Shown here piece after piece: positions 1-64,000 of a DNA stretch of 64,000 bases. The DNA lies in assembly GCA_963771885.1 (NCBI GenBank), contig CAVYVF010000007.1, positions 96,001 through 160,000 of the forward strand. Reading direction: 5' to 3'. Origin of the DNA: Candidatus Bathyarchaeota archaeon. Lineage in GTDB: Archaea > Thermoproteota > Bathyarchaeia > TCS64. Position 1 is the stretch's first letter. Each line of letters opens with the position of its first letter. The position numbers were made by a program, and so were the translations under genes. Below the pieces are notes generated by a model. That model saw nothing but the letters and a program-made list of their open reading frames with translations. It was not told where the DNA came from and made no database searches.

Positions 1-1154
1 CCTATTCGGACCCTACATGATAGGTGGATCGAATCGGAGATACCCCCTTCCTAGAGATAACTGACTGATTCCTCATCTTCTCAGAGATCGGTGCAGTCTG
101 CTCCTATTCCAGGCGGGGCTCCACATGAAGTTCTCCGACCTGCTAAAAGCGGGACGGCCAAGCCTAACAGTCGCGATCTTGGGAGTAATTTGCCATTCCC
201 ATCGGCATTAGCGCATCGAGTTGCTTGGATACGATCTGATCGTCGGAATGATCATAGGAGGATCACTTTCGGCGACAAGCATAGCGATCAGCCTAAAGTG
301 TCTCGGAGAATTCGAGCAGCTCGGGAACCCCAGAAGCTAAGCTAATAATCGGCGCAGCGGTCATCGACGATGTCCTCGCACTCAGCATAGCCTCAGTTAT
401 ACTTAGCGTATTTCCGATCCCCTTAGCTCAGGTTCACCTCAGTCCTTCGCTCGGTAGGCTTCACACTCATACTGTGGTTCGTCCTCTCAGCGGTCACAAG
501 CGAGTGGTGCCGTGGTTTACGGAGTGGTTCAACCGACTGGAGAGGCTAGACCCAGTGAGGCAGAACATCGTGCCACTCGCGTCTATCATGCTCTGCTTCG
601 GCTTCGCAGGAGCCTCAGGTCTACTCGGGCTCAGCCCACTCGTCGGAGCCTTCATGGCTGGCATGGCAGTAGCAGGAAGCAGGTTCCATAGGGATGTCTC
701 AGAGTTCACAGAGAATCTTTCAGTCCTATTCGTTCCCCTTTTCTTCATAGTGGCTGGTGCTAACGTTAACCCCTATGCGATGTTGAGTGGCGACTTTCTA
801 CTGATTGGGATTCTCAGCCTCGGAGCGGTAGTAACTAAGCTGGTTGGCTGTGGTATCCCGGCGCAATACTTCCTTAAGAATAAAGAGAAGGGGTTGCGTG
901 TCGGCTATGGGATGATCAGTCGGGGTGAGATAGGGTTAGTTATTGCTAGTATAGGGAAGAACTATGGAATAATCACTGATGAGGTGTACGTTGCGTTAAT
1001 CGTTGTGATCTTCATCACGACAATTTTACCCCCGATTTTGCTTGGGAATAGCTTCCTCAATGATCCGAGCTGTATGTTGCCTGACTACATTAAAGAACGT
1101 GCAAACCATCACAAACTAAGACAAAAAAATGAGGATGATTCTCGTATCCCGTGA
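1..1154 (+). CDS. Cation:proton antiporter (CPA2/KefB-like), 5'-partial, several indels in first ~500 nt
   Basis: ORF 474-1154 has GLSPLVGAFMAG, FVPLFF and GMISRGEIGLVIA; upstream fragments in other frames encode IIGAAVIDDVLAL (~346-385) and LFQAGLHMKF. Confidence 0.8.
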
Positions 1155-1319
1155 AAAATCATCTTAAAAATTTAAAAATTATGCGGTTTGGTGCGGTGGG
1201 TGTGTAGAGAGGGAGCGTGGAGAGAAGACGTAGGGAAATGCGGGAGTCAGTCGGAGAACAAAGAGAGGGGTTTTGGGTAAAACAATTTACCCTCAACGAC
1301 CATATCTCTATGATAAAGT

Positions 1320-2354
1320 ATGTTGGGAGAGGAAAGCGTCGAGAAGAGCATCGAGTGGCTTCTTGAGAACGGCTCGGCGCCGGTCCGGTACATGACGCTC
1401 CTCAGGATCGTGGGTGAAGATCCTGCGTCGCCGGAGATGCACGAGCTCTGGAGGGAGGCGCAGCGCCACCCCGACAACATCGAGGCGTTCACGAAGCAGA
1501 AACCCGACGGCTCCTGGTGCACGGGAGGTTCCTGGGCACCAAAGCCAAGCTACGTGCCCCTAGGAGGCTGTACACCAGTCAGTCCCAAGTACGTCACTAC
1601 ATCGTGGCTCCTCAACATACTTGGCGACGCGGGCTACACAGCCGCCGACCCGCGTATCTCAAAGGCTGTGGAGTATGTCCTCAAGTTCCAGCGCCCAAAC
1701 GGGGTGCTCGTCGAGCACCAAAAGCCATTATCCGATGAGGATCACGATGAGAATCCCCGGAACGTCCCCTGCAGGATGAGCATACAGCTCACGGGGCTCG
1801 CCAAGGTCGGCGCAGCAGACGACCCACGCGTGCGCAAGGGATTTGACGTCCTCCTACACTGGCAACGCGAGGACGGCGGCTGGGTACAGGAAGGACACAG
1901 GGACGGGACGGTAGCCCCCTACAAACTCTGGACGCGCAGTTGCCCCTGGGTCACCTTCTTCACCTGCAACGCCCTCCATGCGAGCCGCTTACCTGTGTAC
2001 CGCGAACCCCTCCGCAGAGGCCTCAACTTCATACTTTGGCATCTGAACCAGAAACGAAGAACGGACATTCGACGCTTCTTTTGGCATGGGCACGAACCCA
2101 TCCGCGAGCTAGTCATGCTCGCAGAGAACGGCTTCGGTAGAGACGAGCCCGCAATTGAGAACTTGCTAGAATGGCTCGAAAAGATGTACGACCCCGAGAC
2201 CGGCTCATACAGGTACAACGGGAAACCAATCTCAAAGATGTCATTACGTGAGGACGGTGGAGACCCACGTGTCATGAAGTATCGCCTCTACCACCTCATC
2301 GAGGAAGACTGGCTCACCTACTGGATGACCAGGATCGAGAAGTGCTTCCTTTAG
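1320..2354 (+). CDS. Prenyltransferase/squalene-cyclase repeat (alpha/alpha barrel) protein, function unknown
   Basis: QW-type repeats QKPDGSW, FQRPNG, WQREDGGW; helical pattern. Confidence 0.65.
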   Translation: MLGEESVEKSIEWLLENGSAPVRYMTLLRIVGEDPASPEMHELWREAQRHPDNIEAFTKQKPDGSWCTGGSWAPKPSYVPLGGCTPVSPKYVTTSWLLNILGDAGYTAADPRISKAVEYVLKFQRPNGVLVEHQKPLSDEDHDENPRNVPCRMSIQLTGLAKVGAADDPRVRKGFDVLLHWQREDGGWVQEGHRDGTVAPYKLWTRSCPWVTFFTCNALHASRLPVYREPLRRGLNFILWHLNQKRRTDIRRFFWHGHEPIRELVMLAENGFGRDEPAIENLLEWLEKMYDPETGSYRYNGKPISKMSLREDGGDPRVMKYRLYHLIEEDWLTYWMTRIEKCFL

Positions 2355-2497
2355 AAGTGACGCCTACTTAATCCAGTGATCCTCGAACACCTCATACTGA
2401 GTTATGGGTCATGGGATACTACGGGCAGTATGTCGTTCTATCCCTAATTTAACTCACAAGTTATTTCACCTCAAACAGCCAATCTAAGCCGATCACA

Positions 2498-3556
2498 TTG
2501 AGTCTGTCAGGTTTGGACGGCGACCTCTCGGGGCTACCCATATTGAGGAACGCCAAGAGGAGGCGCTCCAGCAGCTACGACCGTACCGGCGGCAACAAGG
2601 ACTTTATTACAGTCCGCGCGGGGGAGACCGCGACCCTCGCCGAGATGGAGGGAGCAGGAGTTGTCAAACACATCTGGGTAACGATACGTACACGCGACGA
2701 GTTCTTCCTACGTAAGCTTGTGCTCCGGGCATACTGGGATGGCGAGAAAAGCCCGAGCATCGAGGTCCCCATCGGCGACTTCTTCGGCATAGGCCACGCC
2801 ATCAGTAAGAACTACGTCTCCGCTCCCCTACAGATGAGTCCCGAGGACGGGAAAGGCTTCAACTGCTGGTTCCCCATGCCCTACGCGAAGGGCGCCAAGA
2901 TCACGGTTGAGAACCAGGGCTCATGGGACTGCGAGTCCTTCTACTACTACGTCGACTACGAGGAACACAAGGCGTTGCAGGATGGGCTCGGGAGGTTCCA
3001 CGCCACATGGAACCGCGAGAACCCCACAGAGGGCGACAACTCAGACGAGTGGGACAACCCAACATGGCTCTTCCGCGGCGAGAACAAGGAGGGCAAGGAG
3101 AACTACGTCATCCTCGAAGCCGAGGGAAAAGGCCACTACGTCGGCTGCAACATGAACGTCCACAACCTACGCCCCACGGCGCGCTTCAACTGGTACGGCG
3201 AGGGAGACGACATGATCTACATAGACGGAGAGAAGACCCCGAGCCTCATCGGAACGGGAACCGAGGACTTCTACGGGATGAGCTGGTGCCCGACGCAGGA
3301 GTACTGCGCCCCATACCACGGGCTACCCCTCCCCGGCTCCGACAAGAACTGGAACGGCAAAATCACGTGGTACCGATACCACATCCTCGACCCTATCTAC
3401 TTCGAGAAATCCATCAAGGTCACCATCGAGCACGGACACGCCAACAAGCGCAGTGACGACTACAGCAGCACCGCCTACTGGTACCAGACCGAGCCACACA
3501 AGAAGTTTAAGCCCCTCCCACCCGTACAGGAGCGTCTACCGAGGGAGAAGCCATGA
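2498..3556 (+). CDS. Glycoside hydrolase family 172 (DUF2961), cytoplasmic
   Basis: SSYDRTGGNKD, GVVKHIWVT, YWDGEKSPS, WYGEGDDMIYIDGE, GTGTEDF, YRYHILDPIYF, IEHGHAN, SSTAYWYQ; no signal peptide. Confidence 0.9.
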   Translation: MSLSGLDGDLSGLPILRNAKRRRSSSYDRTGGNKDFITVRAGETATLAEMEGAGVVKHIWVTIRTRDEFFLRKLVLRAYWDGEKSPSIEVPIGDFFGIGHAISKNYVSAPLQMSPEDGKGFNCWFPMPYAKGAKITVENQGSWDCESFYYYVDYEEHKALQDGLGRFHATWNRENPTEGDNSDEWDNPTWLFRGENKEGKENYVILEAEGKGHYVGCNMNVHNLRPTARFNWYGEGDDMIYIDGEKTPSLIGTGTEDFYGMSWCPTQEYCAPYHGLPLPGSDKNWNGKITWYRYHILDPIYFEKSIKVTIEHGHANKRSDDYSSTAYWYQTEPHKKFKPLPPVQERLPREKP

Positions 3557-5097
3557 AAGTAGGAGTCTTCAGTCCGAACGACGCCCGCCCATGGGTCAGA
3601 GCGGACAACATCGACATGATGATCAACCAGGAGAAGCTACTCGTCGACGCCCTGAAGAAGGCGAAGGTCGAGGTTACCCGCGGCGGCGAAAAACATTCAA
3701 AGATGGACCAGATAGCCTGGAACACCAAGCTCGTCCAGGAGCACATAAAGCACATCGCCGCAGCGAAGCCCGAGACCCTCATCATAAACCAAGGTAGTTG
3801 GACGTTCCCCTGGGACAGCGTAGACGCCGTTAAACGATACGCCGCCGAGACAGGCGACATACCCCGCGTCGTCATGTTCAGCCACAAGGACCCGACCGTC
3901 CCCGGCCTAGTTGCTGGGATGGCGGCGGGCGGGGGACTCACACGCATTGGCGTACCATTCAACCACATCTTCGGCGACATCAAATCCGATAAGACCGTTA
4001 TCAAGCGCCTATTAGCAATACTCGGGTTCAACGAGCGCAGAGCAGCCGAGGCGGAGACTGCGAAGAGGGTCATAGTAGACCTCAAGGCTCAGAAGTACCT
4101 AGCCCTCGGAGGCATGAGCCTCAAGATGCCGACGACGACAGCGGACGTTGACCAGTGGCAAAAGCTCTTCGGAATCAGCTACGAGGCCCTCGACCAGAGC
4201 GAGCTGCTGCGCAAGGCTCTCACCATGGTGGAGTGGAGCGGAAAGCCCGGCGAGGGCAAGTACAAGATACTCGACCCCCGCCTCAAGAAGGCCGCCGACC
4301 ACATCCAGAAACACGGCAAGATCAGCTACGAGCGCCCCAAGCTCAAAGAGTTCGCAAAGATGCTCCTACAGCTCAGCCTCTACTACGCGGGCGAGGACAT
4401 CGTCGACGAATACAGCGTCACGTTCGCGGGCATAAAATGCCAGGACGAGCTGAGCGCGCAGCATTGCACGGCTTGTCTCATGGCCGCCTACCTGAGCAAC
4501 GACGTCGGACCAGACGGCAAGCCTAAGAAGGTGATTCCCATCGCCTGCGAGAACGATATGGACTCCGCCCTCACACAATTAATAATGCACCTAGCATCGG
4601 GCAAGCCGGCTGGCTTCGGAGACTTCCGCGACGTCGAGAACGGCCTCCTCTACATAGTCAACTGCGGGCAACACCCACCCTACTTCTTCGGCGGACCCGA
4701 GATGGACTCGGCGAAGAAACTCGACGAGGTCGAGTACATGGGCCAGGAGATTTTCTATGACGCGGGAGGCAGCAGCGTAAGAGGCAGGACCCCCGGCGGC
4801 CACGTTATGACTGTAGCGCGCCTCGGGAGGGAGAACCTACGCTACCGCCTCGTCGCCAGTGTCATCGAGACACAGCCTGTAGAGCCCGAAGAACATGAGA
4901 AGTACAACCCGAGCTGGCCCATCATCAAGGGTAAGATACCCATGACCGATGAGGAGATCATCAGTGTCTGGCCCTGCAACCACCTAGGCTTCGCCTACGG
5001 CGATCTAACCCCCGCCCTCGCTGAGATCGCTCACCGCCTCGACATCGGCTACACCATCTACGACGCCGACGGCAACAAGTACCACAAACCGACGTGA
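3553..5097 (+). CDS. fucI: L-fucose/D-arabinose isomerase family protein
   Basis: YLALGGMS, ACENDMDS, GFGDFRD and WPCNHLGF parallel the FucI metal/catalytic Glu, Asp and His motifs; ATGA overlap with the upstream gene. Confidence 0.75.
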   Translation: MKVGVFSPNDARPWVRADNIDMMINQEKLLVDALKKAKVEVTRGGEKHSKMDQIAWNTKLVQEHIKHIAAAKPETLIINQGSWTFPWDSVDAVKRYAAETGDIPRVVMFSHKDPTVPGLVAGMAAGGGLTRIGVPFNHIFGDIKSDKTVIKRLLAILGFNERRAAEAETAKRVIVDLKAQKYLALGGMSLKMPTTTADVDQWQKLFGISYEALDQSELLRKALTMVEWSGKPGEGKYKILDPRLKKAADHIQKHGKISYERPKLKEFAKMLLQLSLYYAGEDIVDEYSVTFAGIKCQDELSAQHCTACLMAAYLSNDVGPDGKPKKVIPIACENDMDSALTQLIMHLASGKPAGFGDFRDVENGLLYIVNCGQHPPYFFGGPEMDSAKKLDEVEYMGQEIFYDAGGSSVRGRTPGGHVMTVARLGRENLRYRLVASVIETQPVEPEEHEKYNPSWPIIKGKIPMTDEEIISVWPCNHLGFAYGDLTPALAEIAHRLDIGYTIYDADGNKYHKPT

Positions 5098-6634
5098 CCG
5101 AGTTGACCTACCTAGTCGGAACGGACATAGGAACCCTCGGGACGAAGACAGTCGTCGTCGACGCCGAGGGACATATCAAGGGAAGCTCATTCCTCGAATA
5201 CGGCGTGTTGACGCCGAAGCAAGGATGGGCAGAGCAGTGGCCCGACGTCTGGGAGAAGGCGGCGCAGGCATCCATCAAGTCAGCGATCGAGAAGGCGAAG
5301 ATAGACCCGAAGGAGATCTCAGGCGCTGCTATAAGTAGCCTCTACGGCGGCAGCGGAATCCCCCTCGACGGGGATATGAAGCCGATCCGCCCCTGCCTAA
5401 TCTGGGCGGACAGGCGCGCCACGGAGGAGTGCAGGTGGCTCAGAGACAACATCGGCGCAGAGGCGCTCTTCAAGGTGACCGGCAACGTCATCGACCCCTA
5501 CTACGGCTACACGAAGATGCTCTGGATCAGGGGAAGGAGCCGGAGAACTGGGCGCGGATACACCGACTCGAGACGCCTAACGCCTACGTCATCAGGGGAC
5601 TCACCGGCATGGAGAGCGTCGACTACAGCAGCGCCGGCAACTACGGCGGATTATTCGACATCCACAAGCGCGACTGGTCTGAGAAAACCATGGACGAGCT
5701 CGGCGTCCCCCGGAGCTTCTTCCCCGAGAAAATCCTCAGCTCAGAGGACATCGTGGGTGAGGTGACCGCGAATGGCTCGAAGGCAACCGGCCTCCCCAAG
5801 GGCACACCCATATGCGCCGGGGGGATAGACGCGAGCGTCAGCGCCCTCGCGGGGGGAGCGATAGCAGACGGTGACCTCGCCTCGATGCTCGGTACCAGCA
5901 TGTGCAACGGCTTCATCAGTCACACCCCCCGCCTCTCCCCGAGAATGATAAACTTCCCCTACGTCGTTAAGGGACGCCAGTACACCTACAGCTTCACCGG
6001 GATCGCGACGGCTGGCTTCAGCGTCCGCTGGTTCAGAGACGAACTCGGACAGAAAGAGAAAGAGGCACAAAAGGAGACGGGCGTCGACGCCTACAAGCAG
6101 CTGGACGAGTTAGCCGCCAATGTGCCGATAGGCAGCGACAACCTAGTCTTCCTCCCTCACCTCATGGTTGGTGAACGCGCCCCCTACTGGGACGAGCACC
6201 TACGCGGCGGATTCCTAGGGCTCGGCGTCTACCACACAAGGGCGCACATGTTCCGCAGCATCCTCGAGGGGGTCGCCTACGCTATGAGATATAGCCTCGA
6301 AGCGGCGTGGGAGGTAGGCATTAAGGTGAACAGGGCGACGCTCGTCGACGGCGGGGCGCGCAGTCCGCTCTGGAGACAGATAGTCGCCGACGTGACCGGA
6401 GTGCCGATGAGCTACATCCCCGGAGCACAAGGCGCACCGCTCGGAGATGCGATACTTGCTGGACTCGGAACCGGAACTATAAGGGATCATAAAGTCATTG
6501 AGAAGTGGATACCCGAAAAGGTACCGATGAAGCCGGTCCCTGAGAACGTCAAAGCTTACCAACGCTTCTATAACCTCTACAAGATGAGCCTCGTGGCGAT
6601 CCGCCCACTCTTCCGGGAGATGGCGGAGGGATAG
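5094..6634 (+). CDS. FGGY-family carbohydrate kinase, one frameshift near 5532
   Basis: N-half (GTDIGTLGTK, IWADRR) in 5094-5765 and C-half (DYSSAG, GERAPYWD, ILEGVAY, DGGARSPLWRQIVADV) in 5429-6634 join with a 1-nt correction at tggatcaggggaaggag. Confidence 0.88.
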
Positions 6635-6692
6635 TCCGGAAGGAACCGGCTATCAATTCGACTAGATAGAGAATACGAAGCGGGCTGATGAG

Positions 6693-6764
6693 TTGGCCTT
6701 CTTGCCTCTTAGTTTGATTCGGCGAGCAGCCGATAATTTTGATAAGAGGCCTAACAGAGGCCAA
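6693..6764. terminator. Long imperfect inverted repeat between convergent genes (terminator-like or structured RNA)
   Basis: Nested stems TTGGCCT/AGGCCAA, GCCTCTTA/TAAGAGGC, TCGGC/GCCGA. Confidence 0.4.
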
Positions 6765-6804
6765 GGCGAAAATTGTATAATAAATAGAGAAATCGGGTAG
6801 AATT

Positions 6805-7503
6805 CTAGAGGATGATACGCGCATCGACTGCGCGTGCACCCTTCTCGTAGACGAGGAGTGGGTTCATGTCGAGCTCCTTTATCTCGGGGCACTCCATGAG
6901 CATCTGGCTGACGGCGAGGAGCGTGTTCACGATGGTTTCCTTGTCCGCCTTGGCGGTCCCGCGGGGGCCGTCGAGCATCTTCTTTGCCTTGATCTCATCG
7001 ATCATCTCCCACGCGTCCTCCTTGGTTATGGGGGCGAGGCGGAAGCTGACGTCCTTGAGTATCTCGACGAAGATGCCTCCGAGTCCGAACATGATCGTTG
7101 GGCCGAAGGTCGGGTCGACGGTGGAGCCGATGATGATCTCGGTTCCCTTCGGCGCCATCTCTTGGACGAGTATGCCGTCGATGACCGCCGTTGGTACGTT
7201 CTTCTGGATGTTGGCGATGATCTTCTGATAGCCCTCCCTGATGCCCTTCTCGTCGTTAACTCCCACGACGACGCCGCCTGCGTCGCTCTTGTGGAGGACC
7301 TGGGCGGAGACTATCTTGAGGACTATTGGGAAGCCGATCTTGTTCGCAGCGGCGACTGCTGCGTCCTCGGTCTTCGTCACCTCAATCTTCGTGATTGGTA
7401 CGCCGTAGAGACTGCAGAGCATCTTCGCTTCATGCTCGTACAGGAACTTCCTGTTCTCAGCCTTGGCGACGTTAAAGATCTGGTCGACTTTTGGGTCCCT
7501 CAT
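6805..7503 (-). CDS. acdB: Acetate/acyl-CoA ligase (ADP-forming) beta subunit, ATP-grasp
   Basis: IGFPIVLKIVS, HKSDAGGV, DPTFGPTIMFGLGGIFVE, ELDMNPL, AVDARI. Confidence 0.9.
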   Translation of the reverse strand: MRDPKVDQIFNVAKAENRKFLYEHEAKMLCSLYGVPITKIEVTKTEDAAVAAANKIGFPIVLKIVSAQVLHKSDAGGVVVGVNDEKGIREGYQKIIANIQKNVPTAVIDGILVQEMAPKGTEIIIGSTVDPTFGPTIMFGLGGIFVEILKDVSFRLAPITKEDAWEMIDEIKAKKMLDGPRGTAKADKETIVNTLLAVSQMLMECPEIKELDMNPLLVYEKGARAVDARIIL

Positions 7504-7565
7504 GTGGGCAACCTTCCTGAACTCTAGTTAGGGATACTGTTTCGGCTTTTAAAAATATGGGGTAA

Positions 7566-8888
7566 TCAGCGTACAATCTTTTCAGCGGCCTTAAGCCCCT
7601 GCTCAAAGAGGGCTATAATCTCGTCTATCTCCTCGTGCGTAGCGCAGAGAGGAGGGCCTATCTGTATGTGGTCTCCACGGGTTCCGTCGATGGTGCCTGC
7701 GCCTGGGTAGACAATGAGTCCCCTGTCCCAGCACTCCCTGAAGACCCGCTGGTTGAAGCCTAACTTGGGGTCGAGAGGCTCCTTGGTCGCCTTATCTTTT
7801 ACGAACTCGACGCCGGCGAAGAGACCAAGCCCGCGTACGTCACCGACGGTAGGATGGTCATATAACTCCTTGAGCCTCTTCATGAGGTACTTGCCCTGCT
7901 TTGCGGATTTCTCGACGAGATTGTGTTTCTGGACGTAGTCAAGGCAAGCTGAGCCTGCGGCGCAGCAGAGGGCGTGGTTCCCGTATGTGTGTCCGTGGGC
8001 GAACGGACCCTTGAATGCCTCGAAGACTTTGTTGCTGGCAATGACGGCTCCTAGTGGGAGGTAGCCGCTGCTGATTCCCTTGGCTGCGGTTATTATGTCA
8101 GGCTCGACTTCCCAGTGCTCGATGCCCCAGTTCTTTCCAGTGCGACCGCAGCCCGTCATGACCTCGTCTGCTATGAAGAGGACGCCATGCTGGGTGCATA
8201 TCTCGCGTATGAGCTGGAAGTAGCCCTTTGGGGCTGGGACGGTGCCGAGGGTTGCGCCGACGACTGGTTCGGCTATGAAGGCGCTGACGTATTCGGGCCC
8301 CGTAGCACGTATCATCGTGTCGAGGGCACGTGCGCATTCGAGGTCGCATCTGTCGGGGTTCTTGTTGTACGGGCACCTGTAGCAATAGGCTGGGGGTATG
8401 TGTGGGTAATCGATGAGCATTGGCGCGAAGCGGCGTCTCCTGCCAATGTGCCCGCTCATGCTGAGGGCTCCAAGAGTGTTGCCGTGGTAGCTCTGCCAGC
8501 GAGCGATGACCTTGTAACGGGTCTTGTCCCCCTTCTCGAGGTGGTACTGGCGCGCCATCTTAGCAGCCGCCTCTGTCGCCTCGCTTCCACCGTTGCAGAA
8601 GAAGTTGTGCTTGAGCGTCCCGGGACTGAAGGCGGCGAGCTTCTCGCTGAGTTCCTTGACAGCATCAGCGACGAAAAATCCACTGTAGGCGAAGCTGACG
8701 GCGTCCATCTGGCGCTTTATCGAGGCGTTGACCTCGTCAACCCCGTAGCCTATGTTGACGCATAGGGGTCCCCCACTCCCGTCGAGGTACTTCTTACCGT
8801 CTGAGTCCCATATGTAGACGCCCTTACCCTTGACGAGGGTCGGGGTTTCACCGGCTGCACGTGAGAAGAGGTTGTGGTCGCTCGGCAT
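7566..8888 (-). CDS. Class III PLP-dependent aminotransferase
   Basis: GGSEATE, SYHGNT, FIAEPV, FIADEVMTGCGRTG, AAKGISSGY, HGHTY, VRGLGL. Confidence 0.93.
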   Translation of the reverse strand: MPSDHNLFSRAAGETPTLVKGKGVYIWDSDGKKYLDGSGGPLCVNIGYGVDEVNASIKRQMDAVSFAYSGFFVADAVKELSEKLAAFSPGTLKHNFFCNGGSEATEAAAKMARQYHLEKGDKTRYKVIARWQSYHGNTLGALSMSGHIGRRRRFAPMLIDYPHIPPAYCYRCPYNKNPDRCDLECARALDTMIRATGPEYVSAFIAEPVVGATLGTVPAPKGYFQLIREICTQHGVLFIADEVMTGCGRTGKNWGIEHWEVEPDIITAAKGISSGYLPLGAVIASNKVFEAFKGPFAHGHTYGNHALCCAAGSACLDYVQKHNLVEKSAKQGKYLMKRLKELYDHPTVGDVRGLGLFAGVEFVKDKATKEPLDPKLGFNQRVFRECWDRGLIVYPGAGTIDGTRGDHIQIGPPLCATHEEIDEIIALFEQGLKAAEKIVR

Positions 8889-9042
8889 ATTGATCAGTAT
8901 TGACTGTGTGGATGTTGGTTTAACACTAACGCCGCGGACTCGTGATGTGCTCAGACGAAGAAAAAATTACAATGCATCTCTTCGTGGGATAAGTTGATAG
9001 GTGGGAGACTGTTTTCCTGAGAGTCATTGCGCTGGGTCGAGT

Positions 9043-10407
9043 ATGCAACCAACGGCTATGATCTCGATTGCTATCTTTGTCTTTACATTGATTCTCATGA
9101 TTAAGCAGCCTAAGGGGATTAACCTAGGTACAGCCGCGGGGATCGGTGCCGTGGCTTCGCTGCTCCTCGGGACAGTCACTCTGGAGGACGCGGTTCTTGC
9201 CTTCGACGATATATGGAACGCTGCCCTCGCCTTCGTCGGAATCGTGACTCTCTCTGTGACCCTTGACGTGATGGGCTTCTTTAAGTGGGCAGCGCTCAGA
9301 GTGGCGAGGCTGGCGAAGGGGAGCGGAGTCAGGCTCTATCTATACGTGGCGCTCCTGGCCGCGGCTGTCAGCATACTATTCGCGAACGACAGCGCCGTCC
9401 TCATTCTCACACCACTCGTGCTGGAGATCGTCCAGCAGCTCAAGTTGGAGATGAACGGCAAGCTGGCGTACCTCTTCGCCGCGGGGCTAATAGCCGACAC
9501 CGCCGCCATGCCCCTGATAACGAGCAACCCCGTGAACATCGTGAGCGCCGACTTCTTCGGCTACACATTCATCGAGCACATGATATTCATGACCCCCGTG
9601 GCCGTGGTCACCATCGCCCTCAGCATGCTCGTAGTCTATCTCTACTTCCGCAGGGCTATACCCCGGAGCTTCGACCCTAACCTCATCGACACCCTCATAG
9701 TGAACGGGTCGGTCATACAGCCGCGTCAACTGAAGGTGAGCTTCGTGACGCTCATCGTCATAGACGTCCTCTACGTCGTGGCGAGCCTGAACGGCGTACC
9801 CGTGGGATTCGTCATCTTCGGCGGCGCCGTGTTCCTTCTGGGCTACTACGTCTTCACGATGAGCCACGGGCACTTGTTTGCTGAAGAAAAGAAAGGCGTT
9901 ATTTTCATCCTAAGGAGGGTGAACTGGGACATACTCGTCTTCATGGTGGGCATCCTACTCGTCGTCCAGGGGCTGAGGCATGCCGGAGCTATCCAATTCT
10001 ATGCCGACGCCTTCGCCTGGTGCCTGACTCTGCCCTCCATCCTACCTGCGCTCGTCCCGAGCCTCGTGGTGACTGTGAGCGCGAGCGCCATGAACAACTG
10101 GCCCATGACGATGCTCGGGCTCCTAAGCGTCGAGCAGTCGGCGGCGAGCTACGCCCTCAACGCGTCTGGGCAGACGGTGCTCATCTTCGCCAATATAATC
10201 GGGAACAATCTTGGTCCCCACTTCTTCCCCATCGGCAGCCTAGCAATACTCATGTGGCTCAACACAATGAAGAGCAAGGGCCTCAACATTCGCCTCGTCG
10301 ACTACCTTCGCGTTGGCTCTGTCCTCAGCATCGTTGAAGTCTTCGCCGCGGCGGTCATACTGTGGTTCGAGGTCTACGTTCTGAATTGGACACTCGCCCT
10401 CGGTTGA
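9043..10407 (+). CDS. arsB: ArsB/NhaD-family membrane transporter (arsenite efflux-like)
   Basis: ~12 TM helices; FANDSAVLILTP, IADTAAMPLITSNPVN, MNNWP, NLGP..PIGSLAILMW; ATG at 9043. Confidence 0.8.
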   Translation: MQPTAMISIAIFVFTLILMIKQPKGINLGTAAGIGAVASLLLGTVTLEDAVLAFDDIWNAALAFVGIVTLSVTLDVMGFFKWAALRVARLAKGSGVRLYLYVALLAAAVSILFANDSAVLILTPLVLEIVQQLKLEMNGKLAYLFAAGLIADTAAMPLITSNPVNIVSADFFGYTFIEHMIFMTPVAVVTIALSMLVVYLYFRRAIPRSFDPNLIDTLIVNGSVIQPRQLKVSFVTLIVIDVLYVVASLNGVPVGFVIFGGAVFLLGYYVFTMSHGHLFAEEKKGVIFILRRVNWDILVFMVGILLVVQGLRHAGAIQFYADAFAWCLTLPSILPALVPSLVVTVSASAMNNWPMTMLGLLSVEQSAASYALNASGQTVLIFANIIGNNLGPHFFPIGSLAILMWLNTMKSKGLNIRLVDYLRVGSVLSIVEVFAAAVILWFEVYVLNWTLALG

Positions 10408-10481
10408 GCAACCGGTAAGCGGAAATAAACGTAAGCCCGAAGTGTACTCATGCGGGCACCCGTGGGAGAGGTTTTATCGCC

Positions 10482-11150
10482 GTGGGTGTAGCCGACGCTC
10501 TTCGCGGTCTCAAGGTGAAGTATGGGCCTCTTACATCGGATAAGCGGTTCATAGCCGGCGAGATTGCACTTGTCGTCGCCCTAAACCTCCTAAGGTGGAT
10601 TGAGCCCTTCGGCACACTCATCGTAGGTTGGGCCTCTCTCTGGCTCAGGGGCATGACTTGGAGGGACGTCGGCCTCGTAAATCCGAAGAGTTGGAAAAGG
10701 ACCCTCATCATCTCGGCGGTCCTTACCGTGGTCGTCCTCGTCTTCTCGTTAGCAGTCTCCAACATCATCTACGGGTTGACAGGCGAGCTGCCCGACACGA
10801 GTGTTTTCGAAATAGTCAAGGGCAACTACTACATACTTGCCTTCCTCGTCGTCGGGGTCATCTCGTGGGCGGGTTTCCCCGAGGAGCTTGCTTACAGGGG
10901 GTACTTCTTCAACAGGCTAACAGACCTCTTCGGTGGAAATCGCCTTGGCCTCGTCCTGAGCGCCGCCGCATCCTCGGTGATCTTCGGCTGGGGCCACTGG
11001 TACGAGGGAGTCAACGCCGTGATCACGACGAGCCTCATGGCGCTCGTCTTCGTCACAATCTACCTATTCAGCAAGAAAAACATCTGGTCGATGATAATCA
11101 TACACTCGGCGTACGACGTCATCGCAATACTCCTCTACTTCTACGCCTAG
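10482..11150 (+). CDS. CPBP/Abi-family intramembrane glutamic protease
   Basis: EELAYRG, FGWGH, IIHSAYD motifs; multiple TMs. Confidence 0.85.
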   Translation: MGVADALRGLKVKYGPLTSDKRFIAGEIALVVALNLLRWIEPFGTLIVGWASLWLRGMTWRDVGLVNPKSWKRTLIISAVLTVVVLVFSLAVSNIIYGLTGELPDTSVFEIVKGNYYILAFLVVGVISWAGFPEELAYRGYFFNRLTDLFGGNRLGLVLSAAASSVIFGWGHWYEGVNAVITTSLMALVFVTIYLFSKKNIWSMIIIHSAYDVIAILLYFYA

Positions 11151-11455
11151 TGCTTCATCCAGAACCTTTCGTCGCTCATCGTCAGGAACCGTATCCCCTC
11201 GAAGAGGCCGAGCACGCCTGGTACTATAGTCCAGAAGAAGACAAGGTAGACGATGCCCTGCCAGTACTGCCTTAGGTAGAATTTATGGAAGCCCAGCAAG
11301 CCGAACATCACGGCGAGCAGCCCCGCCGTTACCCTGTCCTTGTGCTTCACGAAGAGGAGGTTGCGGGCTCCGCAGGCGGGGCAGAACCTCGTGTTGTTTG
11401 GGAAGCGGTGGCTGCAGTTGAGGCAGTAGACGAGTTCCTCACCTTCAGCCGCCAT
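11147..11455 (-). CDS. Zinc-ribbon + TM2 domain protein
   Basis: CLNC...CPACG followed by AGLLAVMFGLLGFHKFYL. Confidence 0.85.
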   Translation of the reverse strand: MAAEGEELVYCLNCSHRFPNNTRFCPACGARNLLFVKHKDRVTAGLLAVMFGLLGFHKFYLRQYWQGIVYLVFFWTIVPGVLGLFEGIRFLTMSDERFWMKH

Positions 11456-11498
11456 GGTGGTTAATCATCGTCGATTATGAATAAAGCCATCGTAGGAT

Positions 11499-12572
11499 CT
11501 AGAAGTACCTCTTCGCCCTGAGGTACTCGGCCGACTGTACGGCTCCACCGCCTGCGCCTTTGTCGAGGTTGTCGCTTGTCACGATGTAAGCGAGGCCGTT
11601 CTTGAAGACGGGGTCTTTTCTGAGTCGCCCGACGAGGGTGACTTCTCCCCCGTACTTCCTGTGGAGTTTCGGCTGGGGCATCTCAGGCTCGTCGAAGACC
11701 TTTATTGTCTTCTCGGGCATCGAGGGGAGGTTGAGCTTCTGCGCCTCACTCATATACTCCTCCAGAACCTTCTTCGCCTCCTCGGCGCTGCACGGTTTCT
11801 TCGTGTCGACGTAGACTGCCTCCGTGTGGACAGTCTGGACGTCGACGCGCGTACAAGTGGCTCCCACGACTATCCCCGCGCTTTTCACGCCGTTCCCGGA
11901 CAACTTGCCGAGTATCTTGTTCGTCTCCTTCTCCACCTTACTCTCCTCGCCATCGATGTAGGGAAGCACGTTCCTCGTTGCACTCTCCCTGTAGGGCGAG
12001 TCGATGCGTAGCCCCTTCTCGCCCGCGCCGCTGAGCGATTGCTCCGAGACGACATGGATGGCTCTGACACCAAACGAGTCAATGAGGGGCTTGAGGCTCA
12101 CGACCAGGCCCACGGTTGTGCAGTTCGGCCCTGGACAGATGAATCCCTCCCAGCCCCGCTTATTCATCTGGAACTTCAGCAGTTTGGCGTGTTTCGGGTT
12201 CACATCGGGTAGAAAGATCGGCACGTCCGGCTCATACCGGTAGGCGGACGCGGTGCTGATGACGGGTATATTCTGGGCGTATCTCTGCTCCTGAACCTTC
12301 GCTATCTCGCTCGGCAGGGCGCTGAAGGCTAGGTCGTAGTCCTCCGGAGACGCCTTATCGACGTCCAGGACCTTCATGCCTAGAACCTTATCACACGGCG
12401 TCTTCTCGAAGAATGACGCCCCTTCGATTGCCTTCTCGTATGTCATCCCCGCCGACCTGCTCGATGCAGCGACAGCTACGAGATCGAACCAGGGATGGTT
12501 CACGAGGGACTCGACGACGTTCTGACCGGCTGCGCCGGTTGCACCAATGACAATAGCACTCTTCTTTCTCAT
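11499..12572 (-). CDS. asd: Aspartate-semialdehyde dehydrogenase
   Basis: IGATGAAGQ, PNCTT catalytic Cys, QSLSGAG, TCTRV, NLDKGAGG; clustered with thr genes. Confidence 0.93.
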   Translation of the reverse strand: MRKKSAIVIGATGAAGQNVVESLVNHPWFDLVAVAASSRSAGMTYEKAIEGASFFEKTPCDKVLGMKVLDVDKASPEDYDLAFSALPSEIAKVQEQRYAQNIPVISTASAYRYEPDVPIFLPDVNPKHAKLLKFQMNKRGWEGFICPGPNCTTVGLVVSLKPLIDSFGVRAIHVVSEQSLSGAGEKGLRIDSPYRESATRNVLPYIDGEESKVEKETNKILGKLSGNGVKSAGIVVGATCTRVDVQTVHTEAVYVDTKKPCSAEEAKKVLEEYMSEAQKLNLPSMPEKTIKVFDEPEMPQPKLHRKYGGEVTLVGRLRKDPVFKNGLAYIVTSDNLDKGAGGGAVQSAEYLRAKRYF

Positions 12573-12574
12573 GT

Positions 12575-13981
12575 CTATTCACCGAAGAACTCCTTGTAGA
12601 CGGCACCGACGGCGAGGGGTATGTCGTCGTCGGCGACGCTGAACCTGATGATGTTCTCGCTGTTTGGCTGGTTTGCCTGCTCGATGTTTACCCCCTGGCC
12701 GGCTAAGGCGCCTGTCAGCCTGCTGAAGAATCCCTTGACGCCACGCATCTCGGAGCCTATGACGCTCACGGTGCCCTTGCTGCCCTCGATCTGCTTAACC
12801 TCCATGACGCTGGGCAGGCCACCGAGAGCTCTGAGGGCGAGGTCCACGTCCTGCTTCTGGACGAGGAGGCTTATCTGCGACCCGGAGAGGGAAACGTAGC
12901 GGACGTCGACGCCAGCGCCGGCGAGTGCGCCGAATATCTCAGCGTGCACCTCCGTCGGCAGCACCGACTGGGTGGGAAGAAGCCGGACTCCGTAGAGGTT
13001 CCTCTGGAAGCTCACTGCCTTTGGATGGCCGCTTCCAGAGCCTCCGTTCTCGGGCCCGATCACAGTTCCCTCACCTGGGGACCCGATACTCTTGAGCTGC
13101 AGTTTAATGCCGCCTCGCATAAGCGGGTCGAGGACTTTGAAGTGGACGACCTTCGTCCTCTCCTCGCGTAGCAGTTCGGATGCCTCGACGTAACTCATGT
13201 AGGGAATTAGGCTTGGCCTCGGCACCGCGCCGATGCGGTTTTTGACCTCCGGCTTCTCCAACTCGGAGACGAACTTTGGGTCGAGGCTCATTATGCCCCC
13301 CTCGTCCACGAACTTGACGAGCTTCTTGACCCCTAGGCAGTAGGCGAGGCAGGCAGCCGTGTCGTCGGTGCCGCCTCGCCCGAAGATGGTAATAAGGCCA
13401 GAGCCGCTGCGCCCCGCGAAGCCGGCGATGACAGGCACGACGCCCTCCTCGATGCAGGGCATTAGCTGCTCCTCCACCCTGAGCCTCGTGCGCTCAAGGT
13501 TCACGGCGGCCTCCCTGCTGTTCTCGTCGGTAACCAGCAGGTCCTCCCCGTAGAAGCATCTGCTCCTGATGCCGCGCGCCTCGAGTTGCGCTGAGATGAG
13601 GCGCATCACGAAGTTCTCGCCTCTGCTCACCGTGTAGGCGTAGACTGAGTCGCCCAACTCGCCAGAGCTGCGCACGTAGCTGAGCACGTGCTCCAGCTTC
13701 TCGAATTCCCTACGCAGGGGCTCCGCATCCACACCGGCTGGGAGGGATGAGACATGCTCCTTAAGGAGCGACTCTGTGAAGGCGTGCGGCTCGAATCCCT
13801 CAACCCTGACCTGGCTGAGGGCCTGGATGATCCTGTCGGTGACGCCTTTCATGGCGGAGACGACGCATACGGGGACCTTACCCGCGTCCAGCTCGGATTG
13901 TGCGACGTCGACTATCCTGCCGAGGTCCTCGCTGCCGCGAAGTATGGAGCCGCCTAGCTTGTATACGACGATGTCCATCAA
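12575..13981 (-). CDS. lysC: Aspartate kinase with C-terminal ACT domains
   Basis: KLGGS, VVSAMKGVTD, VSRGE, GRGGTD, SYVEASEL, two ACT-like domains. Confidence 0.88.
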   Translation of the reverse strand: MMDIVVYKLGGSILRGSEDLGRIVDVAQSELDAGKVPVCVVSAMKGVTDRIIQALSQVRVEGFEPHAFTESLLKEHVSSLPAGVDAEPLRREFEKLEHVLSYVRSSGELGDSVYAYTVSRGENFVMRLISAQLEARGIRSRCFYGEDLLVTDENSREAAVNLERTRLRVEEQLMPCIEEGVVPVIAGFAGRSGSGLITIFGRGGTDDTAACLAYCLGVKKLVKFVDEGGIMSLDPKFVSELEKPEVKNRIGAVPRPSLIPYMSYVEASELLREERTKVVHFKVLDPLMRGGIKLQLKSIGSPGEGTVIGPENGGSGSGHPKAVSFQRNLYGVRLLPTQSVLPTEVHAEIFGALAGAGVDVRYVSLSGSQISLLVQKQDVDLALRALGGLPSVMEVKQIEGSKGTVSVIGSEMRGVKGFFSRLTGALAGQGVNIEQANQPNSENIIRFSVADDDIPLAVGAVYKEFFGE

Positions 13982-13993
13982 ATCAGCTCCGGG

Positions 13994-15259
13994 TTACTTT
14001 AGTATCCTCCGGAGGGAGGTGGACACCGCCCCGTCCTCGAGGCGTGTCGGCGCGTTCGGGTGCTTCCCCGAGACGCCCTTCAGCTTGCCCGTGTGGTACC
14101 CGATAGTCGCGTCCGAGTCCTTCAATAGGTTCCCCGTAAGGATGCAGACGACATCATCGTCGGGTTTTATCACGCCCTTGGAGGCGAGCTTTCTTACGCC
14201 AGCAACGGAGGCGGCGGAGGCGGGCTCGCAGCCCACGCCACTCGCGTCGACGACGGCCTTCGCCTCCATTATCTCGGAGTCGGAGACGTAGTCGACGACA
14301 CCCTCGGTCTCCCTGATGACCCTGATCGCCTTCTCCCAGCTGACGGGGTTGCCTATCTTTATCGCGGTTGCTACGGTCTCGGGCTTCACCGACTCTAGGC
14401 TCGATGCGCCGCTCTCCCACATCTTGTAGAAAGGCGATGCACCTTCAGCCTGTATCGAAGCGATGCGCGGCACCTTCTCTATCCAGCCGAGCTCGACGAG
14501 CTCTAGTAGCGCCTTGCCGAAGGCCGAGGTATTGCCGAGATTCCCCGCGGGGACGACCACCCAGTCGGGTGACTCCCAGCCGCGCTGGTGGAGGAGCTCA
14601 AACATTATGCTCTTCTGCCCCTCGACGCGCCACGGGTTTATCGAGTTGAGTAGGTAGAGGCCGAGCTCCCGGCTCGCCTCCTGAACGATCCTCATCGCGT
14701 CGTCGAAGCTGCCGGGGACCTGCACGACCTTCGAGCCGTAAGCCATCGCCTGGCTGAGCTTTCCGTAGCTTATCTCCCCCTCGGGAATGAAGACGACTCC
14801 CTTAAGCCCCGCCTGCGCGGCGTAGGCTGCCATGGAGGCGCTCGTGTTGCCCGTAGAGGCGCAGGCGACCGCCTTTGCTCCTTGTCTGACGGCCTCGGAG
14901 ACTGCAACGGTCATCCCCCTGTCCTTGAAGCTGCCGGTGGGATTCTCCCCCTCGTGTTTCATGGCGAGGTTAGCCACACCGGCGAACTCGGACACTGATT
15001 TGCGGGTGTAGACGTTCGTGTTTCCCTCGGGGCGGGTGACTATCATGTTCTGGGCCAGCCCTGGGTGTATGAGCTCCTTGTAGCGCCATACGCCGCTGCT
15101 GTAGGGCACGCCCATCGGGCAGAGGCGGCTATCAACTACGCTCCTGTCCCACTTGATCGGCTCGTGGACGACCTCGAGGAGGCCGCCACACTCGCACCTG
15201 AAGACGCTACCGGGCTCGTATTCCCTGCTGCAACGTATGCATCTGAACTTGGAGGGCAT
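13994..15259 (-). CDS. thrC: Threonine synthase
   Basis: N-terminal Zn-ribbon, ENPTGSFKDRG, CASTGNTSAS, PAGNLGN, EPASAAS, LTGNLLKD. Confidence 0.95.
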   Translation of the reverse strand: MPSKFRCIRCSREYEPGSVFRCECGGLLEVVHEPIKWDRSVVDSRLCPMGVPYSSGVWRYKELIHPGLAQNMIVTRPEGNTNVYTRKSVSEFAGVANLAMKHEGENPTGSFKDRGMTVAVSEAVRQGAKAVACASTGNTSASMAAYAAQAGLKGVVFIPEGEISYGKLSQAMAYGSKVVQVPGSFDDAMRIVQEASRELGLYLLNSINPWRVEGQKSIMFELLHQRGWESPDWVVVPAGNLGNTSAFGKALLELVELGWIEKVPRIASIQAEGASPFYKMWESGASSLESVKPETVATAIKIGNPVSWEKAIRVIRETEGVVDYVSDSEIMEAKAVVDASGVGCEPASAASVAGVRKLASKGVIKPDDDVVCILTGNLLKDSDATIGYHTGKLKGVSGKHPNAPTRLEDGAVSTSLRRILK

Positions 15260-16173
15260 TAGACCAGCCTCGCGCCGAAGTTGCTTGGTTTGGTAAGGTA
15301 GACCTGGGACTTGGTGTCACCGAAGGCCTCGACCATAGCTTTGCCTATCTCCACCGGGTTCTCCCCGACGGCGAAGACGCTAGGCCCGCCCCCTGAGATC
15401 GAGCAACCGTAGGCACCGGCTTGAAGTGCCGCCAGCTTCACGAGGTGGAAGTTGGGTATCATGCTCGCTCTGTGTGGCTCGATCATGCTGTCGCATATGC
15501 TTTTACCAAAGAGAATTGGGTCCTTCATCGCGACTGCGGCAGCCATGCGAGCCGCGAAGCCGATGTTGCGCACCGCGTCCTTAAGGACGACCGTCTTCGG
15601 CAGGAGCTCGCGGGCCATCTTCGTCTTGTTTGCGTACTTCACTTCCGGTACGACGACGACGAAGCCGATCTCCGGGGTCTCCATCCTGACGATGTCGTAT
15701 CCGTCGCCGACGAGTATGAAGCCGCCGAAGAGGCTAGCCGAGACGTTGTCGGCGTGCGCACTGCCTGCGACAGCCGCCTCGCCTTGGGCCGCTAGCTTCA
15801 CAAGCTCCCTCTGGGGGAGCATATAACCCATCAGCTTCTGAGCGGCTACTGCAGCCGCGGCGGCGGATGCCCCGGAGGAACCCATACCCGTGCCGGGGGG
15901 TATCCCCTTCTCGATCTCCATCTCGACGCCCACGGAGTCGCCGATCCTGTCGAGCGCCGCGTTCATAACGGCTCCGGCGCTGTTGAGCTGCGCCTTTACT
16001 GGAATCTGGTCCGCCTCGAATCCCTTAACCTTCACACGGACACCCGGCTCAGAGACCCTTCTGACCTTGACATAGTCGCCTAGGCCATCGAGGGCGATTC
16101 CGAAAACATCGAATCCGGGTCCGAGGTTAGCGATAGAAGCGGGAGCGTAAACTTTAATCTGTTTGATGGTCAC
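15259..16173 (-). CDS. thrB: Homoserine kinase
   Basis: APASIANLGPGFD, PPGTGMGSSGAS, HADNV, ISGGGPS. Confidence 0.95.
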   Translation of the reverse strand: MTIKQIKVYAPASIANLGPGFDVFGIALDGLGDYVKVRRVSEPGVRVKVKGFEADQIPVKAQLNSAGAVMNAALDRIGDSVGVEMEIEKGIPPGTGMGSSGASAAAAAVAAQKLMGYMLPQRELVKLAAQGEAAVAGSAHADNVSASLFGGFILVGDGYDIVRMETPEIGFVVVVPEVKYANKTKMARELLPKTVVLKDAVRNIGFAARMAAAVAMKDPILFGKSICDSMIEPHRASMIPNFHLVKLAALQAGAYGCSISGGGPSVFAVGENPVEIGKAMVEAFGDTKSQVYLTKPSNFGARLV

Positions 16174-16217
16174 CCATCACTCTTACACCTGGACAGCACA
16201 TTGGACGTGGCTCACCC

Positions 16218-16234
16218 TTTTTAACCTTTACGGG
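16218..16234 (-). promoter_or_regulatory. Putative BRE/TATA promoter of the thr operon
   Basis: Minus strand CCCGTAAAG-GTTAAAAA ~45 nt upstream of thrB; the same CCCGTAAAG precedes the tRNA TATA box. Confidence 0.5.
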
Positions 16235-16332
16235 ATATGCTCGGGTTACACACTGACGCGCCTTGGCCCGGGTGACCTGCCCACCAACGTTTTTAAGCCC
16301 CCTCGTACCCACACAGATGAAGGTGCAAGATT

Positions 16333-16554
16333 TTGGAGAAGGCAGAAGTACAGAAGGCACTCAACGATGTGCGCCCACAGCTCCAGATGGACGGCGGAGA
16401 CGTAGAGCTAGTAGACATAGTTGACGGCGTCGTCAAGGTTAAGCTCAAGGGCCACTGCGCAGGCTGCCCCATGAGCCAGATGACTATCAAGTGGGGCGTA
16501 GAGCAGTACCTAAAGAAGAAGGTCCCCGGCGTCAAGGCCGTCGAATCCGTATAG
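16333..16554 (+). CDS. NifU/NfuA C-terminal domain Fe-S carrier
   Basis: VRPQLQMDGGDVEL, GHCAGCPMSQMT. Confidence 0.92.
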   Translation: MEKAEVQKALNDVRPQLQMDGGDVELVDIVDGVVKVKLKGHCAGCPMSQMTIKWGVEQYLKKKVPGVKAVESV

Positions 16555-16573
16555 AAGGGAGTAAACCAAAACG

Positions 16574-17035
16574 ATAGCAAGTGACCTGGAATCCTGCAAG
16601 GACTACGGGGACATCTTCGCCCTCGTGAAGCGGAGCGTAAAGAAGACCCTAGGTCTGCATAGAGTCGGTTTGATGTTGCTTCTCGGTAACCTACCCATGA
16701 ACGTTGGGGCTTTTCACCCGATGGGGACAAACGAGATTGTTCTCAACAGGCGCCTCATCAAGGGGAAGACCGGTATGAGCGAGCGCAGTCACGTCTATGC
16801 TATACTGCTGCACGAGTACCTGCACAGCCTAGGGTACGAGGACGAGGCGCACGTCAGGAAGATGACCTACAAGGTATGCCTCGAGACCTTCGGCAGGGGC
16901 AGTCCGGTAGTCGATGCCGCCCTTACGGGGCCGTGGGCTGATCTTACAGAGGAAGATTTTGAGCAGATCGAGCCCGAGCTTAACCTCGAGTTAGTAAGAA
17001 ACTTCGAGAGACCCGATAGCGGCTACATCATCTAG
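16574..17035 (+). CDS. Conserved archaeal HExxH (zincin-like) protein
   Basis: LLHEYLHSLG; frame open from 16565, first canonical start GTG 16625; start uncertain. Confidence 0.7.
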   Translation: MASDLESCKDYGDIFALVKRSVKKTLGLHRVGLMLLLGNLPMNVGAFHPMGTNEIVLNRRLIKGKTGMSERSHVYAILLHEYLHSLGYEDEAHVRKMTYKVCLETFGRGSPVVDAALTGPWADLTEEDFEQIEPELNLELVRNFERPDSGYII

Positions 17036-17104
17036 CCGTCTAAACCTCTTTTATAGGCACTTTAAGCGTTTCAGCTTTTGTCGAATCCCATAGGGTAGTT
17101 GAAG

Positions 17105-17129
17105 ACCGTGTCGTGTGCGCTGACACGGT
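17105..17129. terminator. Perfect 8-bp hairpin between convergent genes
   Basis: ACCGTGTC-gtgtgcgct-GACACGGT. Confidence 0.4.
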
Positions 17130-17183
17130 TACTCGGATACAAATTATATACCAAAAAGCGATTTTCGGAATCTTAAATTTTGA

Positions 17184-17633
17184 TCAAACCGGCACACTTA
17201 CAACTTTCGAGTCTATCACCCACACGCCCTCATCATGCAATAATTCATATGTTACAAACATATTCCAACCCTTATAATGACTGTTTAAAGATGTAGAAAT
17301 ACTAACGCGACAGCCTTCACCCCAGCCTCTGATTGATGCATAATCGAATTGAATCGCATAAATCGAGACCGATGTATCCCACGAACTAAGCTCATCCATA
17401 GTAATAAGCACCAGCGGAACACCGCTTACTGATTGAGGCAGGGTTAAACCAGTTATCTGCGGAGAGGATACAACCAGAAGACTTCCCTCAACTGGGTCGT
17501 CCCTCATCCTGTCTTCAAGTACAACCCTGATAGCTTCTGATTTGTTCACAATATTCAAATTATAGTCGAAAATAGCGATAGCGATAATTATGATGGCGAG
17601 GATGGCGGCTATGGACAGAATTGCCCGCCTCAT
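17184..17633 (-). CDS. Hypothetical membrane-anchored protein
   Basis: N-terminal MRR + hydrophobic helix; AT-richer codon usage. Confidence 0.6.
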   Translation of the reverse strand: MRRAILSIAAILAIIIIAIAIFDYNLNIVNKSEAIRVVLEDRMRDDPVEGSLLVVSSPQITGLTLPQSVSGVPLVLITMDELSSWDTSVSIYAIQFDYASIRGWGEGCRVSISTSLNSHYKGWNMFVTYELLHDEGVWVIDSKVVSVPV

Positions 17634-17706
17634 GTATCAGAATGAACTGAAGCCGGTGTATAATACTTCCCCTCATAGTTTAGCCAAAAAAACCAACGCA
17701 TTTCCT

Positions 17707-18291
17707 TCATCTTACCATGTTACGCACTCGTATTAGGAAAGGTGTCAGTGGCTCGCTCCTAATCGACAACTCAGACGAGTTCTGAGGATTCAAAGACGCA
17801 ACCGTGTAGACTCTTTCCTCATAGACCACGTATCTCGTATACTCGCCCCCGAGGCTGTAAACCACACCCGGACCCGGCTTCTGCTCATAATGCAGAGTTA
17901 CGAAGAACACACACTCATCCCCCGGCTGAACCACGGGGTTCCCCGCCTCACCTACTATTTGCAGGATAAGGATGAACTCGGAGCTAGTATCAACCGCCTT
18001 CAGGTAAGAGTGGACTTTAACCTCAAACACCGCACCATCAAGCAGGAGCCCTGACGGGGGCTCGGTCCGCCGAGTTACGATCCCATGTATTATTACGTCG
18101 GAATAATCGACGAGGTTGGGGAGGTCGCGTGGAATTGCCCACCATATTTGCTTTGAGTTGCTTTCTTTAAATCTGTCCGAGTAGGATGCGATTAGGGAAG
18201 AAGGATCAACATTCGGAGTAGCGTTAAGGGTGGCAATGATTGATATCACGATTAGAGCTACGGCTGATATGAGGTAGAGACGTCTTGGCAT
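17707..18291 (-). CDS. Hypothetical membrane-anchored/secreted protein
   Basis: N-terminal signal/anchor; LVDYSDVIIHGIV...GDECVFF beta-rich pattern. Confidence 0.65.
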   Translation of the reverse strand: MPRRLYLISAVALIVISIIATLNATPNVDPSSLIASYSDRFKESNSKQIWWAIPRDLPNLVDYSDVIIHGIVTRRTEPPSGLLLDGAVFEVKVHSYLKAVDTSSEFILILQIVGEAGNPVVQPGDECVFFVTLHYEQKPGPGVVYSLGGEYTRYVVYEERVYTVASLNPQNSSELSIRSEPLTPFLIRVRNMVR

Positions 18292-18384
18292 CTAATCGGT
18301 TGTAGGGGGATGTTGGTTAAGGTATTTGCCATACTGAGAAATGGCGCCATTTCTATTAGGGACCTAGCAAAGTAGGTGTGTGTT

Positions 18385-19713
18385 TTACTTCACGATATTC
18401 CAGTTCATCCTATCTGTATCGGGCTCATAGAAACCCGCATAGTGCCTAGAGTCCTCAGAGTAGAACCAGACATCCATCGGAAGCGAAGCTCTATCACCAT
18501 TCCGATCAAGCCTACACCAACCACTAGCCCCATAGAGCCTACCACACACATCCGAAAATACGCCGTTAACCACCGAGGCGTTACCTGACCGAGTCTCCAA
18601 CACCGAGACAGCTATCGCCCAAGCGCTATCATACAGGAAGGCATCCTGTTCATCAATGGAGGTATACCTAGCTTTCAGACCCTCATAATGCGACGACCTG
18701 AAGGGCCTGGCAGCCGGAGTGAAAATCTTCAAGTGGTTTGCTTGGGGATTACCGAGGAACCCATCCATCTTTAGCCCAACGTGACTGTATCCGCTGAACA
18801 ACACGCAGTCGTAGAGAGGCAGGTAGTTCGCCATCTCTGTGACAATCGCCACATCCTCACCATAGGCTAGGAGCAGGATAGCTACTTGGTCGCCATCCGG
18901 ATTCAGCAGCTTGGCTGCCTCTGCCTGACGATTTGCGGATTGAAGGTAGCCGGAGAAGTCCGTCTCTTCGGCGGGGTAGCGGATCGCTTGCCCTGCGAGT
19001 GCGCCGCCCTTCGCATTCCAAGCGGTCTCAAACTGCTGAGCGACTCCGTCGCCCCACGAGTCGCCGCGTTGAATGATTATTACGGTCTTTACGCCGTAGC
19101 TCCACATGATACTGGCGAGTTGGCTTGGCAGCGTCGAGTCGGGTGGGTTCATGCGGTAAAGGCGATCATTCGGGATCGCTAGCCCATATGGGCTTGTGGA
19201 TGTTGTGCCAACTAGGAGCATGTTACGATCGTCGACATAGTTCTGGATTGTGCTCAGCATCGAGGACCAGCCCCCGCTTATGACGAGGTCTACTCCCTCC
19301 TTCTTCAACTCCTGAATCTTCGTCAGGTGTTCGCCGGGTTGTGTGCTTACTACGTCCGGGATTACGAATTGGAATGTGACGTTGTATCCCAGTTTACTCG
19401 CGTATGCGTTCAAGTCGGGTTGAACTATTTCGTTGATGAATGGTGTCGTTAGTTCTCTATCGGTCAGGGATGAGGCTAGGTATCCTATCTTTACTGTGCC
19501 TAGGTTGGAGGCGTTATGGAGGGCTCTGTCAAGTATCTGGTTCTGTCGTGTGACGTTGGCGTTGAGGTTGATCTGTTCCTGAAGTTGGGGTTCTAATGTT
19601 TTTCGTGAGTTGTCGTAGCCCGTCTGATATCCGAAGTATAGACCTCCTGCTATTGATACGGCTATTAGGATGATTATTACTCCGAATACAGTCGTTTTTA
19701 CTTGATTCATCAA
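18385..19713 (-). CDS. Type 1 periplasmic binding protein (LivK/branched-chain amino acid-like), membrane-anchored
   Basis: N-terminal TM, short coiled coil, VKIGYL, STSP..LAIPNDRLYRM, RGDSWGDG, YDSAW, GASGWCRLDRNGDR. Confidence 0.85.
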   Translation of the reverse strand: MMNQVKTTVFGVIIILIAVSIAGGLYFGYQTGYDNSRKTLEPQLQEQINLNANVTRQNQILDRALHNASNLGTVKIGYLASSLTDRELTTPFINEIVQPDLNAYASKLGYNVTFQFVIPDVVSTQPGEHLTKIQELKKEGVDLVISGGWSSMLSTIQNYVDDRNMLLVGTTSTSPYGLAIPNDRLYRMNPPDSTLPSQLASIMWSYGVKTVIIIQRGDSWGDGVAQQFETAWNAKGGALAGQAIRYPAEETDFSGYLQSANRQAEAAKLLNPDGDQVAILLLAYGEDVAIVTEMANYLPLYDCVLFSGYSHVGLKMDGFLGNPQANHLKIFTPAARPFRSSHYEGLKARYTSIDEQDAFLYDSAWAIAVSVLETRSGNASVVNGVFSDVCGRLYGASGWCRLDRNGDRASLPMDVWFYSEDSRHYAGFYEPDTDRMNWNIVK

Positions 19714-20106
19714 CTCACCAATGGGATCAAGTTTAACCGGGAAGGGGTATAACGTTTTTTGAAAAAGAAATTATACAAACGGGTAAAACATTGTCATTGG
19801 TTTGGCTTGATAGTTGTCGGCGCGTATGCGTCTAGTTCATTTTATATCAAGAAATGCCCCCATATGTGTTTGGGGTTATTGAATATTTAATGAAGAGAGT
19901 GTCAACATAGAAGTCATGGGTGTGAGGGAACTGGTCTTCAGGTCAGATTCCCGTTGGGAAAATTTACTGAAAAAGGGTAGCTTTGAGGGCGGCATCTTTC
20001 TAAGGCTAGACGTGAATCCAGTCAATGTCAGGGAGTATCCATTTTATTCCCGATAAAGTAGACAAGTAAATCTAACCTTTTTAACAGCAGCAACGTAGGG
20101 ATACCT

Positions 20107-20646
20107 ATGGTTGACAGAGTCAAGGTTGACACGTTCAAGTATGTACGCGAGATGAACATGCTCCTAAAGGACGGTGGATTACTCCTCGTCGCCGAGGGAA
20201 AGGATGGAAAGCCGAACGCGATGACGATCGGCTGGGGATTCCTCGGCACCATGTGGTCAAAGCCCGTCTTCATCACAGCCGTGCGCCACAGCAGGCACAC
20301 TTACAAGCTGATGGAGGAGGCGAAGAGCTGGACCATCTGTATACCCGCTAAGGGGATGGAGGCGGCGCTTACATTCTGCGGGACCAAGTCGGGCAGAGAC
20401 GTCGACAAGTTCAAGGAGTGCAAGTTCACCGCCAAGAAGGGAGATGTAGGCGCCCCCTACATCGAGGAGTGCCCCATACACATCGAGTGCACAACCGTCT
20501 TCAAGACGGACATGAAGCCCGGTCAGCTCGAGGGCGGCATGGAGAAGGAGCTCTATAAGACGAAGGACTTCCACATGCTCTACTTCGGCGAGGTCAAGGG
20601 CGTCTACGCCGTCAAGGACGCCGAAAAGAAGCTCAAGGTGGCGTAG
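20107..20646 (+). CDS. Flavin reductase-like (flavoredoxin) protein
   Basis: PNAMTIGW, VRHSRHT, CGTKSGRDVDK, PYIEECPIHIEC, HMLYFGEV. Confidence 0.9.
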   Translation: MVDRVKVDTFKYVREMNMLLKDGGLLLVAEGKDGKPNAMTIGWGFLGTMWSKPVFITAVRHSRHTYKLMEEAKSWTICIPAKGMEAALTFCGTKSGRDVDKFKECKFTAKKGDVGAPYIEECPIHIECTTVFKTDMKPGQLEGGMEKELYKTKDFHMLYFGEVKGVYAVKDAEKKLKVA

Positions 20647-21120
20647 ATGAAGGTCCTCATAGTATACGACACTAGCACAGGCAACACGGAGAAGATGGCG
20701 CACGCCGTCGAGGACGGCGTAAAGAAGGCGGGTGTAGAGGTCGTTTTCAAGCACGTCGACGATGCCTCGGTAGACGAGATACCCCAGTGCCAGGGCCTCA
20801 TACTCGGCTCACCGGTATATTATGGACTACCCTCGGGCAAGATCAAGAAGTTCATCGATGAGTCGATAAAATACCACGGCAAGCTCGACGGCACCGTTGG
20901 CGGGGCATTCGCCAGCGCCGGTGGCACGCACACAGGCGCAGAGACCACGATCATCGCCATCAACGAGATGCTCCTCGTCCACGGCATGATTATTCAAGGC
21001 AGCTCCGCAGGCAGCCACTACGGCGCATCATCCGTCGGCTCACCAAATGATGCCTCTCTCGAGGCGTGCAGGAAGCTAGGCGAACGCGTAGGAAAACTCG
21101 TCAAGCGGCTGAACAATTAG
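20647..21120 (+). CDS. Flavodoxin-like/WrbA-family NAD(P)H oxidoreductase
   Basis: YDTSTGNTEKMA, LGSPVYYG, GGAFASAGG. Confidence 0.88.
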   Translation: MKVLIVYDTSTGNTEKMAHAVEDGVKKAGVEVVFKHVDDASVDEIPQCQGLILGSPVYYGLPSGKIKKFIDESIKYHGKLDGTVGGAFASAGGTHTGAETTIIAINEMLLVHGMIIQGSSAGSHYGASSVGSPNDASLEACRKLGERVGKLVKRLNN

Positions 21121-21148
21121 AGCCAAACTCCGAGAATTAGGAGTGTCC

Positions 21149-21814
21149 ATGTTGAGTAGCCAAATGAAGTTACACCGCCTCGACGACAACTACTCCCGGG
21201 AAATACTCACGAAGATCCGGAATAAGGAGACGGGACGCGAGGAGTTCCGTTGGGGCCTGAGGAGACTCGGCATGCTTACTGGGATAAGGATCGCGGCTAC
21301 TATGGGGTACAGCGACGTGGAGGTCGAGACTCCGCTCGGGGCTAAGGCGAGGGGCGTATCACTCACCGAGGCACGCGATGTCGTGATTATAAACGTCCTC
21401 CGGGCCGCCACCCCGCTCGTTGAGGGCCTACTCGAGGTCTTCACCGACGCGAGGATCGGCATCGTCAACGCCAAGCGCGTCGAAACGGGCAACCTCTTCC
21501 CGGAATTCGACTTCAAGATAGATGTGCCCTACTTCAATACCCCGAAGTTAACCAGCGGCGACACCCTGATCGTGGCGGACCCCATGATTGCCTCCGGGAG
21601 CACAAGCGTTGCTGTGCTTGACAAGTTACTGGAAAACGGGCGGCCCAAGCGCATTATCTTGGCGTCGGTCATCTCAGCGCCACTGGGGCTTGAGAGGGTG
21701 CACGCCCACTACCCCGGCGCGGATATATACACCGTGGCGGTGGATGAGGGGCTGAACGAGCACGGTTACATAGTGCCGGGTCTCGGCGACGCCGGCGACA
21801 GGGTCTGCGGATAA
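21149..21814 (+). CDS. upp: Uracil phosphoribosyltransferase
   Basis: VLRAA, VADPMIASGST, YIVPGLGDAGDR. Confidence 0.92.
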   Translation: MLSSQMKLHRLDDNYSREILTKIRNKETGREEFRWGLRRLGMLTGIRIAATMGYSDVEVETPLGAKARGVSLTEARDVVIINVLRAATPLVEGLLEVFTDARIGIVNAKRVETGNLFPEFDFKIDVPYFNTPKLTSGDTLIVADPMIASGSTSVAVLDKLLENGRPKRIILASVISAPLGLERVHAHYPGADIYTVAVDEGLNEHGYIVPGLGDAGDRVCG

Positions 21815-21871
21815 AACAGCCGGCAAACTCCTCCAAACAGCCTTATTTCCAATGCACCCTACAACTGGTGT

Positions 21872-22210
21872 ATGAAGAACAGTACATGGGACAATGTGCC
21901 AAGGGCAACCATCGCCCCCGGAGTCGACCTCCGACTGATCAACGGCGACAATTGTATGCTGACCTATGTGATCATGCAGCCTGGGGCGGTTGTGCCGGAT
22001 CATAAGCACCCGCACGAGCAGGTTGGAACCTGCATCAAAGGCGAAGGGGTCATGACGTGTGGTGGCAAACAGTTCAAGACGGTCCCCGGTGCCTGTTGGC
22101 TCATCCTAGGCGGGGAAAACCACAGCTGGCGCAACACGAGCGAGGGCGAGACTATCCTCCTCGAGGCTTTCAGCCCGCCGCGCGAGGATTATATTGCCAA
22201 GGCGAAGTAG
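21872..22210 (+). CDS. Cupin domain protein
   Basis: HKHPHEQ...ENHS, FSPPREDY. Confidence 0.88.
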   Translation: MKNSTWDNVPRATIAPGVDLRLINGDNCMLTYVIMQPGAVVPDHKHPHEQVGTCIKGEGVMTCGGKQFKTVPGACWLILGGENHSWRNTSEGETILLEAFSPPREDYIAKAK

Positions 22211-22308
22211 CGCCACCATTGGCTCGAGGGGAAACCATATTCCCCAACCACACACAAAATTTTCGTGTTCGTGAATGATTAAATATTTATAATAAAATAT
22301 CATTACCG

Positions 22309-22774
22309 ATGCATCAAATCCGACGTGCAGTACTCGACGACGTTCCAGAGATAACTGCCTGCATTAAAGATGCGTATGCCCCTTACATTCAGAGAATAGG
22401 AAAGGCACCCGCACCAATGCTTGAAGATTATGCTGAAGCTGTTACCCAGAAGAACATCTGGGTCCTTGAAGGTCATAGGGTCTGAGTTGCTGGGAGTCCT
22501 AATTCTTGTACCTGAGACAGAATATTTGCTGATTGAAAACATTGCTATTAAACGGAGGTATCAGGGTCGAGGATTTGGCGGAAAGTTGATGGATTTCGCC
22601 GAGTCTGAGGCTTTGAAGTTAGGATATAAGGTAATGCGTCTTTACACCAATGTTAAGATGTTTGAGAATCAGATTATTTACGAGCATCTAGGTTGGAAGA
22701 ATATTGGACTTGTATCTGAAGAGGGATACGATAGAGTCTACATGGAAAAACGGATACTGGTTAGTGCTAATTAG
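22309..22774 (+). CDS. GNAT acetyltransferase, one frameshift near 22470-22480
   Basis: ATG 22309 gives MHQIRRAVLDDVPEI...IGKAPAPMLEDY; the second frame has IENIAI..YQGRGFGGKLM, LYTN, YEHLGW. Confidence 0.8.
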
Positions 22775-22840
22775 TTGTGATCGTAAGCAAGTGTGTGTGG
22801 AGGGAAAGCATTTTCTCCCCAACCCGTGTCTTCTATCAGC

Positions 22841-23803
22841 ATGGCTCCAAAGGCCGTCGACAGCATACTAGACGTCATCGGGAACACGCCTCTTGTCAAG
22901 CTACAGAAGCTCGCGCCCAAGAACGGCGCTGACATATTCGTGAAGGCCGAGTACCTCAATCCAAGCGGCAGCTACAAAGACCGCATCGCCGTCGAGATGA
23001 TACGCACTGCTGAGAAGGAGGGCAAGCTCAAGCCCGGATACACGATCGTCGAGGCATCCACGGGCAACACGGGTACCGCCCTCAGCTTCGTCGGTACACG
23101 CCTTGGTTACAACGTCGAGATATACATGCCCGAGGGCATGACTCGCGAACGCATCAAGATCATGGAGAGCTACGGCGCCAAGGTCCACGAGATGAAGATC
23201 GCGGGCCTCGACGCCAAGGGCAGCGTCGCAGGAGCCGAGGTCGAGTTTATCCCCCGGCAAAAGTGCCTCGACCTGGAGAGGAGTAACCCCAAGGTATGGT
23301 GGGCGCGCCAGTTCAGCAACCCCGCAAACTGGAGGGCACACCTCACAACGGGCAACGAGATATATGAACAGATGAACGGAAAAGTCGACGCCTTCGTAGC
23401 CAGCATCGGCGTCGGAGGCACGCTCTACGGCGTCGCCAAGGCACTGAAGGCTAAGCTGCCGAAATGTCGGGTCATCGGGCTCGAGCCCGCCTCGGCAAAG
23501 CTCGCCATAAGCGACGGCATCATCTCCCCTCCCGGGATAAGCAAGGACATCGCCGGAGGAATAATCGAGGAGATGATGGAGAGTGGCCTCATCGACGAGG
23601 TCGTCAAGGTCAAGAACGAGGACGCCATCGCTACCTCGGATCGCCTCGTGAAGGAGGAGGGACTATTCTGCGGCATCTCCGCCGGAGCTAACGTCTACCA
23701 CTCGATCAAGATCGCGACTGAGTTGGGCAGAGGTAAGCGCGTAGCCACCGTCCTCCCCGACCACAGGGACCGATACCTTAGCGAGAAGAAGTACACCACT
23801 TAG
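22841..23803 (+). CDS. cysK: Cysteine synthase family PLP enzyme
   Basis: IGNTPLV, NPSGSYKDR, EASTGNTG, QFSNPAN, GVGGT, CGISAGAN, PDHRDRYLS. Confidence 0.88.
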   Translation: MAPKAVDSILDVIGNTPLVKLQKLAPKNGADIFVKAEYLNPSGSYKDRIAVEMIRTAEKEGKLKPGYTIVEASTGNTGTALSFVGTRLGYNVEIYMPEGMTRERIKIMESYGAKVHEMKIAGLDAKGSVAGAEVEFIPRQKCLDLERSNPKVWWARQFSNPANWRAHLTTGNEIYEQMNGKVDAFVASIGVGGTLYGVAKALKAKLPKCRVIGLEPASAKLAISDGIISPPGISKDIAGGIIEEMMESGLIDEVVKVKNEDAIATSDRLVKEEGLFCGISAGANVYHSIKIATELGRGKRVATVLPDHRDRYLSEKKYTT

Positions 23804-23892
23804 CTCCGCTCAACATTTACTCGGTCGCGTTTCTTCGCCCGCAAGCGCTATTTTCTTGGAAATCGGGAATTGTTTGTTATTAATTTATAAAT

Positions 23893-24441
23893 TTAAGAAT
23901 TAATCTTGGCTAACCTCGCACCCGCCTTCTCGAGCATCTCGAGTTTGTGCCCTTTAGATACCTGGGTCACGGTCACAAGGTCGAATACTGTGAATCCGAC
24001 GCGGCGCAGATAGTCCTCGAGGTGGAGGAGCGCCTTTACACATCCGTTGCCTGTTCCCCCTGCGGAGGCTATGCCCAGCGCGTACCTCCCGTTCAGCGCC
24101 TTGAACTCACTCTTCACCTCGGTCCTGCGTAGCCTGTCGAGGAAGAGCTTGGCCGACTCGCTCAGGTCGCCCCAATAGACGGGGGTTGCGAAGACGAGCG
24201 CGTCTGCCGCGTGTATCTTGTCCCTCAGGGACTGGAACTCGTCGTCGATGACGCACGTTCCCTCCCTTCGGCACTGGCCCCAGCCACCATCGCAGGCCAT
24301 GCATGGCTTCACAATGACCTCGTTAAGGTTCACAAGCTCTACTGATGCGCCTTCCGTCTTCGCCCCCTCGATTACCGCCTTGGCAGTTTTCGCCGTCAGG
24401 CCGTCATCGTTCGGGCTGGACTGTATAGCAATTATCTTCAA
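23893..24441 (-). CDS. Iron-sulfur flavoprotein / flavodoxin family
   Basis: SSPNDDGLT, CMAC...C...C, ATPVYWG. Confidence 0.85.
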   Translation of the reverse strand: MKIIAIQSSPNDDGLTAKTAKAVIEGAKTEGASVELVNLNEVIVKPCMACDGGWGQCRREGTCVIDDEFQSLRDKIHAADALVFATPVYWGDLSESAKLFLDRLRRTEVKSEFKALNGRYALGIASAGGTGNGCVKALLHLEDYLRRVGFTVFDLVTVTQVSKGHKLEMLEKAGARLAKINS

Positions 24442-24511
24442 TAAACTGCACCCGTGTAGAGGGATGCGGTTCGGATGGCTTTAAATCTCGCCATCCTGTT
24501 CGAAAGGCACG

Positions 24512-24540
24512 TTTATATTATAGTTATATGTTTTAACTGT
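24512..24540 (+). promoter_or_regulatory. TATA box plus inverted repeat (putative MarR operator)
   Basis: TTTATATT followed by ATAGTTA-N7-TAACTGT directly upstream of the MarR gene. Confidence 0.55.
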
Positions 24541-24547
24541 TTATTCG

Positions 24548-25024
24548 GTGAACGAAAAAATGGTTGACGCCTCGCCCCGGGGGAAGATGGATCAGATGCT
24601 CGACGACATCTATAACGTGATTCCCCTCTTCCACCGCACATTCCTGAGGCCCGACGACCTCTCCCACAACCCAATGGGATCCGACTTCAAGGTCATGGGT
24701 ATACTCAGGAAGCATGGGCCCCTCCCCATGTCACGCATCGGGTTCTGGCTTGGAATCTCGAAGCCCAACATGACCGCCATAATAAACAAGCTGATAACTG
24801 ATGGAAGGGTCGAGAGGCGAGAGGATCCGAAAGATAGACGCATAGTCGAGGTCGCCCTAACCACCGAGGGCACGAAGTACATAGAGGAGTGCTGGAAAGA
24901 AGGACGGGAGACCGTGAGGGCGAAACTCTCGACACTATCCGACGAAGAGAAAGACACCCTCTACAAGGCGCTCGAAGACATCCGAATAACCATATCAAAA
25001 CTCAACGAGATGAAGAAGCAGTGA
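24548..25024 (+). CDS. MarR-family transcriptional regulator
   Basis: wHTH ISKPNMTAIINKL, ERREDPKDRRIVEVALTTEG. Confidence 0.92.
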   Translation: MNEKMVDASPRGKMDQMLDDIYNVIPLFHRTFLRPDDLSHNPMGSDFKVMGILRKHGPLPMSRIGFWLGISKPNMTAIINKLITDGRVERREDPKDRRIVEVALTTEGTKYIEECWKEGRETVRAKLSTLSDEEKDTLYKALEDIRITISKLNEMKKQ

Positions 25025-25061
25025 AGATTACCCAAACATTGAGCCAGTGGGAGGCACATCT

Positions 25062-26801
25062 TTGACTAACTCCCTGATCAGGATACTATCCTACCTCAGG
25101 CCCTACTGGAAACCAGCGGTCCTGTCGATACTGATGCTCTCCGTCTCCGTCATAGCGGAACTGCAGATACCTCGGCTCCTACAGAGCATCATCGACACGG
25201 GCATACCGAACAAGGATCTTGCTTTCATCGCAGGAACCGCGGTCCTCATGGTGGTCATCGCCTTCATGGACGCGGGCATGGCGATCGGTAACACGTTTCT
25301 ATCCGTCCGCGCCGCGCAGGGGTTCGCCGCCGACGTGAGGAGCGCCATCTTCCGCCGCATACAGAGTTTCAGCTTCGGAAACCTCGACAAGTTCCAGACC
25401 GGCCAGCTCATCATCAGGATGACGAGCGACGTCAACATCATCCAGATGATGGTGATGATGGGGCTTCGCATGTTCATCAGGGCACCCCTAATGATTGTTG
25501 GCAGCGTCGCCCTCATGTACTCGATAAACACTGAACTCGCAAACATCATACTGCTCATCATGCCGCTTACACTCGTCTTCGCCGGCATTTTCGTCTGGAA
25601 GGGGCAGCCCATGTTCATGAAAGTCCAGACCAAACTCGACAGGCTCAACTCAGTACTGCAGGAGAACCTCTCTGGCGTGCGCGTCGTCAAGGCTTTCGTG
25701 CGCCAGAAGCACGAGTCAGAGAGGTTCGACGCCGCCAACACCGACCTGATGAACCAGGCCATAAGCGTCAACCGTTTCATGATGTTTCTAATGCCCGCCC
25801 TCTTCGTCCTTATCAACCTCGGTGTGCTAGCCGTACTCTACTTCGGCGGCTTGCAGGTCATCGCGGGGACGTTCACTGTGGGTGAGATACTGGCCTTCTC
25901 AAACTATCTCCTCTCAAGCATGTTCCCTCTCATCTTCCTCTCGATCATGGCGAGCCAAGCATCCGCCGCAATAGCCTCAGGGAACAGGATATACGAGGTC
26001 ATAGACTCGGAGCCGATGGTTCAGAATAAGCCCAACGCAACAGTGCTAAGCGACGTAACCGGACAGGTAGCGTTCGAAGACGTATCCTTCAGTTATGCTA
26101 AGGGTGGTGAACCAGTCTTAAATAATGTCAGTTTTACAGCCACCCCTGGACAGGTCGTCGCCTTACTCGGCGCAACGGGCAGCGGCAAGTCGACACTCAT
26201 CAACCTCATCCCCCGATTCTATGACGCAAACTCCGGCAGAGTGACGGTCGATGGTGTCGATGTAAAAGACGTGACCCTTGAGTCACTCCGCACACACATA
26301 GGAATCGCCCTGCAGGAGCCCGTGCTCTTCAGTGGGTTGATCCGTGACAACATAAAATATGGGAGACCAGACGCAACCGACGAAGACGTCGTCGAGGCTG
26401 CCAAGGCAGCTCAGGCACACGAGTTCATCTTGAGCCTTCCCAAGGGCTACGACACCGAAGTCGGCGAACGAGGCGTCGGCCTCAGCGGAGGCCAGAAGCA
26501 GCGCATAAGCATCGCCCGTGCCATACTCGTTAAGCCAAAGATACTCATACTCGACGACTCGACCAGCAGCGTTGACATCGAAACCGAGGCACTCATACAG
26601 CAGGCGCTAGAGACCGTGATGAAGGGACGCACAAGTTTCATCATCGCCCAGAGAATAAGCAGTGTGCTCAAGGCTGACAAGATACTCGTCCTAGACCGTG
26701 GCAAGATCGTGGCCGAGGGCCACCACAAGGAGCTGATGGAGAAGAGCCCGATATATCGTGAAATATTCAACTCCCAGCTCGGTGGAGGCATCAGGCAATG
26801 A
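25062..26801 (+). CDS. Heterodimeric ABC exporter subunit (TMD+NBD, degenerate site)
   Basis: 6 TMs; GATGSGKS, LSGGQKQR, degenerate Walker B LILDDSTS and AQR switch. Confidence 0.93.
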   Translation: MTNSLIRILSYLRPYWKPAVLSILMLSVSVIAELQIPRLLQSIIDTGIPNKDLAFIAGTAVLMVVIAFMDAGMAIGNTFLSVRAAQGFAADVRSAIFRRIQSFSFGNLDKFQTGQLIIRMTSDVNIIQMMVMMGLRMFIRAPLMIVGSVALMYSINTELANIILLIMPLTLVFAGIFVWKGQPMFMKVQTKLDRLNSVLQENLSGVRVVKAFVRQKHESERFDAANTDLMNQAISVNRFMMFLMPALFVLINLGVLAVLYFGGLQVIAGTFTVGEILAFSNYLLSSMFPLIFLSIMASQASAAIASGNRIYEVIDSEPMVQNKPNATVLSDVTGQVAFEDVSFSYAKGGEPVLNNVSFTATPGQVVALLGATGSGKSTLINLIPRFYDANSGRVTVDGVDVKDVTLESLRTHIGIALQEPVLFSGLIRDNIKYGRPDATDEDVVEAAKAAQAHEFILSLPKGYDTEVGERGVGLSGGQKQRISIARAILVKPKILILDDSTSSVDIETEALIQQALETVMKGRTSFIIAQRISSVLKADKILVLDRGKIVAEGHHKELMEKSPIYREIFNSQLGGGIRQ

Positions 26802-28648
26802 GCCACGGACCGATGGGCGGTGGCCCACGTGGCCCAGGCCCGGGTGGACCCGGCGGCGGCATGGGCAGGGGAATGGATCGCGCCAAGAAGCCAAGGGAGA
26901 CAATAGCCCGCCTCGCGAGTTACCTACTCGTCTACAAGCTGCAGCTTGTGCTGGTAGTGTTCAGTATAATCGCCGCTGGCGTGCTCCAGTTGCTCGGCCC
27001 CTACCTCATAGGCGTGACTATTGACCAGTATATTCTCAAGGGAGACGTCCCTGGGCTCGTCAGGATGGCGCTGTTACTTCTCGGCGTTTACCTCGCGGGG
27101 TGGGCGATGCAGGCGGCTCAGGGCTGGATCATGGCGACGATAAGCCAACGTGCTCTTCGCCAGATACGCAAGGACCTCTTCGAGCACATGCAGACACTCA
27201 GCCTCAGCTTCTTCGACAAGAGGAGCCAAGGCGACCTGATGAGTAGACTGACTAACGACATCGACGCCGTAAACCAGGCGATGACGATGAACGTCACCCA
27301 GATCATCAGCAGTGTACTCAGCCTCGTCGGGATACTCATCGCAATGTTTGCGCTCAACCTCTGGATGGCTCTTGGCAACCTCGCCGTCATCCCCTTCATG
27401 CTCTTCGTGACGCTCGTCATCGGCAAGCGGACGATGAGTGGGTTCCGCGGGCTTCAGTTCTCGATGGGGCGGCTCAACGGCAGGATTGAGGAGATAATCA
27501 GCGGCGAGCGCGTCGTGCAGGCCTTCAGCAGGCAAGACGCCATACTCGCAGACTTCGACAAGGACAACGAGGGGCTGCGCGTAGCCGCGACAAAGGCGAT
27601 GAGTTGGGGCTTCATAATCATGCCCCTAGTCAATGTCATGAGTTACATCGGCATCGCCGTCGTCTCCGGCCTCGGCGGATGGCTCGTCGTCATCGGGGCG
27701 GTCTCAGTTGGCCTCGTAGTCACCTTCATCAACTACGCCAGGAACTTCGTCCAGCCACTCCGCCAACTCGCCGACCTCTACAATAGTATACAGACCGCAC
27801 TCGCAGGCGCGGAGCGCGTATTCGAGATAATCGACACCAAGCCAGAGATCAACGATAAGCCCAATGCTGAGTCACTCCATGAGATACAGGGTGATATTGT
27901 CTTCGACCACGTCGGCTTCACGTACGACGGCAAGACCCCTATACTGACGGATGTGAGCTTCCACGCGGAGCCAGGCCAGACCATCGCCCTAGTCGGGCCA
28001 ACTGGCGCAGGAAAGACTACTATGGTTAACATCCTTAGCAGGTTTTACGACATCTGCTGCGGTGACATACTCATAGACGGCACGAGTATACGCGACGTAA
28101 CGAGGGAGAGCCTTCGCAGGCAGATCGGCACGGTGCTTCAGGACAACTTCCTCTTTGCTGACACGGTGATGGAGAACATACGCTACGGCAACCTCGAGGC
28201 AACCGACGAGGACTGCATAGCAGCAGCGAAACTCGCCAATGCGGACCAATTCATAGTACGCCTCCCAGATGGCTACAAGACGAAGCTGACAGAGAGGGGG
28301 AGCAACCTGAGCCAGGGGCAGAGGCAACTCCTCGCCATCGCGCGCGCCGTCGTAGCCGACCCGAAGATACTCATCCTCGACGAGGCAACAAGTAACGTAG
28401 ACACTAGAACCGAGATCCGGATACAGGAGGCGCTGCTTCGACTCATGGAGGGGAGGACGAGCTTCGTCATCGCCCACCGCCTCAGCACCATCAGGAACGC
28501 GGACCAAGTACTCGTGATAAACAACGGGCAGATAATCGAAAGGGGCACCCACGACACCCTGCTGGCTCAGAGGGGCTTCTACTTCAACCTCTACAACAGC
28601 CAGTTCAGGGGAACTAGCCCCTCCGCTGCGCCGGGTAAATCCCTATAA
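26798..28648 (+). CDS. Heterodimeric ABC exporter subunit (TMD+NBD, consensus catalytic residues)
   Basis: GPTGAGKT, LSQGQRQ, LILDEATS, AHRLST; ATGA overlap. Confidence 0.93.
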   Translation: MSHGPMGGGPRGPGPGGPGGGMGRGMDRAKKPRETIARLASYLLVYKLQLVLVVFSIIAAGVLQLLGPYLIGVTIDQYILKGDVPGLVRMALLLLGVYLAGWAMQAAQGWIMATISQRALRQIRKDLFEHMQTLSLSFFDKRSQGDLMSRLTNDIDAVNQAMTMNVTQIISSVLSLVGILIAMFALNLWMALGNLAVIPFMLFVTLVIGKRTMSGFRGLQFSMGRLNGRIEEIISGERVVQAFSRQDAILADFDKDNEGLRVAATKAMSWGFIIMPLVNVMSYIGIAVVSGLGGWLVVIGAVSVGLVVTFINYARNFVQPLRQLADLYNSIQTALAGAERVFEIIDTKPEINDKPNAESLHEIQGDIVFDHVGFTYDGKTPILTDVSFHAEPGQTIALVGPTGAGKTTMVNILSRFYDICCGDILIDGTSIRDVTRESLRRQIGTVLQDNFLFADTVMENIRYGNLEATDEDCIAAAKLANADQFIVRLPDGYKTKLTERGSNLSQGQRQLLAIARAVVADPKILILDEATSNVDTRTEIRIQEALLRLMEGRTSFVIAHRLSTIRNADQVLVINNGQIIERGTHDTLLAQRGFYFNLYNSQFRGTSPSAAPGKSL

Positions 28649-28671
28649 CCGGGTAACCAACTTCTCTTCTG

Positions 28672-28989
28672 ATGCCCGCAGAGTACCTCTTCCTCCTCCT
28701 CTTCATACTGGGGTGCCTTCTATTCGCCCACTTCGTAGGCAACAGTCCCGTGAGCAAGGTAGTGGAAACCCGCTTGACGGGGAAGAGGGTGAAGTACCAA
28801 CAAAGCATCACCGCCTCCGGGAACACATACGTCCCGATAAAGCATGAGGTTTTCACCATCGACACCGAGGTAACCTTCGACGTCCCTGTCCGCAAGTCGC
28901 TCTGGGACAAGCTCGACACGAATGATAAAGTGCTCCTCAACAAGCACCTGAACGGTGAGTACAGCTTCAAGAAGCGGGTCACGGAATGA
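28672..28989 (+). CDS. Small membrane-anchored hypothetical protein (beta-rich)
   Basis: N-terminal TM followed by beta-strand pattern; host-like codon usage. Confidence 0.6.
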   Translation: MPAEYLFLLLFILGCLLFAHFVGNSPVSKVVETRLTGKRVKYQQSITASGNTYVPIKHEVFTIDTEVTFDVPVRKSLWDKLDTNDKVLLNKHLNGEYSFKKRVTE

Positions 28990-30065
28990 TCTCGCAGCCG
29001 TTGTTTATTCTCGGGTAGTCGAGCGCGTCCCCAGGTAGCGTTCCGTCCTTCATGAGTTTCCTCGTCGGTTCCACGAGTGTGCCAAGCTCCCTAATCATGT
29101 GGCGAGTCGAGGCGCAGACCCTGTCGAACCACCTCTGCCCCCAGAACATAGTCTTGTTTGAGAAGAGGCACCTGCCACCACAGACCCACTTGTCGGGGCA
29201 GAGACTACACGGTTCGCCGACAGGCATGATGTTACGCAGCGACTCTGGTGTGCTGTTCCTAATGTCCCCGACTGAGGAGTAGGGCATCTCTGGCGCGATG
29301 GGGCAGACATCTATCCTTCCGCTTGTCATGACGGCGAAACTATCCCTTCCAGAGCCACACCAGATGTGTGGCGTGGGCTTCACCGGTGATGAGGGTACGG
29401 AGGATGGGAATGAACGGCACAATACCGGGGACGAAGCCTTTTTGGAGGGAGTCGCCGAAGTCTCTCACAAGCTTCGTGATCCCCTCGTCGTATCTAGATA
29501 GCCACTCCTCCACCTCATGCTCGAACTTTATCTCGCTCCAGAAGACGTCGAGCTGCCAGTGTATGTGGTCGAAGGCGGGGTCTGTTAGTGAGACGAGGTG
29601 CGATACGTCTCTGTATATGTCACCCCTACGGCTGAATGCTATCCTCGCGACGAGATCGCCCTCGTAGCCCTTACGGCGGATGCTCTGGCAGTTTTTGATG
29701 ACCGTGTCGTAGACGCCTTCGTATCTATTTGCGTCGGTGACCTCCCTCCCACCGTCGATACTGACGAGAATGGCGTCGAGGCGCCTAAGGTATGAAGGAT
29801 TTACCTCGTCTAGGTGTGTGGCGTTTGTCTGTAGAGTAAATGCTTTAGCGGGAACACTGTCCATGATCTCGTACATCTTGTCTAAGGCGAGAAGCGGTTC
29901 ACCACCATAGAATCCAATGATCGCCTCATGGTCGCGACGAATAAAATGCTTCAACTCTCCCACGTCGTAAGCGACCTCAAGGGGTATTCCCTCTACGTGC
30001 CTCGTGCCCCCGCAGTAGCCGCAGCGCAGGTTACACCTCTCCGTGAGGACGACGTGGTACTGCAA
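28979..30065 (-). CDS. Radical SAM/SPASM protein (AF0577/TIGR04084-like), one frameshift near 29380
   Basis: CNLRCGYCGG, FYGGEPLL, QTNAT, VSIDG; C-half CGSG, DVCPI, CSLC...CGGRC, terminal NNGCEIIP. Confidence 0.85.
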
Positions 30066-30180
30066 TTCAGGAAAGCGCGTCGAGGACCGATAAAAGGATG
30101 TGGGATGCGCAACCCGCGTTGCTCATTCCGCTTATTAACGATGGATAGCCTCATACCACAACCAAAAAGCCGGTGCGACT

Positions 30181-31722
30181 ATGCCAAGCAACGAGTTCTA
30201 TCTGAGCCAGTTCCAGGCAAGGAGCAAGATCAACCCCCCGAAGCGAGTAATCATCTTCGACACGTCGATGAGGGATGGAGAGCAGACCCCAGGCGTGACA
30301 TACACGAATGACGAGAAGATCGAGATAGCGCGCAAGCTCGACGAGCTCGGAGTGCCCAAGATCGAGGCGAGCTTCGCCATCTCGAGCGAGGGCGAGGCCG
30401 AGGCGACTAAGAAGATACAGAAGCTCGGCTTAACCAGCTTGATAACTACGCTCGCAAGACCCCTAAAGGAGGATATCGACAAAGCTCTCTGGTGTGACGT
30501 ACCTTATGTTCACATATTCATCAGCACGAGTGACTTGCACATCCAGACGATGATGAAGACGACCCGGGAGGAGGTTCTTAGACAGAGCGTCGAGGGCATC
30601 GAATACGCCCGAGACCACGGGCTTCGAGTCGAGTACAGTCCACAGGACGCGACGCGCACGGACATGGATTACTTGATCGAGATATGCAAGGCTGCGGAGG
30701 ACGCCGGAGCGGAGATGCTGAACATTCCCGACACAGTCGGCGTCATGACGCCCCGCATGACATTCGAATTCTTCAGCGAGCTGAAGAAGCACGTGAAGAC
30801 TCCCCTAAGCGCTCACGCTCACAACGACCTCGGGCAGGCGGTTGCGAACACACTCGCCGCCATCGAGGCGGGTGCCGAGCAGGCTCATGTCACAATCAAC
30901 GGTCTCGGCGAGCGCGCGGGCAACGCGAGTCTGGAGCAGGTCGCGGTCTGCCTTGAGAGCCAGTACAGGATACCCACGGGCATAAACTTCGGCAAGATCG
31001 CCGAGGTATCCGAGATGATACAGCACTACAGCGGCATCTACCTCCCGCCAACGACGCCCATCGTCGGCGACAACGCCTTCGCCCACGAGTCCGGCATCCA
31101 CGTCCACGGCCTCCTAGCACACAGCGGCAACTACGAGATACTGAGCCCCGAGTTTGTGGGCAAGAAGCGCCGTATCGTGGCTGGTAAGCACGCTGGGCGC
31201 CACGGTATCGGCAGCATGGTCGAGGGCATGGGCTTCCGCCCGAGCAAGGATCAGTTAAAGCTCATCGCGGAGGCTGTGAAGGCACTGGGTGACTCGGGTA
31301 AGAGTGTAACAGACACCGACCTCTACGCCATAACGAAGAATATCATGAACATCAAGGGCGAGGAACGCGTAAAGCTCAAGGAGCTAGTCGTGGTGACAGG
31401 AAACACGGTCACGCCGACCGCCTCGGCAATCCTAATCATCGACGGCAAGGAATACGCAGGCGCCAGTATTGGAAACGGCCCCATAGACGCCGCCGTAAAA
31501 GCCCTCACAAACGTCGAGAAGGGCTTCCGCGACATGAGCCTCGAGAAGTTCAACATGAAAGCCATCACGGGAGGCACAAACGCAGTTGCCGACGTCACTG
31601 TGAGCATGCGCCGCAACGGGCGCCACGTCACCGCGAGCAGCGTCAGCGGAGACACCGTCATGGCGAGCGTCGAAGCAATCCTCAAAGGCATGAACAGGCT
31701 GCTGGAGACCGAAGAAGAATGA
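30181..31722 (+). CDS. leuA: 2-isopropylmalate synthase (or citramalate synthase)
   Basis: FDTSMRDGEQTPG, HAHNDLG, GLGERAGNA, AHESGIH, C-terminal regulatory domain GNGPIDA. Confidence 0.88.
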   Translation: MPSNEFYLSQFQARSKINPPKRVIIFDTSMRDGEQTPGVTYTNDEKIEIARKLDELGVPKIEASFAISSEGEAEATKKIQKLGLTSLITTLARPLKEDIDKALWCDVPYVHIFISTSDLHIQTMMKTTREEVLRQSVEGIEYARDHGLRVEYSPQDATRTDMDYLIEICKAAEDAGAEMLNIPDTVGVMTPRMTFEFFSELKKHVKTPLSAHAHNDLGQAVANTLAAIEAGAEQAHVTINGLGERAGNASLEQVAVCLESQYRIPTGINFGKIAEVSEMIQHYSGIYLPPTTPIVGDNAFAHESGIHVHGLLAHSGNYEILSPEFVGKKRRIVAGKHAGRHGIGSMVEGMGFRPSKDQLKLIAEAVKALGDSGKSVTDTDLYAITKNIMNIKGEERVKLKELVVVTGNTVTPTASAILIIDGKEYAGASIGNGPIDAAVKALTNVEKGFRDMSLEKFNMKAITGGTNAVADVTVSMRRNGRHVTASSVSGDTVMASVEAILKGMNRLLETEEE

Positions 31723-32981
31723 GCCAGACAGTAAGCCAAAAGATACTTGCTGACCACGCTGGATTGAAGAGCGTCGAACCCGGCGAGATAGTAAAAGCGA
31801 AGATAGATATTGCGATGGCCCCCGACCTCACCGCCGTCATCGCGTACCATGCGATGAAGGAGATGGGCCTCAAGAAGGTCTGGGATAAGAACAAGGTCGT
31901 CTTCCTTAACGACCATATCTCCCCCGCTACGAACGTGCAGAACGCGACGCTTCACAAGCAGTGCAGGGAGATAGCCAAAACGGAGGACTTTACATTCTTC
32001 TACGACATCAATGCCGGGGTCTGCCATCAGGTACTCCCGGAGAAGGGGCACGTCTGGCCCGGGATGCTCCTCGTAGGTGCTGACAGCCACACATGCACAC
32101 ACGGCGCATTCGGCGCCTTCGCCACGGGCATAGGCTCCACGGATATGGGCGCGGCGCTCGGCACTGGGAAACTGTGGTTCAAGGTCCCAGAGACAATCCG
32201 GGTCGAGGTGAATGGACAGCTGGCTCAACACGTAGCCCCCAAGGATGTTGTCCTAAAGACCGCGAAGGAAATCGGCGCGGATGGCGCCACATACATGGCG
32301 ATCGAGTTCGGCGGCGAAACCATCCGAGCCATGAGCATGGCGGGCAGAATGACCCTATGCAACATGGCAATAGAGATGGGCGGAAAGACAGGCATCGTCG
32401 AGCCAGACCGGATCACAGACGCCTTCCTCAGGGACCGCGTCAGGAACAAGTACAAGATAATCAAGTCCGACCCCAACGCCGAGTATGTAAAGAGGGTCGA
32501 GATCGACGCCTCTGCGCTCGAACCACAGGTCGCGTGTCCCCACGCCGTCGACAACGTCAAGGACGTCACAAAGGTCGCTGGTACGAAGGTCGACCAGGTC
32601 TTCATAGGCTCGTGTACGAACGGACGCGTCGAGGACCTTGAAGAGGCAGCGAAGATACTCAGGGGCAAGAGAATAAGCAGGGACGTGCGCCTCATGGTCA
32701 CACCCAGCAGTTACGAGGTATACGACGAAGCCAACTCAAAGGGCATCATAAAGACCCTGATGGACGCTGGCGGGGTCGTCTGCAACCCGAGCTGCGGCGC
32801 ATGCTTCGGAGGCAACAATGGCGTCATCGCACCTGGTGAGGTCAGCCTCTCCACCAGCAACCGCAACTTCAGGGGCCGCCAGGGTAGCACGGAGGGATTC
32901 GTCTACCTCTGCAGCCCCGCAACAGCCGCTGCGTCGGCGATTACTGGGGTCATCAGCGACCCAAGGGAGGTCAAACAATGA
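31719..32981 (+). CDS. leuC: 3-isopropylmalate dehydratase large subunit
   Basis: DSHTCTHGA, IGSCTNGR, CGACFG, STSNRNFRGRQG. Confidence 0.92.
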   Translation: MSQTVSQKILADHAGLKSVEPGEIVKAKIDIAMAPDLTAVIAYHAMKEMGLKKVWDKNKVVFLNDHISPATNVQNATLHKQCREIAKTEDFTFFYDINAGVCHQVLPEKGHVWPGMLLVGADSHTCTHGAFGAFATGIGSTDMGAALGTGKLWFKVPETIRVEVNGQLAQHVAPKDVVLKTAKEIGADGATYMAIEFGGETIRAMSMAGRMTLCNMAIEMGGKTGIVEPDRITDAFLRDRVRNKYKIIKSDPNAEYVKRVEIDASALEPQVACPHAVDNVKDVTKVAGTKVDQVFIGSCTNGRVEDLEEAAKILRGKRISRDVRLMVTPSSYEVYDEANSKGIIKTLMDAGGVVCNPSCGACFGGNNGVIAPGEVSLSTSNRNFRGRQGSTEGFVYLCSPATAAASAITGVISDPREVKQ

Positions 32982-33469
32982 AGATAAACGGCAAGGCTTG
33001 GAACTACGGCGACAATATTAACACCGACTTCATGCTCCCCGGCAAGTACCTCGAGTACACAGATCCGAAGGAACTAGCTAAGCACGCCATGGAGGGTATA
33101 GACCCCTCCTTCGCGAAGAAGGTGCAGAAGGGCGACATCGTCGTAGGGGGCAAGAATATGGGCCTCGGCTCTAGCCGGGAGCATGCGCCAATCGCGTTGA
33201 AGCATGCCGGCGTCGGCGCAGTCGTCGCGGAGAACTTTGCTAGGATCTTCTACCGTAACTCCTTCAACGTTGGGCTCGCAGCCATCGAGTGCCCCGGAAT
33301 CTCGAAGGTGAAAACAGGCGACGATGTCGAGATCGACACAGCAGCCGGCACTGTAACCATCAACGGGAAGGAGAAGCTGGCGATCAAACCGCTCCCCGAC
33401 TTCATGGTGCAACTACTAGCCGAGGGCGGGCTTGTACCATACCTTAAAGCGCACATGAAGGAGTGGTAG
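32978..33469 (+). CDS. leuD: 3-isopropylmalate dehydratase small subunit
   Basis: GDNINTD, PGKYLEY, GSSREHA, FARIFYRN. Confidence 0.92.
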   Translation: MKINGKAWNYGDNINTDFMLPGKYLEYTDPKELAKHAMEGIDPSFAKKVQKGDIVVGGKNMGLGSSREHAPIALKHAGVGAVVAENFARIFYRNSFNVGLAAIECPGISKVKTGDDVEIDTAAGTVTINGKEKLAIKPLPDFMVQLLAEGGLVPYLKAHMKEW

Positions 33470-33473
33470 CTGC

Positions 33474-34490
33474 ATGGCGAAGTATAGGGTCGCGGTCATA
33501 CCCGGCGATGGCATCGGCCCCGAGGTCATGTCCGCCGCAGTCTCCGTGTTGACGGAGATGCAGGACAAATCAGGCAGGTTCGGCTTCGAGTTCAAGGAGT
33601 ACCTAGCGGGGGACGATTACAAGGCGAAGACCGGCTGCGCTATGACCGAGGAGACTTTTGAGGCAGTGAAGGCTTCGGATGTTTGCTTATTCGCGGCCGT
33701 TGGCGCGACGGCAAAGGAGGTTATTATACCTCTCCGCCAGCGACTCAACCTCTACGCGAACATACGCCCCGCCAAAGTGTACCCTAATGTCCCCAACGTC
33801 AAGGGTCAGATGGACATGATCATGGTCCGCGAGAATACAGAGTGCCTCTACAAGAGGATACAGGACGGTGGACCCGATTGGGGCGTGGCAATGAGGGTGA
33901 TCACGCGCCAGGCTTCTGAGAGGATCGCAAAGTACGCCTTCGAGCTAGCCCGAAGAGAGGGGCGCAAGAAGGTCACATGCGTCCACAAGTCAAACATGAT
34001 GGAGACTACATGTGGCCTCTTCCAAGACAGCTGCCAGAAGGTCGCCGCCAACTACAAAGACGTCACCTACAACGAAGAGATAGTCGACGCCTGCGCCATG
34101 AAGATGGTCATGTACCCAGAGAAGTTCGACGTAGTCGTGACGACGAACCTCTTCGGCGACATACTTAGCGACCTCGCCGCGGGCGTCGTCGGCGGGCTGG
34201 GAATGGCCCCCTCTGCGAACATCGGGGACAAGATGGCGATCTTCGAGCCCGTCCACGGCAGCGCACCCGACATCGCGGGAAAAGGCATAGCTAACCCCAT
34301 CGCCCAGATGCTCAGCGCGGGCATGATGCTCGACTGGCTCGGCGAGAAGAAGGCTGCGAAGGCACTCGAGGCCTCTATCGTTGAGGTCCTCATGGAGGGC
34401 AAGACGCTGACCCCAGACCTCAAGGGCAATGCGAAGACAGCAGACATCGCCACTGCAGTAATAAAGCGCCTCGGCGACAAATCCTACTAA
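33474..34490 (+). CDS. leuB: 3-isopropylmalate dehydrogenase
   Basis: PGDGIGPEV, VRENTE, NLFGDILSDL, FEPVHGSAPDIAG. Confidence 0.9.
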   Translation: MAKYRVAVIPGDGIGPEVMSAAVSVLTEMQDKSGRFGFEFKEYLAGDDYKAKTGCAMTEETFEAVKASDVCLFAAVGATAKEVIIPLRQRLNLYANIRPAKVYPNVPNVKGQMDMIMVRENTECLYKRIQDGGPDWGVAMRVITRQASERIAKYAFELARREGRKKVTCVHKSNMMETTCGLFQDSCQKVAANYKDVTYNEEIVDACAMKMVMYPEKFDVVVTTNLFGDILSDLAAGVVGGLGMAPSANIGDKMAIFEPVHGSAPDIAGKGIANPIAQMLSAGMMLDWLGEKKAAKALEASIVEVLMEGKTLTPDLKGNAKTADIATAVIKRLGDKSY

Positions 34491-34671
34491 CTCGGCTTTC
34501 AGGATGAAGTCCGTCCCGAACCTTAATTCGACTTGTACGTTAAAACGCCGCCGTGCGCTTCGACTGCTTTATTGTTGATGAATAACCCAAGACCCGCGTG
34601 TGCATGCCAGCAAACCCCAAAACCTTTTAAACGAAGCTCGACGCATACCGAGACGGGAGCAAGAATGTCCG

Positions 34672-35151
34672 GTGAACGTTTCCTCCAGCGCTAAGGCTGG
34701 ATTCTACCCGACTCCCGAATCAAAGAACCTAGTGCAATCCCTCAACGACTTGAAGAGGGAGTTATCCAGATTCGGGAAGACAAACCCAGATAGGATTGGC
34801 TACAACCGATTGGTGAAGAACGTCGACTCTCTGGAGGAGTCGCTTAAGGAGCATTACCGCGAGCTCTACGCGATGGAAGGCGCCCTAGAGGCAGCTTCCA
34901 CCCGCAGGCTCACGGAAAAGCAGCGGATGATGCTCCGAATAGTGGCAGAAGTCCAGGGTGACACCCTCTACACGACCCTCATAGACAGGGTCTCGGAGGA
35001 GCTCAACATACCCAAGTCGACGGTAAGATGGAACCTTAAAGGGCTTCGCGACGCGGGGCTAATCGCCGCGGGTGACCGAGACAATAAGGGCATCCCAGTC
35101 AGACTCACCGAGTCGGGGAGAGTCATGACCGGCTTCGTCACCCCCGGATAG
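34672..35151 (+). CDS. Winged helix-turn-helix protein with N-terminal coiled coil
   Basis: LTEKQRMML...IPKSTVRWNLKGLRDAGLI...PVRLTESG; TATA-like TTTTAAA at ~34625 favours GTG 34672. Confidence 0.75.
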   Translation: MNVSSSAKAGFYPTPESKNLVQSLNDLKRELSRFGKTNPDRIGYNRLVKNVDSLEESLKEHYRELYAMEGALEAASTRRLTEKQRMMLRIVAEVQGDTLYTTLIDRVSEELNIPKSTVRWNLKGLRDAGLIAAGDRDNKGIPVRLTESGRVMTGFVTPG

Positions 35152-35257
35152 GCTACAGCCCTAAAGACTCAAATTCGCCCAACCTCCATCTATTTTAGGC
35201 TCCGCCGTCTGGGACGGGAGAGCCGATTCGAAGTCCGGGTAAGGAGAATTTCACAGA

Positions 35258-35500
35258 ATGTCCGTCAAAGCATACATCATGATAAACGTCAAGACCGGAA
35301 CCGAGGACGCTGTCTGCGAGAAGGTCCTCAAGTTCAATGAGGTAGAGGAGGCGGCCGCCATCTACGGCGAGTTCGACCTCGTAATCAAGGTGAAGGCGAA
35401 GGACATGAACCATCTCGACAAACTTATTGTTGATAAGCTGAGGGGGATCCCCGACATTCTCCTCACGGCGACGATGCTGATCGCCAAGGAGTATAAGTAG
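35258..35500 (+). CDS. Stand-alone Lrp/AsnC ligand-binding (RAM) domain protein
   Basis: KAYIMINV, YGEFDLVIKV, LRGIPDI..TATM; 80 aa, no HTH. Confidence 0.9.
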   Translation: MSVKAYIMINVKTGTEDAVCEKVLKFNEVEEAAAIYGEFDLVIKVKAKDMNHLDKLIVDKLRGIPDILLTATMLIAKEYK

Positions 35501-35502
35501 CT

Positions 35503-35520
35503 CCCGTAAAGTTTAATATA
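35503..35520 (+). promoter_or_regulatory. BRE/TATA promoter of tRNA-Asp
   Basis: CCCGTAAAG-TTTAATATA ending 27 nt before the tRNA. Confidence 0.7.
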
Positions 35521-35547
35521 GAAACCCCCTTCATTTGCTTGGCGCGT

Positions 35548-35626
35548 GCCCTGGTAGTATAGTCCGGCCTAGTATGTTCGGCTGTCACCCGAAAGATCCC
35601 GGGTCCAAATCCCGGCCAGGGCGCCA
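35548..35626 (+). tRNA. tRNA-Asp(GTC), encoded CCA, no intron
   Basis: Acceptor GCCCTGG/CCAGGGC + G + CCA; anticodon arm TTCGG-CTGTCAC-CCGAA; T-arm CCGGG-TCCAAAT-CCCGG. Confidence 0.95.
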
Positions 35627-35733
35627 CTCCTCTAGAGTCTTGTTGTCTCATTTATTGGCACAATATTTTCCGACCGGCGTTGATTACTTGTTCTTACGAA
35701 TTTGCTTTGGTTTTTCGGTATAACCCCTTCCCT

Positions 35734-37513
35734 TTAGAGTGTGGCTTCGAGCTGGTCAGCGAACTCGTCAAACTGCTGTATACCCTTACGCCAGAACTCC
35801 TCTTTCGTCACGTCAAAGCCGAGCTCCTCGGCGAGATCGATGGGGCTCCTGCTGGAGCCAGCGGATAGCAGGGCGTTCATCTTTGGGACGAACTTCTTGC
35901 CCTGCTCCTTGAATAGGCGGTAGAGGGCGAAGACGAAGAGCTGGGCGTAGACGTATGGGTAGTTGTAGAAGCGGTAGTTGGGTATGTAATAGTGGAGCTT
36001 CATGGTCCACTCCCACTTCATCTCGGGGAGCCACTCGACGGCGTCCCCGTAAATCTTGTCACGGCCCGCAGTCCAGAGGCTGGAGACCGTTTCCCCGTCT
36101 AGGAACTTTCCTGCCTTTATGGCGTCGTACATGCTTTGTTCGAAGAAGACGCGTGCGCTCACCTGATAGGCGGCCATGCCGAACTCGTCGAGGACATTTG
36201 CGAGGATAGCCTGCTTCTCCTCCCTCGTCTTGGCTTCGGCGAGTAGCCTGTCTGTGAGCAGGAGCTCTCCGAATACGCTCGCCGTCTCCGCGATACAGCT
36301 GCCTATCTCGTAATTGCTGGGCTTCTGGTGACGTGAGCCGAGGTAAGCGTGGACGGCGTGACCTAGTTCGTGTGCCTGGGTATAGACGTCCCCCATCTGG
36401 CCGTTGAAGCTTTGGAGAACGTATGCACTCTTACCCGCGAGCCATGTGGAGCAGAATGCACCACTGCGCTTACCCGTGCGTACCTCGCCGTCTATGTGGC
36501 GGCGCCCGTACATCTCGTCGACGTATTCCGCCCAGACTGGGTCGAAGCTCCTGTAGGCGGAGACTACCTCTTTCCTCGACTCTTCCCAAGTATACTTCTT
36601 CTCGGGCGCCTTGGGGAGGGGGGCGACTATGTCCCAGTTGCCAAGCTTCTCCAGACCCATGAGCCTCGCCTTGAGGCGGAGGTACCGACGGTATGATTCT
36701 ACGCTGTCCTCCATAGTCTTCATAAGGGCGTCGATCGCACCCTGCTCGACGTCGTTGTCTATTAGGCTCTGCGTCATCGGAGAGGGCCATTTCCTCCACT
36801 CGCACATCTGGATATGGTCGCCGCAGACGCTGCGTATGGCGCTCGCCCAGACAATATCATCCTTCCCGAGGCCGTCGTAGACGACCCTGTTCGCCTCCTG
36901 TCTGAGCGCTCTGTCCCTGCTCTGGTAGAGAGCTATGATCTCTCCATAAGGCATCGTCTTCTCGACGCCATCGACCAATATCTTGAACTTGCGGGTGCTA
37001 AGCCAGTCCCCCTGAAGCTGTGACCATGCGCTGACGCCGTTCTGGTCCTTTGATATGGTAGAGCTTCTCTAGTTCCTCAGTCATCACGTGGGGTATGCGG
37101 AGGACAACGCGTTCGAGGAGGTGGCTGTACTCCTTTAGCTTGGAATCCTTGACAAGGGCAGGTTTTGCCTTGAGTAGGGCACCTAGCTCTATCTCCAAGA
37201 AGGCGAGTGCCTGCCCCGCCTTGTTGCCCGCCTTGCGCACTGCTTCATAGAGCCTCTTCGAGATCGGGTCGACGGAGTTGGCGCTGTATCGGAGCCCGCA
37301 GTACTCCATTGCGCCCTCGTATCTGAGCGTAAAGGCGTCCCGGGCCTCAAGCAGTTCAAGTAGCCTCTCGGCGTCTAGCCCTGTTATCTTCCCCCTATAC
37401 CTCTCGGCGAGCCTATTCGCCTCGCCGACCATCTCCTCCAGCCTCGCCTCTATCCATTCGGGTTCGGTGCTCTCAACGAGCTGTGCCAGGTCCCATCGCA
37501 TAGCCTCAGACAA
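35734..37513 (-). CDS. pepF: M3 family oligoendopeptidase F, one frameshift near 37060
   Basis: N-terminal WDL; GKRSGAFC, AHELGHAVH, AETAS, FYNYPY; the two ORFs join with one indel. Confidence 0.9.
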
Positions 37514-37603
37514 TCAGATCCCTCTGCACCTTGTTTGCTCGCCTACCGTTTAATCGTTGCCCGCAGGAGATGGGTTTAAGCGCCGTCTTGCGGTTTTCGA
37601 TTC

Positions 37604-38092
37604 GTGGTCGATACTCGGCTGCTCAGCCGCTGCGGCATCTACTGCGGCGCATGCTACGTCTACAGGGCGCAGAGGGACGGCGGCGCCCTTCTCGAAGAGG
37701 TGTCTAAGCGGTTCGGAGTTCCGTCAGAGAAGATAAAGTGTAACGGCTGCTCCGGCCCCTACGAAGAACAGTGGCCGAACTGCCAAAAGTGTGCCTTCAA
37801 GGTCTGCCAAAGGCGACGCGGCGTCGATAACTGCACCCAATGCGCCGACTTTGACTTCTGCTCCGATTACCGGCAGTTCGCCGACTTCACCGCCTACAGG
37901 GGTGAGAACGTTAGAGCGAGTCTCAGGAGGATTGAATCCGGTGAGGGTGAGGAGTGGCTTAGGGAGCAGGAGGAACGCTGGACATGCCCGAGATGCAACT
38001 ACCCGCTGATGTGGTACGATAACGTTTGCCGCAAGTGTAACTGGAAGATACGGGAGAAGCCGATCACAATGGACGGCAACTCTGAGAAGTGA
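37604..38092 (+). CDS. Cys-rich DUF3795-like protein
   Basis: CGIYCGAC, CNGC, C..C..C, CPRC...CRKC. Confidence 0.8.
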   Translation: MVDTRLLSRCGIYCGACYVYRAQRDGGALLEEVSKRFGVPSEKIKCNGCSGPYEEQWPNCQKCAFKVCQRRRGVDNCTQCADFDFCSDYRQFADFTAYRGENVRASLRRIESGEGEEWLREQEERWTCPRCNYPLMWYDNVCRKCNWKIREKPITMDGNSEK

Positions 38093-38644
38093 TTAAGCTT
38101 TCAGGGTCTTGACAGCGTCGAAACCCGTAGCGTGTGCCTCCTTCATGAGCTCGGCGTCCATCATAGCCGCCATCTTCGAGCCGGCGCCGCCCGTCTGCAG
38201 GACCTTGTACTTCTCCATGTTTAGGTAGTCGAGCATCTCCTCGAAGGTCTTAACCATGAGGTCGGCGTAGATGGGTCCCCCTCCCGAGGAGACTGCTAGT
38301 ATGATCCTCTTCCCCGCGAAGACGTCTCTCGGCACGGAGTACCACCTGTCGATGAATGCCTTCATCTGCGCTGTCGCGCCCCACCAGTAGACGGGCGTCG
38401 CGAGGACCCAAACCCTTGACGCCTTCATCGACTCAATCATTGGCGCCATGTCGTCCTTCTGGATGCATACGTGTGTCCGGGAGCAGGCGTTGCAGGCTCT
38501 GCAGGGGTTGACCTCCTTTTCGGCGAGGACGAATTTCTCAGTCTGCGCCCCCGCCTCAGCCGCGCCTCTTAAAACCTCGTCAAGTATCGTCTCGGTGTTG
38601 CCGCCCCTACGCGGGCTGCCCGCTATCCCGAGTACCTTCGTCAT
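38093..38644 (-). CDS. Iron-sulfur flavoprotein / flavodoxin family
   Basis: GSPRRGGNT, CRACNAC..C, ATPVYW, KAFIDR. Confidence 0.88.
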   Translation of the reverse strand: MTKVLGIAGSPRRGGNTETILDEVLRGAAEAGAQTEKFVLAEKEVNPCRACNACSRTHVCIQKDDMAPMIESMKASRVWVLATPVYWWGATAQMKAFIDRWYSVPRDVFAGKRIILAVSSGGGPIYADLMVKTFEEMLDYLNMEKYKVLQTGGAGSKMAAMMDAELMKEAHATGFDAVKTLKA

Positions 38645-39480
38645 TTCTTCTCAAGCGCCTCCCTGAGGACGTTCGAGCCCTTCTGGTAGTCCCTCCAGAG
38701 CTTGCCGCCCGTCACGCCACCGTCCACGAAGAGGTTCTGCCCAGTGACGAACATTGAGTCGTCGCTGGCTAGGAAGAGCGCCGCTTTTGCGACCTCCTCG
38801 GGCATTATGGGGCCGCGGAGTGGCTGGGCGTCCCTGAAGGCGTCCTCGATTATGTGCAGCTTCGCCTCGGCTTGGTCACGTGTAAGGCTCCTTGCGATAC
38901 CGATCATAGGCGTCGGTATGTAGCCGGGGCTAATGCAGTTGACGCGTATACCCACCTCGCCGAGCTCCATGGCTACGCTCTTCGTGAGCTGCATTATCCC
39001 CGCCTTAGAGGCGCTGTAGATGTGGTTGCCGAAGCCCGCGAGGATGGCTGCCGTGCTAGCCGTGTTGATTATGCTACCCGAGCCCTGCCTACGCATGACC
39101 GGCGCAGCGTGCTTGATGCCGAGGAAACAGCCGCGCAAGTTAACCCTGATCGTCTTATCAAAGTCCTCGACCTTGACGCCCTCGATAGGGCCGACGGCGC
39201 CGACGATGCCAGCGTTGTTGAACATAACGTCGAGGTGCCTCCATTTATCCACAGCAGCCTTGACAGTGTCCCGTATATCGTCCTCACTCGTTACATCAGT
39301 GTGGCGGTAGACCACGTTCCCCTCGAAACTCGCGGCGAGTCTTCTCCCTCTCTCGTCTTCGACGTCCGCAACGATTACACTCGCGCCTTCAGATGCGAAG
39401 AGGCGGACAGTCGCCTCGCCTATACCGCTGGCGCCACCTGTGACTATCGCTACCTTATCCTCTAGCCTACCCATAGACAA
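38641..39480 (-). CDS. Short-chain dehydrogenase/reductase
   Basis: TGGASGIG, NNAG, YSASK, IRVNCISPG, VDGG. Confidence 0.93.
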   Translation of the reverse strand: MSMGRLEDKVAIVTGGASGIGEATVRLFASEGASVIVADVEDERGRRLAASFEGNVVYRHTDVTSEDDIRDTVKAAVDKWRHLDVMFNNAGIVGAVGPIEGVKVEDFDKTIRVNLRGCFLGIKHAAPVMRRQGSGSIINTASTAAILAGFGNHIYSASKAGIMQLTKSVAMELGEVGIRVNCISPGYIPTPMIGIARSLTRDQAEAKLHIIEDAFRDAQPLRGPIMPEEVAKAALFLASDDSMFVTGQNLFVDGGVTGGKLWRDYQKGSNVLREALEKK

Positions 39481-39614
39481 TCAGGGAAAATAATGGTGGG
39501 TGTGTATTTCACGCTATCCCGCGCAACATCATCTCCATGACCTGCCCCATGTATGCAATGTAAACATGGAATACCTTATCTCGAAGCACCGATTCCCTGT
39601 TTTTAGTGCTCGCC

Positions 39615-39842
39615 ATGCCCCTCTACAAGATGCTCGACAAGGCCGAGCGGCTCCTCAAGGCCGGAAGAATCGAGCGACTCGACAGTGGGCACTACAATGT
39701 AATAGGAGACCATGGGACGTACACTCTCGTCGTAAAGGAGGGACGCGTTTACTGCAGCTGTCCTGGCTTCCAAGAAAAGGGCGTTTGTAGTCACAGCCTC
39801 GCCGTCATGAAGATGACTCAAGGTCCCCGGAACAAATACTAG
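39615..39842 (+). CDS. SWIM zinc-finger protein
   Basis: CSCPGF...CSH. Confidence 0.85.
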   Translation: MPLYKMLDKAERLLKAGRIERLDSGHYNVIGDHGTYTLVVKEGRVYCSCPGFQEKGVCSHSLAVMKMTQGPRNKY

Positions 39843-39885
39843 CCTACTCGCGCGCGGTCCTCCGGGGTGAGTGGTGTCTTCTTCA

Positions 39886-40350
39886 TCACTTAGCCTTCTT
39901 GGCAAGTGCTGCACCCAGTTCGCGGCACCTCACGAGTATCTCCTTCGTTGGCTCACCAGAGCATCCGAGTGGCTCGCCGACGAGTGTGCCAACATACTTG
40001 AATAGGTTGAGCATGGCGTCCCTTACCTTGCCTCCACCTCCGTGACTGTAGAAGAGGACGTAGGGTTTCTCCTTCATCCCCTTGACGCCCTTTCGAGTGT
40101 GGAGAATATAATGGTCGTCCATGAATGTTTTGAGACCGCCGGCGACGTAGCTGTAGTAGTCGGGGCTACCGAAGGCGACGCAGGTGTACTCTGGGAAGGT
40201 TGAGGCGTCGAACCTGTCCTCGTTTGTGTTGTAGAGTGTGACTTCGCACCCCGATGAGCGCAGTCCCTCCGCCACGGCCTCAGCCATCTTACCCGTGTTC
40301 CCATACTCCTGAGAGTGATATAGAACGAGTGCTTTTACCAAGATTAACAC
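39886..40350 (-). CDS. Flavodoxin domain protein
   Basis: YHSQEYGNTGKMA, FGSPDYY, SHGGGG. Confidence 0.85.
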   Translation of the reverse strand: MLILVKALVLYHSQEYGNTGKMAEAVAEGLRSSGCEVTLYNTNEDRFDASTFPEYTCVAFGSPDYYSYVAGGLKTFMDDHYILHTRKGVKGMKEKPYVLFYSHGGGGKVRDAMLNLFKYVGTLVGEPLGCSGEPTKEILVRCRELGAALAKKAK

Positions 40351-40444
40351 CTGAATAGGATCTTTGCGCGTGCCTTTAATAGGGTTTGAGGTTGGAACTG
40401 AGGCGATACTCTTTTCACGGCACCGGCTGGATCAGGTAGAGACC

Positions 40445-41626
40445 TTGGCACACGAAGTCGGCTTCGTCTGGAGGGTGGCGGGCTACATGGCGGCACTATT
40501 CGCCACCTTCGTCGGCTACGGCATGATCCAGCCGCTGCTCTCGCTGCATACGAGCACCTTCGTCGGGACCTCATACATGCTCGTGGGTCTCCTGATCTCA
40601 ATGATAGGTCTCATAAAGGCGGGCTTTGGTCCTGTGAGCGGTTTTCTCTCCGATGTATATGGTCGTAAGAAGCTGGCCACCATCGGTGCCTGCGCCATCG
40701 CCGGCAGCATGGGGATCGTCTGGCTCTCAAGCTCCTCGACGATACTCGTCGCGGGTTTCCTCCTCTACGGCGTCGGGCAGGCGATGTTCTTCCTCGCCAT
40801 GATGACGTCGATGGTCGAGGCGGCTGGTGCAGAGAAGCGGGCCGTAGCTATGGGGCTCTACGAGGGGGGTAACGGCATCGCCATCATGGTTGGATTTGCG
40901 TCGTCTAGCTTCCTCGTGGGCATTCTCGGCGTCTCGGGGGTCTTCGGGGTCGCCGCAGCTTTCTCAGCCGTCTCCGCCCTTGTCTGCGTCTTCATACTGA
41001 GTGAGACCTCGCCGCCGAACGGGGCAAGGGGGCCGATGCTCGACATCAAGGGGATCAGGGCACTGATCACGCCAACGTACGTCTGCGCGATGTACTCCGC
41101 CTTCCTCTTCATGTACTACCAGAGCGCCTTCGGCGCCATTATCCCCCTCTACACGACACAGACGGGGCTCCTAACTGTTGGTGAGCTCTCGATGCTCTTC
41201 GTCTCCGTCGCCGGGGCAACGGCGCTGGGGTCTCTCCTCTCAGGGCCCGTCTCCGACCGCATGGGCAGAAGACTCCCCATCGTGGTTGGGATGGTCTTCA
41301 CCGCCCTCAGCTTCGCCGGACTCTATGTCGCAACATCGCCGGTGCTACTCGTCGCCTCCAGCCTAGCACTCGGCTTCGGCACCGGCTTCTTCCACCCCGT
41401 CGCGAGTGCCCTAGTCGCCGACATATCATCATCGGAGAACAGGGGAAAGGCCTTCGGCTTCTACCGCCTGATGAGGGACTTCGGCATGTTCGCCGGGCCA
41501 GCAGTCGCTGGATTCATCTCCGCCTTACTCGGGGTCGGTGCGCTGTTCCTACTAAACATCGCCCTCGCGGCGCTAGGCTGCCTTGTCGCCTTGATGGTCA
41601 TCAAAGAGACTCGTACTAAGCGGTAG
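40445..41626 (+). CDS. MFS transporter
   Basis: 12 TMs; GFLSDVYGRKK and GPVSDRMGRR motifs. Confidence 0.92.
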   Translation: MAHEVGFVWRVAGYMAALFATFVGYGMIQPLLSLHTSTFVGTSYMLVGLLISMIGLIKAGFGPVSGFLSDVYGRKKLATIGACAIAGSMGIVWLSSSSTILVAGFLLYGVGQAMFFLAMMTSMVEAAGAEKRAVAMGLYEGGNGIAIMVGFASSSFLVGILGVSGVFGVAAAFSAVSALVCVFILSETSPPNGARGPMLDIKGIRALITPTYVCAMYSAFLFMYYQSAFGAIIPLYTTQTGLLTVGELSMLFVSVAGATALGSLLSGPVSDRMGRRLPIVVGMVFTALSFAGLYVATSPVLLVASSLALGFGTGFFHPVASALVADISSSENRGKAFGFYRLMRDFGMFAGPAVAGFISALLGVGALFLLNIALAALGCLVALMVIKETRTKR

Positions 41627-41693
41627 ATACGTTCACCCGTATCCGGATGCGTCGCAGGTAAACGATATATCCTCCTTAACCTAACGCGAAACC

Positions 41694-42044
41694 ATGAAGC
41701 GGCAGAAGTACCGCGTAGTAAATGAGCACAAGGCTTCCTTCCCATACTCTATGGTCGCCGTAGAAGGCGACTATGTATCCATTGGTAAGGAGGACCCCGA
41801 GATGCCGGGATGGTATTGGTGCAAGGACAAGAAAGGCGTCGAGATGTGGGTGCCCTCAACCTACCTCAAGATCGAAGGCGCGAAAGGCACATTCACACAG
41901 GACTATAATTCTAGAGAGCTAGACACCGCTGTCGGCGACGTGATCCAATACCTCAGTGAGACTCTTGGCTGGGTAGAGTGCCTAAACTCTGAGTGGAAAT
42001 ACGGCTGGATACCTGCGAACAAGCTCACCCACGTAACTCCTTAA
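41694..42044 (+). CDS. Tandem SH3-like domain protein
   Basis: Two repeats: EGD..GWYWC..WVPSTYL and DYNSREL..VGD..GW...GWIP. Confidence 0.75.
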   Translation: MKRQKYRVVNEHKASFPYSMVAVEGDYVSIGKEDPEMPGWYWCKDKKGVEMWVPSTYLKIEGAKGTFTQDYNSRELDTAVGDVIQYLSETLGWVECLNSEWKYGWIPANKLTHVTP

Positions 42045-42277
42045 ACTCCTCTTGAATGTGTAATGATATCTACACCGATGAAATGTTTACATTATACTCG
42101 GTGAAAGTCGATGTGGAACCAAACTAGGGTAGATGGCGTATTGGTGACTCTGAATCTTCCGAAGGTTAGCCACACGTATATCCCTATGATCACTTCGGGT
42201 TATCCCATAGCTGCATTGGCCGCATTGTGTTCCGTTAGGATGCCCCGTAGAGGAACAGATGCGAGAGGTTACGATGT

Positions 42278-43300
42278 ATGAACTCCCCTGCGAAGATGAT
42301 AGTAATCGTGGTATTCGTTATCGTGGCGATGGCAACGATAGGCTACGGGGCTTGGCTTTACATGAATTCGTCAGGTGACTATCAGGGGAATATCGAGTCG
42401 ATAACCGTCTCCCACCCAATGTTCGAGTCCATGACCCTGTTCTGGGTTGCTGAGGAGCAGGGTTTCTTCTTGAGAAACGGCTTGAACGTCACCTCCCAAG
42501 TGTATGCCAGCGGGGTGGAGGCGCTTGCCGCCGTCGAGACTGGGGATGCTGATATTTCTATAGGCGTAGCTGAGTTCCCACTGGCCGTGAGGGCTCTTCG
42601 AGGAGAGAATCTTTGTACGTTCGCGGTTGTCGATAAAGCTGAGTTCGTCTACCTCGTAGGGCGCGCTGACCGAGATATTATATCTGTATCCGACTTGGCG
42701 GGTAAGAAGATCGGCATTGTATCCGGGACAATAGCCGAGTTTTACCTCGGAAGAACCCTCGAACTACAAGGTATGAGCATCCGAAACGTGACCCTTGTCG
42801 ACTTAAAGACACCTGAGGAGTGGGTCAGCGCGATCGTAGAGGGGAATGTCGATGCGGTTTCGATAGCCCAACCTTCCGTGAACATAATAATCGAAGGCCT
42901 GGGCGGAGACGCTGTCATCCTGCCAGTGCAGAGCAGCCAGCTCATGTACGTGTTGGCGATCTCAACCGACGACTGGGTGAGGAGTAACCCCGAGATCATC
43001 GACAGGTTCCTGAAAGCACTAAATCAGGCCGAAAAATACACACTCAACAATCCCTCACAGGCAAAGGCACTGGTAAAGGAAAAGATGGACTTCACGGATA
43101 AGTACATTGAGACCGTGTGGAACCAGAATCAGTACACACTCTCGCTCGACCAGACGCTTGTCCTCGCCATGGAGGACGAGGCTCGATGGATGATCGTAAA
43201 CGGCCTCACAGACGAGACGGAGATACCCAACTTTCTTAATAACGTCTACGAGGACGCGCTCAAGGCCTTGAAACCTGAGTCAGTCAACATCATTCGATGA
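42278..43300 (+). CDS. NMT1/SsuA-type substrate-binding protein, membrane-anchored
   Basis: N-terminal TM; WVAEEQGFF..NGL, DLAGKKIG, GNVDA, RFLKAL. Confidence 0.85.
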   Translation: MNSPAKMIVIVVFVIVAMATIGYGAWLYMNSSGDYQGNIESITVSHPMFESMTLFWVAEEQGFFLRNGLNVTSQVYASGVEALAAVETGDADISIGVAEFPLAVRALRGENLCTFAVVDKAEFVYLVGRADRDIISVSDLAGKKIGIVSGTIAEFYLGRTLELQGMSIRNVTLVDLKTPEEWVSAIVEGNVDAVSIAQPSVNIIIEGLGGDAVILPVQSSQLMYVLAISTDDWVRSNPEIIDRFLKALNQAEKYTLNNPSQAKALVKEKMDFTDKYIETVWNQNQYTLSLDQTLVLAMEDEARWMIVNGLTDETEIPNFLNNVYEDALKALKPESVNIIR

Positions 43301-43304
43301 GGTA

Positions 43305-45293
43305 GTGAGTATGAAGCTCAAGATACAGTTCATCGCTGGTATGGCGGTCTTCGGCACGATCGTGTTGATTGTTGCCGCCTCAGTGGCCTACACGAACAGC
43401 CAGATAGCACAGCTCAACGGGCAGGTTGAGATCGCGAGGAGGATCGAGCGGGGAACAGCGGATCTAAGCTACCTCTCAAACGACTACTTCCTCTACCAGG
43501 AGAGCCAACAGCTTGACCGCTGGCAGTCAAAGTTTATGACACTCAATAGCGACATCGCTAGTTTGGATCCGACGAGTGATAGGGGACTGACGCTAGCTGC
43601 AAATTTGGAGGAGGATATCCTGAGGCTGGAAACCGTCTTCGGCGATGTCGTAACGTATCTCGACAACGCGCCGAGAAACGTAAGTGTTAGAGTCGACCCA
43701 GAGTTCCAGGTAGCATGGAGGCGGATGGCGGTCCAGACCCAGACTCTGTCCTTCGACGCGTCACAGTTATCCCAGATTCTACTTTTACAGGTCGACCAAG
43801 CACAACAAACCAACATACTCCTCATCCTCACGCTATTCGGCGTCTTCGGGGTCTACTTCCTCACAAACTACATGTTCATGTATCGTCGGACACTGCGATC
43901 AATCTCAGAGCTTCAGGCTGGGGTGGGCATAATCGGCTCCGGTAACTTCGACTACATCATTCCACCTAAATCCGATGACGAGATCGGGGAACTCTCTCAA
44001 TCCTTCAACAAGATGACGACCAACCTTAAGCTTGTGACCGCCTCAAAAACCGAGCTGGAGAGGGAGGTCACTGTTAGAAAGAAGGCCGAGGAGCAGCTCC
44101 GTAAAAGCAACGATGAACTGGTCGTGAAAGAGGAAGCTCTCAGGGCGTCCTATGATGAGCTCTCCGCCATCAACGAGGAGCTCGCTGCTACCGAGGAGGA
44201 GCTGAGAACCGCTAACGAGCGGGTGCAGGAACATGCCGGCAAGCTTGAAGTGCTCGTTGAGGAGCGGACTGCGAAGCTCCATGAAAGTGAGGAGCGCCTA
44301 CGAGGTTTCATGAACTCGGCGACTGAGGGATTCGCCATCTACGACGGGGCGATGAACCTCGTCGAGGTGAACAAGCTCGTCATCGACAGATTTCTACCCG
44401 GAACTCGTCGAGAGGATGTCATCGGAAGGAACATTAACGAGCTCTACCCTGGCATCGTGGAGACCGAGTGGTACAGCGTTTACCTAGATGTGATTGAAAC
44501 TAGTGAACCGAGGCGCATCGAGAGGATGATGGGCGCAGGGGCTCTCAGCGATAGGATACTGGAGGCTTCTGTTTTCAAGGTGGGCGATGGTATCGGCGTC
44601 ATTTCAAGAGACGTCACTGATGTAGTTAATCTTGAGGATCGGCTGAGGAAATCCGAGAGCATCGAGGCGGTCGGGAAGCTGACTGCGATGCTCGCCCACG
44701 ACCTCCGAAATCCGTTGAACTTCATAAGCCAGGCCTCTGAGCTGGCGAGGAATCAACCGGAGAAGGCTGACAGGATGCTCAAGCTCATCGGTGAGAGCGC
44801 CGCTAGGTCGCTGAGTATGATTGAAAACCTGCGCGCCAGCACCAGGGAGATAAGCATTCAGAAGGTCAGTACCGACCTCGTCAAACTTATTGAGAAGATT
44901 GTCGAGGAGACCCGCGTCCCAGAGAACATCCGCCTTGAGATACTCGTCGGCAAGGGGCTGGGGAGGGTCAACCTCGATGCTGGGTTAGTGAGGAGAGTGC
45001 TCGACAACCTCATCAGCAACGCCGTCGAGGTCATGCCAGATGGCGGCGTGATAAAAATAAGGGCATCCTCGGAGGGTGGAAGCGTACGGATCGACGTCGT
45101 CGACACGGGCGCGGGTATCACAGACGAGGCTATGCCCCACATCTTCGAGTCCTTTTACACGACGAAGGCGAAGGGGCTGGGTCTCGGCCTTCCCTTCAGC
45201 AGAAGGGCGGTGGAGGCACACGGGGGGACCCTGTCGTTCACCACGCGACATGAGGTGGGGACAACGTTCACTGTGGTCCTCCCGATGCGTTGA
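43305..45293 (+). CDS. Membrane sensor histidine kinase (2 TM, HAMP, coiled coil, PAS, HisKA, HATPase)
   Basis: DEIGELSQSF (HAMP), LAHDLRNPL, NLISNA, DTGAGI, FYTTK, GLGLGL. Confidence 0.92.
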   Translation: MSMKLKIQFIAGMAVFGTIVLIVAASVAYTNSQIAQLNGQVEIARRIERGTADLSYLSNDYFLYQESQQLDRWQSKFMTLNSDIASLDPTSDRGLTLAANLEEDILRLETVFGDVVTYLDNAPRNVSVRVDPEFQVAWRRMAVQTQTLSFDASQLSQILLLQVDQAQQTNILLILTLFGVFGVYFLTNYMFMYRRTLRSISELQAGVGIIGSGNFDYIIPPKSDDEIGELSQSFNKMTTNLKLVTASKTELEREVTVRKKAEEQLRKSNDELVVKEEALRASYDELSAINEELAATEEELRTANERVQEHAGKLEVLVEERTAKLHESEERLRGFMNSATEGFAIYDGAMNLVEVNKLVIDRFLPGTRREDVIGRNINELYPGIVETEWYSVYLDVIETSEPRRIERMMGAGALSDRILEASVFKVGDGIGVISRDVTDVVNLEDRLRKSESIEAVGKLTAMLAHDLRNPLNFISQASELARNQPEKADRMLKLIGESAARSLSMIENLRASTREISIQKVSTDLVKLIEKIVEETRVPENIRLEILVGKGLGRVNLDAGLVRRVLDNLISNAVEVMPDGGVIKIRASSEGGSVRIDVVDTGAGITDEAMPHIFESFYTTKAKGLGLGLPFSRRAVEAHGGTLSFTTRHEVGTTFTVVLPMR

Positions 45294-45386
45294 CGAAGCG
45301 CGCGCGTGGAGACGGTTTAACTAGTGCGAATGCGTCGATGCGCGGTTTTAAAAGCATTATCCAGGTATCCTTTCAACGGTGCTGTT

Positions 45387-46229
45387 ATGCCGATAGTTTT
45401 ACCGAAGGGAAAGAAGTGCGCCGTCGTCCTCAGCTGGGACTTTGATGCAATGTCAGCGTTCGTCCTACGCGGCGAGACGACTCCCACATTGATAAGTCAG
45501 GGCGAGTTCGGCCCGAGGGTCGGCGTCCCGAGGGTGCTCGACCTCTGCGACAAGTACAACTTCAAGACTACCTTCTTCGTCCCCGCGTGGACCATTGAGG
45601 TCTACCCAGAGTTGACGAAGAAGATATTTGATAAGGGCCACGAGATCGGCCACCACATGTGGTGCCACGAGGACGCGCCGCAGCTCAGCTACGAGAAGGA
45701 GCTGGAGCTGATGGAGAAGGCGAACGAAGTGATAAAGAGGGTCACCGGCAAGTACCCCGTCGGTAACCGCAGCGGCGGCTTCGCCAACAGCAATAATACG
45801 ATAAAGCTGATGGAGGACCACGGTTTCCTCTACGACAGCACTCAGATGGGTGACGATTTCCACCCCTACAAGTGCAGGGTTGGTGACCACGGCTCACCAC
45901 AGGAGCCATGGGTCTTTGGCAAGCAGTCCAACATCATCGAGCTGCCAATCAGTTGGTACATGGACGACTATCCCCACTTCGAGTACCGCAGGGCTCCCCT
46001 TAACCCGGGTCTGCATTCTCCAAGCGATGTCTTCGAGGTTTGGAGCCAAGAGTTCGACTATATGTACGAAAACGAGGAGAACGGCGTCTACGTGCTGACG
46101 CTGCACCCCTATATCAGCGGCAGGGCTCACAGGATAATGATGATTGAAAGACTTATCCAGCACATGATGAGGAAGCCCGGTGTCTGGTTCACCCGCTGCG
46201 AGGACGTCGCCCGCTGCTGGAAGGATTAG
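45387..46229 (+). CDS. Polysaccharide deacetylase family (CE4, PuuE/PgdA-like)
   Basis: SWDFD, TTFFVP, GHEIGHHMWCHE, YDST, LTLHP..SGRAHR. Confidence 0.88.
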   Translation: MPIVLPKGKKCAVVLSWDFDAMSAFVLRGETTPTLISQGEFGPRVGVPRVLDLCDKYNFKTTFFVPAWTIEVYPELTKKIFDKGHEIGHHMWCHEDAPQLSYEKELELMEKANEVIKRVTGKYPVGNRSGGFANSNNTIKLMEDHGFLYDSTQMGDDFHPYKCRVGDHGSPQEPWVFGKQSNIIELPISWYMDDYPHFEYRRAPLNPGLHSPSDVFEVWSQEFDYMYENEENGVYVLTLHPYISGRAHRIMMIERLIQHMMRKPGVWFTRCEDVARCWKD

Positions 46230-46297
46230 ACTCATCACGTGAATCGAGTTTTACTTGTTTTTTCGCAGCTCCTGAATCGGTTTAGCTGCTCTCTAGC

Positions 46298-46969
46298 TTA
46301 CTGTAGCGGGATGAGTCTAATTGCCTTCGTCGGGCAGATGTCGACGCATAGGCCACAACCGAAGCAGATGTCCTTATTGAACTCGAGCTTGCCGTCGACG
46401 ATCTTGCGAGCACCGAACTGGCACCGTGTAATACAAGCACCACAGTCGGTGCACGCCTCCGGGTTCGTTAGTGTTGTGGCTATTGACTTGACGAGGTGAG
46501 TGTTCTTACCAACTTTGAGGGTGGCGCCCCAGACGCTGCAGGCGCATGAGCAGCAATTGCATATGTAGTTGACTCCCTCGGGCTTCGGCGTGTCCGTCCT
46601 CGTGTAAGCCATTGGGACGAGGCCCGCCTCGTGTGCCATCTCAACGACCTTGATGGCCTGCTCCTTCGTTATCTCCCTCGCTTTGCCCCTGCTGATCTGG
46701 AGCTCCGCGGCGTCGTTTAGTTGGAGGCAGGTCTCCAGTGGGTGGTCGCACACCTTCCGCTTTGTCCTGCATACGCAGTCCTTGACCGAGATCCTCCTAG
46801 CCTTGTCTATGTAGCCCCTGACGCTGTCGAGGTTGAGTACCGTGTTGCTCAGCTTGATCTCCTCGAAGATAGGGAGGGCTATTCCCGCGGCTATGTTGTA
46901 CGAGTCGGCTATCGCCGACTCTTGGTCGGCCTCGTCGAGGAACGGTGGGACGTGCTTCTTCTGCGGCAT
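46298..46969 (-). CDS. 4Fe-4S ferredoxin-domain protein
   Basis: CVCR...C...C, ICNCCSCAC, two CxxCxxCxxxC motifs. Confidence 0.88.
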   Translation of the reverse strand: MPQKKHVPPFLDEADQESAIADSYNIAAGIALPIFEEIKLSNTVLNLDSVRGYIDKARRISVKDCVCRTKRKVCDHPLETCLQLNDAAELQISRGKAREITKEQAIKVVEMAHEAGLVPMAYTRTDTPKPEGVNYICNCCSCACSVWGATLKVGKNTHLVKSIATTLTNPEACTDCGACITRCQFGARKIVDGKLEFNKDICFGCGLCVDICPTKAIRLIPLQ

Positions 46970-47078
46970 ACTGCTTCAACTACCCCGAAGATAGCAACTC
47001 ACTTAACCGCGATGGTTAAAAAATTAACCATGGAGGCTTCGGACTCTTTTTACTCCGCGGTCCAATCCTTCTCAGGGT

Positions 47079-48320
47079 ATGAGGCTCGCGATAGTGGGCG
47101 CCGGCATCAGGGGGTGCAGCTCTGCCTACTTCGCTCACAGGCTCATGCCGTCGCTCGATATTACCATCTACGAGCGATCGGACCGGGTCGGCGGCCGCGT
47201 CTACGGTGTGAACATCGACGACGAGTGGGTCGAGGTGGGAGCCTCATTCTTCAAGGGCGGTCACAGGCTGCTCATCGGGCTCCTCACTGAACTCGGCATA
47301 AAGGTGAGCCCGGTCACCCGCCCAAGGTCGATCGGAGTCTGGGACGGCGAGAAATTCACACTCAAAATAGACAACTCAGTCGTAGCTGCCATACGTTTAC
47401 TCACGCGTCACCCCTGCGACATCCTGAGGCTATATTTGATGCTCCGTGAGCTGGGTAGTAGAAACCGAGCCCTCTACAGCGAAGTGGAGAGCCACCCTAG
47501 GGAGTGGGACGAGCTCTACGCAACCGCAGGGATCAACGAGTGGCTTGAAAAGACGTTGGAGGAGACACTGCTCGAACGAGGAATCCACCCACGTTTCATC
47601 CATGACGTGGTGGAGCCGGTAATCCGCGTCATCTACAATCAGGCGAGCTCGATGAACGCCTACGCTGGGCTCTTCACGGTGGACATCTTGAATGGACGGA
47701 CATACAAGGTCGTCTCCGGCAACGAGGTCATCCCACGGAGGCTTGCAGAGGTTTCGGGTGCCACAGTGAGGCTGGGCACAGAGGTCAAAGGCATCACAAA
47801 GGGTAACGATGGTAAATACGCAGTCTCTGGAGAGGGCTTCTCAGACGAGTACGACGCGGTCATCATAGCAAATCCCGACGCCTGCCATCTGATACCTGGA
47901 TGCCTACCTGTGAAGTATCAGCGTGTATACGTACGGATCATACGTGGCACGTTGAGGGATTCTTATTTCAAACTCCGCTCCGGGCAAAATCTCCCTGAAA
48001 CCATTGCGTCGACCCGTGAGGTCCCCTGGACCCACATCATTAAGCTCCCATCTGCAGAGGTCAAGTCTTTATACAGTATCGCCTCCCCGACTCCTATAGA
48101 CTACCTCGAAGACATCTTCGCTGAGCACGAGGTGGTCTTCGAGCACGACTGGGAAAAGGCATATCCCGTCCTTGAGCCTGTAAGGGAGTTGCCCAGATGC
48201 AATGTTGGGCGTCTCCTCTACTACCCGAGCTACTCCGAGTCCGCCGTATCTGCAATGGAGTCGTCGGTTCTCTCCGCCCTCAACTGCGTGAACAAGCTGA
48301 AACGCGACTTGGAACGCTGA
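47079..48320 (+). CDS. Prenylcysteine oxidase/lyase-like FAD-dependent oxidoreductase
   Basis: AIVGAGIRG..SAYF, VGGR, EVGAS, PVIRVIYNQ..MNAYAG, GNEVI, W.AYP, LYY...ESAVSAMESS.LSALN. Confidence 0.75.
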   Translation: MRLAIVGAGIRGCSSAYFAHRLMPSLDITIYERSDRVGGRVYGVNIDDEWVEVGASFFKGGHRLLIGLLTELGIKVSPVTRPRSIGVWDGEKFTLKIDNSVVAAIRLLTRHPCDILRLYLMLRELGSRNRALYSEVESHPREWDELYATAGINEWLEKTLEETLLERGIHPRFIHDVVEPVIRVIYNQASSMNAYAGLFTVDILNGRTYKVVSGNEVIPRRLAEVSGATVRLGTEVKGITKGNDGKYAVSGEGFSDEYDAVIIANPDACHLIPGCLPVKYQRVYVRIIRGTLRDSYFKLRSGQNLPETIASTREVPWTHIIKLPSAEVKSLYSIASPTPIDYLEDIFAEHEVVFEHDWEKAYPVLEPVRELPRCNVGRLLYYPSYSESAVSAMESSVLSALNCVNKLKRDLER

Positions 48321-48372
48321 TGTTTTTAACGCATTGGCGGCTCAGTGAAGTGGAGCAATCGGAGGAGTCTGA

Positions 48373-49357
48373 GTGAAGGTCATCGACGTCCATAACCACA
48401 TCAACCCACGGCCCTTCCTCGATGCCGTGAAGGCCGGCCGCAGCTGGCACGGCTTCACAGCCAAGCAGGGTGAGCTAGAGAACCCGAGGAACAGCTGGGA
48501 CTCTCGAGGAACGCATCAGAGAGATGGATGAACTCGGCGTGGGAATGCAGGTGCTCACCGTCTACGGCGACTTCAACAAGTATGATCTCGCGCCTGCCAA
48601 GGCGAAAGCGGTCTTCGAGGCATGCAACGATGAGGTGGCGGCGATGGTCGACGACCACTCAGACCGTTTCGTGGGGATGGGTATACTCCCTATGCAGGAC
48701 CCTGATGCCGCCGTGGTTGAACTCGAGCGCGTCGTCAAGAACCTCGGCTTCAAGGGCGTGACGATAAAAGACCACATACTCGGGCACACTCTCGATGAGC
48801 CACAGTTCATCCCCTTCTGGGAGACGGCCGAGCGGCTCGGCGCCGTCGTCGAGTTCCACCAGGGTAGCACAATCGTCTTCGAGCGGATCCCACGCTACTT
48901 CCTCGAGAACACCGTTGGCAACCTCGTCGAGAGGACGCTCACGTACGGCGCACTCGTGCAGGGAGGCGTAATGGACCGCTTCCCCGAGCTGAAGGTCTGC
49001 CTCCTCCACGGAGGCGGCTACGTCGCCTTCGCCATAGCCCGCATGGACAAGGGCTGGGAGGCGGCAAAGCTCGACTACATGGTCAAATACTCTGCCGAAG
49101 AGAGCCGCCAATCCCTCCCGAAGCCCCCTAGCAGTTATGTTGGACGCTTCTACTACGACTGCGCCACCTTCAGCGAACCTACACTCCGCTTCCTGATAGA
49201 CGCCGTGGGAATAGATAGAGTCGTCTTCGGCACCGACTATCCTTGCCCAATGGAGATGATAGACTCCGTCAACTGGATCAACGGCTTAAAGAGCCTCACG
49301 GAGTCAGAGAAAAAAGCGATTCTCGTGGATAACCCCGCCAAAATGCTAAGCATGTAA
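48373..49357 (+). CDS. Amidohydrolase family 2 (ACMSD-like), one frameshift at ~48498
   Basis: GTG 48373 gives KVIDVHNH; an extra G in tggg shifts to the frame with EFHQG, LHGGG, VFGTDYP. Confidence 0.85.
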
Positions 49358-49475
49358 CTCGTCAATCATAGCCAACCTTCTTTCTTCACAAGCCTTTAAC
49401 AAGATCTTATCTTGGTTGATGCTTAGCCTCAACCAATCTGGACCATTATCTTATCCTATACGGGCCTTACATTAA

Positions 49476-49775
49476 ATGATCAATATGTTGTACCTTCTAT
49501 TCTGGGAGCAGAAGGAGATGCCCCCGGGTGAACGCGAAAAATTCTCCCAAAAAGCCAGAGAGGAACGTGGAAAAGAAGAGAAATATGGTAAAGAGATCCT
49601 ACCTCCACACTTCTACGAAACTGGAAAAGGCATCACAATTATAGAAATAGATGAACCTAAGCAACTAGCGAATAGAATGGCCCTAATAGCGCCGTATACG
49701 ACCATCAAGGCTCTTCCCCTCATCAGGACAACGACTTTCAGCGAATCCGTAAAAGAAATCCATCACATGAAATAA
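49476..49775 (+). CDS. Small hypothetical protein (DUF3303-like)
   Basis: 99 aa; MLYLLFW..., GKGITIIE, ferredoxin-like alpha/beta pattern. Confidence 0.6.
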   Translation: MINMLYLLFWEQKEMPPGEREKFSQKAREERGKEEKYGKEILPPHFYETGKGITIIEIDEPKQLANRMALIAPYTTIKALPLIRTTTFSESVKEIHHMK

Positions 49776-49936
49776 CTATTCCCCTGTGCCTGATCGATTT
49801 TACCCGAGTTAATAGAAATATTAGATAACATATTGGTAGACCGTTAACGACGCCGTAGTTGCCACTTCTGTCCGAAATATCGGGTGTTAATAAAAATCAT
49901 ATTATTTATGTACAATTTCACTAGTGCACACATAGT

Positions 49937-49952
49937 TAAATAATATTATTTA
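49937..49952. promoter_or_regulatory. Perfect 16-bp palindrome upstream of katG (candidate operator)
   Basis: TAAATAATATTATTTA; a 14/16 copy AAAATCATATTATTTA lies at 49893-49908. Confidence 0.45.
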
Positions 49953-49983
49953 CAATTAAAATGTGAACTCTTGTTTAATGTGA

Positions 49984-52167
<2,184 letters not shown>

Positions 52168-52274
52168 TCATAAGCGCATAAAACTCCCTCCTCTTTGATC
52201 TGTGCGCTAAAATGAACACCTTCAAATTATTTGCTCAACTACAATTATCGTGATTAGGCAGAGGAGAATTCTCA

Positions 52275-53276
52275 GTGTCGTCCATGGGCATTTTTAACGG
52301 CTTCGTGCTTGACGGGTTGATACTACTAGGCGCTCTTCTAGTCCTCAACAAGGCGAGTGGCTGGGCGATCGAAAACGTTGTCAAGGTCGCTGATATTAGT
52401 GGATTCGGAAAAACCACCGTTGGCTTCCTAATTATTGGCCTCTCAACTAGTCTACCCGAGTTGAGTGTGGCCTTCTTCTCCGTCGGCGACCCAGAAGCGG
52501 TTGGAATATCGATCGGGAACATACTAGGCTCAAACATTGTGAACGTCTGCCTGATCCTCGGCGTCTGCATCCTCTATGCTACTTTTAAGCATAAACAGTG
52601 CATTCAGTTCCTGCCTTTACTTACAGGAGACGAGTTGAAGGACCTCCTATTTGGCCTCTTTATGGCGTCTGTGATACCTCTCGTTCTTATCTACATTGGG
52701 TATGCTAGCAGGATCGTAGGTATCGGGCTTCTACTGTTCTTTGCCTGGAATACTTACAAGATGATTAGGAAGAAAACAGTCGTCGAGGAAGCAGGACAAG
52801 GCCCCGAGAAGACCAAGCTTCCACGATATCTGGCGTTAACACTTATTGGGCTGATTGGAGTGGTAGGTTCTAGTTACTTCATCGTTGAATCGGCGACAAA
52901 CATCGCCGTTGGGATCGGTTTATCGAAGTTGGTCATTGGCGCTACGGTTATTGCGATTGGCACTAGTCTTCCTGAACTAGCAACGAGTTTAATCGCCACG
53001 AAGCACGACGAGATTAACATTGCCCTTTCGAATATCATTGGGAGTGGGATTATCAACCTCACACTTATCCTAGGTGCAACTTTGGCTCTCACGGAATTTA
53101 CGGTAAATATTTCAACCTATACTGAACTTGTGGTCTTTAGTCTCATCGCCAACATGTTTCTCTGGTATAGTCTTAGCGGAGATAGGATTTGCGAGAGGGA
53201 AGGCTACGTGCTCGTTGCTCTTTACGCAATTTTCTTGTTTGTTACACTGAGTGGCTATCGTAGTATCGTAATATAA
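52275..53276 (+). CDS. Na+/Ca2+ exchanger (CaCA, YrbG-like)
   Basis: Alpha repeats TSLPEL...GNILGSN and GTSLPEL...NIIGS. Confidence 0.9.
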   Translation: MSSMGIFNGFVLDGLILLGALLVLNKASGWAIENVVKVADISGFGKTTVGFLIIGLSTSLPELSVAFFSVGDPEAVGISIGNILGSNIVNVCLILGVCILYATFKHKQCIQFLPLLTGDELKDLLFGLFMASVIPLVLIYIGYASRIVGIGLLLFFAWNTYKMIRKKTVVEEAGQGPEKTKLPRYLALTLIGLIGVVGSSYFIVESATNIAVGIGLSKLVIGATVIAIGTSLPELATSLIATKHDEINIALSNIIGSGIINLTLILGATLALTEFTVNISTYTELVVFSLIANMFLWYSLSGDRICEREGYVLVALYAIFLFVTLSGYRSIVI

Positions 53277-53427
53277 TATGCAATATGAGTAATAGCAAAG
53301 ATCTAAAATTTGCAGAATTTATTTGAAGCGTGTGCGATTTGGAGGTGCGACGGCACGGCCACTCTAGTCGACTGCTGAACCGCACGCGCATTGCTAAAAC
53401 CATCAATATTGAACAGATGCCTTTTTT

Positions 53428-54624
53428 TCAGCTGTAAAGATCGCTGATCCGCTTATTCTCTCCAAATACCTGATGCACTTTTTTGAGCTCCGTAGGTATC
53501 TGGATACGCTGGGGGCACTTCTCCAGACACTTGCCACAATTTACGCATGTTGAGGCGTTACCATTAGACTTCACAGCATCAATATTCTTAGCAGACTTTT
53601 CCATTTCCCCATATCTCCTCTTCACCATCATGCGTCGAAGCCAGCTGCTCTCAGTCGACATATTATTAAGCAACGCGAAGTTGCCGGGAATATTCACACC
53701 CACCGGACAAGGCATACAGTAATTGCATGCAGTGCAGGGAACAAGTATCTTCTCACGATAAATATCAGCAACCTTAGAGATTACTTTCTGGTCATCATCG
53801 CTTAGGGTATTGATCCCAGACCTGTCGGCGCTTGCACAGTTCTCCTCGACCATACTCATAGATCCCATGCCACTCAGTACAGTGGAAACCTCCGGACGAT
53901 TCCAAAGGAACTGGAAGGCCCAGTCGACGGGAGATCTCTTAGTCCCCGAAGCATTCATGATCTCCAAGGCCTCCTTTGGCGGATTCGCGAGTCGTCCCCC
54001 TTTCAGGGGCTCCATCACCACGACGGCTACTCCCTTGCTGTGAGCATACTTGAGCCCCTCAGTAGTCGCTTGAACCCCTGTATCCATGTAGTTATACTGA
54101 ATTTGCGCCATATCCCATTGATAATAGTCGATGACCTCCTTGAATACGGGGAGATTATCATGAAAGCTGAAACCAATGTGATGAATCAGACCCTTCTCCT
54201 TCGCCTCTTTCATCTTATCCAATAAACCGAGTTTCTTTACCTTCTCAAAGCTACCCTTCTCCAGGTTATGGAACATGTAGAAGTCGATGTATTCGGTCTG
54301 AAGCCTCTCTAGGCTATTCTTCAGATAATGGTCAAAGTCCCCGCTGTTTCGAACCAGAAAGGTCGGGAGTTTGGTGGCGATCTTAACCCGATCCCTATAC
54401 CCATCCTTCAACGCGAGCCCAATTACCTTCTCACTGTCGCCGAGATGATACACATAGGCCGAGTCAAGATAATTAATGCCGAGATCTATTCCGCGTCGTA
54501 TTATTTTCACGGATTCATCCGTCTTCGCTCTCAGCCGATTGATCCTCCTAGGGGGGAGCCTCATACAACCAAAGCCCAGAGCAGATACCTCCCAACCTAA
54601 GGAGCCCATCTTTCGAAACTTCAT
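53428..54624 (-). CDS. Aldo/keto reductase with C-terminal 4Fe-4S domain
   Basis: LGFGCMRLP, DSAYVYH, IGFSFHD, MEPLKGG, CTACNYCMPCP, CVNCGKCLEKCPQ; ATG at 54624. Confidence 0.92.
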   Translation of the reverse strand: MKFRKMGSLGWEVSALGFGCMRLPPRRINRLRAKTDESVKIIRRGIDLGINYLDSAYVYHLGDSEKVIGLALKDGYRDRVKIATKLPTFLVRNSGDFDHYLKNSLERLQTEYIDFYMFHNLEKGSFEKVKKLGLLDKMKEAKEKGLIHHIGFSFHDNLPVFKEVIDYYQWDMAQIQYNYMDTGVQATTEGLKYAHSKGVAVVVMEPLKGGRLANPPKEALEIMNASGTKRSPVDWAFQFLWNRPEVSTVLSGMGSMSMVEENCASADRSGINTLSDDDQKVISKVADIYREKILVPCTACNYCMPCPVGVNIPGNFALLNNMSTESSWLRRMMVKRRYGEMEKSAKNIDAVKSNGNASTCVNCGKCLEKCPQRIQIPTELKKVHQVFGENKRISDLYS

Positions 54625-54728
54625 TGCAGACTCCTTTCCGGTCGAAGAATAAAACCCATTACTTTTGTAATCGTTACAGTACGATGCACGCGCATACAAT
54701 AAGTGGATAGAAAGATATGTGTCCAGAG

Positions 54729-55115
54729 TTATTTCCCGTAGGGTTTCGTTAACCATTGGAGTATCTCAAGAGTATAGCCTTCAGTGTCTTTGAATAGCAT
54801 CGTCTTCATATGTAGATAATTGACCTGCTTTGGGGGTAGCTCAATAGCAACTCCGGCAGCCACCAGTTTTCGATGCCATGCCTCGACATCGTCTGTGAAC
54901 CAGGTAAGCATAACTGGTTTGTTCTCAGCGGTTTGGAGGTGCCCCTTCTCGGAGTCGACTATTCCTACGAGGATGTTATCTGTTACTCTAAAGGCCTTGG
55001 CGAATCCAACATCTATGACCTTCTCGAACCCTAGTGTGTCATGATAGAAGGCTTCTGCGCGGCCTATGTCTTTGTAATAGAAGAACGTGATCGTACCGTA
55101 AATCGGGGGATTCAT
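54729..55115 (-). CDS. VOC/glyoxalase family protein
   Basis: AEAFYHDTLGF, DDVEAWH, FKDTEGYTLEI. Confidence 0.85.
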   Translation of the reverse strand: MNPPIYGTITFFYYKDIGRAEAFYHDTLGFEKVIDVGFAKAFRVTDNILVGIVDSEKGHLQTAENKPVMLTWFTDDVEAWHRKLVAAGVAIELPPKQVNYLHMKTMLFKDTEGYTLEILQWLTKPYGK

Positions 55116-55385
55116 TGAACTTTGTTAAGCTGTTACTAGTTATGAGGTTTAGGTTCAGGCGCTCGACGATGATAGAAATCTAAGACATTCAAAGTTAGTC
55201 TAGATTCGGGACAGCGTCTACGATGGGTGTGCCATTATCATATTCGTAGACAGAGTACTACTGCATCGTGCATGCCGACGCCAGCATCCCCGATTACCCC
55301 CACTCGCCTGCTCGGGTGCTCGCCTTGTTTTTCCCCTCGGGAAATAGTTGTAAATTATTAAGCGATGCTGATTTGGGAGCCGTTT

Positions 55386-56318
55386 CTACTCCATGTACAG
55401 CCGTTTCGCGTTCTCCCAGTACAACTTTTTGAGAATGGATTGAGGCAGATTAAGGCCATTAATCACCGTTCCCCCCGTGTCCTTGGTATCTGCATCGGGG
55501 AAGGGCAGCGGAGTATCTCGTTCACTGGTTTCCCAGAGAATTCGCTGCGCAACGTATCTGCCTGAAAAGTAATCCCGGTCTTTTTCACTGGAGGAGACGT
55601 CGGTTCCGAATAGAACCCTATCCGAGTACTTCAGCATGAATTCTCGTGCTTTCTCCGTGTCTTTACTAAGCTCGCGGGCCATCCACCTCGATGAAGCGGT
55701 GTCTACTACGAAGTTGGGGTACTCGTCCATCCACCTCGTTAACTCAGGTAATCTTTGTATCTCTGGCTGTGCCCCGAGATGAGGGATCTGGAATTTTAGC
55801 TTAGAATGTCTAGATAATAGATCCTCTAACTCTCTTAGGTGCGCCTCCTTTGTTCCATACTTCTCCGAATTATTGTATTGAGACGCATAGTAGGTGTCAG
55901 GATCACCGATGTGGATGATGAGTGGGATTTCGTTGTCCTCTAAGGCTTGAAAGATTGGCTCTAGTCTGCGGTTACTAATCTGGAAATCCTTCGGAACCGT
56001 AATCCAGTCACGCCAGCGGGGTCCAAACCAAGTCTTAGCGAGAGCGTATCCTTGGTCCCTGATTTTTGATATCTCATTAAGGACAGCTTCGACATTGTAC
56101 TGAGCTATGTCTTTCAGTGAGAGGTACTTTGCGAAGATGAATCGATTAGGATATTTTTCCTTGGCGGCTTGAAATCCTTCTTCGTTATGGACGATCCCTA
56201 TCTGTTTCGAGACCCCGAAGTCATCTTCGATTTCTATCATCCGGGATATGTCATCAATTTTTCCGATGTGTGTATGTGAATCTATTATTGGGCCAGTGTA
56301 CTTCCAGGAATTTCTCAA
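55386..56318 (-). CDS. Amidohydrolase family protein
   Basis: IIDSHTH, IIHIGDP, PHLGA, RVLFGTD, WENAKRL. Confidence 0.88.
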   Translation of the reverse strand: MRNSWKYTGPIIDSHTHIGKIDDISRMIEIEDDFGVSKQIGIVHNEEGFQAAKEKYPNRFIFAKYLSLKDIAQYNVEAVLNEISKIRDQGYALAKTWFGPRWRDWITVPKDFQISNRRLEPIFQALEDNEIPLIIHIGDPDTYYASQYNNSEKYGTKEAHLRELEDLLSRHSKLKFQIPHLGAQPEIQRLPELTRWMDEYPNFVVDTASSRWMARELSKDTEKAREFMLKYSDRVLFGTDVSSSEKDRDYFSGRYVAQRILWETSERDTPLPFPDADTKDTGGTVINGLNLPQSILKKLYWENAKRLYME

Positions 56319-56629
56319 GTTGAACGTCTAGTGGGTTGAACTCACTCAAAAGCCATTCCTCTAGATGTATGCCTTGATCTCGGGTATGTGTTGCGCACTT
56401 TTAACAAAAATGTATGTGGACTGGACAGAATGAAGACTAATTAAAATGCTTGAATAGTGAAAATTGGGGAGGATTTGGAGTATTTGTTCAACTATTTGAC
56501 TTTAAATCTTCTAAATCAATCCCAATAATTTGCGCGCGGTGTGACTTCATTTCGAAGGATTGGGCTGGTTCTGTCTCTTTGTAGAAAAAGACCTTTATCA
56601 GATAATAGACGCTGAATATCGAGAGGCAT

Positions 56630-57914
56630 ATGAGCCAAGAAATTCCAACGAGCTCCGACGCCATTTTTGATGAGAACACGCGCGGATACTGTGGCATCCT
56701 CAAACTGAGGGGAACAGCAAGCATGTTCTCCTCCAAACTCGACGAACTCCTAGCGCAGCTCGATCACGCACAGATCGCGTGGATTGACTATATAGTCGAC
56801 GACTTCGAGAAAGACGCAGTAGAGTACACTAATAAAGCGGGTTTCTCACAGCAATCGTAAAGAAACCCTCGTCAATGTCAATGGAAGCTACGAGGACCAC
56901 GACACCGAGTTAGGCCTCCTACTACCCGCTATACATGTCGAAGGCTACGACGTCAACATAGAGCCTGCTCATCCTGATACGGGACAATCTCATTATGACC
57001 ATGCACACACATAAGCGGTCCCGCTTCTACCAGATGCGCCGCTATGGCGAGACCTACCTCAGAAAGCTCCCGAAGAAAGCCAATACAGTCGACATGGTAT
57101 CCCTCATACTCGTAAGGATAATCGATGAGAACAACTCCTGGAGCTTCAAGCAGCTTCAAGAAATGAATGAGCGAACCGAGACTCACGATGGATCTCAAGG
57201 ACCCAAACTCCGTTGATGCTCATGTAGGGAACCAGGTTTTTCAGCTGAAGAGGGGGCTACTCCGCTACCTTTCCGCTCTTTGGGGATTATCCGACACGTT
57301 ATCCAGTCTTCTCTAGGAGACGCTGATTTGCTCTCAGATACGCCGGAGATCGCGCAGCGAATCGTCTTCTTACAAAACGAGGTCCATCAACAATTGACAC
57401 TCTCCGAGCACCTATCAGGGGTTCTTGCCTCTAAGCCTGGAGAGTCTGAAATCAATCTACAACAATCAGCTTCAGGATAGAAATAACATGCTTCAGGATC
57501 TCAATAACAATATGACAGGAAAGGAATAATCTGCTGCAGGAGAAGAACAACCAGCTTCAAGACACCAATAATGCTCTCTCAGTTAAGAATAACCAGCTCT
57601 CTGAGAGGAACAACGACCTGGCGGAGCTTACAATTACGTTAACCAAGAGGAATAATCAGTTGACGTCGCAGAATAATCGACTTACGATGCTGGGTGCGTT
57701 TTTAGCGATTCTCGGCGCAGGCTTCATAGTCCCTAATACGATTGCAACTGTGATGTCGCAGACTAATATTTTCATGTTTGGACCGGGAGATATGATTTGG
57801 TATCTCGCCCTCATCGTCGGTTCTACACTTGTAACGCTTTACGCTGTCTTCTGGTGGGTGAAGAAGATTGGGTTGCTTCCAGCATCGAGGATGCCGAGAC
57901 AGGTGGCCCCGTGA
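56630..57914 (+). CDS. CorA-fold divalent cation transporter paralog 1, multiple frameshifts (assembly error or pseudogene)
   Basis: Fragments 56630-56860, 56995-57216, 57280-57480 and 57660-57914 align colinearly with the intact paralog at 61372-62862 (IAWIDYI, RFYQMRRY, IIDENNSW, VPNTIATV.SQTN). Confidence 0.8.
57461..57671 (+). repeat. Coding tandem repeat: ten 21-nt units (NNxLxxx heptads), one extra nt
   Basis: NNQLQDR NNMLQDL NNNMxER NNLLQEK NNQLQDT NNALSVK NNQLSER NNDLAEL TITLTKR NNQLTSQ. Confidence 0.85.
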
Positions 57915-58224
57915 ATCCCTCTTAATTTTTTTACATTCATTACGTACGGCGACAAGTTAAAGTTTTTTTAAAAATGGTTGTACGCACGCAGATCATAACA
58001 ATTTGATGAACTTTGCAGAACTGGGTTGGTAGTTGTTTGGTAGCAGCGAGTAGAGGTCATATAAGTTAATTTAGTGGTTTATGTAGTATTTTATAATACA
58101 AAATATTAACTATCGTTTATGGTTTTTGTATGTGTATGACTAGGGTACGCTATGTGGTCTATTTAGGAAAGCCCTTAATCTTAGTTTAGTAATCATTGCA
58201 GTAACCTTTTGAGGTCTGCATAGT

Positions 58225-60946
<2,722 letters not shown>

Positions 60947-61371
60947 CTGCCTGTACATGTATGCTCGCGAGCGCCATCATACAAGGGACTAAGCAAAGCA
61001 TTTTTTACATGTCGAGGCGAGTGGCGTAATCCTTCTCTAATTCTTTCAAGAAGTGTGCGTTTGATCGTCATGCACGCGCATGATAAATTAATCTAATCGC
61101 CTCTTTAAAACGAAGGTAATATTCTCTTGATGGTTTGTGTCAGAATAATAATCTTGAGGGACTAAAACAGTAACTAATTCCCAGCCTTCATTACCAAGTT
61201 TATTCAAACCTGACTCTATACCAGAAGAAGCTGCCCATGTCTTATATTCCCACTTCATCAGATCACCAATGAAAACTATTCTTAAGTATAATTTGACATT
61301 TTCTATAAACGGATTTTCGTATTTAGTATGAAACTCACTATTCGCTATATGTGTGACCTATCCAAGTCAAG

Positions 61372-62862
61372 CTAATGGATGTTTTTTTCTAAAACCACAT
61401 GCTCTACGTTACTAATCACTACACCCAACTTCGATAGTTGCTTTATAATACTTTCAAAATCGGCATCATTTCCTTCTATTATAATTTTCAAACCAGTTGT
61501 TCTTTTATTTAATTCAATACTTTCTACATCGACTTTTGTTACTTCTGCCAAATTACCAATATTTAATGCCAAATCTGGAATCGACTGTTGATTCAAGGTG
61601 AATATTTTTAACGTAAGCCTACTTAGCTCCAAATAATATCCCTCTAATTCTTTTTTTTGTGGTTTATCATCATCGGACATATTCGGTAATAGTCCAACTC
61701 TTCGAACCCACCAATATACTACCCCCGTCGTAACCACCGTTGATAAAAGTATCAGAGCAATATACCAACCCGAATCACTCGGAGAGAACAAGAAAATATT
61801 CGTCTGAGAAAGCACAGTCGCGATAGTATTTGGCACAAAGAATCCGGCTCCAATTATCGCGAGAAACGCCCCGAGCAAAGTGATCCTATTATTAGTCGCC
61901 GTTAGCTCGTTATTTCTCTCCGATAAGGTGTTGTTGATACTCTGAAGCTGATTATTCCGGTCCTGTAACTGGTTGTTACGATCCTGTAACTGATTATTCC
62001 GGTCCTGAAGCTGATTATTGTAGATGGACTGCATACATTCAAGACCAGAGGCGAGAACCTCAGAGAGGTGCTCCGCCAAACCCAGTTGCTGGTGAACCTC
62101 GTTCTGAAGCATAGCTATCTTATCTAGAACCACGGGAGCATCGGAGACTAGGTCCGCGTCACCATACCTCAGAGAGGATAGAGTATCAGCCGTCCCCCAG
62201 AGAGCTGAGAGGTACCCTAATAGCGCGTGCTTCTGCTGATAGATCTGGTCACCGATGTGAGCCCGGATCATGCTCTCATCTTTCAAATCCATAGTCAGGT
62301 CGTCGCTTCGCTCATCCATCTCCTGCAGCTGCTTGAAGTTCCACGAGTTATTCTCGTCGATTATCCTCACCATTAGGAGGGTTAGCAGGTCGTTTGGCTT
62401 CATCTTCTTGGGCATTTTTCTGAAGTAGCTCTCGGCGTATCGACGCATCTGGTAGAATCGATGTCTTTTCCTCGTGTGTATGGTTAGGAGTATGTTTCCT
62501 CTGAGGAGTAGGAGTAGGGGCTCTATGTTGACGTCGAAGCCTTCTGCGTGGATTGCGGGGAGTAGTAAGCCCATCTCGGTGTCGAAGTCTTCGTAGCTTC
62601 CTCTTACGTCCATTAGCAGTCTCTTTACGAGTTGATCGCTGAAGCCGATTTTTTTCGCGGAGTCTGCTGCTTCTTTTTCGAAGTCTTCGATTATGTAGTC
62701 TATCCAGGCGATTTGGGCGTGGTCTAGGAGGTTTGTGAAGCCGTCGATCTTTGGGTTGTATTGGCTTTGTGTTCCTTTTTCTGTGAGGATGGCGCAGTAT
62801 CCTCGGTTGTTTTCGTCTAGTATTGGGTCAGTTTTTATGTGGTTTTGGTGGTTGGTGGACAT
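61372..62862 (-). CDS. CorA-fold divalent cation transporter paralog 2 with heptad insert and C-terminal DUF211-like domain
   Basis: Cytoplasmic alpha/beta domain (WIDY, LLTIH), long stalk helix, two C-terminal TMs, then ~85-aa RLTL..LKIIIEGND.DFESI..LG..I..VE.V tail. Confidence 0.82.
   Translation of the reverse strand: MSTNHQNHIKTDPILDENNRGYCAILTEKGTQSQYNPKIDGFTNLLDHAQIAWIDYIIEDFEKEAADSAKKIGFSDQLVKRLLMDVRGSYEDFDTEMGLLLPAIHAEGFDVNIEPLLLLLRGNILLTIHTRKRHRFYQMRRYAESYFRKMPKKMKPNDLLTLLMVRIIDENNSWNFKQLQEMDERSDDLTMDLKDESMIRAHIGDQIYQQKHALLGYLSALWGTADTLSSLRYGDADLVSDAPVVLDKIAMLQNEVHQQLGLAEHLSEVLASGLECMQSIYNNQLQDRNNQLQDRNNQLQDRNNQLQSINNTLSERNNELTATNNRITLLGAFLAIIGAGFFVPNTIATVLSQTNIFLFSPSDSGWYIALILLSTVVTTGVVYWWVRRVGLLPNMSDDDKPQKKELEGYYLELSRLTLKIFTLNQQSIPDLALNIGNLAEVTKVDVESIELNKRTTGLKIIIEGNDADFESIIKQLSKLGVVISNVEHVVLEKNIH
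61894..62019 (-). repeat. Coding tandem repeat: six 21-nt units (NNxLxxx heptads)
   Basis: NNQLQDR x3, NNQLQSI, NNTLSER, NNELTAT; synonymous codon variation between units. Confidence 0.9.
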
Positions 62863-62942
62863 TCACTAGCCTGCGAAGTCGGGTGCCCGATTTAGGCTTT
62901 GCGTGTGTGCATCTATCAAATGAGGTGAATGCCCGCTTGGTT

Positions 62943-63143
62943 TTAGATCCTTCTTGGGGGTCCACGCGGGGGGGCGTGAGGTGGGAGGGAGGGTGGCGGT
63001 GGATTTGGATGTTGTGATATCTTGGGTGAATCATTGGAAGGGACATCGGTTGTTCCATGAACGATTTGCATGTGGTGTTTGAGTTTCTCCTCTGATTTGA
63101 AGGGAATTCCACATATCACACATTTATGCTCTTTCTTCGGCAT
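62943..63143 (-). CDS. C2H2 zinc-finger microprotein with proline-rich tail
   Basis: HKCVICGIPFKSEEKLKHHMQIVH (C-x2-C-x3-F-x5-L-x2-H-x4-H); TATA-like TTTATAAA upstream (~63177-63184). Confidence 0.75.
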   Translation of the reverse strand: MPKKEHKCVICGIPFKSEEKLKHHMQIVHGTTDVPSNDSPKISQHPNPPPPSLPPHAPPRGPPRRI

Positions 63144-63589
63144 TACTCGTCGCCTGTTGATCTCTGGGAAAAATAGTTTATAAACACATTCTATGCCTCA
63201 TATAATTCACTATTTCCCTGATTTTCTCCATCAATACAAAAATACACCTCTGGATTTCTATGTATCACCTTTAAAGATAAACACTTTTTTCCTACACCCA
63301 ATAAGCCTCACTCGTTATCAACTAAGTTACCCATTGATTTTTTACCGAGTCCCATCTGCCCGCGGTCAAGCCACAATCTGAGATAAACGAATCTTACCCG
63401 TGTTCTGTTGTCCACTCCTCATTATTCGAGTCCCAGCGTCCCGCCTTGCGCGCCTGAGAGAGCGCCTCAATCTCCGGTTTTTCCATTGCCAACGTATAGA
63501 CAAATTCAGCCATTTGAACAGTTCCCTAGATAATACAAGGAGATATTAAACGCCCTTCTCCACTCGCATTACAGGATAATCGAGTTCCT

Positions 63590-64000
63590 CTACTGCACGA
63601 AGCAGGGCTGGCTCGAGTCTGCGATGGCGAAGAAAGAGTGCGACGACTGGGAGTGGATCGAAGAGTAGATGTTAGTTCGCCTGCGGGCCTTCTTTCTCTT
63701 AAGGAAGCTGAAGCTGCTGAACCGCGCCGTGATGATCCTCTCCGTCGAGAATATCTTCGCTGCGATCCAGAGCACAAGGACCGTGAAGACGCTGATGTAG
63801 GCGATGCTCCTGAAATAAGCCAGTAGTTGCCTAGAAAGGCAGCTTTAGTGGCGAGCATCGTGTGTGTGTAGGGGATCGCGAGCATGATCCACTGGATCGC
63901 CGGTGGTAGCATCTCGATGTCGCTGAACATGAGTATCATCGCCGGGATGATCAGCGGCACAATGAGGACACCTGTGAGGCTCTGGGCGCTGCGGACGCTG
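63590..64000 (-). CDS. ABC-2 type permease (NatB-like), 3' part only, frameshift near 63820
   Basis: SVRSAQSL...LAIPYTH...AAKIFSTERII hydrophobic pattern across two frames. Confidence 0.7.

Follow-up and report, generated by a model that had tools for sequence, protein, structure and literature searches.

This locus raises the question of what a CorA-type membrane protein does with a pore helix that is lengthened by a tandem array of seven-residue units. The window, a stretch of 64,000 nucleotides from a Candidatus Bathyarchaeota archaeon, contains two such genes, p1 on the plus strand and p2 on the minus strand. In the reading preferred here, which is given about an even chance as a whole, p2 and its relatives are divergent archaeal CorA-fold membrane proteins that lack the GxN motif and carry a tandem amplification of one pore-helix heptad. 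The pore is predicted to be longer, and is likely a five-helix structure that likely still serves as a gated route for cations, with altered selectivity and gating.

The intact gene p2 (61663-62862, minus strand, residues 1-400) encodes an alpha/beta funnel, a stalk helix lengthened by 5 heptads, TM1, a loop and TM2. The CorA fold claimed from the sequence alone was borne out by a profile search against PF01544 (56.3 bits, curated cut-off 27) and by a fold search, in which the p2 model matched Thermotoga CorA 8TMB with a Z of 23.7 over 322 aligned residues, while its soluble domain matched Methanocaldococcus CorA with a Z of 21.3 (rmsd 4.0 Å over 249 residues). A direct phmmer search of the sequence against the PDB did not recover CorA, whereas profile searches did. 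The cut-off of TIGR00383, the equivalog of canonical Mg2+/Co2+ CorA (200.75 bits), was reached neither by p2 (28.9 bits) nor by 4 homologues (48.7-72.1 bits), and ESM Atlas matches were to generic archaeal CorA clusters only. Among 4910 candidates of 701-2000 aa, no fused or very long form was found at E 0.001, which is weak evidence, and no description of a GxN-less CorA-fold family or of the heptad array was found in the literature searched. NCBIfam coiled-coil matches (SMC, Rad50 and helical toxin families) were far under their cut-offs and were caused by the array, and a defence-system reading was dropped, as PADLOC gave weak coiled-coil matches only.

The p2 array (61873-62019, minus strand) consists of seven NNxLxxx units in a single open frame of 496 codons. 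Six of them, at 62019-61894, are exactly those of the sequence-only reading, and a seventh (NN-R-I) was added at 61893-61873. Five units (35 residues) are extra, the common short form having two. A DUF211 (COG1888) domain follows in frame in the assembly (61372-61632, minus strand; PF02680, 44.1 bits). An 8-base homopolymer lies at 61651-61658, in DNA of 30% GC, and probably accounts for the fusion as an artefact; with such a tail in 1 of 82 loci, a CorA-DUF211 fusion was rejected as part of the system.

The second CorA-fold gene, p1 (56630-57914, plus strand), was traced by three-frame translation and tblastn and carries about eight indels that break it in the assembly. Its array (57461-57692) has eleven units, ten at 57461-57671 and the eleventh at 57672-57692, with nine extra (63 residues). 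The coordinates first proposed for the p1 units held, as did the 35 and 63 added residues relative to the common short form; the units are split across frames by a surplus base in the third one, and the unit at 57630-57650 lacks the Asn pair. The copy on contig C21 is 86.8% identical to p1 and differs by about eight coding-region indels, and the nine-extra array lies in one frame both in that copy and in protein P0029. Three of the p1 indel places showed no indel in contigs of related strains, in a comparison that used small shares of sequencing runs and covered p1 in patches only. The P-type cation ATPase between p1 and p2 (58225-60946, plus strand; PF00122, PF13246 and PF00690) is also frameshifted in the assembly, with indels at 59717, 60110-60112 and 60301 that are absent from related-strain contigs. 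The breaks in p1, including the one within its array, are probably assembly errors, a pseudogene being the alternative. No RNA run with this locus was listed among the sequencing runs. The many indels in this assembly, one of them inside an array, would suit the idea that the array itself is an assembly or slippage artefact. That idea has a negligible chance and is already refuted by the homologues, as arrays occur in 99 distinct protein clusters and have diverged codons in the 34 loci with DNA, and the p2 array is crossed by a related-strain contig from another run (61653-62043; 31 differing letters, 0 gaps).

A six-frame search of the 2.46-Mb genome gave three tandem NNxLxxx runs of at least 3 units, and none of 5 triplet-shuffled genomes gave any; the 4 genome runs obtained with the looser pattern NNxxxxx all fell within the three gene copies. 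Tandem Repeats Finder reported only a 3.4-copy DNA repeat at 80% (61948-62019), so the period is kept mainly at protein level. Across 854 heptads, the first Asn was conserved in 93%, the second in 100% and the Leu in 97%, while unit-to-unit positions with the same residue used different codons in 2971 of 5419 cases. The synonymous pairs ctt/tta, gac/gat, cgg/cgt and aat/aac reported earlier are present in p2. The array is under purifying selection, with a dN/dS of about 0.06 against 0.13 in the flanks (78 same-length, non-independent pairs). The earlier view of a period held at protein level thus agrees with both codon divergence and dN/dS.

Stalk length followed 39+7n in 119 of 119 measurable homologues, n being a whole number in 82 of 82 loci, and the heptad count proposed from the sequence showed that length changes solely in whole heptads. 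Most archaea have n = 0, while one clade, whose named members are mostly Bathyarchaeota, has 4-14. None of the 99 long-form proteins (among 120) had fewer than 4 extra units. Quick LG+G4 trees with SH-aLRT support only put the changes of unit number, gains and losses alike, at 35 or more (150 rows), and showed a separate gain of 2 heptads outside the long clade; the grouping of P0120 (+1 heptad) with that clade was supported at just 28. The paralogues in one genome differ (5 and 9 extra units), and p2 has n = 5 against 7 in its 90%-identical neighbour. Such unequal close relatives are expected if length hardly matters, and the array could then be a passive spacer, a rigid five-helix rod that holds the subunits while ions exit sideways at the membrane surface, with unit number near-neutral and whole heptads the sole tolerated indel. 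This explanation is possible and on balance unlikely. It is favoured by the many changes of unit number, losses included, by the unequal paralogues, and by simulations described in PMC4504495, in which water enters the CorA pore through inter-helix packing defects at the cytosolic membrane surface. Against it stand the stronger constraint on the array than on its flanks (from non-independent pairs), the minimum of 4 extra units, a weak sign of a lower bound, and the independent heptad gain, at least once more, outside the clade.

As claimed before, the array lies within the stalk helix before TM1. In the p2 model, the helix 243-353 (111 residues) runs unbroken from the stalk through TM1, with the array as continuous helix (pLDDT 85-92), and a second helix spans 361-389; the corresponding helix of the short-form model is 245-319. 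On the funnel side the insert is bounded by Glu275 (62038-62040, minus strand), aligned by eye with D277 of the Thermotoga CorA pore ring. The repeated unit aligned with Thermotoga CorA L280-K286 (one profile alignment, judged by eye; the region is periodic, and the gap could shift by seven). From this alignment, we infer that the unit duplicates the L280-K286 seam, with Leu at L280/T287 and Asn-Asn at S284/N285. PMC12933068 describes a seam made up of L280, S281, S284 and N285, which affects both Mg2+ block and selectivity. In the Thermotoga-aligned register the first Asn and the Leu face the axis, so the predicted tube is lined by alternating Asn and Leu rings and not by Asn alone as first suggested. 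The array alone (residues 270-333, four copies) gave a self-association score of 0.00 twice, in runs whose controls did not fold, which counts neither for nor against a bundle. A bundle of another kind, a trimer-like polar-core coiled coil with NxxQD as Ca2+ sites in a protein that is not a pentamer, is very unlikely. The unit does contain NxxQD, which according to PMC13580157 binds Ca2+ in a trimeric core if Asn is at a. An a-register would, however, leave the 97%-conserved Leu outside, while the CorA-based register puts the array Asn at b; natural NxxQD is given as mostly non-core, with Asn at b, f or c in 90% (PMC13580157), and solved full-length CorA-family chains are pentamers according to PMC6972854.

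The canonical filter and sensor are absent. G[MVI]N, the signature of the 2-TM-GxN channels CorA, ZntB, Alr1 and Mrs2, was found in the TM1-TM2 loop in 0 of 150 rows, GMN being retained in the distant relative P0166, and the GxN motif of p2 is replaced by Ser-Gln-Thr-Asn (61798-61809, minus strand), of which Ser and Gln occur in 96 of 96 long-form rows. With columns read by eye, the D89 column of the 96 long rows held Gln (58), Arg (28), Lys (6) and Glu (2), and Asp was not among the five commonest residues of the D253 column in 96 long and 54 short rows. The metal-sensing funnel assumed earlier therefore does not keep the canonical D89/D253 Mg2+ site. With this loss and that of GxN, neither Mg2+ sensing nor Mg2+ transport can be assumed, and judging from these residues something other than a divalent cation may be the substrate. 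In Thermotoga CorA, replacing residues at the GMN entrance left no measurable current, as reported in PMC12933068. Other pore positions are kept, with Glu at D277 in 149 of 150 rows, Leu at L294 in 147 and Asn at T305 in all 150; the last, aligned with a pore-facing residue of Thermotoga CorA, belongs to a Pro-Asn-Thr motif where TM1 ends on its outer side (61825-61833, minus strand), whose Pro is also invariant in 150 rows. At M291, which with L294 makes up the hydrophobic gate of canonical CorA, all 96 long rows had Gly or Ala, as did 4 of the 54 short rows, of which 49 had Val or Met. In the tree, the array and the M291 change originated on one branch; they count as a single event, and their link is without statistical weight.

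CRISPR-associated CorA proteins have been repurposed as second-messenger effectors. By analogy, the family might not be an uptake channel at all and might act as a membrane-anchored sensor or a ligand-gated pore for another solute, such as anions or water in Asn rings, which we regard as quite unlikely. The lost filter and sensor sites fit this idea, as do the presence of a canonical GMN CorA and MgtE in the host genome, a further, higher-scoring PF01544 match in 5 of 5 other long-form genomes, the patchy occurrence (11 of 301 genomes of the class) and the capacity of polar coiled-coil cores to hold water and ions described in PMC13580157. It is opposed by the ordinary CorA fold of the funnel, which is unlike the soluble domain of CRISPR CorA as given in PMC13294483, and by its many invariant acidic residues. 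PADLOC CorA models gave no match to 4 proteins at E 0.01, and no conserved neighbourhood or recurring partner gene was found among 34 long-form loci, in a list made by eye, as ORF clustering was dominated by wrong-frame ORFs; by eye, no cas genes were recognised among the neighbours of these loci. A P-type ATPase adjoins 3 of the 34 loci.

Within the preferred reading of a lengthened and likely gated pore, the array is predicted to lengthen the cytoplasmic pore by about 5 nm in p2, 9 nm in p1 and about 4-15 nm across the family, each added unit contributing one more axial Asn ring, one axial Leu ring and one inter-subunit Asn contact. We propose that whole heptads alone are tolerated because the funnel and TM1 then stay in rotational register, so that stalk rotation could still reach the membrane gate. 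Gly or Ala at M291 in the long clade would mean that the repeated seam has taken over part of the barrier and of the ion discrimination from membrane gate and outer loop. Slippage would let the number of extra units drift within a range of about 4 to 14, and the long-form protein would serve as an accessory channel alongside canonical CorA. A more specific form of this mechanism is offered tentatively, well short of an even chance: having dropped both the D89/D253 sensor and the outer GxN filter, the lineage would have rebuilt selectivity and gating cytoplasmically from stacked L280-N285 seams, a 4-15 nm five-helix Asn/Leu ion tube whose length tunes conductance or ion threshold. Against a conducting tube, seven to sixteen Leu rings could block hydrated ions.

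The coupling between ion binding in the CorA funnel and the membrane gate, along a 10-nm stalk helix, is still argued, with rotation, dilation and asymmetric displacement put forward in PMC3629940, PMC4504495 and PMC12933068. The family forms a natural length series, with pore helices 1, 2, 3 and 5-15 heptads beyond solved CorAs, on which the coupling of sensing and opening in CorA-type channels could be tested: whole-heptad inserts should be tolerated if the coupling works by rotation, but not if it depends on contact of the acidic helices of the funnel with the basic ring at the membrane. The inserted unit would match the seam lately tied to Mg2+ block and selectivity. The family also raises the question of what cargo a CorA fold without GxN carries, and offers a natural, polar-lined, predicted five-helix tube of adjustable length. 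If the cytoplasmic ion tube is true, it would be a naturally occurring channel of programmable length, with a pore longer than that of any other known CorA-type protein.

Compared with known systems, the family shares with CorA (Thermotoga maritima 8TMB, 4I0U and 3JCF; Methanocaldococcus jannaschii 4EV6) the alpha/beta funnel, the stalk helix that runs into TM1 and the two TM helices, and with Thermotoga CorA the acidic ring at D277, the Leu at L294 and the seam Asn at N285. Unlike solved CorA, it lacks GxN and the D89/D253 site and has Gly or Ala at M291 in the long clade; its stalk exceeds that of solved CorA by one heptad in the short form (a 7-residue gap) and by 5 to 15 in the long clade. 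The rmsd to full-length Thermotoga CorA chains was mostly 18-24 Å for the long model and 4-6 Å for the short model. ZntB, CmaX and Mrs2 (5N9Y, 7NH9, 8IP3 and 8Q8P) have the same fold as the p2 model (Z 14-19) and superpose at 4-5 Å on the short and 21-24 Å on the long model, but they are 2-TM-GxN proteins whereas the family here is GxN-less. No segment equivalent to the array occurs in solved CorA, ZntB, CmaX or Mrs2 chains, in line with the sequence-only reading. The stalk helix of fungal Mrs2 is given as 70 residues, against 111 in the p2 model, and regulatory metal sites in Mrs2 are described as able to shift within the funnel (PMC11919701). The CRISPR-associated CorA effectors of type III-B and III-D2 described in PMC13294483 provide a precedent for reuse of the CorA-type membrane part, with a soluble domain of another fold and a place within cas loci, while the family here keeps the CorA funnel. 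Polar-core coiled coils, such as the N@d stalks of trimeric autotransporter adhesins and the NxxQD of phage P22 gp26, likewise have heptads with regular Asn and can hold axial water or ions according to PMC13580157; those are trimeric fibres, whereas here a unit with an Asn pair and a Leu forms an insert within the pore helix of a membrane channel fold.

Gene p2 (62862-61372, minus strand) formed a single open frame of 496 codons and carried the CorA fold that the sequence-only reading had proposed, with 56.3 bits on PF01544 (cut-off 27); its score on the CorA equivalog TIGR00383 was 28.9, below the cut-off of 200.75. The six tandem NNxLxxx units claimed at 62019-61894 were recovered together with a seventh (61893-61873), and identical residues of these units were indeed written with synonymous codons. 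Gene p1 (56630-57914, plus strand) also had its units, eleven at 57461-57692, but they do not share one frame: the third unit has one base too many, which throws the reading out of frame. Against its counterpart on contig C21 (86.8% identity), p1 showed about eight indel places within the coding region. The ATPase between p1 and p2 was likewise frameshifted, and its indels and three of those in p1 were absent from contigs of related strains. The p1 breaks are therefore more probably errors of assembly than marks of a pseudogene. Contig C21 (L205, 135-4967) is a 5-kb contig with a second ATPase and p1-type CorA pair (ATPase 96.8%, CorA 86.8% identical to those of the window) in a different gene order; it may reflect a duplication or else the presence of another strain in the bin, whose contamination is 6.7%. 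A six-frame scan of the genome found three runs of at least three tandem units, versus none in 5 shuffled genomes. That the arrays themselves are an artefact is considered extremely improbable.

The p2 model (AlphaFold2 monomer, residues 1-400, 42-row alignment, mean pLDDT 83) showed one helix, 243-353, running through the array into TM1, which places the array within the stalk helix as first suggested. The array blocks had pLDDT 85-92, dropping to 55-74 in TM1, and the corresponding helix of a short homologue model spanned 245-319. Long and short models matched Thermotoga CorA alike (Z about 23.6), but the rmsd to full-length chains was mostly 18-24 Å for the long model and 4-6 Å for the short one; thus the funnel and membrane part fit, while the spacing between them does not.

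A search with p2 residues 1-400 gave 2284 matches, and heptad count varied among the best 120, where the anchor distance was 39+7n in 119/119 proteins with both anchors, n being the number of extra heptads. The values were n=0 (20), 1 (1), 4 (2), 5 (5), 6 (11), 7 (28), 8 (35), 9 (3), 10 (9), 11 (1), 12 (2), 13 (1) and 14 (1). Searching with the longest form recovered the identical long set. n was likewise whole in each of 82 additional loci where both anchors were present, 6 of them from genomes and 76 from a set of 80 metagenome loci. With a short-form query, n=0 was obtained in 79/80 GTDB loci, the remaining one missing an anchor; the hosts were Micrarchaeota, Methanomicrobiales, Aenigmarchaeota, Thermoplasmatota and others. 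At the textbook helix rise of 1.5 Å per residue, the computed gain over the short form was 5.3 nm for p2, 9.5 nm for p1 and 14.7 nm for the longest form. In profile alignments, Methanocaldococcus CorA, Thermotoga CorA and the canonical CorA of this genome were each gapped by 7 residues; even the common short form therefore exceeds canonical CorA by one heptad. Canonical stalk length was seen in three distant PNT-motif relatives (P0160, P0177, P0179) and one retaining GMN (P0166), which may represent a step from canonical CorA towards the GxN-less family.

Array-free cores were placed in a quick LG+G4 tree with SH-aLRT support only; its 150 rows comprised 123/127 proteins (four fragments left out), p2 and 26/80 GTDB loci. 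The 96 long forms (n 4-14) made one clade (support 99), with a single long/short change, while n changed at least 35 times in all. Among the best 120 of 2284 matches, 3/4 of the named long forms were Bathyarchaeota and 1/4 Thermoproteota. Four genomes from another family of the class had a different +2 array, and their grouping with 20 sampled long forms was rejected (p-AU 0.005, 53 rows, group named post hoc from the tree). Separate +1/+2 expansions with other unit sequences occurred on other branches of the GxN-less family (G170, G175, G204 and G236 at L197-L200; P0133, P0171, P0269). Over 854 units, the first Asn was conserved in 93%, the second Asn in 100% and the Leu in 97%. Across 34 long genes, codons differed at 2971/5419 unit-to-unit same-residue positions and only one unit pair was identical in DNA. 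Over 78 non-independent gene pairs of equal length, 72 of which had n=8, dN/dS was 0.06 for the array against 0.13 for the flanks. From the codon divergence, the dN/dS of 0.06 and the many changes of n, the unit is under selection as protein and its number is labile. A passive spacer of near-neutral length is a possible though less favoured explanation.

By an alignment to Thermotoga CorA read by eye, in which the D89K and D253K marks set the numbering, the insert sits between D277 and L280, and the unit's Leu corresponds to L280/T287, the next residue to S281, the first Asn to S284 and the second to N285. According to PMC4504495, L280, M291, L294, A298 and M302 line the pore and the stalk is 10 nm. 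PMC12933068 reports an inter-subunit seam on the cytosolic side, made up of L280, S281, S284 and N285, where substitutions change Mg2+ block and selectivity. Given this register, Asn and Leu rings would alternate along the added tube, with the second Asn between helices. A bundle that is not pentameric is thought very unlikely. Retained pore positions were Glu at D277 (149/150), Leu at L294 (147/150) and Asn at T305 (150/150); the M291 column was Gly/Ala in 96/96 long rows and Val/Met in 49/54 short rows. Acidic residues at the D89 and D253 columns were not kept across the 150 rows. A non-transport sensor, or a pore for another solute, is judged rather unlikely. In Mrs2, acidic funnel helices adjoin a basic ring at the membrane (PMC11919701); in the extended forms, they would probably lie beyond its reach. 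An evenly balanced judgement is given to a likely pentameric cation channel, in which in-register copies of the seam would lengthen the cytoplasmic pore and still transmit stalk motion to the membrane gate; part of the barrier and of the selectivity would have moved into the repeats.

The window's genome also encodes a canonical GMN CorA (contig C2) and MgtE; a further, higher-scoring PF01544 match (by profile score alone) was present in 5/5 other long-form genomes and MgtE in 1/5. The family occurred in 11/301 genomes of the class (E 1e-20), and is putatively accessory rather than the main route of Mg2+ into the cell. No widely recurring neighbour gene was found among 34 long loci, a P-type ATPase adjoining 3/34. 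In the window, a Na+/Ca2+ exchanger-family gene (52275-53276) and a P-type cation ATPase (58225-60946) form a small cation-transporter cluster with both CorA-fold genes, and GC falls to 44-49% across 52000-64000. A DUF211 (COG1888) frame (61372-61658) is fused to p2 via an 8-base homopolymer; with one base fewer, the p2 frame would stop two codons further on. Such a tail was found in 1/82 loci, had 30% GC versus 48%, and was missing in close relatives L112 and L113, where the ATPase directly follows the CorA gene; it was treated as a separate small gene rather than a fusion. Directly 3' of one long-form gene (L124:4291-4875) lies a membrane protein that is presumably MntP (manganese exporter)-like by motif. 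In the n=8 group (L118-L134, n=7-8), the array carried a mean net charge of +3.8. The acidic C-terminal tail of this group exceeded that of short forms by about 17 residues and might be positioned along the array.

The GxN motif is the signature and filter of the CorA family (PMC6972854 and PMC9276622). G[MVI]N was found in the loop of 0/150 rows, the long clade having Ser-Gln-Thr-Asn. The extension was absent from every CorA, ZntB, CmaX or Mrs2 chain listed by a fold search of solved structures, and the literature searched, which takes in few subscription papers, held no description of this family or of a length-variable CorA stalk. The family is judged a genuine and novel version of the CorA fold, unexpected in two respects: the loss of GxN and a heptad-quantised pore helix.
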